This document shows, one piece after another, positions 1-64,000 of a stretch of 64,000 nucleotides of DNA (its first letter is position 1; the number at the start of each line of letters is the position of its first letter). The notes beneath the pieces were generated by a model that ran no database searches, was not told the DNA's origin, and saw only the letters and a program-made list of their open reading frames with translations. A program made the translations under genes and the position numbers. The DNA comes from Microbotryum violaceum (taxonomy: Eukaryota): positions 372,001 to 436,000 of the forward strand of contig CDLV01000014.1 of the NCBI GenBank assembly GCA_001244265.2, given 5' to 3'.

Positions 1-1179
1 ACGATCACGACATCATCGATGGCTTTGGCTCGTACGACGACGCGACGCAAGCGTGCCCCATTTTCAGCACGATTGGTGCGCGAGGCATGTTTTGGTTCTT
101 GCTCTTCCAGCAGTTCATCGTCGACGAAATTGATGGGCTGCCGACGACGTTTGGTCAGCACCCGTCGAAGAGCACCATCATTGGAGGTCCGGGAGCTTGG
201 ATCCCTACCCCTTCACATTCATTCTTGAGCTACTTGGGTCCCCAGGTCTACATTTGCTTGCTCGACTGTCGCTCCGAGAGGAAGAAGGACCAGATCTGTT
301 CGAGGCTGACGTACGATCGCGTGTTTGCCGAGTTGAGGGCGCTGCCGGATGAGGTGGATCATCTGGTCATGCTGCTTGGTCAGTCGATTCACACGGATTC
401 TTTGGCACCGCGTGTCCGTGGCTGACCGCGACTCTGCCTTTGTATCCTCAAACAGGTGTGCCAATTCTCTACCCGCGTATGGGCTTGATCGAAAAGACGC
501 TCGAGTCCAAATGGAACCCGATGACCCTGGCCGCCAAGATGGGCCTGATGCCGAGCGCGGTCAACAAGTTCAACAAGGACGCCGAGTTGCTCGACGACTT
601 GAACGATCATTGGTGCGCGTCGCTGCACAAGACCGAACGCAACTGGTTCATCGAGGTGAGCGCTCATTCATTCCGAATACGTCTCCCCGCGAGAGAAACT
701 GACCATTTCGCGATTGTTTCGGCGTTGCACAGGAACTGCAAAAAATCCAACTCGACCGTCGGATGCGAGTGACGTTCCTCTCTGGTGACGTGCACGCGAC
801 GTGCGTGTCCAAGCTCTTCACGCACAGCAAGAAGATCGAACCCCGTGTTGATCCACGCTACATGCTTCAGATCGTCTCCTCGGCGATCGTCAATACCCCT
901 CCTCCTCCACCCGTCATTACGATGGTTAGCACCTTTGGGAAGAAGAAGCACAAGACCCTGCATCACGCCGACACGGACGAGGAATTGATCCCGATCTTTG
1001 AGACCGATACGGACGATTCCAAGTTGAAGCAGAACACGGTGATGGGGAGACGTAATTACGTTTTGGTCGACCATCATCTCGAGAGCGGGGAGTTGGGGTG
1101 GTTGATCCAGGTGGAGGTTAAGCAGGGGTCCGGTACGACCAAGGCTTATGGAATTCAGGCACCGCCGCCGGGTTGGTGA
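1..1179 (+). CDS. PhoD-like metallophosphatase (fungal type), 3' part only, spliced
   Basis: Spliced ORF pieces give DCRSERKKDQ, HLVMLLG|VPILYPR, ELLDDLNDHW, RVTFLSGDVH and QIVSSAIVN, motifs of fungal PhoD-like proteins; stop TGA at 1177-1179; the 5' end is outside the window. Confidence 0.75.
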
Positions 1180-1948
1180 TCGGAAGACGAAGGGAGTGGG
1201 AAAAGCGTAACTTTGTCACTTTGGGAAGAGAGGTGTTACCCAGCACGGATTCTGTTGTCACTCCTGCGGGAGCTGGAAGTCTGTTTCTTGTCGTGCTTGG
1301 CCTTTTACCTGGACCTTGGTTATTATGTTCTGTTACCACCTGGTTTTACACCTTCCTCTCCCCTCAAACCCAAAGATAGGGGCTCGCTCCTCGATGTGCT
1401 CGCTCGGACCTGCAACCCAAAGTGGACAATCGAAAATGTTATTCCAATCCCAAAAGCTCCTGAGAACTTTTGGCTAATTCGATGGATCGGGCTGGTCATG
1501 ACACTTTATTCCACAATTCGTGAGCACCCAGAGTGCTAGGCGGGGTCGCTTTGCCGGAAGCGAGCAAGTTAAGCCGAGATCGCGTTGGCGTATGTGCCTC
1601 GAGGCGGCTGGGAAAGGTCGACTTCGCAGCCGAGGGCGTCACGAGGCTCTGCTGGCTTGCTTCACTTGTCGTCACTTGCTCGCGGGAACGGTTCTCCCCG
1701 CCCCTCCCACACACTTACGAGGCAACCGAGGCCAAGGACAGGCTTTTGATCCACAGGACAATCTTCGTGGACTCGGTACATCGTAGCACATCTTCGACAG
1801 ACCGCTTGTCCCGCTCGCGAGGACCCGTCACCCGTTCGCCAACCACCAGCACCAGCCGAGCTTTCACCACTCGAAGCCTTTCGGGACACTTGCTCCGATC
1901 TGTTCCTTTTTGCTCTCCTACCTCAATACCTCAACTAGTGGTCAAAAG

Positions 1949-4062
1949 ATGACCTCCCTCATCTCGGCGGTGAACTGGATCCCGCGCGGTGCCGCAGCGC
2001 AACACCCTTCGAAATACGTTGTCGATGAAGCCGAATTGGCGAGGGTCGAGAAATTGGCGAGGGTGAGGTTGGACGAGGCGCAGATGGAGTTGGAATTGGC
2101 GAGAGCAACGGAGGAGGAGAATAGGGAGGATGGTGGGGGGGATGATGATGAGGAGGAGGAGGCGGAAGGGGAAGGGGAAGGGGTTGGATGGGAGGAGTGA
2201 GTTTCCTCGTGCAAGGTCAAGCATCGAAGCGGTGCGGTCGATCTGACTCGTGTTGCGTGGTCCGCTCGCAGTGAAAAGGCCGACGACGAAGAGATGAAAG
2301 TAGATGGCGAAGACGACGAGGACATGGAGGACGCGGCGACGGCGAATGCCTTGGCTATGGCCAAGTCCGTCAAGGAGTCCGCTCAGGCAGGGAACAATGA
2401 TTTGACCGCTTACGATCTCGACAACTACGACGAGGAAGAGTCCAAGGGATCAGGTTTGTCGGGCGAGGTATTAAAATGCTTTGTTGAGACGTAAGCTGAA
2501 AAAATGGTCCGTTTGCACAGCGATGGGCGCTTTCAGCAACATCAAGGGGCTCAGCTTCTACGGCGACGACAAGGAGGACCCCTTCGTCACACTCGATGCG
2601 GTGAGCACAGCAAAACGTTGTTTGATTACAGGGGACAACCGACTGAATATGATCGCTTGCTTCACTTACAGAAACAAGAGGACGAGGAATTGGAACGGGA
2701 AGAGCTCGAAATCTTCCCGACCGACAATCTTCTCGTCGTAGCCAAGACCGAAGACGATGTCTCCCAACTCGAGGTCTACGTCTATGACGAGAGCGAGGAG
2801 AACCTATACGTCCACCACGATCTGCTACTACCAGCGATGCCGCTGTGCCTCGAATGGCTCGACTTTTGCCCTGGACGATCATCGGAAGACAAGGGCAACT
2901 TTATTGCTGTTGGCACACTCGACCCCGAAATTGAGATCTGGTCGCTCGACGTCGTCGATGGTCTTTACCCCGATGCGATCCTAGGCCCCCCTCCCAAGGA
3001 TGCGACCGCCCTCCCCGCTTCCCTCGCCGAAGCCACACCCGTCGCGACTATCGGTGCAGGTGGGAAGAAGAAGAAAAAGAAGCCCCAAAAGCCCAAGGTT
3101 GTTGCCAATGCCGAATACCACGTCGATTCAATCCTTTCCCTGACATGGAACCGTTCGCATCGCAACTTGCTCGCTTCGTCTTCGGCCGACAAGACGATCA
3201 AACTTTGGGACTTGTCCAGACCTACTTCGTCGCCGGCTTTGAGGTCATTTGATACGTTGCATGGGGACAAGATCCAGGCTGTTCAATGGAACCCCAAGGA
3301 ACCGACCGTGCTTCTTTCCGGTGCATGGGACGGGACGGTCCGAGTATTTGATACCCGAGCACCTGATTCTTCAGTCGGGACAAAAGTCATGTCCGACGTC
3401 GAATGCCTCCGATGGGACCCCTGGGAACCCGCCGGATTCCTCGTCTCGATGGAAAATGGTCTCGTCCAAGCTTACGATTCCAGGATGTTGGGCACGAAGA
3501 AAGAACCCAAAGAGGGGAAGGCGTTGTGGACTCTATCGGCGCATGATTCGAGTGTCTCGAGTTTGGACATCAACACCCATATCAAGGGGTGCATCGTCAC
3601 CGGTGGGACGGATAATATGGTCAAGCTTTGGAATGTTGGGGAAGAGGATGGAGGAAAGAGGAATATCAGTTTGGTCACGGCGAGAGATTTGGGAGTGGTC
3701 AGTCATGGTTTGAGAAAAAGGGCCATTTGTGCGGCTTTTGTGCTCACCCTCTCTCGCGACGCTTCTGACGATAGGGCAAAGTCTTTTCAGCTTCCTTCTG
3801 TCCCGACGACGCGACGACTCTCGCCGTCGCTGGATCGAAAGCCAACTTGCAGATCTGGGATACGTCGACGTGAGTCCCCTCGAGCTCACCTCGAGGACAT
3901 CTCTAAACCCACTAACACTACCTTTGCCATAAACTGTGCAGCAACCCCGGTGTGCGCACCGTTTTCGGAGATCGCCTCAAGGCCCTCGGCAAATCGCTCG
4001 AAAAGAGTGGCCCCGGGATCGTCGCGTTGGCCGATGATGATGAGCAGAGTGAAGAGGAATGA
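1949..4062 (+). CDS. PWP1: Periodic tryptophan protein 1 (WD40 ribosome-biogenesis factor), multi-exon
   Basis: N-terminal MTSLISAVNWIPRGAA; acidic region; LEVYVYDESEENLYVHHDLLLPAMPLCLEW; IAVGTLDPEIEIWSLD; WD repeats; last exon NPGVRTVFGDRL...EEE* ends at 4062. Confidence 0.92.
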
Positions 4063-4970
4063 TCGGGGTGTTACTCTTCTTAGAGAAGGCAATGTCATAG
4101 ATAATATTTTTGGACATGGGACACGCACCGACGTGGTGCTACGGGCCAGCTTGAAAGGTTTGAGGGGCGGCCTCCGATGAGCGCTTGAAGTGATGCTTGT
4201 CATGGGAGAGGAGCCCCATGCGCGGCTCGCAGATGGTTTTCATTGTGAGAAGCAACTCGAACGCGAGCCAAGCCTTCCGCCAGCTCCGCCGGCGGCCAGA
4301 AGCGGCTCCGATGGCTCCGCCAGCTTTTGGGATCTGTCGGCAGGTTGTTGGATGAGCATTCAAACTGTAAAATTCGCAGAACCTAATTTGAATTCGAACA
4401 GGCACGCCCAGATCTAGGTTGCAATTGGGTGAGAAAACAACGTTTTCGAGCGCGTGTGCAGGTTCAGCATCTCGTTCGGTGAAGTTTTTATTTACAACAG
4501 GGGTGCAAAAATTCATCCTGATGCAGTCTTTTGTGTCATCGTAGGACTCACGCTGTCATTGAACTGCCGGGAACGCGGCGATGAACACGTTGTGAATTTC
4601 CGGGCCTGTAGCGGCGCCCGACGAATCGAGCCCAACTCGGCTCCCTTGATCCCTTGATCAAATCCCTTCAAGGTCGACTCGGAGTCGTCGGCCCACTGGA
4701 CTGCTTCTGTTGATTATCCCCACACCTTTTTCGACGACACGACGTCCACGCCGACTTGGCTCCGACTTCGTCTTCCTCAACAGGACAACCTTTTTTTTCC
4801 TGCCAGCTGCTGCTGGACGTCGGATTGGTTCCCACGTCGTCGTCTCGTCGTCACTTTCGGTGCCCAGCCCCCCCCCCGCCAGCAACTCCGAGTCCACGCG
4901 TCGCGTCAAGGCGGGACTGCATTACGGGCGGCCTCCAAGCCAGCAGCTGGAGCGTCGAGCCCGAGAAGCA

Positions 4971-7900
4971 ATGTTGCTCTACGATGAAGACTACGACGAC
5001 GACAGTCTACCTGCTCCGAATACGAATACGTCTGCTTTCCCCGCCCGTGTGCCTTCGCCTGCGTTGTCGACCGCGTCCTCGTCCGGCAAGAGTGGTCGTA
5101 GCACCAGAAGTGGAGCGCCGTCGAGGCCGCCGAGGTCGTTGCTCCGTTCGCCGGTGATCGGGGCCGCACAGTCCCCTTTGGCCACTCCGCCCGCCGTCTT
5201 CTCCTCCACCTCGAGCCTGGCCTCTTCACCTTACCTCCAGTCTCCGGCTTTGTTTGGTGCGACCGCGTCCCCTGCTCCTTCAACGGCAAGTCCCAGCCTG
5301 CTCCAACCGGGTGCTCGCGGCGCCGGCGTTAACAGCAGCCGCGCCGGCAACTTGTTCTCCTCCCAATCGAGCCTCGGCGCCGGCGTCAACCGCCAGCCGC
5401 CCGTTTCGGCGCCATCTTCATCGGCGGTCTCGCTGCAAGCCTCGACGTCGCAACATCCCATCAATCCGGAGAATTCGTGCGATCGACTGGCAACCGAACT
5501 CTACTCGGACGCGTCAATCCCGCCTAGCTCCGCGTACGAGGTGGAGCGGTATCATCGCACGACCGAACCTCTCAGACTAGACCCGTCTCGTCAGTCGAGC
5601 CACACTTCGCCAAAAATACACGACGACGAAGGGCGCAACGAAGCGAGTTCGGCGACGACTCTAAAGGGGAATATGTTTCCAGCATCAAGGCATACTCAGC
5701 CTTCGTCGCCTCCCCCGGATATGTCTTCCTCGAGTTCGCAACGAGCGATTGCGCCCAGTACTTCGACCATTACCACTTTCCCATCTAGACCCATCTCGCC
5801 GTCGTCCTCGCTGCGGTTGTCACAGGAAGGAGGGCCAAGTTCGCTTTCGAGGAAGAATTCAACCGCGCAGAGCAGGGGCAGGGATTCGCCGTCGTTGATG
5901 CGCATCTCCAACTCGACACAGCGTGAGTCTATGATCCTGTGATTGGTTCGGGGAGATTGCACTCGCGTAGACAGGACTAATCTCGTTCACCGCTGTAGAC
6001 ATGCGCGATCTGGCCAAAGGGAAACGAACCCGGAGAGACGGAAGTCAGACTTCGCAATCGATCGGGAGTAGGAATAGGAACAGCGTAATCAGTCTGGCGA
6101 GTGTTATGTCCAGTACCGGTAATTCGATATATGAGGACGCTATTGAGGGGGATTGGACATCGGTCGATGACGGGGAGAGGTCGGGAGAAGAAGACGATAG
6201 CGAGGATCAGGCGGGGGATGAAACAGCGCAGGCGATTCCAGAAGGTGGGGGAGGGGGTGCGAAAACGTAGACGCCTGTAGGCAGGTCGATGGCGCTAACG
6301 TGTAGGTGTTGTCGCCTTCCCACAGACGCCAACTTGGGCATCGGACAGGCGTCTTCCTCGTCGATGCCTACGGCCGCCGCCTCGATGGATCACCCAGCGA
6401 CTCTGAATCAGTTCTCACCCATTTTGAGCGCGAGCTTCGACATCGCTTCGATCAATCCCGACTCTCTGCAACGACGCATCTCATTCGACTCTGCACGTTC
6501 CATGACTGAGCGTCGAGCGAGTCTCCATGCGGGTTATGGCTCCTCGCTCACCTCGAGCCAGTCCAAACGAGTTTCCCTCACCCAACCGGGTCCGACCGTC
6601 ATCCCGCTTCGCCGGTATTCGGGTGCTTTTAACCCACGGTCGTCGACGCCGGATTTTGGCTCTTCGAAAGGCTCCAATGCATCCGATCATGATCACTCGA
6701 ACACCCTCGAACCGACCCTCAGCCCTCGACGCGCCTCTTTCCTCCCCAAGCCGCTCGTTTTGACCCCTGCTCGAACGCTCGTGGCGCCATTGACGACGAC
6801 GAGCAGCGCGAACGTCGCGAGAAGAGGCTCAATCTCCCCTACCCTTGGGTCTTCGAACGATTGGAGACGATCGACCGATTTCTACAACCTCAATGGGGCA
6901 GTGTCACATTCTCGTCGCTCGAGCTCCGATGTCGACGGCCCGGTTCTATCAACTAGTCGACGCCAGTCCACGATCGGCTACGTGGGACCGCAACGAGACA
7001 GCATCGTCTCGGCCGGTGGCAGCAGTCAGCAAACTCACCTGAGTCAGACAGGCAGCTCGGGCGGTGGCGGTGGCGGTGCGTACGGTCAAAAGTGGACGGA
7101 GCGACGGAAACGTAGCGTCAGTGAGGACACGGGTCAAACTCGTACGAGCGAGAGCTTCGGTATCGAGGGACGACAACCCACCTCGGGCGAAAGTCCAGAT
7201 TCAAGCGTCAGCGGGTGGAGTGAGGAGCGTGCGACTGGACCTGATGCTACACCTAGTGGACTGGCGGAGGCGAAGAGTGGCTCGGGCGATCGCGGCAGCC
7301 CTTCGTTGACCGACAAGGAGTGGGAGCATGAGCTCGTACGAAGAGGGACTACGTCTTTGGATGTCGTTCCTGAGAGTGCGGATATCAGCATGGTCAAGAA
7401 CAAGCAGAGATCCCGCGATGCGCAGCACATAATTCCGGTGACGCCTTCGATTGAGCTGTCGCAAGCCTCGCCTGTCCGAGGCGAGTCTGGACTGGGCATC
7501 ACTCGCTATTTGAATGAGAACGACAACGAGGAGGTCAATCTCTTGTCGTTGCCGAACAACCGCGACATTGAGACCGAGTTTCCGACACCACCACCGACCA
7601 TCCCTTTGCCCGGTTTGCCTCGTAGCGCTTCCCAAATCGCGATAGAAGAAGCCGTGCCCAGACCGCCTCGCAAGGACAGTTACAATGCTGGATATCGTGG
7701 GCTGAGTATTTATGACGAGAACTGGGACGGTTCGATCGTCATCCCCTCCACTCCGAGCACCATCGGGGCCGGCACACCGTCACCGGCCAACTCGCCTCTG
7801 ATCGCTCTGTCGCCGCAAAGTCAACCGAACGGCTTCTTCTCCCGAGGTCGTGAGGCCACAGCCGTTGGTATGAGCCCGACTGAAGCTGCAGCGGTGAACC

Positions 7901-9849
7901 GCGCGAGTCATCATAGCGGCCACTCGACCATCAAGAACTCCGCGGCTCCCGGGAACCAGCAGTCTCTGACGTCGGGTGCTAGGATGCGCAAACCCATCTC
8001 GATCGGGTCCACGAAGCCTGGAGAGCAGACCGTGGCAAAGCGCTTGTCGATGTCGTTCTCGCGGAAAGGAAAGGATGCGGTAACGGCGGCGTCAGAGTTG
8101 ACAAAAGACGGCACTTTGGCTGCTCAGGACAGACTCGCCCGCCAACACTCTGCGAACATCCTGAAGAAGCAGAGCTCGCGCGGCAGCTTTGACCCGTCCC
8201 CCACGCCGCGCAAGTCGTCGGGTGCAGGATCGGCGATCTGGCCACCTCCCAATGATGGTTACACACGCACGATTCATGCCGGACCTCGCATGACCCATTC
8301 TTCGATCTCGTCGGAAGAGGACAGTCCTGTGCTGAGTGGTGGAGAAATGGCCTCGCCCCAACCGAACAACTGGGGTACGCGCGAGCGCACATCGAGGCGA
8401 CCTTCCGCATCCGTATCGACAACGACGACGTACAAATCCTCAAATGCAACGGGCTCGTCTCGACGTCGTTCGATCATGCTCGAACCTCGCGATCCTCGTA
8501 CACGCAATCTCTCTGGCCCAGAGGATTTCTTCGAGGTCTTGATGTCGTCGGAACCGGGTGCGGGTGACTCTCATGCAGGGTTTCTGGCCGCGTCAGCGCG
8601 AGAACGACAGAGCCCTGGCGAGCTGGGAAGCCGGTGGAGCTACTATTCGAACGGGACAGCTGGATCGTCGGGTACGCCTGGCTCTTCGGCAGGTCATGTT
8701 TTCCCGACTGGCCCTTCGAGCAGCCACACTTCACCCGTGTTGCAGCAGCGACCACTTCCGACGCCAGTCGAGGCGAACAAGAAGCGCCCCATCTCTCGAT
8801 TCCTTACCGGCTTCACTCGCAAGGGCTCGAAAGCACCACGGTCGAGTGCGCAGTCCTCTGGCGACTCTACGCGAGCTCGAGGCCCCATCTTGATCCCTCC
8901 AACGAATGGGTTCTCGCAACCTCCACGCCCGAGTTCGGCGGCCAAAAAGCCGATCTTCATTGCTCCTCGAGCGTCGACGAGCGCTTGCGATCATTCGCCC
9001 CTACCAACGATCTGCACCGAGGCCCCTCCGAGTCCTCCGATGCGTTCTCTCCCCACGCCAAACCTCGATTACAACCCACCGCCGATCGCCCCTTCGGCAC
9101 TGGATGCGCGTCGACCACTGAGCACGATCGATTCTCGTCCCGAATCGCTCGCATCTGGGGCACTCACGCCTTCACCTTCGGCGCAGCATATCCCTGCGTT
9201 CCTGTCGGTCTCGCCGTTGTTCAAAGATGTCGAATTTGCTTCGACAGTTTCGAAGAGAAATGAACTTCCTCCTCTACCGAGAAAAGCGTCGGATCGTGCG
9301 GAGCAGCCGTACGATCCTGAACCCTATGCTGAAGAGATCCGCCTATCACCTGCGACCCCCTCTGCCAAAAGCTCCATGGACGACCTCCGAGGTACGCCGC
9401 GCAACTTTGTCTTACCTCCTGGGCTAGCCCAGCCTCTCCCAGCGGGAGCGGTCGCCGCTATCGCTTCGTTCAGCGGTCGGCAAGGCAAGGGTGATTCATC
9501 TCTTAGATCACCTCCCGCTCCTCTAGACATTGAATCGAGCCTTTCTATCAGCCCGACCTCGTCCCGTTTTTCGCCTAACTCCACAAGCCCATCAGACCCC
9601 TCCCGATCACCCGTCATGAATTCCCTAACAGTGCACGACAATCGCTCCCGCGGGTCTTCGGTCGGCGCGTCAAGTTCTTATTCGAGGACTTCGAACGCGA
9701 CGACGAATAAGGCTCGTGCGAGTCGGAGAGGTCAACAGGGGATCAATCAAGGCACCGAGGATCAAGATGAGTACGAGGGATATCACGAGGTGCGACAGAG
9801 GCCCATTGGGGTGAGGGATGTGTTTAGGACGCAATTGTTGGAACGATGA
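4971..9849 (+). CDS. Large Ser/Pro-rich low-complexity protein of unknown function (about 1500+ aa, at least 3 exons)
   Basis: ATG at 4971; ORFs 4710-5942, 6001-6270 and 6289-9849 are joined by GT-AG introns (gtgagt...ctgtag; gtgggg...cacag); no domain recognised; the exact 3' end is uncertain. Confidence 0.7.
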
Positions 9850-10306
9850 GGCGAGTTCATCATTGGGATGCGCGCATTCGTGCAGGGGGCTCATCAGCGG
9901 CTGATTTGCTGGCCTCCGTTCATCATCAGCTCCATTTCGTCTTTCGAGAAGTGATTCAGTCCTTGGCACAATTTTATTATTATTATTTTGGAGGAATTTT
10001 CGTCCTTATCTTGGTGATAGGAAGTCCGCATATGCTTGTACAATTCTCTGGGAAGCAGTGATAGGAAAGGACGACGTCCCTAATCGGAAACCAAGACTCT
10101 TCACCGCGCCACCAAACGGGGACCGAGAGCAGTACTGCGAAAATTTTGTAGCATTTCCAATCTTACGAGAGTCCGAGGAGAAAACATGACTGACAGAAAA
10201 AGAGACAAAAGAAGAAACATAAAGGGATCGAGTCACTCTCCGAGAATCGCCAAGCTAGAGGACATAATTTTGAAGCATCGTCGCACTGTTACCTGGGACC
10301 CACACC

Positions 10307-12617
10307 TCAAATCCCACCAAACCGTTCTCCGACGACGATATTCTCGATCTCCTTGATCCTCTCCTCGGCCGAAACACTGGCGTTACTGGCGGCAGACAAG
10401 ACGGCTTTGAGGGACGCAGCCGTGACATCGACGTCGATCCCGACACCCCAGCAGGCCCTGCCCCTTCCATCGATCAATTCAACATAGGCAGCAGCCTTGG
10501 TTTCTTGACCTGTACCGATGGCATGTTCCGAGTATTCCTTGAGGTTCAGGTTGAGGTCCGTCGACGAGTTGAGCGCATCCATCAAACTCGATACCGGACC
10601 GTTCCCCGATCCTCGAACGGTTTGATCCTTGCCATCGTAATTGAGCACTCCTTCAAACGTTTTCTTGTCCTTCTCTCCCGCGAAATTGTAATCCACAAGG
10701 GTGAACCGACCGTTGTATTCCGATCCGAGGTAGTAAGCGGAACGGAACGATTTCTCAATATCCTCGGGTGTGATCTCCTTGGACGTTCGTTCGGAAAGGG
10801 CTTGGATGACTTGGTAGAAAGCGGGTTGCATGCGTTTGGGGAGGTCGAGTTGGAGACTTCGTTGGACGAGGTAAGCGACACCACCTTTGCCGGATTGGGA
10901 GTTGACGCGGATGACGGCTTCGTACGTCATGCCGATGTCGGCGGGGTCGACGGGCAAGTAAGGGATCGCCCAGGGTTTGGCGGCTTGTTCCTTCTTGCGG
11001 ATTCCGAACCCCTTCTTGATGGCGTCTTGGTGCGATCCGGAGAAGGCGGTAAAGACGAGTTCTCCTGCCCAAGGAGCACGAGGGTGAACGGGGATGTCGT
11101 TGCATTTGGTAACGGTGTCGATCACGCGTTCGAGGTCGGAGAAGTTGAGTTCGGGGTTGATCCCTTGGGTGTAGAGGTTCATCGCCATCGTGACGAGATC
11201 AACGTTACCGGTACGTTCACCATTGCCGAACAGGCAACCCTCGACTCGATCCGCACCGGCCATCAAACCGAGTTCAGATGCGGCGACACCCGTTCCACGA
11301 TCGTTGTGAGTATGGAGCGAGATGATGCAGCAGTCGCGGTCCTTGACGTGGGTGCAAAAGTACTCGATCTGATCGGCGTAATGGTTCGGCGTCGCGACCT
11401 CGACCGTCGCGGGCAAGTTGAAGATGATGGGCAATTCGGACTTCTTGTCCTTGCCTGCGAACCAAGCGTCTTGAACGGCGTTGCAGAGCTCGACCGCGAA
11501 CTCAGGTTCGGTCTGCGAGAAGGCTTCGGGCGAGTACTCGAATTGCCATTCGGTACGATCACCACGGGCCATGGCTTCGTCGACGAGTTGGCGTACGAGC
11601 TTGACGTGCTTGACGGCGAGCGCGACGGTCTGCTCTTTGGTGTTTTGGAAGACTTGGTCGCGGAACATGGGCGCGGCGGCGTTGTACATATGTAGAATCG
11701 CCTTTTTGGCGTCGCGCAGGGATTCGACCGTGCGACGGATCAGCTCTTCACGAGCTGGTGTGAGCACCTGTGGAGGGAGGAGGCGCGGAGAGGCGCGGAG
11801 GTATCGGGCGCAAGTGGGAGAAGACGAAGGCGTAGGGCGCAGGACGTCAGAGAGTGGACAATCAGACGAGGTCAGGGCTGGGACAAAGCACCGCGAGCGA
11901 TTGATGAGAGACGTACCTGGAGCCAAACATCATCGGGCAATTCATCTTTCTCGATCAAGCCTCGGATGAACTGGAACTCGGTCTCGGACGCGGAAGGGAA
12001 GCCTGCCTCGATCTCCTTGAAACCGCACTCGAGCAAAAGTTTGAAGAAGCGGTTCTTTTGGTCGATCGTCATCGGGTTGACCAGGGCCTGATTAGGGGAC
12101 GGGGGAAGGTCGGATCAGTGGGTGGAACTCGACGGTGTTTAGAGTCGTGCGCTTGCTGGCTGCCCGAAGCGGACCCACTGACCTGGTTCCCATCACGGAG
12201 ATCGGACGAGGCCCATCGCGGTGCCTTGGTGATGCGCTTGCTGGGCCATGTTCGGTTCGGCAAGTCGACGGATTTGAAGGGCCTGTTTTGGGGCGGTGGC
12301 AGGTGGCGAAGTGGGGTCAGCTCTGGGTCGAGTCTTCCTTTGAGCGGAAGGAACACGTTGGTTTGGCCGCCGGGGATTTCAGCCGGGGATGCGGAAGAGC
12401 GCCGTGCACGATATGATCACAAAGCGAGCGCTGTCCGAAACGTGTTGAGTGGACAAACTTGCAAGTACTTGGTCGAAGGGTCTTTGAGCCAAGTTGCCTG
12501 GCTCAGCGGAGCGACCGAGGTCGAAAGGGGTCGAGTCGCCAGCACGGCCGCCGCGGATGAAAGATTCGACCGGGACACGATCCTCGACGAGTGAGTCGCA
12601 ACAGTTCGGGACAACAT
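10307..12617 (-). CDS. LEU4: 2-isopropylmalate synthase with mitochondrial presequence
   Basis: LKDPSTKY(L)[77 protein letters not shown], plus a C-terminal regulatory domain; Arg/Ser-rich acid-free N-terminus [16 protein letters not shown]. Confidence 0.96.
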
Positions 12618-12868
12618 GGTGTGTGGGGGTGGACGGAGTGGGGCCTGGGGCGTGGTGGTGCGCGCTGTGGGTGGTGGACCAGAAGGGAGAAGCGGGAGGG
12701 GAGATAAAGTTGCGTTGCCGGTCGGCGGTCGGGGTGCGTGTGGGGTAAAAAACGGCAGAGGAACCGGGAAGAGAAAAAACAGAAAAGGGCGAGGTCGAGC
12801 GCGCCTGCTGTGCTATGCTCGCTGCGTGGAGACGTAAAGTGGGGCTAATCACCGATCAGCTTTCCTTT

Positions 12869-12875
12869 TGACTCA
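12869..12875. promoter_or_regulatory. Gcn4/CpcA (AP-1 type) site TGACTCA upstream of LEU4
   Basis: TTGACTCAT lies about 250 bp upstream of the LEU4 ATG, with a second TGACTC at 12986-12991; fits cross-pathway control of amino-acid biosynthetic genes. Confidence 0.55.
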
Positions 12876-13300
12876 TGCCAGGCCATTTTCAAGCGCCGTC
12901 GGTATTAGCCACGGCGGTAAGACGCGCATATACGATCGAGGCTCTACCGCCGGCTTCCCTCTCGGGCCCTCCGACGGTCCGGGGTTGACTCTTTTTTTCT
13001 CCGCGCTGGAGCTGTTTTTATTTTATTTAATTTTTTTTTGCGCTTTTCTAAAAAATAAATAAAATAAAATAAAAAATAAAGAAAAAGGATAAAAGGACTA
13101 AGTAGCCTGCGAAATTAATGAATACAGCAATTAAGAATAGTACAGAAATAACAGGGTTTTTAGCTGTAATAATCAACGATCAACGATCAACGTTCAACGT
13201 CATCGGCGATTCGTCATTAGTGGCCGAGAGTGCAGAGTATGGGCACCACTTGAATTGCCTCGGACGACACCAGGCTCCCGCTTCAAAAAGGACTCAAGCT

Positions 13301-14664
13301 ATGGAACACGCTTCCGGGTCGACACCTTTGACATTGAAGGAACGCATCAAGGCATTGCAAGATGCAGCCAATGCCGAAACATCGACTGCAGCAAGTTCCA
13401 CCCTTGGAGCTGCGGCCCCGCGCGCCCAGGCCAAACTAGGCACCACGTCATCGTCAACGACCAACAATACGGACCTCGCACCGAGTTCACTCGCTCCACC
13501 TGCCCGTAATGATGCGAGTACATCAACTCCGAAGCCTACCCGATCTCACGCCGTCTCGCTCGTCCAATCCGATCCGTTGGATGCGATCCCGTCAGGCTCG
13601 GCCCCGACTCGATCACCATCCAGACCGAACACCCCACTCGCTTCACCTTCACCCTCGTTGGGCGGTGGAAGAAGGGATGTCGACACTTCAACTCGCACAA
13701 GAGCCGAGACTATTCCCACGACTCGATGTGCGCCACCGCCACGCCCATTCTTGTCTTCGAGAGAGCGGTCGTCTTCTACAATTTTGTCAAGTACATCGAC
13801 GACGACCTCCCAGCCTGAACCAGGACGACCAGCTCAGTCCGCCACGGAAATCCCACCACGACCTTCACCATCCCAGACCTCGCATCTTCGTCCGACCATC
13901 ACCGATCCCCTCACCTCATCACCGACACCGAGATCAAACCCAACCGACTCACTCGAGCAACTCTCCACCTCCACCTTCCCTGGCACTTCATCTCAGACAC
14001 CTACTTCCCCAGGCGCTCCTCGACTCCCTCCGCGTCGAACCACCACCACTTCTTTTTTAACTTCAACGTTAGAGAACCGCCCAGTACCGCCCTTACCTCG
14101 ACCTCGCTCGAACGCATCTACACCTCGCTCGAGTGATCCGGTCCCCTCGGTCCCTGCGCGAAGAGAACCTCCTAAACCACCTCCCACCACCACAAGAAGT
14201 GCTACCAGCGTACGTTCTCAGTCCGATGCTTCACTGGCAACGCAGCGCTACGCAGCATTATTCGACCTCTTGATCCAACGTTTCGGCACCGTCGACATCC
14301 CGACCGCGGCGGCTCCTGGTAAAGGACCGAAATGGATCTCCAAGCAAAACAATGGCCTACCCATTCAAGGGGAAAGATTGGATGGGAAGGTTGTAAGAAG
14401 TGTTTGGCTCAAGAGTCGGTTGGAGGATAAAGTGATGGAAAGCATTTGGTGAGTTTATCTTTTTCAGAGTCAGGCGGGTCGAGTTTTCAGTGATCGCGCG
14501 CTGGTGGAGAGGGGCGGGAACTGATTCAATTGGATGGATCTGTTTTTTGGGTTAGGACTCGATGTGATCCGTCTTCTTCCGGGTCATTGAGCAAGGAAGA
14601 GTTCATCGAAGGCATGTTTGCGATCGATGAGGAATTAAGAGTCCGAGGCAGAGGGACTAGATAG
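13301..14664 (+). CDS. Pro/Ser/Thr-rich protein with a C-terminal EH domain (IRS4/TAX4-like)
   Basis: Spliced C-terminus VVRSVWLKSRLEDKVMESIW|TRCDPSSSGSLSKEEFIEGMFAIDEEL matches an EH/EF-hand fold; intron gtgagt...gttag; PxxP motifs upstream. Confidence 0.75.
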
Positions 14665-14897
14665 GCCAAAAACTTTGGTGGGCCGTAGTAGGTCGCATTG
14701 TTGTTGTTTCGTATATTTCAATAATAGCTATTGTATCATACACGAAAAGAAATTGTCGTTCGTAACTTGGTCTGTCTTGCAGCATCCGACCATCGATTCA
14801 CCGAATTCTGAAAACCGGTCAACTTGCGCTCGGGGCGACCTTCGCCCTCCTTCCATTCATGACCCAACATCCCCGCCGCACCCCCTGACTTCCGATT

Positions 14898-14933
14898 ACC
14901 CACGCGACCCACGCGACCCACGCGACCCACGCG
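14898..14933. repeat. Tandem repeat (ACCCACGCG)x4
   Basis: Four perfect 9-bp units directly visible, about 60 bp upstream of the ATG at 14994. Confidence 0.95.
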
Positions 14934-14993
14934 TTGGCGCCGCGCTTCCCTCGGCCGTGTACACCGCCATCACCATCAAGATCAAGACCGACT

Positions 14994-16265
14994 ATGCCGC
15001 CTACTCGAGCTCGATCCCAACCGTTACGAGGCACGACTGCTGCTACTGCATCAGCAGTGATTGCACCGGTTAGTGTTACCCAACCCGCCTCCACTTCGGG
15101 CATGGTTCACACCTCTCGAACAGCTCGAGGACGCAGGGTGGAGCAAGTGGAGGAGGTGAACGAGACGGCTGGTTTGAAGGTCACGAGTGGAAGAGGTAAG
15201 AAGAGGGCGAGGACGGTAGAGAGAGATGCTGAAGTGGTGGAAGAGGAGGTCGGCGTCCCGAAGCGCATGACCCGAGCCATGAGCGCCTCTCTCAACCTCA
15301 AACCCACCGCGCAAGAACCCACCACCACCCAACCCAAACCCCAGGCCTCGAAATCAACTACCCCACCCAACGCTCTCCAAATAATCGAACAACACCCTTC
15401 TGACCAACCGCCCGAATTCGAAGGTTCGGTCAGCGAACCACTCAATTCGGACGACGACCTCAACTCACCGAATACTATCATGAGCCGATTGTCCCCCACC
15501 AAGCAGGTGAAGAGGAACGTATCGCCTCGGAGGAAGAGGGAGATTGAGGAGGAGGTGGAAGTGGAGGTTGAGGTGAGCAGGTTTATGGCACCTGCTTCGT
15601 GGAAGAGCAAGATTGAGGAGACGCAGAGGAAGAAGGGTATGGGAAAGGAGAGGGAGGAGGAACCGAGACCTGCCCTTTCCCCTCCCCCTGTTGCACCTAC
15701 CCCTGTGGAGAGGAAAGGCAAGAGGACCAGGTCCAAGGGGAAACTTCCCGAACCTGTCGTGGAAGAGCCGGAGGAACAGGCCGCGTCCGAGGCAGAGGAA
15801 GAGGTCTCACCCCCTCCCCAAGAAGGGGAACATCCGCCTCAAGAACAAGACAATCCCGACGAAGAGGAGGAGGTCGATCAACTCCAAAGCTCCGACTCGG
15901 ATGGGGAGGGGCTCGTAATGCAACCCGAGTCGCCTAGGAAGAGGAAACCCAGGACCAAGACTTATGGCAAGAAGAGAACAAGGCTCGTGGAAAAGGCACA
16001 GGAGAAGACGGTGGCGAAGAAAAGGACTCCGATGAAGGCCAAGACACGGACGCAGACCAAGTCCCCGGCGAAAACCCGGACACCGACCAAGGCGAAGAGC
16101 CCGTCGAAGGCAAAGAGTTCTGCCAAAGCCACGACGTCGACCCAGGCCAGCTCCTCGACCCGAACGAAAGTGCCTCGTGCCAGCGCGCGAAAGCAACCCG
16201 CTCGATCCAGCCAGGCCAGACCCGTCGTGGAAGAAGCCGTACCCCCCGACAACACCGACGATGAT

Positions 16266-16343
<78 letters not shown>

Positions 16344-18206
16344 AATGACGACGTCGAATACGACGATTCCGAATCCCTCGAGATCGACCGAACCGACGAT
16401 CCTAAACGACCTTACTCTTTCATGCATGTCGTCCCTCAAACTCGAAGACGTAAGGAACCGGATTGGGAACCGGATTGTATTTGGTTGTATCCCAAAAACT
16501 GGGAACCAGGGAGGTTGGAGAGGACGAAGCAAAAGATTGAGGTGGGTCCTTTATTCGCATGCCTAGTTCGGTTTTGGCTTCGCTAAAAGGGTTTGACTGG
16601 CACTGGGTCCGGGAACTTTAATCCCACAGGAGAATGGAGGCAAAGTCGTCGAGGATCTAGGGGAAGCGACGATCGCGCTCTTCCCTCCTGTCGAACCTCT
16701 TAGGTATAACAAAGCTGTACTTGAGGCTCTTGGAAAACGTACGTGCAAACATCTCAGCACTTTGCAGGCACGTCATCTGGGAGCTTACCGGACCCCTTCC
16801 CGTCTGTCCTCAGACGTGATCCCCCTCCGTTCCTGCTGGGTAACAGACAGTCTTAAACTGTCCCGTCGCCACGACGTAGCCTATCGCTGTTCCCTCGCCG
16901 ACAAACAAGGCTGGTTGATACGTCCCCTCCCTCCACAAAAAGCGCGTACAATCCTCCAGAAAATCGATTCGAATTCCCCGCTGAGGAGGAGGACAGAATT
17001 TACAAGGGAAGAGGTGGAGGCTTTTGCGAGGTTTAGGAGTCGGTTCGGCAAGCTGGAGAAGTATAAGCAGGGGGCGAGTGACTCGGTCATGATCAGGAGC
17101 TTCATGGACAAGGTTAGTAGTGGGTCCGGGAAGGGTGGGCTTCCCAAAGGAAGAAGTGGAAACCGATTGAATATTTTTTCTGTTCTGGCGTGTCGCAGCA
17201 TCGGACACCTCACACTTTCGAATCATGGAAAAACTATTATAAGGCCGTCAACAATCGAGAACGAGTCGATCGGCTGGCTGCGCAGATTCGAGAGCAAGAG
17301 AGGGAAGGGAGCAGAGCGGGGAAGAGGAAGGAGAGGGGTGAAAGGAGGGGGAGTTTGACGGGATGGCTTGAGGCTGAGAAGGGGGAGACGGGGCAGGGCG
17401 AGCAAGAAGAGGAGGAGGAAGAGAATGAGATCGTAAAGGACAATGAAGAGGGGGAGAATCAGCCTGCGGAGGAGTATCTCGTACGGCAAGAGAGGGGGGA
17501 GGAATCGGATCCTGAACATTCGCCAAAGAAGAGGAGGAAGACGAACGAACCTACCGCGCCTATGGCGTCCCCGTCGAAAGATCGATCGCCGACTAAGAAT
17601 ACCTCGCCATCGAAGTTGCGATCGTCTCCGAGGAAGGGTTTGCAGACGACCCCGCTAAGGACGACGCCAAGGGACAAAGGACAAACGCAGGCGAGTCAAG
17701 GACGCAAGTCCCAAGCTGCTCCGCCTTCGAGCAGACGATCACGAGCGCCCGTGCGTACTCGCATCGTCGATTACACCAGCTCGGAGGAAGAAATGGAGGA
17801 GGAGCTCCCCGTTGCCAGTTCACCCAAGAAGCCCACATCTTCGAGCCCCGAGCGACCACCTCCACAAAGCTCCCAATTCATCCCCGCAGCGTTCGCCTCC
17901 CGCGCAAAGAAATTCAACGTCCCTCTCTCCACCGTCGAAGCCTTCTGGTTCTCCTGCACTGCCGACTGGTACCTCGTAGATCGCTTAATACCCCGCTACG
18001 TGGGTCGTTCCCCCAGCTGTACCGTATTCAACCCCAATTCAAGCGGGTTCGAAAGCAATCTCTGGAGGAGAAGCCAGGACGTTGCGTTGGAAAAAGGGCT
18101 GTCCTTAGGAACCGATAAAACAGAGAAGGAGTGTATGACGAGGAGACAATTTTTGAAGGAGTTGGAGAGGTATAGAGGGTTGTTCAAGTACTTTGATGAG
18201 ATTTGA
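14994..18206 (+). CDS. RAP1: Rap1/TERF2IP-like telomere protein (BRCT + Myb + RCT-like C-terminus)
   Basis: BRCT-like KIE|ENGGKVV...WVTDSL; Myb-like RRRTEFTREEVEAF...HTFESWKNYY; C-terminal LWRRSQDVAL...RRQFL resembling the Rap1 RCT; long basic/acidic disordered regions. Confidence 0.65.
16258..16352 (+). repeat. (GATGAC)n microsatellite encoding a poly-Asp tract
   Basis: About 30 consecutive Asp codons, mostly alternating GAT/GAC, inside the Rap1-like ORF. Confidence 0.95.
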
Positions 18207-18576
18207 CGGCTTTGTTCTGTTTTGGGACGTGTGCGCTTTTCGGACAGTTTTTGGTGGAATCAGGGTTGAGCGCAAATTTTGAGGGTATGCATATTTTGAT
18301 AATTGCAGATAAAGTGACTATGCCAGCAGTGAAGAGAATGGGAGAGTTGAGCGCCCAAAAGAGGGAGGATGGAGGGGGGGAGGGAGGTGAGCTAAAATCT
18401 TTTTCAGCTCTTGAATCAATTCTAGGGAGAAGAGAGACGCTCGATCGGGGGAGGTGCTGGTACAGCTTTTGTGTGGAGGGGGAAACAACATGGTTGAGAG
18501 ATGAGGGTTCCCTTTTTCGGTTTGGGAAAAGTCTAAGGAAGCCGAGACAGAACTGAGGGTGGGTGGACAAGCGGCT

Positions 18577-21500
18577 TTACGAAAGACCGATGATCTCGCC
18601 ATCGTCCAAGAGTTGATGGTCGAAGAAGCCCGGTCGAGTCGACAACCCGGGCATGGTCTGCATCGTTCCGACGAGGGGGTAAATGAAGCCCGCACCAGCG
18701 GACATCTTGACGTGCGAGATGGGCAACGTAAAGCCCGTTGGTGCACCCTTCATCTTGGGGTCGTGCGAAAGGGACAAGTGCGTCTTGGCCATGCAGATCG
18801 GCAAGTCGGAGAACCCTTGCTTGGTGTAAGAAGCGATTTGCGCCTCGGCTTCTTCGGTGTAGGAAACGTCGGCGGCGCCGTACATCTCTTTGGCGATCGT
18901 AGCGATCTTATCCTTGATCGAAATGTCGAGAGGGTACAAGAACTTGAACGGGTTAGGCTCCTCGCACGCCGTGATGACGGCTTGACCCAACTCCAAAGCA
19001 CCCTTTCCGCCTTCAGCCCACAAAGTGCAAGGCACGGCGGCATCCGCGCCGGCTTGAAGCGCCATCTTGGCCACCAAAGCCGTCTCGGCATCGGTATCGT
19101 TCGTGAAGCGGTTGACGGCGACGATGACCTTGACGCCCATCTTGCGAGCGTTCTCAATATGTTTGGCCAAGTTGGTGCAGCCCTTCTCGAGGATCTCGAG
19201 GTTCTCGTTGAGGTAGACCTCGGGCAACGGCTTGCCGGGGGTGACGTCGGGTCCTCCACCGTGCATCTTGAGCGCTCGGATCGTCGCGACGAGCACAACG
19301 GCGTTGGGGGTCAATCCGGAGATGCGGCACTTGATGTTGCAGAATTTTTCCATACCGATATCCGCACCAAAACCGGCCTCGGTGATGACGTAACCGTTCT
19401 TGTCCTCGGTCTCGCCCTCCTCCGTACCGGCGAGCTTGAGCGCGATCTTGTCAGCCAGGATCGACGAGTTGCCGTGGGCGATGTTGGCGAACGGTCCGGC
19501 GTGTACAAAGACGGGCGTGCCTTCGAGCGTTTGCATCAAGTTGGGCTTGATCGCATCCTTCATCAAGATAGCGAGCGAACCGGTTGCACCAATGTCGTCA
19601 CACGTGATGGGGTCACCCTTCCTCGATTCACCAATGACCATCTTGCCCAAGCGATCGCGCATGTCGGGCAAGTCGTTCGAGAGAGCCAACACGGCCATGC
19701 ACTCGGAAGCGACGGCGATGTCGAAGCCGGTGTCGAGCGTCTTGCCGCTCTCGGTCGTGGCCAAACCGGTCGTGATCTTGCGCAAGTAACGGTCGTTGGT
19801 GTCTACGACGCGGTGCCACGTGATCTTCTCGGGGTCAATATCGAGACGAGCGAAGCGTGAAATCTCCTCCTCGGTCAAGTCATCGGGGTTGGTCTTGTCG
19901 ATGCCTAGCTTTTGCAAGCGCTTAAACATGATGGGCGCAAATGTCCTGACACCTTTCTTGGGGGGGCACAAGCGGTTGAACAAGGCCTTGTCGGTCTGAG
20001 TCGACTCGTGGAAGTAGCGCGCCGAGATGGCCGCGGCGAGCAAGTTATTCGCCGCCGTGGTCGCGTGGATGTCACCGGTCAAGTGCAAGTTGAACTCGTC
20101 CATGGGGATGACCTGCGAGTATCCACCACCGGCGGCACCGCCCTTGATACCGAACGTCGGGCCCTGCGAGGGTTGACGAACGCAAGCGAAAGCGGTCTTG
20201 CCGAGGTGGGCACCGAGGGCCTGCGCAAGACCGATCGTCGTTGTCGACTTGCCCTCCCCGAGAGGAGTCGGCGTGATACCGGCGACGACGATGTATTTGC
20301 CGTTGCGGCGGTGCTTGAGCGAGTCAAGGATCTCGAGCTTGACCTTGGCCTTGTACTTGCCGTACATCTCGAGGTCGTGGTTGGGGATACCGATCTCGCT
20401 GGCCAGCACATCAATAGGCTTGGGGGTCTGGGCCTTGGCGATGGCGATGTCAGAGGGGACGTCTTTCTTAAGCACGAGCTTCAAGGGCTTGACGACGCGC
20501 TTTTGCGATTTCTCGAGGAAGCGTTGCGCCGCGATGAGCGTATTCTCCATCAGCTTGGCGACGGTCATGGGACCGACGCCTCCGGGGACGGGGGTGATGT
20601 GCGAAGCGACACCGACGGCCGAGTCGTAATCGACGTCACCGACGAGGCGGGATCCGGATTTTTTGGTCGAGTCGGGGATGAAGTTGGTGCCGACATCGAT
20701 GACGACGGCACCAGACTTGAGCCAGTCACCCTTGACAAACTGGGGTTGACCGATCGCAGCGACGACAATGTCGGCTTGCTTGATCTGTGCATCGGCTCCA
20801 GGTGCGCGAGATTAATAACCGGTAGGGTCTCGTCCGCGTCCCGTCCCGACGGCTACGGGCCGGGACATTCTCCCCGGCAGTGTAATGACTCACGATCTGC
20901 TCCAAGTTCTTGGTACGAGAGTGGCATTGGGTGACGGTCGCGTCCTGACGACGCAAGAGAGCGCAGACGGGGGAACCGACAATGTCACTGCGGCCAAGGA
21001 CGACGGCGTGCTTGCCGCTGATCTCGACGCCGGCTTCCTTGAGCAGGTGCATGACACCACTCGGGGTGCACGGCGAGAAGAGCGGATCCGACGCACGGGA
21101 CGAGAGCAAGCCGATGTTGTAGGCGTGGAAGCTGGGCGCGTGAAATGTGGCACGTGTGAGCTCTTCAGAGCCAAGGCAGATATTTATGCTTCGAGCACCA
21201 CGTGATGGACTAACCCATCGACGTCCTTCTCGGGGCTAACGGCCTCGGTAATCCTCCTCTCTCCGTCCCTGCCGACCTGCTCGCTAAGAGGAAGTTGAAC
21301 CAAAAGACCGTGAACCGAGTCGTCGTCGTTGAGACGCTGCACCTCGGCCATGACCTCATCCTCGGAAGCGGCCTGGTCGACGAGCACGAGCGTGCACTTG
21401 ATGCCGGCCTGTTCGGCAGCCTTGAGCTTCATCTTGACGTAGGTCGACGAGTCGGAGCGCGACCCTTGTTGGATGATGGCAAGGTGCGGGGTGAAGCGAG

Positions 21501-22044
21501 GGAACTGCCGCTGGATCGACGAGATGCGTTGCGAGATGTCGGCCCGGAGCGAGCTGCGACAGGAAAAGGAGGTGATGCTCAGCAGGGCGGTAGGATGCGG
21601 GGCGAAGCGGGAGTGCGATCAAGCCAGCGGCTGTCCTGAGGGCGGAGTGACGGTGCAGGAGACTCGGGGAGGAACGGGAGGAACGGGAGGAACGGGAGGA
21701 ACGGGAGGAACGGGAGGAACGGGAGGAACGGGAGGAACGGGAGGAACTCACGTGGCTACGGCTGTGCCATCGATGACTTGAGCCTGCGACGACATGGCGC
21801 TGCGACTCGTAGAAAAGGAGCGGGCAGAAGTGCAAGAGGCGAGAGCGGAGGCGCGGCGATGGTTGGGCGCGTCGACGGGTGAGATCGCCGTGGTCAGAGC
21901 ACGGGCACAGTTATGGCTAGTTGCGAAAGACGGCGGCGCCGAGCTCGCGACGAGAGCGGCGGTGAAGGCGGGGTGAAGGGCGGACCGGCGCACTCGAACG
22001 TAGGACGATAAAGAGCTGGTGGATCGACGACCGAGTCGGAGCAT
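18577..22044 (-). CDS. ADE3: Trifunctional C1-tetrahydrofolate synthase; upstream ATG 22044 (mitochondrial form), downstream ATG 21795 (cytosolic form)
   Basis: [117 protein letters not shown]. Confidence 0.96.
21667..21747. repeat. Minisatellite (GGGAGGAAC)x9 in the C1-THF synthase intron following [14 protein letters not shown]
   Basis: Nine perfect 9-bp units; on the minus strand they begin within the gtgagt donor of the intron. Confidence 0.95.
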
Positions 22045-22427
22045 ACCAAACGGGGCCCGGGGGGGTGGGGGTTGAGCGAGCGACCGAGCAAGAGCCGGAG
22101 GGGACACGAGTTGAGGGGAGGGAGCGAGTTGTTAAAAAGCGGCTGCTTAAAGTCGCTTATTATAAGTCTGCGTAATTTGTCGATCACGCCAAGCTTCAAC
22201 TCGTCCGACACTGCAGGCTGAGCGCGCGCGACGACTTCGCAATCGAATCGATCGGCGCTCTCCTCGCCTCGCCTCCCGAGCGCGCTCAGCAGCACGGAGC
22301 GACGTCCTACCCTTTGCGCAACTTGGGCCAACATCATTGCATGAGCTTTAGTCAGCGTCGAATAACTCGGCAGCTTGGACACTTGACCCCTCTGACTCGC
22401 CGCACCACCACTTTGAGCCCCCCCGGC

Positions 22428-24013
22428 ATGGCCTCATCCATCGTCGCGAGCTCATCCAACTCGATCGCCTCGTCCTCCGCGAGCAGGAAGGAGCAACCAC
22501 CGCGAGTCCGGCGCATAGGACCACAACTCCTGGCCGATGAACTGGTCGCAGAAGAACTTATCGCGGGAGCCCCGACCGTCAAAGGAGGCAGGGAACTCAC
22601 AACCGACCGGTCAGCTGCGAATTAGCCACGTTCAGAAGTGAGACCCAGATGCTGACCGATGCGTTCATCTACCACTACATCATGTAGAGACCCCTGGACA
22701 CACAACGCTTGGTATGTCCTGAATATATCGAACATGCCTACCTGCTCGTACCAGCTCAACCACTTCCCCTTCATCAGGGACAAGATTCCATGGGACCGGG
22801 AACAGCAAGAACAGGCACAAGCAGCGATAGAACGACAAAAGTTCGATGCCGTACCTGTTGAACTTCAGGAGCAGTACAATGCCGACCCGGCGGCTTACTG
22901 GGACGGCTTTTACAAGAACGTCAAAGGTGGGGGGGGGGGGGGCTCCACGAGCAATTCGGGACCCTCAAGGAACTGACTCTGATCACTTTGCGCGCACCTC
23001 GCAGACAACTTCTTCAGTGACCGTGCTTGGTTGAGAAACGAGTTCCCTGAATTGTCCGACGCCATCAGAGCCGATGTGAGCTTGACTCCTCTTGGGCTCA
23101 GTTCACGGCGACCGACGAACTGACGATCCGAGGCACTTCTTAGGCCGGACCTAGAACGATCGTCGAGATTGGGTGTGGACCCGGCAATACCTTGTTTCCG
23201 CTTTATTCGTTCAACGAGAACCCGCAACTGAGTTTACACGGCTACGACTTTTCCAAACAAGCCGTCGATCTGGTCCTGGTACGTTCAGTCGATGCCCCTT
23301 CTCACTTTATCTGCAGACCCCATCCTAATCTTCTTCCTCGAACTTTCCAGGCGAATCCATCCTTCAACCCTCAACATCTAACCTCAGCCGTATGGGACCT
23401 CGCATCGCCCCTGGGTCTGCCCCTGACCCTAACCGCCGGAAGCGTCGACATCGCCATCCTGATATTCTGTTTCTCCGCTCTGCAACCCCTCGAATGGGCT
23501 CAAGCCTTCTCGAACCTATTCACAATGCTCAAACCCGGTGGATTGATCTTGTTTCGCGATTACGGTAGGAATGATATGGCGCAACTGAGGTTCAAGAAAG
23601 GGAGATTGATGGATGACTTTGGAGGGTTGTACGTCCGGGGTGATGGGACTAGGGTTTATTTCTTTGAGAGGGACGAGTTGTTGGCTATCTTTGGGGGCCT
23701 GAAGGGAAGGGAGACGGCGGCTACGATGACCGAGGTGAAGGCGGAGGAGGAACAAGAAGCAAATGGAGGCGAGGCAAAGGAGGAGGAGCCAAAAGCAAAT
23801 GGAAGCGAGGCGATGCCCTCTGAGGCAATGGCCTTGAACCCGAACCCTATCATGGCACCTGAAGCGATCGCGATGCGCACCATGGACAAACGCTTCGAAC
23901 TGTTGCAGTTGGGCGTCGATCGGAGGCTGTTGTTGAACAGGAAGAAGATGATCAAGATGTATAGGGTATGGTTGCAAGGGAGGTGGAGGAAACCTTTGGA
24001 GAATGAGGAATGA
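22428..24013 (+). CDS. TRM140: tRNA 3-methylcytidine methyltransferase (Trm140/METTL2/6 family)
   Basis: HNAWD, YWDGFYKN...NFFSDRAWL, IVEIGCGPGNTLFPL, FRDYGRNDMAQLRFK, YVRGDGTRVYFF, MYRVWLQ; multiple introns. Confidence 0.9.
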
Positions 24014-24566
24014 AGGCGAAGGGGTCTATGAATTTGGACGGGTATGTTGTATGAATAAATTTCATGGGAACGATAGCGACAATGTTGCCGATATATCAGG
24101 AGAGAGTAGGTACGGGTACGGAAGAGAGGAAGATGTTGTTGGAGAGAAGAGTGGGGAACCGCTTGAACGTGTTCTTCCGACTTGGCATTCCGCGGTGACA
24201 AACGGACGTAAAGCGAGGACCCTCGTCGATCGGGCCGGCCCCCGGGGGAGGACTGAGCGCACTGCCAAGACCTCTTATGCTGCAGCAGCACGAACGGTGT
24301 TTGCGGAGGATCCGAGGGACTCGGGGTGCGTGCTCCTTCCATATCTATCGTGGTGCAATAGGCTGCGTTGTAGATGTCATATAGGTATAACTAGGTACAA
24401 CAACTACTACATAATTGTGAAAAAGGCGGGGCGATGTAACGTGAGAGGCCCCGCCAAACCGAAAGGTCGTTAAAGCACAGTCAAGGTATAAATTAGGGGC
24501 GATACGTCGTAACAAAACTCTTCAAACGCCGAGGCGCAGGCTCGAGGCGTAAAGCTGTGCAACTCC

Positions 24567-27516
24567 TCACTTGGATGGAGGATCTGTGGCGCAATTAATC
24601 CCGGGGCTCATTTTAGCTTGTAAATTCTCGACCGAGTTGGGCCCGGAGGCAAAAACGCTCACCTTTTCCTTTCCCGATCATGACCCGCTTTCCCTTCGAA
24701 GGAACGTCGTCGGCGAGAATCCAGAGCCAAGCATAGCCTATAGGTAGACCCAGACGCATCAACAGCTGCCTCTACAAGGGTGCAGAGTGGGGTTGAGGGC
24801 TTACCAGGAGGATAATACGTCGGTCCTTGAGGACCTTGAATAGTAATCTTTCCATTATCGGTCGAAATCACCCTCAATTCAACCCAGCGTTGGTTCATGT
24901 GCACGCCATGGGTCGAGTAACCGATATCAATGATGACCGCGCGGATCTTCTTGGTCCCACTTGGGACCTTGTAGGGGAAAGCGTACTTAGCCTTGTATTG
25001 GATCTTCTTGGGTTGACCGGAGAACGTGGGGCGAGACTTGGACATGTAAGGTGGCCGAAGGAATTCGGTGTTGTATCTGTGTGCGTGCCTCGCATGGTCG
25101 GCACTCAGTTACGATCCCCGGATCGAAAGGTCTGTAACAGAACACCCACCTCGTTGCGTAGGTCCTCGTCTCGACCTGTCAAGGAAAGGAGATGAAACAT
25201 TGATGAGATTGACAGAGGGACGCGAATATGACCCTTGCATGCTACGTACCTTGCCGTTGGGGTTGGAACCCGCGATAAAAATCGAGCCATCCGGAACCAG
25301 AGTTGCCGACGAATGGTAGAGTCGTTCGGTCTTGGAAGAAGGGAAGTTGGTACTGAAGCGAGAGCCCGACGCCGCAACAGGGTCGTACAAGGTAGGTCGT
25401 AACCTTGGGTTTCCGGCGTTGCTCAGTCCTGTCATGTTCGCGACATTGCCGTAGCCAGCAACTCCTGTCCCAGCGCCGTTCACCAGCAAGACTGCGCAGT
25501 CCAGTTGAAGGTCAGCGCTTTCCCAATGACGGTCAAACTCGTGGCTTCGGGTGGTCAAGGCTTACCTTTACCATCAGGAGTAAGAATGGCATCCCCCATG
25601 AGACGTGATTCGGGCATCTGCTCAACCTGCCAACCGCCTACAGCCTTTGTCCCACTAATCTTGAGTCGCGCGCACTGAGTCGAGGTCGGGCTCTGAGCGC
25701 TGAGCAACCAAGGTGAGTCGAGGTTCTGGGTCGACCCTCCACAGATCAAGATCTCGGTCGCAAACCCGTTCGCGATCGTCAGGGGAAGAAGCGCTGATGC
25801 ACCTGAGCTCGGGTAGTTTGCGACGACTCCATTGGGGAACTACAAAGAAGAGCAAAATATTCGGTCAAGAGTCGGTCGATGTGATTCAAGGATCTAAGCC
25901 TAAGTCGGAGACGTACAGCCGGAAGTCTATATTCTTGATTGTTTACCCAGTCGTATATAGTGTTGATCTTGTTGGCAGCCACGAAGATGTAACCACTGCA
26001 GTCGTTATTTTGTGTCAGCATCCATGGGGTGTCGCACCCATATGCCCATGGCGACTCACGTCTTTGGAAGGGAGAACGAGATGGGAAACAGATTCGAGTT
26101 AAGTGCATCTAAGGTGAGAAAGAGTGGCCGGCGTCAATGAAAGTGTAGCGCTCCAGTTTCAGCCTCGTGAGCGCACCTTGCAAGAATTTGAAAAATATCT
26201 GCTTTCCATTTCCCTTGGGAGGAAAGAACTCGATCGTTGGATTGTCAATGTCGGGAGCATTGTTGTAACCACCCCTGATGCATCCTCCAATGATGATGAC
26301 GGAGCCATCATGCAAGCGCACGGTCGAAGGGTACCATCTCTTGGACGTCAAGCGGACCGTTTTGGGGAACTCCTGGACCTGACAGTTGCCCCCGTTGCAT
26401 GGAGTGAACATCCGAATGGCAGCGATACCGTTCGCAGTCGCATTGTTCGCAGCGTGCTCGATGGGATTGCCGCCGACGCTGATCAATGTGCCGTTGCTGA
26501 GCCAACCGCCTCCGGCACTGGGTGATCCAAAGCGGGCGAGTCAGATCCCGGTCGACGACTAAGTGGAAGCCACGCGGGAGCGCTGGGGAATATCTGCCTT
26601 GTCACAGCACAAAGCTTACCAGAATGAGTTCGTGAGAAGGTTGAGCGCTCGAGATTTTCCGGTGCTGATCGTGTAAATTTGACCCCACGCACTGTGGCCG
26701 TTGACTTGAAGCGGGTTGTTCTCGGCCTTGTCGAAGCTATGGCCGTAACTCTGTTTAGCAAGCAGGAGAGGGCCGGGGGAAGAGCTTGCCAGTCCCTAGC
26801 AGCAGAGTCTGCTTACACTACGAGAGCAAGATATCAACATCAGCTGGGACGCTCATGACACCCGCTTGCGATGCTTTGACTTACTCTGATGATGGTTCGA
26901 TCCGATGTGCCGTATGTGCAGACAGCGGGGAGCCAATTGGTCAGAGTTTTCGCGGGAGCGTGATGGGTAGGGGTTTACTCACAAGTAGCTCGTCGTCACT
27001 GACGACACTGACTTGCACTGTGAAGACAAACAATTTTGGACGTCTCAGGTCAGTTCCTGGGCACGAGCCCCAGCACATTTCATGATCCGCGATGATGCTG
27101 GAGGCTTGAAGCTTCAGGCCGGGTCTCGGCGAGAACGTCTCCCACAGGAGCCAACCGCACTCACTACCGCCGATACCAAGTTTCTTCCCATTCTTGAAAG
27201 ACGAAGGCCCGGACCAAGCCTTGCCAAGAGCACGCTTGTGGCGCACAAACCTCCTGCGGTGGCTGCGGAGCTGGAGCCCTGTCGATTCGGGCTTGACGTC
27301 GCGCTCGATCGTCAACGAGTGGCGCTCCACGCTCGTGTGAGAGTCGTGCGACGGAGCAAGCACTCTACCGCCAAGGGAAGCCAACGCATCCGAGTGAGTG
27401 AACGCAAGGACATCACCACCGAGTGTAGACGTAAGGAGAAGCAATGTAGCCAGGGTCTGAAGGAGGAGGCGATGCACTGGGCTGCACGGACGCCGAGATT
27501 GGACCGAGGTGAGCAT
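24567..27516 (-). CDS. Secreted copper radical oxidase / glyoxal oxidase (CAZy AA5_1), many exons
   Basis: Hydrophobic signal-like N-terminus; all five active-site residues present: NSFC|AGG (Cys), RWYPS (Tyr), RLYHSSATL (Tyr, His), GYSTHG (His); also FDKAENNPL, NLFP, ILICGG, RLMGD, PPGY. Confidence 0.92.
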
Positions 27517-27912
27517 GAAAGGGAGCGTGCGAGCAGCGCTGAGTGGCAGATGGATGAACGAGTGTGGGGGCGCAAAAGACGAGTGCGGGTTGGGATCCCA
27601 ACGGAGAGAAAAGAATGAGAAGGAGCGACGAAGGTGGGAGAGAAGGAACCAGGATGAAGACAAGGTATATATGGAAAGAAAGGAACACATTTGTCGGCTT
27701 ATGCCGCAGGTGCACTGTCTCACCCGGATCGCGAACTCAACGACTCGCTCAAGGGGCCTGAGCACCTCCGCCGCGGCTGCGCGCTTCTAGCGGCGGCCCG
27801 AGCGCACTCGCTCGATCGCGAAGTCAACTGAACCAACGTCAAGTCCTTCTTCTCGGTCGCACCATCTCACCTTCGCCGCCTACTGCTGGGCTCTTCAATC
27901 GACGCTCCAAAC

Positions 27913-30900
27913 ATGGCGACAGTGAGTCCACTCTAGGATGAACCCAGTGCTTCTCATCGTCCTCACTAAATCCCCTGATCTCCCACTGCCTGCACTTGCA
28001 ATGCCTTTCCGAAGCGGGTGCGACCGACTGCCGCAACCACTGCGAACAGAGCACCAATAGTCGGAGCAGCCCAGCAAGTCGACGAGAACCTCGCCACGAC
28101 GACCTACACCTCTAGTTTAACCCACATCTCTCAACTCTTACGCACTGGCATCAGTTGCGTTACCTTTCTCCGAGGCATCTTCGAAGACGTCAGTCACATT
28201 CTCGTCGCACACCGAGCCTCACGCTCTTCCCGTCCGGAGATGACGCTGAACAGGAGCTAAGTCTCCTTTTCGGTCTCGGCTCGCAGGACAACTTTGTCAA
28301 TGCAGCGATCAGAACTCCCAGTGTTCCTGTCTCTGATACGAACCCTGCTGCGACGTCCAAGGCGTTGGAGGAGAAAAAATCTCAACCTTCGACCGTCAAG
28401 GTCAAGTCACTCATTAGGGGCGCCAGTCGCGAGGCTGACTTGCTCCTCGACTACCTGGTGCGTATCCTTAATATCAGAGTGCTCCACCTATATTTACTTA
28501 CTCAAGCGATCATACGCACAGGATTCGGTCGATGCCGCTTTCAAGCTCGGTTACGTCGAACGTCTCGGTGGGTGACAAAGCTCTTCAGCAGGCTAGGCAA
28601 GACCATGTCTCCTCAGTGTGCAGCTGTCCTTCACAGTGCTCGCCATTTTTCACGATCCCGAAGAGCCCGATAACATCGTTGAAGCTTACACCTTCAGCTT
28701 CGACTACGAGGCAGACGCTGACGGGAAACAGGTGCTGTCTTCTGATCCTCAGGGGCTCCATCGGATTCAGCTGCGATACTCACGTCTTGCTTCCTGCCGC
28801 GCCGCAGCGTATCGCTATGACCCTGCCGGACCAGTGGACCGGTACAGGCAAAGGTGGTCAATCATCAAGCTTGAGTGAAGGAGATGTTAAGCGCCAAATC
28901 CAAAAGTTGATCAAGAAGTGAGCCACCCTATAAAATGACATCGATCAGCGCATGGAGAAAGCTCACCTGCGGTCTTGAGCAGTTTGCTTATGAGCACCCA
29001 AGCGTTGGATGAGCTTCCCCGACGTCGGTACATCGACATGCGGCTCTACTTCACTGAAAACGCACCAGACGACTACGAGCCTGCCCTCTTCCAGCCGATA
29101 CCTCCCGATGAAGGGCAACTCCGCATAACCACGCCCAGGCTCGAAGACCGGCCCGACGTTGCCGAGCTGGGAGATATCTCGACTGGGTTTCACAACCTTT
29201 CCTGTCACTACATCTCGATCGCCCATCTACTTAATACAGTGTTTGACGACAAGATAACCCACGAAGAGGCCCTCGCCAGGAACCGTCGCGATGCCCAAAG
29301 CAGGAACGTCGAGTGGGATGGCGAGAGCCTAGCGCTGTCCATCACGTCGGCAGACTCGAACCTCAAGCCGATGGACCCAGTCGGTGTTCGGGACAACGAT
29401 GGCAACATCCTGACTGTCGAAGACATTTGTGCTCGTCAAGATCCTCAGACCAAACAGCTCAGACTCAAGGTCGGGCTCGAAGGCACAGGAGCGACCGTCA
29501 TTCGGACCGAGGACCACTTCGAGCCGTCGATCCAGGATTCGAACATTTCGGATTCGGCAGCGCTGCAGAAAGAGGTCAGTTCCGAGTTCCACAAGTCGAT
29601 CAACTGACCTCATCAGCTAAATATAATTATGTTAAAGATTGATCGTATCAAGAACCGAGGCGGCGACGCTCAACTGCTGGAGATTACCCAGCCCCAACCC
29701 AATCATCCACCGGCGTTGATAGAAGAACTTCACGGCTTTCAGGATCTACAGATGTCGTTCAGCCAGGGTGGGTCCCAAATGGACCACGTGGAAGAAGATG
29801 TGGTGATGTAAGCTATTGATGGCGCTCCATTACGTGATGCACCAGCAGATTCCCATCACGGAGGGGCGGAAACAAAGGTCGAAGAACCGAGGTGAGAGTG
29901 CGGATCACAAATAGCTTCGAGAGGGTAGAGCTGAGTCCTAGGTAGACGATGACTTTTATAGAAGCAATGTACGTCAAGACGCATTACAAGCAGGATTTCC
30001 ACTTCCATCGGAGCAAGCACCCCGGATCGTGGTGGCCTTCGAAAACGGAACGAATTCAGCGCATCAGAATGTTCCAGCTCGTGGTCGCACTTCGCAAACG
30101 AGCTCCGCACTTGCCGAGGTGATGAACAGATGTGACTGTGGTATGCCTTGGATCTATGGATCTATCGATCTTCATTCTGGTCTGATGAATTCGACGCTCG
30201 ACGTTGCAGGTTGCTTGCTGAATACCACAGAAGGCGCTTTCCGCTGCTCCGGTACGTGATGAAATGTTTTTGCTCGGAACAGCTCTCTGATCACGAACTT
30301 GGGGTTTCACTGCTGCAGTCTGTCAAATCAGCAAGCACTTCTCGTGTTATGGGTGAAGATATAATTTTGCTCTAAGATGAAGGTTCACTTGACTTCTGAT
30401 CACTTATCGATTACCGTTCAAACAGGTTCGCCACTCGTCCACATGCCGCGGTACTTAGGAACCTGATTTGCTACGCGTGCCGAACGGCCGATGTCACGGG
30501 ACTTCGATCTCATGAATTCATGCTCAATTTTCATGAGCTGGCCAAATTCCGACGAGGTACGTAAATTTCAGCAAAACAGGTGCCTTGGGCTTTGAAACTA
30601 ATTTAGGACGAATGCCGTACAGCCATCGAGGTACTCTGGAATGACGGAGTGCCTCTGGTCAGCGAGCTTGGCGCACGCCTAGGGACCGATCGCCAAGATG
30701 CCGCAGCCATCATCCAACGATTGCGATGCGAGAATTTCATCGTTGAAGAAAAATCTCAGCCAAAAGAGGAACCAGTTGCGAAAGGTCGTGGGCGGGGTCG
30801 AGGGCGTCCGCGAGGCCGAGGAGCTCCCCGTGGTGGAGGAGCTACCCGCGGTCGTGGGGCTGCAAGCAACGGGAGTGGGTCGACGCAAAAAGTCGATGTT

Positions 30901-31646
30901 GTCAATCGGTAAGCCAGAGTGGGCGTTCGTGTATCGAGTTTGACCGAGCTGGGATGATCTAAATCTCTTCAACAGATCTCCGGAACAAAGCCGGTACAAA
31001 AAGGTGAAGTACTTCACCCCCGGTCAAGGGGCTGAGCTACCGATTCTCGAGTTGCTGTCTCGTGAAGCGAAGCTGGTGGTCGTCAACCAGAGGCGTGCGC
31101 CGGTAAGCTAACCTGCACTGGCGTCTAATATCCAATAGCCGACTAGCCCTGACCCAGCTATAATACCTTTATGTTGTCCAGGAGAACGAAATACGACCCC
31201 CTCCCCACAATGGCCACGCCTCCCCCGCATCGACCGATTCCATCATCCAAACCCAACCCCAATCTGCTGCGCAAACGGTCAACTCTCAAGTCGTCAACGC
31301 TCCAGATCTTGCTCAAGCCTCCGCATCGACCATCGTCCCCGATACACCTGAGACCTCTCAAGTTCTGCCTAAACCTTCGAGGACGGGTCAGTTCGCCGAC
31401 GAGATCCAGTCATCAGAGATGGAGATTACGGATTCGCTCGGATCCGCTCCTTCTACCTTCGAGGAAACGTCTGCATTCCCGAAGCGAGCGGCTCCGATTG
31501 CCCAGGAAGCCTTGTCAGAGAAAGCCAAGGGAAAACGTAAAGCCGAGGAGGAGGTACCACAAGGAGGCGAAAATGATGGTACCCTGAAACTGCCGCTACA
31601 GAGGAAGGTCAAGAGGAGTCGAGCGATCGAAGCGCTGGAAGTTTGA
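27913..31646 (+). CDS. HOP1: Meiotic HORMA-domain protein with PHD finger (Hop1/HORMAD)
   Basis: ATGGCGACA|gtgagt first exon; GISCVTFLRGIFED, LLDYL, IVEAYTFSFDY, LDELPRRRYIDMRLYFTENAPDDYEP (HORMA); spliced CDC...C..C...HFSCYG...CYAC (PHD); basic C-terminal KVKRSR. Confidence 0.85.
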
Positions 31647-31847
31647 GGGGTTCAACAGGAAGGGCAAGTTTTGCATTTGCACAGGAAGAGGCCAATGAAT
31701 CGACATGTATCTACTTCTCCACTCTCCACATGTATATCTACTTCTCCGCGTGGTTCAGTTGATACACTTGTAGTCATCTTTCAATCACACGCTATTCAGC
31801 ATCTCAACCTCGTTACACATGATTTCGTCGCACACGAATCGTGCATC

Positions 31848-34326
31848 CTACGCAATGCCTTGCCACCCCAACGCTGTCCCCCACCTCCACATCCTCTCAA
31901 CCATCTTAGCCCTCTTTTCCGGTTTGGCCCTAGCTCCTTCATCTTCAATCGCCCTCACATCCTCCAAGAACGCCTGCCTCAACTGCGTATCCCGACTAGG
32001 GAAGATGCCCCTCTTGGCGTAATTCCTCAGGTTCGCCAAACACAACAAGACCAAACCCTGCGTCAACTTTTCCTTTTCACCGATTCGATCACCCTTAGAG
32101 ATTTTGGTCGGCGCCTCTATATCCCTAGGAGGCGCCAACAACAAATCCAACTGCCTCGTACTCAACCAACACCTCTTACCCCACTCCTTTCTCCTCTTCT
32201 TACTACTCCCATCCCTTCTCGTAAAACCCTTGATCCAGTTACCGAACGCGAAAAGGACGAGGATCGAAGGTGCAACACCTACGAATCCAAAGGTGAGTTG
32301 TTGGGAGCGGAGCATTTTTTCGATACCATCCATGGCGAGGGCGACGTCGACTTTGACTTTTTGCACTTGGATTAGGAGGGTGCGGATCAAGGAGCCGGAG
32401 ATAGCGGATCGGAGGGGGGACTTTGGGGCGTTGGGGAATAGAGTGAAGGTGTCGGGATCAGCTTGGGGTCAGCATCTAAGGCTGTAAAGGTATGACTCAC
32501 TTTGAGATCATGTTCGAACGCTTTCAAAACGGGTGTCAAATCCCCCGCTCGAACCTTATCCCTCAAATCAACCAATTGCGCCTCCGAAAGCTTGTACTCG
32601 TCCCTCCCGAAATCAATCACCATCCTCTCCAAACTCTGAGCGCTCGACACAAATGGACCCCGACTAATCAGCCTCATCGATCAACACCCCAAAAACAACA
32701 AGAGGCCTTGCCTCCTCAGCTAGAACTCACATCCAAATCACTCTTCAACGTCTCCTTGCCCGTCAAACTCATGCCTCCTTCACCCCGCACGGTCTCAAAG
32801 ATGCCCTTGACAGGTTCCAAAACCCAATCCATGATGAACCTTTGGACCGTATCAACCGCGTCCCTAGCGTAGTGCAGCAAATCGTGGCGCGAATTGTAGA
32901 TCGTTCGGCCGATACCGTAAGAGACGAGAGGGACGGCGAGGAGGTAGGGCCAGGCGCGGGTGAGGAAGGGGGGTCGGGAGACTTGCTCGAGTTGGGTTTC
33001 GAGCGTCTTGGCTTGGGCGACCATCGTTCTCGTGAGGAGGGTGTGTAACACTCGAGCACATTCTTGCGCTGATGATGGCTTGCTCGCTTCGGGTGGGGAT
33101 GGCAGGTTCGAGGAAGAATTGGGCGAGGTCGCGATTGCTGACGTGAGATGAACCAAGGTGGTCCAACATGCATCCTTGAGCGCGTTCAACGTCGCAGGTT
33201 CTTGATCCGTCATCGTCAACACAGCCGGTAGAGTCCTCTCGGAACGATTCTTGCCGTCATCGTCGTTCGCTTTTTGTGGCTCTTGGTGATCTCCATCAAT
33301 CAAAGGCTGAGGCGCCAATGTCAATTCGCCAATGCTGATGGCCAGACTTTGCCTCGTCTGACGAATCGTCTTGCGGCGATGAAAGATCTCTTGCTTCGTC
33401 AAAGCCAACGGGGAGAGCGTGAGGAAGAACAAGGAGCGGGTCGTCTTTTTGGCCAGTCGAGTGGCATGGGAGAAGGAGACGCCCCCACTTGAGGTGACGG
33501 CCAGAGTCGAGTCGTCGTTTTCAAATGGATCGAGAACATCCGTTGGGGAAGCTACACCCGTCGAGGTGGCAAGGTGAGGGAAGATGGCGGTGACGAGGAG
33601 CGAAGGGGGAAGAGCGTCTCGGTAGGTCGACCAAGAGAGATAGGACGGCGCAGGTCGACTCGAGTGCAGGGCGGTGGTGGTGAGATCGCGCAGTCGGGTC
33701 ACCAACGTCATGGAGAGCGAGACCAGCCTCGATGGGGTAGCTGTTGGTGGAGGAAGTGCGTCAGTCGGGGAGTGCTTTGCAAGTTGCTCTGCGCGAGAGA
33801 GCTCACTCTGCAACAAGTACCATCCCTGATCCCAAGCATCGGTTTCTCTGCCGGCCCACCACTCGTCCTCTTGGGCAAGGTCACTCGCCTGCTGCATCAG
33901 TTGCTTGAGCACCAGACCATAGGCCGAGATGGTCATATGCGCGAGAGTAACATATTCGATCGACTGTAGCTGGTTCGATGATTGTGCCTGAGCTTGAAGG
34001 GAGGGCCGATCATTCGAAGAGGTTGATAACGATGACGATGACGATGACGATGGGAAGGCCTGATCGAGCAACGAGGCGAGCTCGAACGACGAAGCGGGGT
34101 GGGAAGGATGCAGTTTGGCTAGGATGGACCGCAAGGAGGAGGCACGATCATGGATCACCTGAGCACGGCTTGCAATTCCATCCACGGCTGTGGGCTGGGA
34201 AGCTACAGGTGGTGTGGGTGACGAGGACGAGTCGAGTTCGGACTCATCGGCGGCTTCGAGAAGAAGAGGGGTCAGACTTGACAGGGAAGAGCCGAGTGAA
34301 GCGGCCAAGTCACTGGCGTAGGTCAT
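31848..34326 (-). CDS. NCA2: Nuclear control of ATPase protein 2 (mitochondrial outer membrane)
   Basis: RPPFLTRAWP, FIMDWVLEPVKGIFETVR, LKSDLD|SLERMVIDF, LIRTLLIQVQKVKVDVALAMDGIEKMLRSQQLTFGFVGVAP. Confidence 0.9.
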
Positions 34327-34381
34327 GATGACCGTTTAGGGGGCCTTTGAGCCGCGAGCGAAGGAAAGCCGAGCTGGGCGG

Positions 34382-34474
34382 CCGCGCTGACCGCTGACCG
34401 CGCTGACCGCTGACCGCGCTGACCGCTGACCGCGCTGACCGCTGACCGCGCTGACCGGCTGACTCAGGCTGACC
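34382..34474. repeat. Composite GCTGACC / GCTGACCGC tandem repeat (16-bp period) in the NCA2-GLR1 divergent intergenic region
   Basis: About 11 copies of GCTGAC in alternating 7- and 9-bp units, degenerating into TGACTCA at 34460-34466. Confidence 0.9.
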
Positions 34475-34705
34475 CCCACTTTCAAGTTGAGCGCCGATCG
34501 GTGTGCCACTGAGTGATCTGGCACTGCAGTCGCGGTGGGCCTCATCTCCGAGGGTGGGCGAGTAAACGCACCGCATAGAAGTCTGGCTGATGGCGATATA
34601 GGTTTGGATCTTGCTTGGTCATTTATGATCATGTTGCAGTCGACCACCTCGCCCGAGCTGCTGGCGCTTTTGCGAGTACTATTAATGGCTCGACGTAATT
34701 AGTAG

Positions 34706-36737
<2,032 letters not shown>

Positions 36738-36891
36738 AAAGACTACCACTAACCAAACATAGACTCTGCCGTGGACCTGAATTGTTGGCGCTCTTTTTTA
36801 ATGTAATCCGAATTTCGATACAAGAACTATTCACGACGTTCGCCGAGCCTAGACAAGATGTCGAGTGCAATGATCACTGCACCCTGCCTTC

Positions 36892-38366
36892 TCAAAGCTC
36901 GCCTTCAAAGTCGAGAATGATGGGGACATGATCCGAAGGTCCATAAGCCTCGAGTCGGATCTCGCATGCCTTGACCTTGTCCAAGATCCTTTCCGAGACC
37001 TGCATATTGTGTGAAAGGGATACTTCTTCAGTACCGCTGCTCTGAAGCCGAATAGAGAACAGGAAAAAAAATGCACCACGAAATGATCCAACCTCCACCC
37101 AATCCCTTTGGTCCTACAATCGAACCTCATCGAGAAATACGTATACCACCCCACTTTGTCCGGATGCTTTTGCCTCCAAACATCGACCAACCTCCCCCCT
37201 TTTCCCCCTTCCCCACCTCGCAATTGTCTTTCAAAAGCGTGAATCTCTTCATCCGTACACCCCGCCGATTTATTATGGTTCGTTTTCCAATTCCTTATAT
37301 CCTCAGGCGCAGGAACGACGTTGAGGTCCCCACACCAGATGATGGGTTTGATAGCGTCGAGTTGGTGGAGGTAAAGGGAAAAGTCGTGATTCCATTGCGA
37401 TTTACGAGGAAGGCTTTTCAGGTCCTGCCCGGCGTTGGGGACGTAGGTTCCTATGAGGAAGTGGGAGTTGAATTCGAGGGTGATGCAGCCTAGATAGAAG
37501 AAGAAGAAAAAGGGATGCATGAGATTGAGTGTGCCAGAAAGCAAAATAATGGACCCTTGTTGGACGACTGACGACCCGCTTCGGCAGCTTGATCAGAACT
37601 GGTCGGCAACCCGAACGTGATGGACTTGGGTTCAATCTTGGACAAGATCGCCGTGCCCGAATATCCCTTTTTGCTAGGATCGACTCCCCAATATCGGTAC
37701 TGGTAGTAGAACAAGATCAGAGGCGCAAAGAACGGTTAGTCCCAAGGTCGGGGTGGGGATTCAAGGAAAACTTGCGGGATAATTGTCATTGAGGAAAGCA
37801 AAGTTCGGGTCGGCCATCTTCGTCTCGGTCAAGACGAGGATGTCCGCTGCTTCGGCTCGGATATACCTCTCCATACCCTTGGATGAAGCGCAATGTGGAC
37901 CCCCAAGAAAAAGGAAGAAGAAAAAAAAAAAAAAAAAACAGTCCAAAACACGGACACGACCGAATATTAGGGGTGGACAGCCGAAACTCACCTTGTTCTC
38001 CGCTGCTTTTATACCACAGACATTCCACGCGCTGATCCTAACCTGCCCTTCAGGTCGTTGGGGGTACGGTGGGATCGGGTCGGGCAAGGTCTTGTTCGTA
38101 GGTAAAGTCGGATCGAGCGGTTGGACAGGTCCAGGTTTGGGCTTGGGTGCTTTCGGTTCTTTGGGCGGTTTCGGTTCTTTGACCGTCTTCTTGGACTTTT
38201 TCTTGGAAGGTGCTGCCCCTTGTTCTTCAGCAGAGGAAGAAGGCGAATCGACAGTGGCCTCGCCCAGGGCTGAGAGAGGGGAATGCTCTGGTACGAGTGG
38301 CGGTTCTGGCCGGGTTGGCGACGCGTTGACTGGCACGGGCAACGACTTTCGTTTCCTCGGCGCCAT
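36892..38366 (-). CDS. Exonuclease III / APE1-family AP endonuclease
   Basis: [66 protein letters not shown]-terminal NLS-like MAPRKRK. Confidence 0.93.
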
Positions 38367-38689
38367 GGTTGTGTATTTGGCGTGGAACGACGAAGGAACG
38401 ATGAGAGCGACCACGCTTCTTGGCCCCGGGAACAGCAACGATCGGAGGAGGTGAAGGCGTTGAATCGTGGTCGGATGGTGGTCGAGTGACGTGGAGGAGT
38501 CGAGTTGCCGTGAGCATCGCGCGGGCGCACACGAGATCAGTTGCCGCGTGTGGCGTTGAATACAAACGCGTTCCCTCGTTAATTAATTCATTAGCGATCG
38601 GTCGAGTCGCGCCGACGATCTCTCTCTGTCTCGGCGCACGCCCACCCGCTTCGGCAAGCCCTCCACCCTCCTCCACCCCCCATGAATGC

Positions 38690-39864
38690 ATGCGCTACAT
38701 CATCTTTGCCGAGCCACCCACTGCGACCCAAGTGATTGAGCGCGGCGAGAGAACGACGACCAGCGGCGGTCCTGTATGGTATCCACACCAGATCGAGCTC
38801 GTCTTCCCACCCGCGAGTCCACACCGTACGAGCGTGCTTGCTCAAGATCCCGATGTTTCGACTCAACTCGTTGGTGGTCTGAGATGGGTCGATCGAGATG
38901 AGTCGCTCTCGAGGGTGATGAGCCGGCCTTTGGGTGCTCCTGCCGCGACGGGGACGGCCCTGGATGAGGACGAGACACGGTTTGGATCGACCATCCTCGA
39001 GGAGGAATCAAAGCAAGAATTCAGTTTGGCGTCAGGTGAGAGTTTTTCCTTCCGAGCCGACATCAGGTCGTACCAGAGCTGACCTCGAACGCGGGTGAGA
39101 GCGCCATCACTGGCAGCCTTGTTCCCACCTCCATCCCAACTGCCCCCGGGACGAGCCTCCCACGAAACCCAAGCCTCCAACCCAACCACCCACGAACAAG
39201 CCCAAGATATCTCCGCCTCGTTCCTCAGTTCGGCCTCCACCGCAACGCCGACGACGTACGCCGCCTCGCAAATCGACGTCGGTCTGCCGCCCACACTGCA
39301 CTTCACCCTCCCCTCCCTCACTCCCTTTGACCGCTTCCACTCCCTCCTCCAGAACAAAACGAACGCCGTTCATCGTCTCTCGATCCTGTGCGTCGTCATC
39401 GACATCTCCGGACCTCGAAGCGTTGGACCAGGAGGGGATCTGCAGCTCTGGGAATGGACCACTCTGGACCCGCTCAGTGCGCCGAGCATGCCGGTCAAGA
39501 TCTCATTATGGGAGGGGGTCGGCAGGACCTTGAGTCAGGCGACGAGGAGGGGCGATGTCGTACTATTGACGAGTTGAGTTCTGACCAGCCGCGGTACAGT
39601 GGAAATGGCCACGACACCCCGGGGGAGCTGACTGCTTCTTCATCCCGAACCCTCCCTCGCATAGAAATGAGCCTCAAACTCTACCAAACCAATTTGCAAC
39701 TATCGACCTCACGAGAAACGCAACTCCAAATCTGTTGGAGGACCCAGGTCGTACAAGAGTATGACCTCTTGTTTCGATTCCACGAATATTGGGCTCAACA
39801 AACCAACGAGGCCAAGACGGTGTTGGCGATGAAGGATGCCTATTGTAGGTGGTTGGGAAGGTAA
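38690..39864 (+). CDS. OB-fold ssDNA-binding protein, SHLD2-like N-terminus plus a single OB fold
   Basis: Three exons; OB-like HRLSILCVVIDISGP...VKISLWEGVG...RRGDVVLLT; N-terminal MRYIIFAEPP...VWYPHQIEL. Confidence 0.6.
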
Positions 39865-40139
39865 AGGCGGATGTGTCATCACGATATGTAACCTAGTCGT
39901 ATGATCGGTGATCAGACATCCCGTCATAGCACATAGCAGTACCGGGACCCTTGTATGACTTTTGAACAAGGCTGTATTTCTGCCAGAATGGGATTCGGGT
40001 ATTACGTATGATCCCCACCGAAACTGCTGCTGCATGCTGCGCACTGCTACACTGCTACTTTTTGAACTCGCTGCGAAATCACACCCCTCGAAAGAAAAAG
40101 AAACCACCAAGCCCACTCGTGCATACCCGCCACCTCCAC

Positions 40140-42795
40140 TCATCCCTTGAGTGTCAAGTTACTCTCCCCCGTCTCGGGTACGACGCCCAACGAACTCGTC
40201 CGATCATCACTCGTCGTACGACTCCTCGTCCGACTCGTCGATCCTGATCGACTAGGCAGACCTGAACCAGCTTGCGAAGGCTCCTTCCTCAATTGGTTAG
40301 GCGAAGGACCTCTTGAAGATGTATTGGATCGTGTGTGATCGAATTCGTATTCGAGGTCGTCCAGAACTCCTCGTTCGGCTCTTGAAAGTCTCGGTCCTCC
40401 GGACTCGGCCAGTATCGTTGTATGCGCTCCTTCGGCGCCACCATCGGTCGTGAATGTCCGTACGGAAGGAGCCCTCGATGTTCTGTGCGATGATACCGAT
40501 CGGGACATCTTGAACGCCGGATCATGACGATCCAACGAGCGCGAGGTCCCACCCCAACCACGTTTGGAGCTCGTCGATCGTTTCCTACCGATCCTCCGAC
40601 TCGACGATCGTGTCCTCCCACCTTCAACACCCTCTTCCTCATCAGTGGTCGTCCCTAACAAACCCTCCTCCTCTCCCCTCCCTCTCGCACCCGTTGAGCC
40701 CCCTCTACTCAACCCCATCCTCATCATCGCCCTGTTCCGCTTCCTCTTTTCCGAATAAAGCCAACTCTGGAAAACGATCGTGATGTCGAAACATAACGTG
40801 CCCCCACTTCCCAAGAGGTAGGGCGTCGATTCAAGGAGATAGCCGACGGATTCGGTCGCCAAGGGGTTCAACAGGATGGAGATGACGTAGAGCGAATTGC
40901 CGACGAAGGCCATGATGAAGAGGATCATGGAGAGGCCGGCGACGGAACGACGGCGGAACTGAGAGAGAGAAAGAGGACGTTGTGGGTTCAATCCAACTGG
41001 AATACTAGGCACCAAGGATGGTGAACTCACATTCTGCCAAATCTGGGGTAACCTCGAGGTGAGGTACAAAGTCGTGCATGTCCATGCGCTCATACGCCCG
41101 ATGAATCGCTCCCAATCCCGTCCACTTGCCGCTTTCGGATCCACGAGATAAACAGCATCACTCATCACCACGTCATTGTCCCTCTTCTCTCCAATCGAGG
41201 CCGTCAAAGGTGACGAAGTGACCATCTCCCTCTTGCTAAGCCTGACCGTTGACTCCTGCACCCAATTCAGTTTGGGCAACCCCATCTCCCAAGCTCGCGT
41301 GCTCCCCCCGGCAAATGACCCTAACCCTTTCTCCGCTCTTCTCCCCAACGTCGTGAACGTAAAAAACAACCCCACCGAAAGGAACAACATCGAGCTTGTC
41401 CTCCTCGCCGGTGGCGGTGGTCTCGACCTCGAACTACTCCTCCCCGATCCAGATTGCTGGTGGTGATGATGATGCGAAGAAGAATGATGATGCCTCGACG
41501 TCGTCTCCCTTACGTATTGAGGTAACACGTTGGAAGGGAGATCGTTGACTCGATGAATGGATCGTCCTCGTTCGGTTTCGTCGTCTTCCTCGTCGCATTC
41601 TCCTCTCCCTCCGTCGTGACCCATTTCCAGAACCCGATCTCTCGCCTGTTGCTCCAGCTCCATCAAACTCCTCATTAAAGGTGCTGGAGACCCCGAGGCC
41701 GGCGATCCAGAGATCGTCTCTAGATTCGAAGGGTGGTGATAATGGTGCAAGTAGTGATGATGCGGGTTAAGGTTCCTCGTCATCGTTCGACCTCTTGCTT
41801 CCGATGTCGAAGCGATCGATCCCAAGGAAGAAGTCATCGTCGTCGGGATTTCGAATGGGGGTGAACTAGGACCGCTGGGCGGTGTACTCGTCGAAGGAGC
41901 CGACAAGACTTGCGATGTAGAGACAGAAAGTGTTTGAGGTGTTGTCGGGTTCGTCACAATCGAATGGGTCGTACTCGTTCGACTTGCCCTCGGGACCATC
42001 ACTTCTGAAGTGCTCGTCGACGTTCGACCATTCTTCAATGATCGAGCAGGCGTCGTCGCGTTCGAGGATTGGAACATCCAACTCGTCATCATGGGATCCT
42101 CCCCCTCAGTTTCTCCAAATTCCGGCCCATCTTCTGAAGTCAAAGCCTTGACTCGCCGCCTCGAAGGCGTCGCCGAATGTTGCTGCGACGACGAACGATA
42201 AAAACTCTTGCTTCTCCTTACGCTCGACTGGGACTCGCGATGATGGTGGTGTGGGTGAGAATGATGGTGATGATGTGTATGAGGTGTTTGAGCGTAAGGA
42301 TAGTCGATGGAAAGAGGCGGGATCGATGTCGACGGGTTCGCTCGCGAGTAGTGGAAGAATTGTGCCATGAGCATCGCGTCGATCATGACGAAGTAGGTCG
42401 CGAGGTAGGTTTGGAACGGTAGTTGGTGTGTGAGGATGCAGCTACAAGGATGAAAGATAATATGTGAGCTTGGCCTCTCTCGGACAATGCACACTGTCAC
42501 AAGACTAACCCAATCAGATTGGTAAAATCGCCGAAGAACCAGCTCACGAGAAACGGCAGTGCGATCGCCTCGCTGTGGTAGTCCACCCGCAAGATACATC
42601 ACGTCGTGTGTCAGCTCTTCGTTTCATCACATCAGCTTGAAAGGATTGTCGTTGGACTTACACCGACTTGTTGCGGTGATTCTCGAGCACCTGAGGTGCC
42701 TGAGCGCACAGCCAAGCCAGGATCGATGCGTAGCCGAACCAGGTCGACAGTTGCTCCTGCCCTTCCCACGTCATCCCCGGTAGCAGAGGCCACAT
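40140..42795 (-). CDS. PQ-loop vacuolar cationic amino-acid transporter (Ypq1/PQLC2 family) with large disordered insertions
   Basis: Exon 1 MWPLL...AWLCAQAPQVLENHRNKSV; ALPFLVSWFFGDFTNLIG; second loop LYLTSRLPQIWQN|FRRRSVAGLS; PYLLGSGGTLCFD. Confidence 0.9.
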
Positions 42796-44577
42796 GTTGA
42801 ATCCTACCCTTGGCCCAGTCGAGCTAGTATCGGGACTTGAAGAGGGGTCCTTGATGGGCTACTTTGGTGTTGAAGTAGGCTTGGCTTGCGAAGGATCACC
42901 GGCTCGAAGGAGTGTGTGGGGTAAGTTCCCGTCTTGGACGTAGATGTCGACCTCCCCAGTCTCCCTAATGAGGTAATGTCCCCAGCTGGATCGATAGACG
43001 AGGTCCACGCCGTTCAGGATGATCTTCGTCGAACTTCGAGGCCCAAGACACACGAACCCCGAGGCGACAGATCCGCTTCGCCGAGATCGGCCCTTCGATA
43101 AGGGATAGGGGAGCACGCCGGGCAGTAGATATGGGAGATCAAGCGAGTGACGGGCAAGAAAAGCCGAACGACCGGATAGAGAAGGGCCGGTCCGAGGGCT
43201 GGCTCAGGAGACACACCGCGGCAGATGGCACGAGAACAAGCGCGCCGAACGGCCGCGGCGGAGCTGAGCTGTCTGCGCTAACAAAACGAGGCAGAGGCTT
43301 TGCGGAGTCGGACGTCGACGTCGGACCGCTCCGCGTCGGACTTAACTGAAGTCGATCTCGGTGCCCCCGGTAAAGCTCGGCTACTACGTAGAAGCGGGTT
43401 TCAATGGATCCTGTAGCTTGCTCGGGACTTAAACTTGAATAAATACAAGACTCAATTTCCAAGACGGTCTACTCATTAAGCGGGTAATGGAACGGAGTTC
43501 GAGCCATCAATTCACCAATGACAATTCCGCCCGAGTAGACGCCGAGAGTCGCAGGCCGTCGGAGCCGACCCCTGTCCCTCGACTGATCCTTTCCCCAGTC
43601 CATGAGTACTTGCTCAAAGCTTTGCGGACGAAGCTCCCTGACAAGCATACCAATAGTCTTTTCTGAATCTGTATTTGGGAACCAATAAAGCCCTCAAAAG
43701 CTCGTCAACAGATCCTCGAGAACTGAATGCGGAGCTCCGATTTGCTCGCAACATCAGTCTGGCAGTCGTCACACATCCGATCAGCGATCGGGTCACGCTT
43801 GCTCTTCATTGCCCTTCGCTCGGTTCACTTTTCATCCGTCTTGCTGTCCCGATTGACCTAGAGTGCCGGGTTGGAACAGCTTTCCTCATTTCGATTGCAC
43901 CGATTCATCGCATGATCAAGCACAAACAGCTTGGGGCCAACATCGTGATCCCGTCCAAGATGCACACGCCCCACTTTAACACTCGTACTTGGGGTCCTCC
44001 CTCAGGTTGGGTGAAGTTGTACAAGAAGGAGCAAAAACAAATGGCCAGGTCTATCGATAAATAGCGCACCTCTCCGTAGCAGGGAATTCTTTGTAGATTT
44101 GCCAACTGAACTCGAGCTCCAGTCGGGACGGATCCGCTCTCAGCACTGTTCACGGAGGAATCCGCTCGGGGGAAAGCGTCGGCGAGTCGGCGAAGTATGC
44201 ACCCAACTTCTACAACTGCATGCAGGTATCAGGCCTGACCTTGCTCTGGACATCATTTGTCCCTCAAATCTGACACTTGGTTCCGATTCGTCGGCCCGAG
44301 GTGACTTTGAGCGATTGACTCGGAGTTGACTCAAGCACCTTAATTTCATGCTGCGCTAGCGAACGCGAGGAAAAAGGCTCTGCATTCGACCTCGAGCTCT
44401 ACCTCGGTGTTCCTGCTCTGCTCCTTAGCCCTCACTACTCTGCCACACTTGTCTCTTACGCCTCCTACGCCTCACACACCCCATACAAAGTCAGTCCGTA
44501 CAAAGAAGTCTCCCCATGGCATTCTTTCCTACGCTGATCGCCACTGTCACTGCACCCGTAGCACTCCATCCGATATC

Positions 44578-45490
44578 ATGCAGGCTCCTCAGCAAGGTGG
44601 CGCCCCAGCTCAGCAAGGCACCGGTGGTGATGCTCTCGATAAGGGCGTCGATGCCATCCTCAAGAAGGCTGGCAAAGGACAATCCGCCTCCACGGTCAGT
44701 CATCAACATTATGTTCCCGTCTATCGTGCTCCTCTGCGGCGGTGCATTGCGTCTGCCCGATGGGCTCGAGTGATGGCAGCCAGCCATGTCACGGGCTAGT
44801 GAGCTCGCAGCCGGCCCCGTCCCTGCGATGACGTCTTCAGAAGACTACCGACGTCGTTCGTCGCACCAATTCGATCGGCTTCAAGACGGACAGGAATCAT
44901 CAGCTCGTCAACGGTGTACATCATCGACGCATCATGGGACGTTGGAACTTTTTTTAGGACATGGTTACTGACATGTCATGACATCATATCACGTCCGCAC
45001 CGCTTGCAGACCGAGAAGATCTCCGATGGCGTCAGGTGAGTGAAATTTGACCTTGTCCGCTGCACCAAAGTAATTTGTGTCAACTCTGAACTTTGAAAGT
45101 GGTTGGACTGAGCTTATGTCACATTTTTACCAATTGCAGGACTGGCTTCAAGAAGTTGACGGTAAGACTCGATCGCCATTGAATGGTCAAGCTGATCTTT
45201 TGGGTCCATTCGACCCGGACCACCTGACCTGTCCACTGACCGAAGTTTGTTCATTGGTGCCATGTGGGACTCATTCCAATTCAAACATCGTACAGGGCAA
45301 GGTGGGTCGGCACAGCTGCCTGGACACTTCAACGCACAAGACGGGCTGTAGACTAAACAAAACCTTTTTTTCCCACCTCGCAGGATGTTCCCGTCCAGGA
45401 CAAGGTACGCTTCCACACCTCAGCTGTGGAGATACATCATCGGACTGACCCACATGCTTCGCTTCCTGTTTAATGCAGCCCATGGCTTAA
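44578..45490 (+). CDS. Small (67 aa) hydrophilic fungal protein built from 6 coding exons including micro-exons
   Basis: Exons 44578-44694, 45010-45035, 45140-45161, 45296-45301, 45384-45404 and 45479-45490 join in frame with GT-AG introns: MQAPQQGGAPAQQGTGGDALDKGVDAILKKAGKGQSASTTEKISDGVRTGFKKLTGKDVPVQDKPMA*; probable 5'UTR intron 44490-44561. Confidence 0.8.
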
Positions 45491-46088
45491 GCTTCACGAC
45501 AAGCGACCTTGAGGATCTGCTGAGCTCGATCGTCATAAGCTGCCCTTGCCGGATCCACCTCCTAGAGCCTTTCGTCTCAAATACATAACCAGAGCTTCGT
45601 AGTCCCATCTCACGTGTAATCGATAGTTATAGTTGCTAGCTTGTTTGGGGGTCAAATGCGTTTGGCATAACGGAGTTCCGCTACGCACAGACTCATGAGT
45701 CACGTGCGCTCACCGTGTTGTTTCGCCGTACGCGCAGCTGCAGGCATGGGCGGTGCGATGTACGTCAAAACTCGACCGCTCGGGCCGGGTTGTCGCGATT
45801 GAAGAATAGGGTATGTACATCGCGAGAGTGGTGAAAACAGATTGCAACGCACGTAAAATAAGACCAATGCGGAGGGAGTATACAAGAAATGAGTAAAAAT
45901 CAGAGTAGCACAAATAGTGGTGGAGGGATCGTCTCCGCAGTAATCAATGCTGTGCCCCGGGGCGATGACGTGGTGATCCCGATCCAACCTACGAGACTCC
46001 ACCTCCACACCGGTCTTTCGTTTCGTTACAGAGCGTTCCAGAGGGGGAGCAGTTGAAGTGGGTGTCGGTCAGGTGGTGAAGAAGCTGT

Positions 46089-46590
46089 TTACATGACCGT
46101 GCAAGGGATGATGCAGCACTCGCAATCGGGCTGTAGGGCACGAACCGCACCACGAACGGCGAACGGGAGTAGAATGAATGCGCGTCAGTTTCAGGATCCC
46201 CACCTCCTATTTCCCCGCCCCCCAGACCCTCGAGAGGGGGTATAGGCATCACAGCTCACGCATCCACACAATCCCAAATCGAAGCAACCTCCTTTCAACC
46301 GCATCGTCTCGACCTCTTCGGACGAATGATGATGACCGCACGCATGCGCTTCCTGTTGAGCCTGGTGCTGCGACTCGGTCGAGGTCGAGGTTGTAGTCGA
46401 GCCTGTCGATGAGGCTTGTTGTTGGTTTTGGAGGGCGGTGTGGAGGGAGGATTGAGGAGGGTAGATGGAGGTGTTGGTCACTGTGATGAAGGAAGTCGTG
46501 GCAAGGTAGTGGGTGATTAGTTCGTCGGTTGTGGTTTGCACTGCCGTTGGAGAGGAGAACGTTCACCGACTCGGCGGTCGATGACGTACT
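46089..46590 (-). CDS. 87-aa precursor-like protein: Q/S/T-rich leader, RLKGG, Cys-rich peptide, C-terminal CaaX (CTVM)
   Basis: A(46590)|gtacgt..ctaat..cacag|TG start; exon 46480-46260; intron gtgagc..ctgac..tacag; exon 46130-46089 PDCECCIIPCTVM*. Confidence 0.75.
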
Positions 46591-47328
46591 GATAGCCTTC
46601 TTGAGGAGCGTGTGAGGAGTTGAGGTGGCTTGGGCAGGGTGAAGAGCGGAAAGATGATGTCAGATGGAAGAGCGGAAAGATGAAAGGACGGGGAGATTGA
46701 GGTGTGGTGAGTGGAACAAGCACAAGAGGCTCAAGTTGAGGACGAGCGAAAAATAAAGCAGGCGCCAAGGAGAGGAGAGTATGCCGAAGCGAGGGCCAAG
46801 AAGCGAAGGCGGGCGATCGGCCGATGATACCGGCGACAGACAGGCGCACAGCCTCTCCGACAATCAAAGAACAGTCATCTGGGGACCTCATCACTCCACC
46901 AGACGCGCCGTTTCAGTTGTTGTATTTATATTCGTTGCAGACATCTCGTGAGAGAACACAATTCCACAACGAGGGTGGTTACAGATATAAAATACCCCCA
47001 AGAGCCGAAAGCCGGAAGGACGAACAAAGCGCAGACGAACAATACACCTATTAGGCGCACCCCAAAACAACGACGAAAAATGAGATCGGAGTCCCACGAA
47101 AGGAGAAGGAGACAGCTCCATGCTACTGGCACACGTACAGCAGAACGCATGGGGGAAAGCAGAGAAGGACTAATGAGTTTTTCTGGTTGTTGAGACACCT
47201 ACTTGTAGCGGGAGGAAAACGAAGCGCGGCGCACAGGGGATAGAGGTGGGAGAAGCACAAAAGGGAGTAGGACTAGTGGACGGGTCATCATTTCATGTTG
47301 TTGTGGAAGTCCGATGGATGGGAGAGGA

Positions 47329-49802
47329 TCAACCGTCGGTCGTTACGATCGTTGTTGCTTTTTCAGTCGTCGTGTCGGTCTCCTGCTTCTCCTTGGTTGA
47401 TGTAGGGCCTGCCTCTACCGCCTTTTCCTCACCCTTCTCCTTGGCCTCCTCGACCGGGGCAGCGGCAGCCTCGTTCTCCTTCAGCGCCGGGCTCGTCTTT
47501 GTTTCGACTTCCTTGGGCTCCTCCTCCACGGCTCCGGCTTCAGCTTCAGCTTCAGCTTCAGCTTCAGCTTCGGCATCGGCTTCAGGCTCCGGCTCTGGTG
47601 CTGCAGCGGCGGCGACACTCTTCCCCTTGCCATTCAAAGTGCTGGCAGACGGTGCCGACTTCCTCGGCCGAGGGGCCCCTCGACCAGCTCTTGGGACGGT
47701 CGAAGGGGCAGCAGCTGCCGTCGTACCAGGTGACGAAGGATCAGCCGCACCAGCTGCAGGTAGACTCGAGCGCGTCTTTCGACTCTTGACGGGTGGTGCA
47801 TCACGTTTCGCTCCGGGGGTAGCATTGAACGCCGCGGCTGCAGCCGCACGCCCAGCTCTCGTCTTGGTCAAAGGCGTCGCAGCAGCGGAAGCCGAACCTT
47901 CCCCACTTCCACTTTGCGGTTCCTCCCCTTCCGTGGGCGATTTTGACGACGTTGCTCGTTTAGGTGCGTTCCCACCCGCAAGAACGAGGGCGGCGTTGAA
48001 CTCTTCCTCGTTCTCGTAATCGGCTTCTCCATCCGCATCACGATCCTCATCGTACGATTCGTCCTCTTCGCCTGCCGAACTCCCCGTGCCAGCAGCTGAA
48101 GGGCGCACCTTGGCCGGCGATTTCTTGGCAGGTCTTGTTCGGTTGCGACTGGTAAGATCGCGGAAGCGCAGCTTAGTTTCCGAGGTCATCGTAAGCAATA
48201 AAGTAAAACGACTCACATATCACCCGAACCATCGCAGAGCTCCAGATGCCTAATGAGGGTGATCTTGCGCGAGAATTGTCGTTGATTGCAACGCTTGCAG
48301 TGAAAGCGCTTCTCCCCCGAGTGAACGCGACGATGACGAGCGAGCGAGGATGAATCGCTGAACGCTCGACCGCACAGGTCGCACGAGAGGGGCTTGTCGC
48401 CGGTGTGCGTACGCAGGTGGACCGTCAAAGCCGAGCGCTGTTAAGAGCAAGAGAACGACAGAGCCAAATCTCGTCAGCTTTGGACCGGAGGCATGTTGGC
48501 CCACCGTCTACGCCTCCTCACCTGAATAAACGTTTTGCCACACCCCGGCACAGGGCACGTAAATGGCCGTTCGCCCGTATGAATGCGGTAATGCCTCAAA
48601 AAATCGCTCTTGCGAACGAACGACTTGTCGCACCCTTCGTAAGGGCACGCATGCTGTTGGCCGAGTCGACCTTTTTCGGAATCAGGCGCGACCTTGGAGG
48701 CGTCGATGACCTCTTGTGTGATGAGCGATTCGGTCGCGACTTCGGTCGCTGCTTTGCTCGAACCGGCCTTGGCGTTGGCAGTCGAAGCAGTAGCTTCAAT
48801 TGAAGTAGAAGCCTCGGCATCAGCGGAAGTTGATTTCGAAGCCTCCGGTGCAGGTTCGGTGGCGGTGGTAGAGGTGGAAGCGGTCGGGGGCTCGACGGCC
48901 ACTTCCGCAGTAGCTGGGGTCGATTTCGTGGCCTTGGACGTAGGCTTTGACGGCTTGACGGCATCGGCACCATGGACGGCAATGTCGACCGGATCAGCCA
49001 AAGGATTCGAGACGGAGGTCAACTCGGGTGCGACGGGGATATCGTCCTTGTTCATCAGCGGGTTGATAGGGATCGCCGAAGCGACGAGGATGTCCTCGGG
49101 AAGAGGCACGGGTCGAGCATGCTCGTACTTGGCCGCTAGTCGACCTTTGCCCTTGGTGACTTTCCCGCTCGGTGCTGCAGCAGCCGTAGTAGTAGCGGGG
49201 GTCGTCGAGTGGTGAGAGCCGTTCGCAAAGGCGCCTTTAGTGGGCTCGGCGGCTTTGACAGTCGAGACGCGTTGGCGAGCATTCTTGGGTGTTTTGCCGA
49301 ATTGTGATTGGTGGGGAGGGTCGTCGTTGACTTGTATGCTTCCATCCGGCATCGTCAGAGGGACACCCGACGCACCAGCTACACTCCCGGGAACGAGTAC
49401 CGGCAGATCTGTCGACGAGGAGGAGGACGTTTTGTTGACGCCGGAGGTTGTGGGGAGGTCGAGACCGTACCCGATTTGGCCGAGCGATGAATGGTCACCA
49501 TTCGTCGATAGCTTTTGCTTCTTGTTCGCTGCGGACGAAGAGGAGGATTGTACGAGGGACGGGTCGAGTATGGACTCCTCGGGAGCAGCGGCGAGGTATC
49601 CACTCGGACTCTTGCGCTTGGTGATCACCGCCGAGGTCGGAACGGCAGCCGGGGCCAGGCCTTGGGAGGGCAGTGGTGGCTGTGGGGCCGGTTGCTGCTC
49701 CGAATGGGAGGGCACGGTGGCGTCGAAATTGTTGGAGACGTTGAAGAGGTGCGAGGAGAGGTTGTGGTGGGACGAGGACGAGTCCGAGGGATACGAGTCC
49801 AT
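47329..49802 (-). CDS. C2H2 zinc-finger transcription factor (4 fingers)
   Basis: [92 protein letters not shown]...HLELC; acidic/Ala-rich C-terminus. Confidence 0.92.
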
Positions 49803-50853
49803 GATCGCAAGAAGGGGGCGGGGGGTGGTCGGTGCGCGCGGGCAAGGGCTCGGGGCAGGGGCGGGGCGGGCGGGCGGGCGGGCGGGCGATGCCGGCGATG
49901 GACGAGGCGAGGCAGTCGACAGGTCAGAGCGCGAGAGACGGGGAGACGGGAGACGGGAGACGGGGCGAGACGAGAAAGAGGTCAAAGCGAGCGCGGTTCA
50001 CGAGCTGAACGAAGCTGGATGAATGCACAAGGATGATGTATCCACCCAGTCGAGCTTTTAGTGAAATGTGACAAGTCCGAGGTATCCCAACGAGGTGTGT
50101 CGAACAAGTTGCACAGATCGAGATGGGCTGTAGAGATGCGAACGAGCGGGGCCGGGTGGTATCCAGCCGACTTGAATGTGCTGCCGGTCACACAGAGAGA
50201 CGAGGTCGACGAGCAGACTAGCCTGGCTTGTGCGCAACGCTTCACGAGCGGTAACGAGCTCGCTTGCGGATCACGTCGTACAGGCGCGACAACAAGCAAA
50301 GTCGATATGAGGGAGGACGTAGGTGGGACTGCTGTCCGAGGTCGTACACGTGGTCGAGTTCGTGGCGTAGGCACAAGGTGTTCCGACTCGCGGGCGCAGA
50401 GCAAAAGCCGCGTCGAGAAAGAGGCTCGAGCTTTGGGCAACTCTTTCGGCGGGCGGCGTGGCGGCGTCGGGCGTGGCAGGGCGACTCTGGACAGGCCTGA
50501 GTTTGTGGTCGGCGCGCCGCACTCTGCGGCACTCACCGCAGTCCTGTCAAGTGGGAAACGTCCTCTAAGCCACCGTTGAGCCGTTACTCCTGAAACTTTG
50601 TTTCCAGTGGTCTTGACAAATTTTGCAAATATCATCGGCATCTACCCAACTTGTGTTGAATTTTGGCATGTGCGCTCCGGGGTTTTCCGGCGGCGGGGGT
50701 CGAGACCGTGCCGACGATGAGCGCTGAGCGGTGCGCCGGAAGCATGCAGGTGATAGACTTCCTCCCTCCCCTCGTCTCGCTTTACCCACCCCACCCTGAA
50801 CTGCACGGGCCGCAGCATTACCCGAACCCGTCGCCCCGGTACGCTCAACGACG

Positions 50854-52609
50854 ATGACCTCGACCCCCACCAACGGATCGACCTCGACCTCGCTCTCGTC
50901 CTCGACGGTGCCCATCACTCCAACTACGCGATACTCGGCCGAGATCGCGCAGATGTTGTTCGTTCTGGGAAGACGAGCGGATGTGGACCGTGATTTGGAT
51001 GAGGAGGTGTTGGTCTACCTCGAACAGATCGTCCAGTCCCAGTTGGTGGACATGGTACGCACACTATGATCGTCCTCGTTTTGGCTGCATCAAATGCTGA
51101 TCAGCTCTTTTGTATTCCCCTGGAATCAGGTGACCGAAGCTCGTTCGCTTGCGGCCCGTCGCGTCGGTTCAACTTCCTCCGGAACAGGTTTAGGATCCAG
51201 TTCGACGCGTCAACTCCAGGTCGACGATCTCATGTTCCTCATTCGTCATGATGCGACCAAGTTGAATAGGCTCAAGATGTATTTGGGCTGGAAGGACGTG
51301 CGTAAAAAGTTCAAAGAGTCCGATCAGGATGATGAGCCCGAAGTCATGGATGAACCGGTCGCCGTGGCAGGTGAGTAGGCTCAGCGAGAAGAAAAACTCT
51401 ACCGATACATAGGCGCACTAAATGATTGGTGGACAGACCGATCAACTTCTGAACGAGCGTACCGAGTGCCGAACAAGGGCATCAAGTTGCCCTGGGAGAT
51501 CACGACCATCTACGGCGACTGCTTGCCCGAAACTTCCGAAGACGAGGACGCCCATTCCGAACTCACGCGTGAGATGAAGAAACAGTTGGAGGTGAGCTTG
51601 GTGATGCAGCTGGTTTCGAACTTGTAAAAGGAACTGGATCGTTAACCCGCAGTGGCTTGTGGCCCCCACCCCTCCGAGCAGCATGCGGACGAATTGACCA
51701 AATACATGAGCAAGGACGAGTACAACTTCTACACCGAGTGTCGTCACGCATCGTTTGTCTACAAAAAAGGTAACTCAATCCTCTGACGTCCTCTTAGCCC
51801 ATTCTTCACTCGCTGACACCCCCCCCCCCCCCCCTCTTGTCCCTCCCTTCTTCGATGCACCAGGCAAGAAATTCCGTGAATTTCTCAACCTCGGCATAGT
51901 GATCGAATCGACCTTAACCGACGACGTCTTAGACGTTCTCGGTTTCCTAGCATTCGAAATCATTCGAACGATCTCGGAGGCCGGTTTGGAGTTGAGGAAG
52001 ATTGTGACGCTTGCTAGGGCGGAGAATGCGTTGAGGTTGTTGAGGAGGGAGAAAGAGGAGGAAAGGGGGAGGAGGGAGGAGGAAGGGGAGGGGAAAGGGA
52101 AGATCGAGGGGGAAAATAAAAAGGGGTTCAAAGGGAAGGGTCCGAAGGAGGAGGGCATGGTGGTGGATGGGACGGAAGGGTGCGAGGAAGAATCGAAGAT
52201 GGATCCACCGCCTGTTTCACCTAGTAAACGACAGCGCAAGATCGAGGGATCCACATCCACACCCAACGCCAGAGAATCGACTGACACAAAAGATGCTCTG
52301 ACAAAATCGGCCTCGACCTCGTCCCCACCTCGACCATACAGTATCCCCACAGGGCTATTCTCCGCCCCGCCAGAACCCGTTTCAAAATCTTCCCTGGTCA
52401 CCACTCCAGGAGGAACTCATCGTCTAGGAGCCAAACAGATAGTTCAAGCTCTCGTAGGGGAAGTTGCGACGAAGGAGAGACAAGCCTTACAATGGGGGGA
52501 TGTACATGGTGGGGTTGAGGCATGGCAGAGGGGGAGGAATGGGCTCAAGAAGAGTGGGATGGGGAATTGGAGAGCAGGGGTGCAGAGGGTGCCTTCGAGG
52601 TTCTTCTAG
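50854..52609 (+). CDS. SPT3: SAGA complex subunit Spt3 (histone-fold, TFIID-18kDa family)
   Basis: YSAEIAQMLFVLG, DDLMFLIRHDATKLNRLKMYLGWKDVRK, ADELTKYMSKDEYNFYTECRHASFVYKK|GKKFREFL, DVLGFLAFE. Confidence 0.92.
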
Positions 52610-52831
52610 AGAGGCGGTCTAGGGGTGCCGACCTTGTTGTAATGAGGTGTGTTAACCCTGTTGTAATTGAGATTGGAAAGCATGGCTCACTCTTGGGCGA
52701 TTGATCGAACGGAGAGGCGCATCTGGGTATACAACAGAGCTAGCGATTGCCCGAGTGCGAAGAACGCAAAAACAACCGAGGAAGGTACCCAAACGCATAC
52801 ATGCACGCTATTACAACTAAGCATTCACATG

Positions 52832-55800
52832 CTAAGCCTCATCCACCTCCATACCCCTCTCCCGACCCCCGCTCGCCGAAGTTTTCTCCACCTGTTCCCG
52901 AATCAAACTGGCCGTCCTCGGTTCTAAATCCTGCGCCATCCCGAAATGCTTCAACATCTCGCTTTTCCTCCCCAACACCTTGTACAACTTTCCCAACAAG
53001 AAATGTACGTTGAACTCGTTCGGCGCACGGTTCTTGAGCGTCAAGAGATCGGCTTCGGCTTCTTCGTAGCGTTTGAAATGGAGGAGGATCCGCACGCGTT
53101 TGAATCGAACGGCCGCAGATTCGGGGGCCAGCAGGCAGGCTTTTTCGTAAATCTCCAAGGCGTCTTTCCTCCTGCCTAACTTTTCCAAGACGGAACCGAC
53201 ACAGGCCAACAAGGTCGCGTTCGTAGGGTTGATGGCCATCGCGTGACGGAAGTGGTATTCGGCTAAACGGTATTTGCCCGTTTGTAAGTAGACGTTCCCC
53301 AGTCCAAACCAGGCGTTGTAGTGTCGTCGATCACGACGAACGGCATCCCTGAAAAAAACGAGCGCCGTCTCCCATTCTTCGAGCATGACGCATTCGTGAC
53401 CTGATAGAGTATAGGCGTAAACGCAGTTGGGATCGAGTTGGACGGCGCGTTTGAAGCATTGTAGGGCCGAGCCGTGGTCTTCGAGATGGGAGAAGACGTT
53501 TCCCGAGGCGATCCAGGCGACGGAAGATCGAGGGGCGATGAGCATCAAATCTTGCGCGAGGAAAGAAAGGGAGGTCGAGAGGCGGAGATGCCATAAGAGA
53601 GTCGAGTAGAGCTCCATCGAATCGAGTAGATGGGGCGCAACTTGACGGGCTTGCGAGAATGCCTTTTCGGCCTGTGCGCATGGTCGTGGTATCCAGGTTA
53701 GATTCCGCAAACCTCCTGCCGAGTGTGACGGAAAAAAAAACGCACCTTTTCATAATTCAACAACTCCAAATGCGCTTTGGCAATCCCGACCAAACACCGC
53801 CATGTCCTCTGCTGCTCCACAGGTAACAACAACAACGCCTCGATCGTCTTGGCGCTTTCAAACTTGGCCGCGTTCGTCGCCGCACTGGCGAAACACCTCA
53901 AGAGATGGGCGACGTAATCCTCGGCTTCTTGCGTTGCCGCATCGAGGATCGAGGCTGGTTGCACTGATGTCGAAGCCGGCGGCGGATGCATTGTAGCACC
54001 AGGTGACGAAGGAGCCGGAGAAGAAGACGTTATCGAAGGAGGGGAGAGGGCTTCTGATCCCGGATCGGAAAGGACCGACGGTCCCGCCCCAGCTTTATTC
54101 CGTTTCTTATCCCTCGCTGCTGCACTGCGCGTCGTCGCTGCGCCTCCACCATTCGCACTCAATTGAGATCGAGTCAAGGCCATGCTGACTGATCCACCTC
54201 CTGTGATACCATTCGAGGAGCCTTGATCGCGAGAAAGGCGAGATGAGCGACGCGTTGCAGGTGCTGCGTTGGCTCCGGTCGAGCCGTCGCGTCGATATTT
54301 GGAGCCCGTTTCGACTGTGACAGTTGGAATCGAGAGAGCTCCTCGTGCAACACGTTTCGATGGAGCGGCATTCGTCAGGGCGGCGGATCGCATGTCCTCG
54401 TCTCCGCCATTGTTGGGGGTCGTCAGAGCTGTGGGCGCTGCATTCAGTGTTTGGGCCTGAGCGCCTCCTCGAGTTCGCTTGACGCCGGGTGCGACGGTGT
54501 TCGGGGCAATGCTGACTACCGTGGGTGGCGTAAAGAGTGAGTTGGAAGACGAGGCATGTGCGTGGGCGTTGTTTTGTAGGTTGAAGGGTTGTGGGTAGAA
54601 CGACGTGTCGGAAGAGCTGAAAGGGGGGCAAAGTGACAAAAGTCAGTCCCCGTTCGGCAGAGCCACGACACGACCGGCCGTGGATTATTCACCTGTCCTC
54701 TATACTTGTTTCCGAGATATCAGCTGCCATTTGAGCCCTTCCCTTCCTCCAAATACTCGACACCGCCGCCACACCGGGCCCGAATCCAAACAAACCCCCT
54801 CGTTCCGGTTTAGCGTCTTTGCCCTTGGCGCCTGCACCACCCCCAACCTGAGAAACCGCGGCATCCCCTGGTGTGAAGAATCCACCCGATGAGGTGGCTT
54901 TGTTGGCCGCGGCGTTGTTGAAGGTGAAAGCCGAGTTGATGGTCGAAGATTGACTAGGGCCGAGCGGAGCCGGATGACTTGGATGGGCCGAGAGAGGGGG
55001 CCGGGACGGCTGGGCGTGCGCGTTGTTATTCCCGCTCGAGCTCAGCATGGGGGCGATGGGGATCGAAGCTGGGGCTGACCGAACGGTTCGGATTGGTCGA
55101 GGTGGGTACAGGACGTCGGGGTCGGGTGGCGCTCCTTCGGCGCAGAGCCCTTCGAGCGCTTCCCAGCACCACGGGTTTTTGTTGAGTGCCTTGCGGTACG
55201 ATTGAATCGCCCTTTCGTGTTCCCCCGATTGCCTCGCTAGCCTGGCCATTTCGAGATCGATAACGTAGGTCGGATCGGATGAGGAGCTGGATATACTCGG
55301 CAGGGACACGGCGGCGTGCAAGGCGGCTTCCGTGGCCGGATCGGGTTGAACGAGCGGCTGGGTGGTCGACACGATCTTGGCCAAGACGTCGCGTGACTCG
55401 CGATGTCGATCGACTTTGGAGCAGGTCGACGCGTACAACCTCGCACAACGTAGACTGCAATCGATCGAAGGACGGGACAATCGCATGTGCACCGGCCATC
55501 TCCTCGAGGCGTGGTAACCGGCAATCGGGTTGGGCATGCTCGTGCTGTTGAACGGATCGACTGGGTGGGTGTGTTCGAGTGGGTGGAAGCTGACGGGTTG
55601 TCGTAGGAGCCATATCGCTTCGTGGTGGCGCTGGTTGTGCGCGAGCACGAACGCGTACAGATACACGCTCGGTTCGGTGCTTGGGTCGAGCGCGTGCAGC
55701 CGTTCGGCAAAGAAGAGCGCCGACGCCGCCGAGTGAGGCAGCGATGATAGGACCAACTGACGCAGCAGGCTCTGACGGTGGGCCAGATTGTTCATGGCTG

Positions 55801-55867
55801 TGGTAGGAATGGCGTTGAGGTGGGTGGCGGGGTTGTGGGCGTGGGCGTGGATGTTCGTGGAGGCCAT
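52832..55867 (-). CDS. CDC27: Anaphase-promoting complex subunit Cdc27/Apc3 (TPR)
   Basis: SALFFAERLHA, ALNKNPWCWEALEGLC, MELYSTLLWHL, WIASGNVFS, YAYTLSGHE, RHYNAWFGLG; long TPR array. Confidence 0.93.
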
Positions 55868-57504
55868 GTTTGTCGCGAGAGGCGCGCCAGAGATAAACTC
55901 GTGCGGGGGGACTGCTCGGCGCTGCTCGGGGGCCAACCGGAAAAGGCAGGGATAGTAGGCTACGATTAAAATAGACAACTACGGACAAAAGGAAGAGAGA
56001 CAAGCGCGCCTTGCTTCTGCCAGGTCTGGGCAAAATTGCGCCCCGGCCTGCCCCGGGATTGGTCAGCGCCAGGCGCGCGCCAGGCCGTGCAGTGGTGACT
56101 GGTGAACTCCGAGCGATCGCTCCTTGCAAGGAATCTCCACATGATGATCCACCGAGGATTCAAAAAAGGTCGAGAGATGACCCGATAAACAGCAGCAAAA
56201 TTTTGCGATAGTCAACAAGATGACGCACGATGATAAGCGATGATGATGATGATGCTCATTAAAGATGCAGTGATCGAGGACGGCACCGGCTGCATAGGGG
56301 GCTATCGCTGTACATTGGTACATTGGTACTTCATAGTAGTGTTGATAAGGGTTCTATACGAGTATGGATTTGATAATCTGTGCCTACTCCGAAGGTGTTT
56401 GGTCGCTCGGGGAGCCTGAGCCTCACGTGTCCTCCAATCGATTCACCCCTGGCAGGTTCTCGTCAAGTCTCGCACAGGTATTCATCGCTGACTGATCATG
56501 CGACATAGTGTCTCGTTGATCACGTCCCGCGGATTGTGGTCTTCGCGCTGCTTGTCTACCTCGGTTGGCCGCCCACTCGATCGGCGGTGGCGGTGGGTTC
56601 GCGACGACGCAGGTCGCAGGAGGCCGATTCAATCCGAGCGTGTACGACGGTGCGTCCTTGTGCGATATCGTGCAGGAGGTGTCGGAATAAGTCGGACAGG
56701 AATAGACATGTTATGGACCCTTATGCACATGTATACAGGGCGGTAGAAGCCGGACGGCTGCCAGCGACGGCGACCCAATCCGCAATCTGAGCCGGTTTCG
56801 CACCGAGTGGGGGTGGGGGCGGTCGGGGGCCCAAGAGTCAAGAGTGGAGGACGGCGAGGTCGAGGGATGTACCGTCGAGCTGGACGAGCTCGAACGCATT
56901 ACCACGAACGAGCTTGGGAGGTGGTGACGATGATGTGCACCACGCGTCGCCATCGCTTGCTCGCCATTGCGTTTTGTGGTCCGACGATGGTCGAGGTTCA
57001 AGAGTTGAGCGGCTGAGGCGAGGCCGACACGCCGCTTAACAAGGCAAACGAACGCGTATTACTACTCGACCGCTGCCACGTCGCCGGCCGGTGAGAACGA
57101 AAAACAAGCTCGGGCCTCCTGGGGTAGACATGGCTTCTGGGGCGATGCATATTGTGCGAAGTCATTCTAAGCCGTAAAGGATGCGATAAATATGCCTCGC
57201 AACACGATCTAGAAAAGGTCGGTGTGATCGCACGTGATGATCCGGCCCGTATCCCCGCGCGCCACCCTAGGCCTGGCGAGATTGGGCTTGGCTCTGGCTG
57301 GCTGAGAGGCTCAGAGGCTCAGAGGCGACATTTTGACTCGGTCAGAAAAGTCTCGACGGCTCGACACGGAAGGGAGACGGCCTCGCTCCGGCTCTCCCTT
57401 TCCTCTCTGTCCCATTCCCATTACTTCTTCTCGCCCATCTCTCAGTACTCGTACACCCACCCAACGTACAGCCACTGACTAAGCCTCCTACTCTCCCAAC
57501 GACC

Positions 57505-59590
57505 ATGTGCGGTATCTTTGCGGCGCATGCCTATGGCAAGCAGGACCTGCCTGCATTCCGCTCTCGCGCCGTCGTTAGTCTCTTGGCAGCCCATAGCTTC
57601 CTTCAACGAGTGCCTTGGGGGAGCAGCACCTTACTTACCTTCGCTGCTTCCACCCCGCAGGCCCTCTCGAAGCGGTTGCGTCACCGTGGACCGGACTGGA
57701 GTGGATGCAAGATGACCGACGACAGCATCCTCGTCCACGAGCGATTGGCCATCGTTGGAGTGGGTGAGTCCGGAGGAGAGCCCCGGACTGGCCCCGTACT
57801 TACGACTTCTGCTATGCTTCAACCAGACACGGGCGCTCAACCCATCACCAACGAGGACGAGACCTTGATCCTGGCCGTCAACGGCGAGATTTACAACCAC
57901 CGAGCATTGCGCAAACAGCTCAAGAACCCCAACGCAAAGTTCAAGACTCACTCGGATTGCGAGGTCATCATGCACTTGGTCAGTGTCTATCTCGATCTGG
58001 GGGATTCGCGTTATCTCGTACGGCCCAAAAGCCGAGCTGGATCGAGCAGCACATTCGGCTGACCAACCCGCCCGATCCTTCCTCCCTGCCCAGTACAAGG
58101 AACACGATACGGCTCTGTGCTCGATGCTCGACGGCATGTTCTCCTTCGTCCTGCTCGACAACTCCGTCACCCCCTCGCGCATGATCGCCGCGCGTGACCC
58201 GATCGGAATCACCACACTCTATCAAGGCTGGAACTCGAAGCGTCCCGGCTGCGTCTACTTTGCGTCCGAGCTCAAGGCCTTGCACGACGAGTGCGACGAG
58301 ATCGTCTCCTTCCCCCCTGGCCACGTCTACGACTCCAAGACGGGAAAGACCGAACGGTACTACCAACCTTCGTGGTGGGATTCGGACGTCCAAGCCGACA
58401 AGGCCCCGACGAAAGTGGCCGACCTCAAGGCCATTCGCGAAACGCTTGAGAAAGCCGTCAAGAAACGTCTCATGTCCGAAGTTCCTTATGGCGTCTTGCT
58501 TTCCGGCGGTCTTGATTCGTCCTTGATTGCGGCTATCGCGGCGAGGGAAACGGACAAGGTCGCCGCGGCGCAGAACCACTCGAGGGATTTGTCCCGTGGC
58601 CGTTCGGCACCCGCTGGGCAAAAGAACAAGGGTGGACTCGTCGGAATTGACGAGGATAGCAAGGACGAGGTCGAGACGCTGACCGCTTGGCCTCGCTTGC
58701 ACTCGTTCTCGATTGGGTTGGAGGGGTCGCCCGACTTGATGGCCGCTCGCGTCGCGGCCGATTACCTCGGAACCTTCCACCATGAGTACACCTTCACGGT
58801 CGAGGAAGGCTTGGACGCCGTCGAGGACGTCATTTACCACCTCGAGACGTACGATGTCACGACCGTTCGCGCCTCGACGCCCATGTACCTCCTTTCGCGT
58901 AAGATCAAAGCCATGGGCGTCAAGATGGTCCTTTCCGGTGAAGGGTCGGACGAGATCTTTGGTGGTTACCTCTACTTCCACGCCGCTCCTTCGCCATTGG
59001 ACTTCCACCAAGAATGCATCAAACGCGTCAAGAACCTCCATACCGCCGATTGTCTGCGCGCCAACAAATCGACCATGGCATGGGGACTCGAAGCGCGCGT
59101 GCCTTTCCTCGATAAGGAATTCCTTGAAGTGTCGCTCAACACCTGTGCGGAGGACAAGACCTTTTCCAAAGGCTCTCTCGAACAAAAAGATAAGGACGGT
59201 CGACCTATTATGGAGAAGTACATCCTGCGTAAAGCGTTCGACCTCTCGCCGGAAGAAGGGCGTCCTTACCTCCCCGATTCGATCCTTTGGCGTCAGAAGG
59301 AACAATTCTCCGATGGGGTCGGATACTCGTGGATCGATGGCTTGAAGGCGCATTCGGCCCAATCTGTGACGGATGAACAATTGGCCCAGGCGAAGGAGAG
59401 GTATCCGCTAGATACGCCCGAAACCAAGGAAGCGTACTTTATTAGACAGATCTTTGAATCCCACTTCCCGACCGATGCGGCGGCGAAGACCGCGGTCAGG
59501 TGGATTCCTAGGGCCGATTGGGGTTGCGCAGCTGATCCCTCCGGTCGAGCGGTCGCGATTCACGAGTCGGCTTATAACGCTGATGAATAG
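57505..59590 (+). CDS. ASN1: Glutamine-hydrolysing asparagine synthetase
   Basis: [83 protein letters not shown]. Confidence 0.97.
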
Positions 59591-59761
59591 AGGAGAAGGG
59601 AAGAAATTGAGGAAGGAGGAAACAACAAAAGAGTCTTCTTATGGGGCTTTCCTTGGTAGATAAACTTGAGTAGAATGCATATCTCTTTTCTTACATTTTG
59701 TCCTCCTACCTTTCGGTGTCTAGCTGAGCACGGGAAGTCCGAGAGCCAATCTATTGCCACT

Positions 59762-61332
59762 TTATAGTCTAGCCTTCCCTGGTCCATCCGAAGTCGATGG
59801 TGTCCCTTTCCCATCAACCTTCTCCAACCAACTCATGATCGAATTCACAGGTTCTTGGAAAGGCTTGGTATAGTTATGAGTCTCGCCTGGACAACATCTG
59901 AACGTTCGTCAGGATCCGAGTCGTCTGGTGAGAAATGCGAGATGGTGTTCACCTTCAACGATGGATAATGTGTGTGTCCCCGGGGAGCGTTGTGACAAAA
60001 TCTTATGGTACGAATACGCGTCTTGAACCGGGACGACCTAATTAACCCGGAATAAAGTATTCGTCAGCACATTGGGGAAAATATGTGACTTGCCACCGAA
60101 GGGAAAAGTTGACAATCGTACAGGATCAGCGGTCCCATGAACGGTGAGTACGTGCACGTCTTGTGGGAACGAGGCTTGGAGGTACGAATTGTCCCACGAG
60201 GCGAAAGCAATCACCTATTCGAAAGGGCCCCCAAAGTGTCAGTCTCAATACAGCCATGACGACCCCTGCTGCCTCGATCATCACAACCCTATCACTCACA
60301 TCCTCCCTCGTCACCCTCTGCGCAATATCCTTTCCTCTTACCCGAACTTTCCATAAATGTTCCCCCTTTTCCCAAAACTCTTCCCCGTACCGTTTATCGA
60401 CCATGATTCGACTCATATCGTAGCGTCCAGAGATGTTGATCCAGAGAGGGATGGGAGGATGCGGTCGTTTGGAGAGGTAGTAAGCGGAGAGCATGGAACC
60501 TGTGCGGTGGGTTGGGCAGGAGGAAGAGGGTTAGGTGGTGAAGGATTTTCATAAGGTACGCCTTCGGAGGGAGCGTACCTCGAGAGTGCGCGGCGACTAC
60601 AGGAGAATGGATCATCTTAGTACAGTATCCCGTTATCTTCAAAACCGAGCAATCTGCAGCTCACTCAAATGAATCCGGTACCCGTACTCCTTCTCCAAGT
60701 AAGCGATCACAACGGCCAAATCATCGGCATCGTCGCCAAAGTTGGCCATGCCCCATCTTCCTTCCGATTCACCTCCTTGAGCTGTCCAAAAAGCACGGAT
60801 TTTTTTCAGTATCTACCCGATTTGAAAGACCGAAGGGTATGTCGTGAGCTGGACCTACCCCGAAGATCATAGCGGAAGGAATCGAGCCCTCGTTCGGAGG
60901 CTAAGCGATCGGCCAAGAGTTTGTGGTACACCTAATCGATAGGGCAGACCAAGTTGTTAGACCAAGTAGATCAGGATGAACCTGAAGGGTCAGAAGGTGT
61001 CCTTGACGAACCTGGTCTTTATGAGCCATCACGCCATGAAGGATCTACACGTCGCCGAACGAATCATCATTTGTGTGTAGAGAGCATCGTGTCATACATT
61101 CCAGGTGAGTAACGTTTAGCCCAACGAGGATAACAATCCAGTAATGACCAACATCAGCTATCACAATCCCAGCCATCCATGGACTCATCCCCCACCTCGG
61201 AATGCAGCAACTCACCAAAGCGAGCTTCTGCTCCTTCGTCGACTCGGCCGGGTTCGCACGTTGTAAGATTCCTACGAGGTCCCCTTTGCCTTGATCTGGT
61301 ATCCTGATAGTGACCTGCGACATGTCTTGCAT
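59762..61332 (-). CDS. Alpha/beta hydrolase with C-terminal PTS1 (ARL)
   Basis: Spliced: ILHGVMAHKD, DSFRYDLR, IAAHSRG (nucleophile Ser), ISGRYDM, VHGTADP|VVPV (Asp), ETHNY (His); ends ...GPGKARL*; the start Met (61332 or 61323) is uncertain. Confidence 0.82.
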
Positions 61333-61602
61333 AGGTCCCAAAAAAGGAACCGAAGAGAGGTTGATGTTTGGTCATGTGGACTAAGGACAAGCGTGCCGAA
61401 CCTCCGCGGTCGGACTTCGACTTCGGACGTTCTGTGGAGGCCGGTTAGATCTGGTACCCGGCCCGCCGGCGACAGACACAGACCAGTCCGATTGACATTC
61501 ACATTCGATCGATCAGAACGGTTGCACTATCTACAACACCTCGAGAATCCTTCGTTCCCAAAAAATATTATGCAATCACTTTTTATTATGTGCCGACGCA
61601 AG

Positions 61603-64000
61603 TCAATACCAAATCAACCTCTGCACCCCCCTACTCAACCTCTCCGCAATAGTCGTATGACTCTTCGCCTCACTCAACGAAACAATATCCACCTCCTCGA
61701 TCCAGCCTTCCTTCCCTCCGTGACCCGATTCATCGCGTAGGATGGAAACGATATCGTCAACGATCGATTTGGCCGTCGTGGCCCCTCTTCCGTCGGTGCG
61801 AGATAATTTGAATATCCGTGAGGAGGCGTACCCATCGTCGGTTTTGATGACGTCGCGGCGGAGCGCTTTCAAAGCGATAAAGGCGATCTTGCTCGATGGT
61901 CCTGTTTCATTTGGACTGATGGGTGATAGTGGTGAAGGTGAAACGGCCAAGGGGGAAGAAGGGCCTGCCTCGTCGGTCCTGGCCGATGAAAGGGAAGCGG
62001 TTGAAGAGGTGCGCGCCTTTAATCGTAACGATTTGAGCGTGTAAGTCCGAACGCGTTCAATGACCGACGCTTCGGGGTAATGCACGACGAGCCCGTAGTT
62101 TTCTTCCGGATCCCGCGTCGTTGCGTCAAGGGCAGAGAGAATGTACGCCTGTGTTCAAAGTGCATCAGCAAAGCAAGACAGGGCCAAGCCAGACGCATCA
62201 AGTACCAAATGCTCACCCCCATGCGGATCGACGAGATATCCTCAAGCGCGATGCGGAGAAAGCTCGTCACTTTCTGCAGTGTAAACTCATACGAGACGAT
62301 GTACAACGCCCCCTTCGTCCCTGGCTTGGTGGTGATAAGCACGATCTTTTCTTCATACTTGCCGGCCGAACTTCTCAATGTATTCGGCTCGACGGGACTG
62401 AGCATACTCCATCCACCTAATCGTTCCTCACCAGGACTGAGGCAGTATTTCGTACTCGTTTCTATCGCCTCTTCGCGGATCTTGGCGAGGCGCAAGAGTT
62501 GTCCAGGGTCAGAGGTATCGAGGCGTTCCGAGAACTCTTGGAACGCATTGGGGTTCACGCCGAGGACGAAATCGAGAGTCGCTTGGCGGAAGAAATCAGT
62601 GACCGTCGATTGCAGCAATCGAGCGACCGAGTTGGACGCGTCGTTGACTGCTCCGAGCCAATTGCGTCGGCCTGTTCGGACGAAGTCGCCTTTGAGCGCC
62701 GAAGTACCGGCATACTGTGGGCCTCTCTAGGCCGGTCAGCATCGTCCGACTGGCTGAACTAAGATTGCTGAAGAATGACCCACCTCTCTTGAAATGGCAT
62801 CCCCATTGTCGGCAAACATGGTGTTGAAAGCCGTGTCGAGCCCATCATGGGTCGCCAACTCTTCCTGTGCGATGCCAAGATGGACCAAGTGCCGATTGAG
62901 GACGAATCGAGCGATAGCGGACTGGACGACGTTGGTGCGATCGAGGCAATCGATGCAATTCGTGCGAACGACCCCTTGTTGCGTCGAAAACACCTGATCG
63001 GTACCTTGATCGGTCGTCCAGAAGCATTGCATGTCCTCGAGGTCGGGTTGGACCTGCGTGATGAGTTTGCCAATGTTCTCGTATTTCATCCCTTTGGTCT
63101 CGTGGTGAAAGTCAAAGTAAACGTATTTGACCTTGTCCTCGGATTGGGTCAATTCGACCCCTTTCCGGAACGCCTCGACGACGACGCCTTCCTTGCCCGC
63201 CGCTTCGGCCAAGTTGACGACGACGACTTTGCCGTACAACTTGTTTTGGCTTTCAAAGTGCTTAACCAAGGCGGCGTTCCTGTCTTCCTCGGTTCGGTCG
63301 AGAACAGGTGCAGGCTTGAGAGCCCAAGGTGATTGTGACCAGTAGACGGGAATCGAGCCACGAGTTTGAACGAAAGAAGCGACGTGTTGCTTCGAGTCCC
63401 GCACGGCACCGACCAAGAACTCGGTCTCGACGGCATTGGCGACTTGACCGAGTGAGTTAACGCCGCGCCTCTGATATCGAAGCCCAGGTCGCTCGATCGA
63501 CCGCCGAGAGATGAGAACCATATCGAGCTCCACGTGGGAAGGGCCTTCGGAGTTACTGGGCGAAGCGAGCGTCGTGTAGGGTTGCAGTGGGACCGAAGCC
63601 GAGCTGTGGGCGACGAAACCTTGCTGAAGAACCAAGATGAAAGTATGCAGTCCGGCGTCGATGAAAGTCGACATGATGTGAGCGTTCCAAAAGAAGCGAC
63701 GATCGGCACGCCTCCACAGTGGCAGATGCGAGCTCGGCTCGACAAGACCAATCATTCCGCTGGGTCCGCTTTTGCCGTGAGTAGGGGAAGGTAGTCCAGC
63801 GACTACAAGCGAGGCTTCGTATTTGCGCTGGTGGGATCGCGTGATGTCGATGTCGTACGAGAAGGCCATGCCTCGCAGTGTCCGCATCGTCTCGGCGACA
63901 ATCTTGGCATCGAGCTCGGTCTGCGACCGAACCGTCTCGGCGTTGTCTCGATCGAAAACGGCAGAGGTCGACGCCTCGGCAAGTGCTACGACTTCCTTGC
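61603..64000 (-). CDS. SAC-domain phosphoinositide phosphatase with hSac2-type C-terminal domain (Sac2/INPP5F-like); the 5' part is outside the window
   Basis: FSYDIDITR, RFFWN, LISRRS, RRGV...VANAVETE, QTRGSIPVYWSQ, catalytic RTNCIDCLDRTNVVQ, YAGTSALKGDF, RQATLDFVLG. Confidence 0.9.

Follow-up and report, generated by a model that had tools for sequence, protein, structure and literature searches.

Gene structure at the MVLG_03027 locus

The window, by which we mean the whole stretch of 64,000 nucleotides that was analysed, contains on its minus strand the gene MVLG_03027 of the anther-smut fungus Microbotryum lychnidis-dioicae, whose product is predicted to be a glyoxal-oxidase-like copper radical oxidase of family AA5_1, of the secreted type. 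Translations of the window matched Glyoxal_oxid_N (PF07250, E-value 1.4e-12, 26109-26540) and the GO-like E-set domain (PF09118, E-value 1.1e-15, 24659-25108), and both domains also stand in the precomputed annotation of the M. saponariae orthologue (P0001) and of the M. intermedium protein (P0002). The copper and radical site of AA5_1 enzymes is built from a cross-linked Cys and Tyr, a Tyr-His pair and a further His, and these enzymes oxidise glyoxal or other aldehydes with production of H2O2. An alignment of 32 sequences showed C173 and Y235 to be invariant and Y479 and H480 nearly so, and the matching motifs aligned with PDB chain 9n3u_A. No paralogue was found within the window by tblastn, nor any mention of MVLG_03027 in the papers searched.

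Of the 14 exons of MVLG_03027, numbers three and four are each one nucleotide long (A at 26885, T at 26817). The features, from 5′ to 3′ of the gene, are as follows.

27165..27516, minus strand: coding part of exon 1, 352 nt, with ATG at 27516 and the end ...GGT A in phase 1
27018..27164, minus strand: ordinary intron, 147 nt, GTGAGT...CACAG, with CTGAC 32 nt from its 3′ end
26983..27017, minus strand: exon 2, 35 nt, (M)QVSVVSDDELL, with last codons GAG CTA CTT and a phase 0 end
26886..26982, minus strand: intron A, 97 nt, GTGAGT...ATCAG, phase 0, before the Ile codon
26885, minus strand: single-nucleotide exon A, base 1 of the Ile codon, from transcript contigs and the unique canonical path
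26818..26884, minus strand: intron B, 67 nt, GTAAGT...CGTAG, phase 1, between A and T, with CTGAT 22 nt from its 3′ end
26817, minus strand: single-nucleotide exon T, base 2 of the Ile codon, its letter present in mRNA and its position set by the GT-AG rule only
26737..26816, minus strand: intron C, 80 nt, GTAAGC...CATAG, phase 2, from genome letters and transcript contigs
26737..26750, minus strand: 14 nt that are coding in public models (with C at 26736 giving SYGHS) and intronic in RNA
26620..26736, minus strand: exon 5, 117 nt, FDKAENNPL...NSF, opening with C TTC GAC AAG, where C is base 3 of the Ile codon
24567..26619, minus strand: rest of the gene, 9 exons and 9 GT-AG introns of 64-102 nt, from contigs and the spliced ORF

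Transcript contigs extend to 27686, giving a 5′ UTR of about 170 nt or more. Exon 5 ends with TG, the first two bases of a conserved Cys codon, and the last nine exons measure 341, 49, 79, 274, 242, 26, 272 and 75 nt, followed by 17 coding nt to the stop. Introns A, B and C fall inside the range of 64-147 nt spanned by the 10 other introns of the gene.

A sequence-only reading had proposed that two consecutive single-nucleotide exons between 26983 and 26736 complete one Ile codon, and all of its coordinates and letters for 26736-26983 agreed with a second reading of the minus strand: CTT (26983), GTGAGT..CAG, A (26885), GTAAGT..TAG, T (26817), GTAAGC..TAG, C (26736) TTCGAC. Each of the two bases has an AG acceptor immediately before it and a GT donor immediately after it (CAG-A-GTAAGT and TAG-T-GTAAGC), neither is contiguous in the genome with its neighbours in the transcript, and omission of either breaks the frame or the protein register.

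Transcript contigs joining exon 2 to exon 5 through AT

Contigs assembled from four sequencing runs were examined in place of raw reads: X10 and X11, two runs of one study, X2 from another study and X1 from a further one, the RNA nature of the spliced runs being read from their splice pattern rather than from the run records. The contigs of X10 (2270 nt, depth 50) and X11 (2255 nt, depth 32.3) showed 0 mismatches to the window, had all 10 ordinary introns removed at GT..AG ends, and joined 26983 to 26736 with exactly AT in between. X2 came from a relative that differed at 106 of 1837 aligned exon letters (about 6% diverged), and there 26983 was joined to 26735 with AAT on the plus strand; read on the minus strand this gives ATT, a synonymous Ile codon. 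The joint of exon 1 to exon 2 (27017 to 27165) was present in contigs of all three. Thus the CTT-AT-C junction claimed for the mRNA was found in 3 of 3 spliced runs, as ATT in the diverged relative, and the contigs bear out the assembly of A (26885), T (26817) and C (26736) into ATC, read as ELL-I-FDK. The X1 contig (26702-26924) was unspliced, either DNA-like or pre-mRNA, and confirmed the genomic layout of the window with 1 differing letter.

One further X2 contig (record 10; 151 nt, depth 2.9) ran without a break from exon 2 across intron A up to 26885, continuing at 26735 with two letters between. Since it is unbroken from intron A into the A, it places that base at 26885; its short side has 24 letters, below the 31-letter rule applied for bridging, and it derives from the diverged species, whose genome may have a 2-nt exon at the locus.

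Consequences of skipping and retention

The spliced ORF encodes 626 aa. The ORF computed with A or T skipped was 179 aa and with both skipped 237 aa, and retention of intron A, B or C gave 142, 139 or 130 aa, respectively. The earlier suggestion that skipping of a micro-exon would frameshift the enzyme agrees with these truncated ORFs. Its extension to a regulated switch, operating in addition to the splicing described here, in which skipping or intron retention leads to a frameshift, mRNA decay and loss of the enzyme, found no support; a form skipping A and/or T occurred in 0 of 4 runs. Contigs drop rare variants, so that a minor isoform that skips a base or uses the acceptor at 26751 may have been missed, and they cannot measure ratios. 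In favour of a switch, every mis-spliced form computed is truncated (130-237 aa), and one contig retains intron A (depth 2.9, against 14.2 for the full form), but such a contig is equally expected of ordinary pre-mRNA. Glyoxal-oxidase-domain genes, as a class, are described as induced late in infection (PMC4469406, PMC5919739), which also speaks for a switch. We consider the switch unlikely, and the double micro-exon looks constitutive, with no known regulatory role.

Genomic origin of the two bases

All genome routes to exon 2 + AT + exon 5 were enumerated, allowing GT/GC-AG or AT-AC introns of at least 20 nt. Exactly one canonical route was obtained, with three introns (97, 67 and 80 nt) separated by two exons of 1 nt. 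The T is placed at 26817 by the splice-site rule, since no other position yields GT-AG introns, rather than through an intermediate that anchors it directly.

The letters AT might also have another source: an assembly artefact, a non-canonical 2-nt exon elsewhere, an untemplated addition, or RNA from a strain that has A and T side by side. The data are contigs only, A and T are apparently adjacent in M. intermedium, and 23 routes with at most two introns can be drawn on paper if intron ends are arbitrary. Each of these 23, however, needs at least one non-canonical inner splice site. Further points against these sources are the identical letters in two runs (depth 50 and 32) and the synonymous version in a diverged species, the 0 differences over about 2.2 kb in X10 and X11, the unspliced X1 contig carrying the layout of the window, and the partly spliced contig setting A right after intron A. 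We therefore regard these other sources as highly improbable and hold to two 1-nt exons at 26885 and 26817.

The flanking pattern YAG-N-GTRAG is by itself weak evidence and does not single out the site. It occurred 5 times in the window on both strands, against 5.2 expected from 200 first-order Markov simulations, and two such units spaced by 40-200 nt appeared in 8 of the 200; the other three occurrences in the window lie at ordinary exon ends, preceded by long open frames. The finding rises above chance through the RNA, together with the single canonical splice path and the register of the homologues.

Protein register and the public gene models

It had been forecast that this locus would be mis-annotated, and 4 of 4 public Microbotryum models of the gene are indeed wrong at the site, missing the Ile codon built across exons. 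P0006, P0007 and P0001 use the acceptor at 26751, and P0002 (M. intermedium) reads through the introns. The in-frame alternative acceptor (...AACAG at 26751, giving SYGHS) that the same reading had pointed out is present in the sequence. If these models were correct, a single 232-nt intron (26982-26751) would be removed and SYGHS would stand in place of Ile, and this form has GT-AG ends and an in-frame, open ORF of 630 aa. Its 26983/26750 junction, named in advance as the outcome speaking against two micro-exons, was present in 0 of 4 runs, while 3 of 3 spliced runs carried the AT or ATT form, and as the main form it is contradicted. Its intron would also be longer than the longest other intron of the gene (232 against 147 nt), with an AG about 4 nt after the only branch-like motif.

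The proteins point the same way. The spliced ORF is identical to P0006 apart from the change of SYGHS to I, and in 41 homologue rows that are not models of MVLG_03027 the Ile column is always hydrophobic (I 26, L 6, V 5, F 3, C 1), with no insertion before it in 40 of them. A paralogue from M. saponariae, P0016, carries one extra residue at this site. The residue had been expected to lie in a hydrophobic strand, and this is borne out by that column and by the structure model of the homologue P0003, where Ile is placed in a confidently predicted β-strand (95-99) within a 10-residue block whose pLDDT averages 95. When the annotated protein P0006 is modelled, SYGHS coincides with a fall in mean pLDDT to 50 over block 131-140, compared to 91 and 86 for its neighbours. 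The 14-nt stretch itself varies, being read as SYPHS instead of SYGHS in M. saponariae and containing a frame-breaking 1-nt length difference in M. intermedium, whereas the next 39 residues are constant. On this evidence there is very little chance that the public annotation is correct, and the Ile codon assembled from three exons is retained. A reading as stwintrons or otherwise nested introns was rejected, as the three introns lie side by side, each with its own genomic GT...AG.

According to the paper on the annotation pipeline, internal exons of 6 nt or less were marked for manual review (PMC4469406). Frame-preserving corrections such as SYGHS may conceal further cases.

The read-through protein model P0002 suggests that M. 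intermedium lacks intron B and so would have a 2-nt exon at this position. Intron B thus seems to have been either gained inside a 2-nt exon or precisely lost from one during Microbotryum speciation. If this is true, M. intermedium (AG-AT-GT, as inferred) and M. lychnidis-dioicae (AG-A-GT...AG-T-GT) form a before/after pair for the birth or loss of an intron, which would also serve the study of splice-site recognition at its physical limit. The apparent 2-nt exon of M. intermedium, together with the single intron 2 nt away in distant relatives, would provide a dated series for intron gain, loss and sliding.

Proposed order and mechanism of splicing

We hold with high confidence that MVLG_03027 contains two consecutive 1-nt exons and three U2-type GT-AG introns, which occupy all three phases (0, 1 and 2) of a single Ile codon, and we propose the following mechanism of splicing. 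Introns A, B and C would each be recognised separately, by intron definition, helped by donors that are near consensus on the intron side (GTGAGT, GTAAGT and GTAAGC). An acceptor and a donor separated by a single base leave no room for two spliceosomes side by side, so the reactions are proposed to be sequential. Each YAG-N-GTAAG would then act like a ratchet point of recursive splicing with one base left behind, and intron A may be able to be removed last. Ordered splicing had been proposed from the sequence; the one low-depth X2 contig in which intron A is kept and the downstream intron or introns are gone gives a weak hint in its favour.

The branch sites of the three introns are motif guesses. 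Intron A has CTGAC 55 nt from its 3′ end, with no further AG between this motif and the acceptor. A branch-like CTAAA(C) in intron C, by motif reading, lies about 18 nt before the AG used, and AGs at 26752/26751 and 26750/26749, some 4-6 nt past it, are bypassed. AACAG (26751) is probably bypassed because it lies only about 4 nt past this motif, and splicing would use the first AG that follows far enough from it (about 18 nt). No special RNA fold was found at the region (minimum free energy -74.8 kcal/mol, compared to a shuffle mean of -77; z = 0.42), which leaves the accuracy of splicing without a structural explanation.

An origin of the introns by tandem duplication or from an introner-like element was rejected, as the three resemble one another no more than shuffled sequences do (186, 336 and 336 of 500 shuffles reach the score). 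No other copies of them were detected in the window beyond chance matches of 10-11 nt.

Comparison with known micro-exons and related systems

Reports of 1-nt exons, the smallest possible, are few, and each describes isolated ones. Phrase searches of open-access main texts found no gene with two in succession. We give an even chance to the proposition that MVLG_03027 is the first documented gene with two adjacent single-nucleotide exons spliced constitutively, with intron B gained or lost within Microbotryum. If so, a spacing of 1 nt from acceptor to donor suffices, twice in succession, and the 3′ splice site, the exon and the next 5′ splice site overlap, also twice, within the footprint of one spliceosome. 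The locus would offer a natural substrate for studying intron definition without an exon, the order in which abutting introns are removed, and the choice of the correct AG.

In recursive splicing at ratchet points, a long intron is removed in successive steps through exons of zero length. The likeness to MVLG_03027 is that a strong donor stands almost immediately behind the acceptor (YAG-N-GTAAG). MVLG_03027 keeps one base per step and is therefore not a member of this class; with introns of only 67-97 nt, it does not serve the removal of a long one, and one contig suggests that, instead of a 5′-to-3′ order, the first intron may be removed last.

Stwintrons and intron shifts of 1 nt in fungi (PMC5587772) likewise involve complex intervening sequences and consecutive splicing reactions, and intron positions discordant by 1-2 nt, as in such shifts, are found between Microbotryum and loci L039, L060 and L077. 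In contrast to stwintrons, no intron of MVLG_03027 interrupts a splice signal of another.

The sequence-only reading had called 1-nt exons very rare, which is partly outdated, as they have also been reported in plant VPS55, Fusarium CYP621A and 13 genes of Coprinopsis. A long-read annotation of Coprinopsis cinerea lists 13 exons of 1 nt and 57 of 2 nt (PMC12230235), from which very short exons appear to be a regular minority feature of basidiomycete genes. Its main text speaks of 13 exons in 13 genes, which implies that no C. cinerea gene there has two exons of 1 nt. In the CYP621A P450 genes of Fusarium, a fungal 1-nt exon also provides one base of a conserved-motif codon, public models are wrong, and public reads give support (PMC12940212, 2026). 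That exon, ranked there as the second example overall and the first from fungi, is a single G (AG-G-GT) in an ascomycete, and that paper describes no consecutive 1-nt exons.

A close likeness in arrangement exists with Arabidopsis APC11 (Guo & Liu 2015, PMC4674806) and plant VPS55 (Yu et al. 2022, PMC8831610). There too a constitutive, frame-keeping 1-nt exon lies between AG and GT in what had been mis-annotated as one intron. Its donor shows strong conservation (GTRAGT), and the authors likewise propose intron definition with removal of one intron after the other. The proof in those cases includes mutagenesis, whereas the evidence for MVLG_03027 consists of transcript contigs only. APC11 and VPS55 each have one such exon per gene, and MVLG_03027 has two in a row, with three introns cutting a single codon.

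Genomic organization of the micro-exon site

Translated exon pieces of the glyoxal oxidase gene matched the Pfam Glyoxal_oxid_N profile (E 1.4e-12) and the GO-like E-set domain (E 1.1e-15), and a 44-residue exon 5 query found five proteins. The cluster of the best match contained KDE06681.1, which is MVLG_03027 of M. lychnidis-dioicae p1A1 Lamole (P0006), together with orthologues from M. silenes-dioicae and M. saponariae. P0006 was encoded exactly by the window except at the micro-exon site. MVLG_03027 had 14 exons, of 352, 35, 1, 1, 117, 341, 49, 79, 274, 242, 26, 272 and 75 nt plus the last coding piece, and 13 introns of 64-147 nt, all GT-AG. Further short exons were those of 26, 49 and 35 nt (25150-25175, 26060-26108 and 26983-27017). 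Re-reading of the minus strand reproduced every letter and coordinate reported for the site from sequence alone.

Features of the micro-exon site of MVLG_03027
26983, minus strand, 3′ end of exon 2, ...GAG CTA CTT
26982-26886, minus strand, intron A, 97 nt, GTGAGT...ATCAG
26885, minus strand, 1-nt exon A, lone base between introns A and B
26884-26818, minus strand, intron B, 67 nt, GTAAGT...CGTAG
26817, minus strand, 1-nt exon T, lone base between introns B and C
26816-26737, minus strand, intron C, 80 nt, GTAAGC...CATAG
26736, minus strand, start of exon 5, C TTC GAC AAG

A second acceptor, AACAG (26751), is also present in the window sequence; it is in frame, and its use would yield SYGHS in place of a single Ile. 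The bare sequence pattern at the site is not remarkable: the window contains 5 YAG-N-GTRAG matches where 5.2 were expected, and 8 of 200 simulated windows produced a pair of such units spaced by 40-200 nt. Other occurrences, at 5922 (plus strand), 33807 and 4552 (both minus strand), were rejected as 1-nt exons because a long open frame lies directly upstream of them, and they look like ordinary exon-intron boundaries.

Transcript evidence and assignment of the single bases

None of the four sequencing runs examined, X1, X2, X10 and X11, was recorded as RNA, and the transcript nature of X10 and X11 was taken from splicing. These two runs, from one study, each gave a single contig (2270 nt at depth 50 and 2255 nt at depth 32.3) with no letter differing from the window. 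All ten ordinary introns were absent from both, and each skip was bounded by CT..AC on the plus strand, hence by GT..AG in the orientation of the gene; the contigs were therefore considered to be transcripts. Both joined 26983 to 26736, skipping 246 nt, with exactly AT between. X2, from another study, represents a relative that differs at 106 of 1837 aligned exon letters; its spliced contig of 2223 nt joined 26983 to 26735 with AAT on the plus strand, which is ATT on the gene strand, so that Ile is kept by a synonymous third-base change. One joint is missing from the summary table of joints and appears to be the X2 joint given in the detailed table. Among the assembled contigs, no run examined contained the 26983/26750 joint, or any form lacking the A or the T. 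An unspliced contig from a further study (X1), covering 26702-26924 with 1 differing letter, independently confirms that the A and the T stand apart in the genome.

In order to assign the two bases, we enumerated exhaustively the ways of placing exon 2, AT and exon 5 on the genome as exact, colinear matches. Exactly one, the three-intron arrangement, used GT/GC-AG or AT-AC introns no shorter than 20 nt, while the 23 decompositions with at most two introns all needed non-canonical inner ends. Record 10 of X2 (151 nt, depth 2.9) followed the genome without a break from exon 2 across intron A as far as 26885 and then joined 26735 with two letters between, and is RNA in which intron A was retained and the downstream intron or introns were gone. 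This continuity places the A directly after intron A, with just 24 letters on the short side of the record and in a species that may itself have a 2-nt exon here; the position of the T at 26817 follows solely from the GT-AG rule. We conclude that three introns and two 1-nt exons lie within one codon. With AT or ATT in the spliced contigs and a single canonical path, the sequence-only reading, that A, T and C form one Ile codon over two 1-nt exons, is almost certainly correct.

Two further observations concern X2: in this diverged relative the aligner left the 26-nt exon unplaced, so that 22 letters stand unaligned in the interval 25078 to 25248, and X2 carried small insertions (C, CAG and GT) relative to the window in the 5′ UTR at 27554-27598.

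Protein register and public gene models

Splicing at the RNA-supported joints gave an ORF of 626 aa, whose only change from P0006 was SYGHS to I. All four public models of MVLG_03027 were wrong at the site, as had been forecast:
P0006 and P0007 (M. silenes-dioicae), ELL-SYGHS-FDK
P0001 (M. saponariae), SYPHS
P0002 (M. intermedium, BQ2448_5643), exon 2 (35 nt) skipped and introns read straight through (compare window 26737-27164)

In P0002, parts of two introns were translated into about 50 spurious residues. At the other end of the gene, removal of the last intron (24584-24662, 79 nt) is backed by the RNA and produces the P0006 C-terminus, ...GKGKDPPSK; P0007 and P0001 read through this intron and have different protein ends. 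According to the Microbotryum genome paper, any internal exon no longer than 6 nt was marked for manual checking (PMC4469406), and this flagging may be the source of the frame-preserving mis-model.

We aligned 45 rows, comprising the four public models, P0003-P0005, and 38 further proteins. A search of 1.84 billion proteins supplied these 38, which were the ones among its 150 best representatives whose matches started early enough to span the site. In the 41 rows that were not models of MVLG_03027, the Ile column held I in 26, L in 6, V in 5, F in 3 and C in 1, and 40 had nothing extra before it. The remaining row, the M. saponariae paralogue P0016, had the same SDDELL motif followed by an extra K before V-LDK; it may itself be mis-modelled, at another micro-exon site. 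A hydrophobic residue thus stood in all 41 rows, and the predicted hydrophobic strand was found in the structure model of the homologue P0003, where the Ile lies in strand 95-99 and the block has a mean pLDDT of 95. In the P0006 model, the SYGHS-FDK block averaged only 50, against 91 and 86 for the neighbours on either side. The predicted structures agree with Ile rather than SYGHS.

Proposed splicing of the three introns

Introns A, B and C were of normal size for the gene; the single annotated intron would reach 232 nt. GTRAG donors were present in all three, and some other introns of the gene had weaker ones (GTGCGC, GTACGT, GTGGGT). CTGAC lies 55 nt before the intron A acceptor and CTGAT 22 nt before that of intron B, with no AG between, and intron C had only CTAAA(C) as a branch-like motif. 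The two AGs that follow it within 4-6 nt, the annotated acceptor among them, would be passed over in favour of the one about 18 nt away. With one base separating each acceptor from the next donor, recognition sites would overlap, and the three reactions would therefore have to be sequential. YAG-N-GTAAG-type units may act like recursive-splicing ratchet points, each leaving one base behind, a view that the APC11 authors share for a single 1-nt exon (PMC4674806). X2 record 10, with intron A kept, suggests that this intron can be the last removed, and as one partly spliced contig it hints at the ordered splicing proposed earlier. No unusual RNA fold aiding splicing was detected (z = 0.42). Every mis-splice computed cut the ORF to 130-237 aa; the contigs of the runs contained no skipped form, a splicing-level switch was unsupported, and such regulation is speculation.

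Evolution of the introns

In a tblastn of the P0002 read-through model against the window, ...TVVR-CK... aligned with ...ATCAG-A / T-GTAAG... and the match continued into intron C, with intron B (67 nt) spanned by a gap of 22 residues (66 nt) and a 1-nt length difference within the SYGHS stretch. The read-through preserves degenerate DNA information across introns. From this protein model only, M. intermedium, on the simplest reading, probably lacks intron B and has a single 2-nt exon (AG-AT-GT), in which intron B would have been gained or from which it would have been precisely lost.

Distant relatives were compared as metagenome contigs. L039, L040, L060 (two genes) and L077, judged by eye to be like Sporobolomyces koalae P0008 in this stretch, carried a single intron displaced downstream by 2 nt (...ATT T/GT..AG/AY GAC), in phase 1 of the next codon. 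At L039:1080-1240, L060:1600-1880 and 4900-5060, and L077:1190-1360, this intron lay 2 nt 3′ of Microbotryum intron C, in the Tyr codon after Ile. Their upstream intron was shifted by 1 nt (AT/G vs A/TG in Microbotryum). Between lineages, the two introns bordering the short exon 2 thus differ in position by 1-2 nt, a pattern that resembles intron sliding. L034, L036, L037 and L050 had no intron at this codon. The single nearby intron in distant relatives indicates that an intron near the Ile codon is old and that the Microbotryum additions came later. Introns A, B and C showed no mutual similarity and had no other copy in the window, so a duplication or introner origin was unsupported.

Comparison with known 1-nt exons

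The 1-nt exon as a kind is already known. Single cases are described in Arabidopsis APC11 (PMC4674806), in APC11 and VPS55 across plants (PMC8831610), and in Fusarium CYP621A, which that paper counts as the second case and the first from a fungus (PMC12940212); Coprinopsis has 13 1-nt exons, spread over 13 genes (PMC12230235). Phrase searches of open-access full text turned up no mention of MVLG_03027. They likewise gave no description of 1-nt exons that follow one another as a pair, of two or more introns splitting a codon, or of a tandem arrangement that puts three introns into a single codon. In the text of these papers, the 1-nt exons of APC11, VPS55 and CYP621A are single, whereas MVLG_03027 has two in succession, contributing to one codon.
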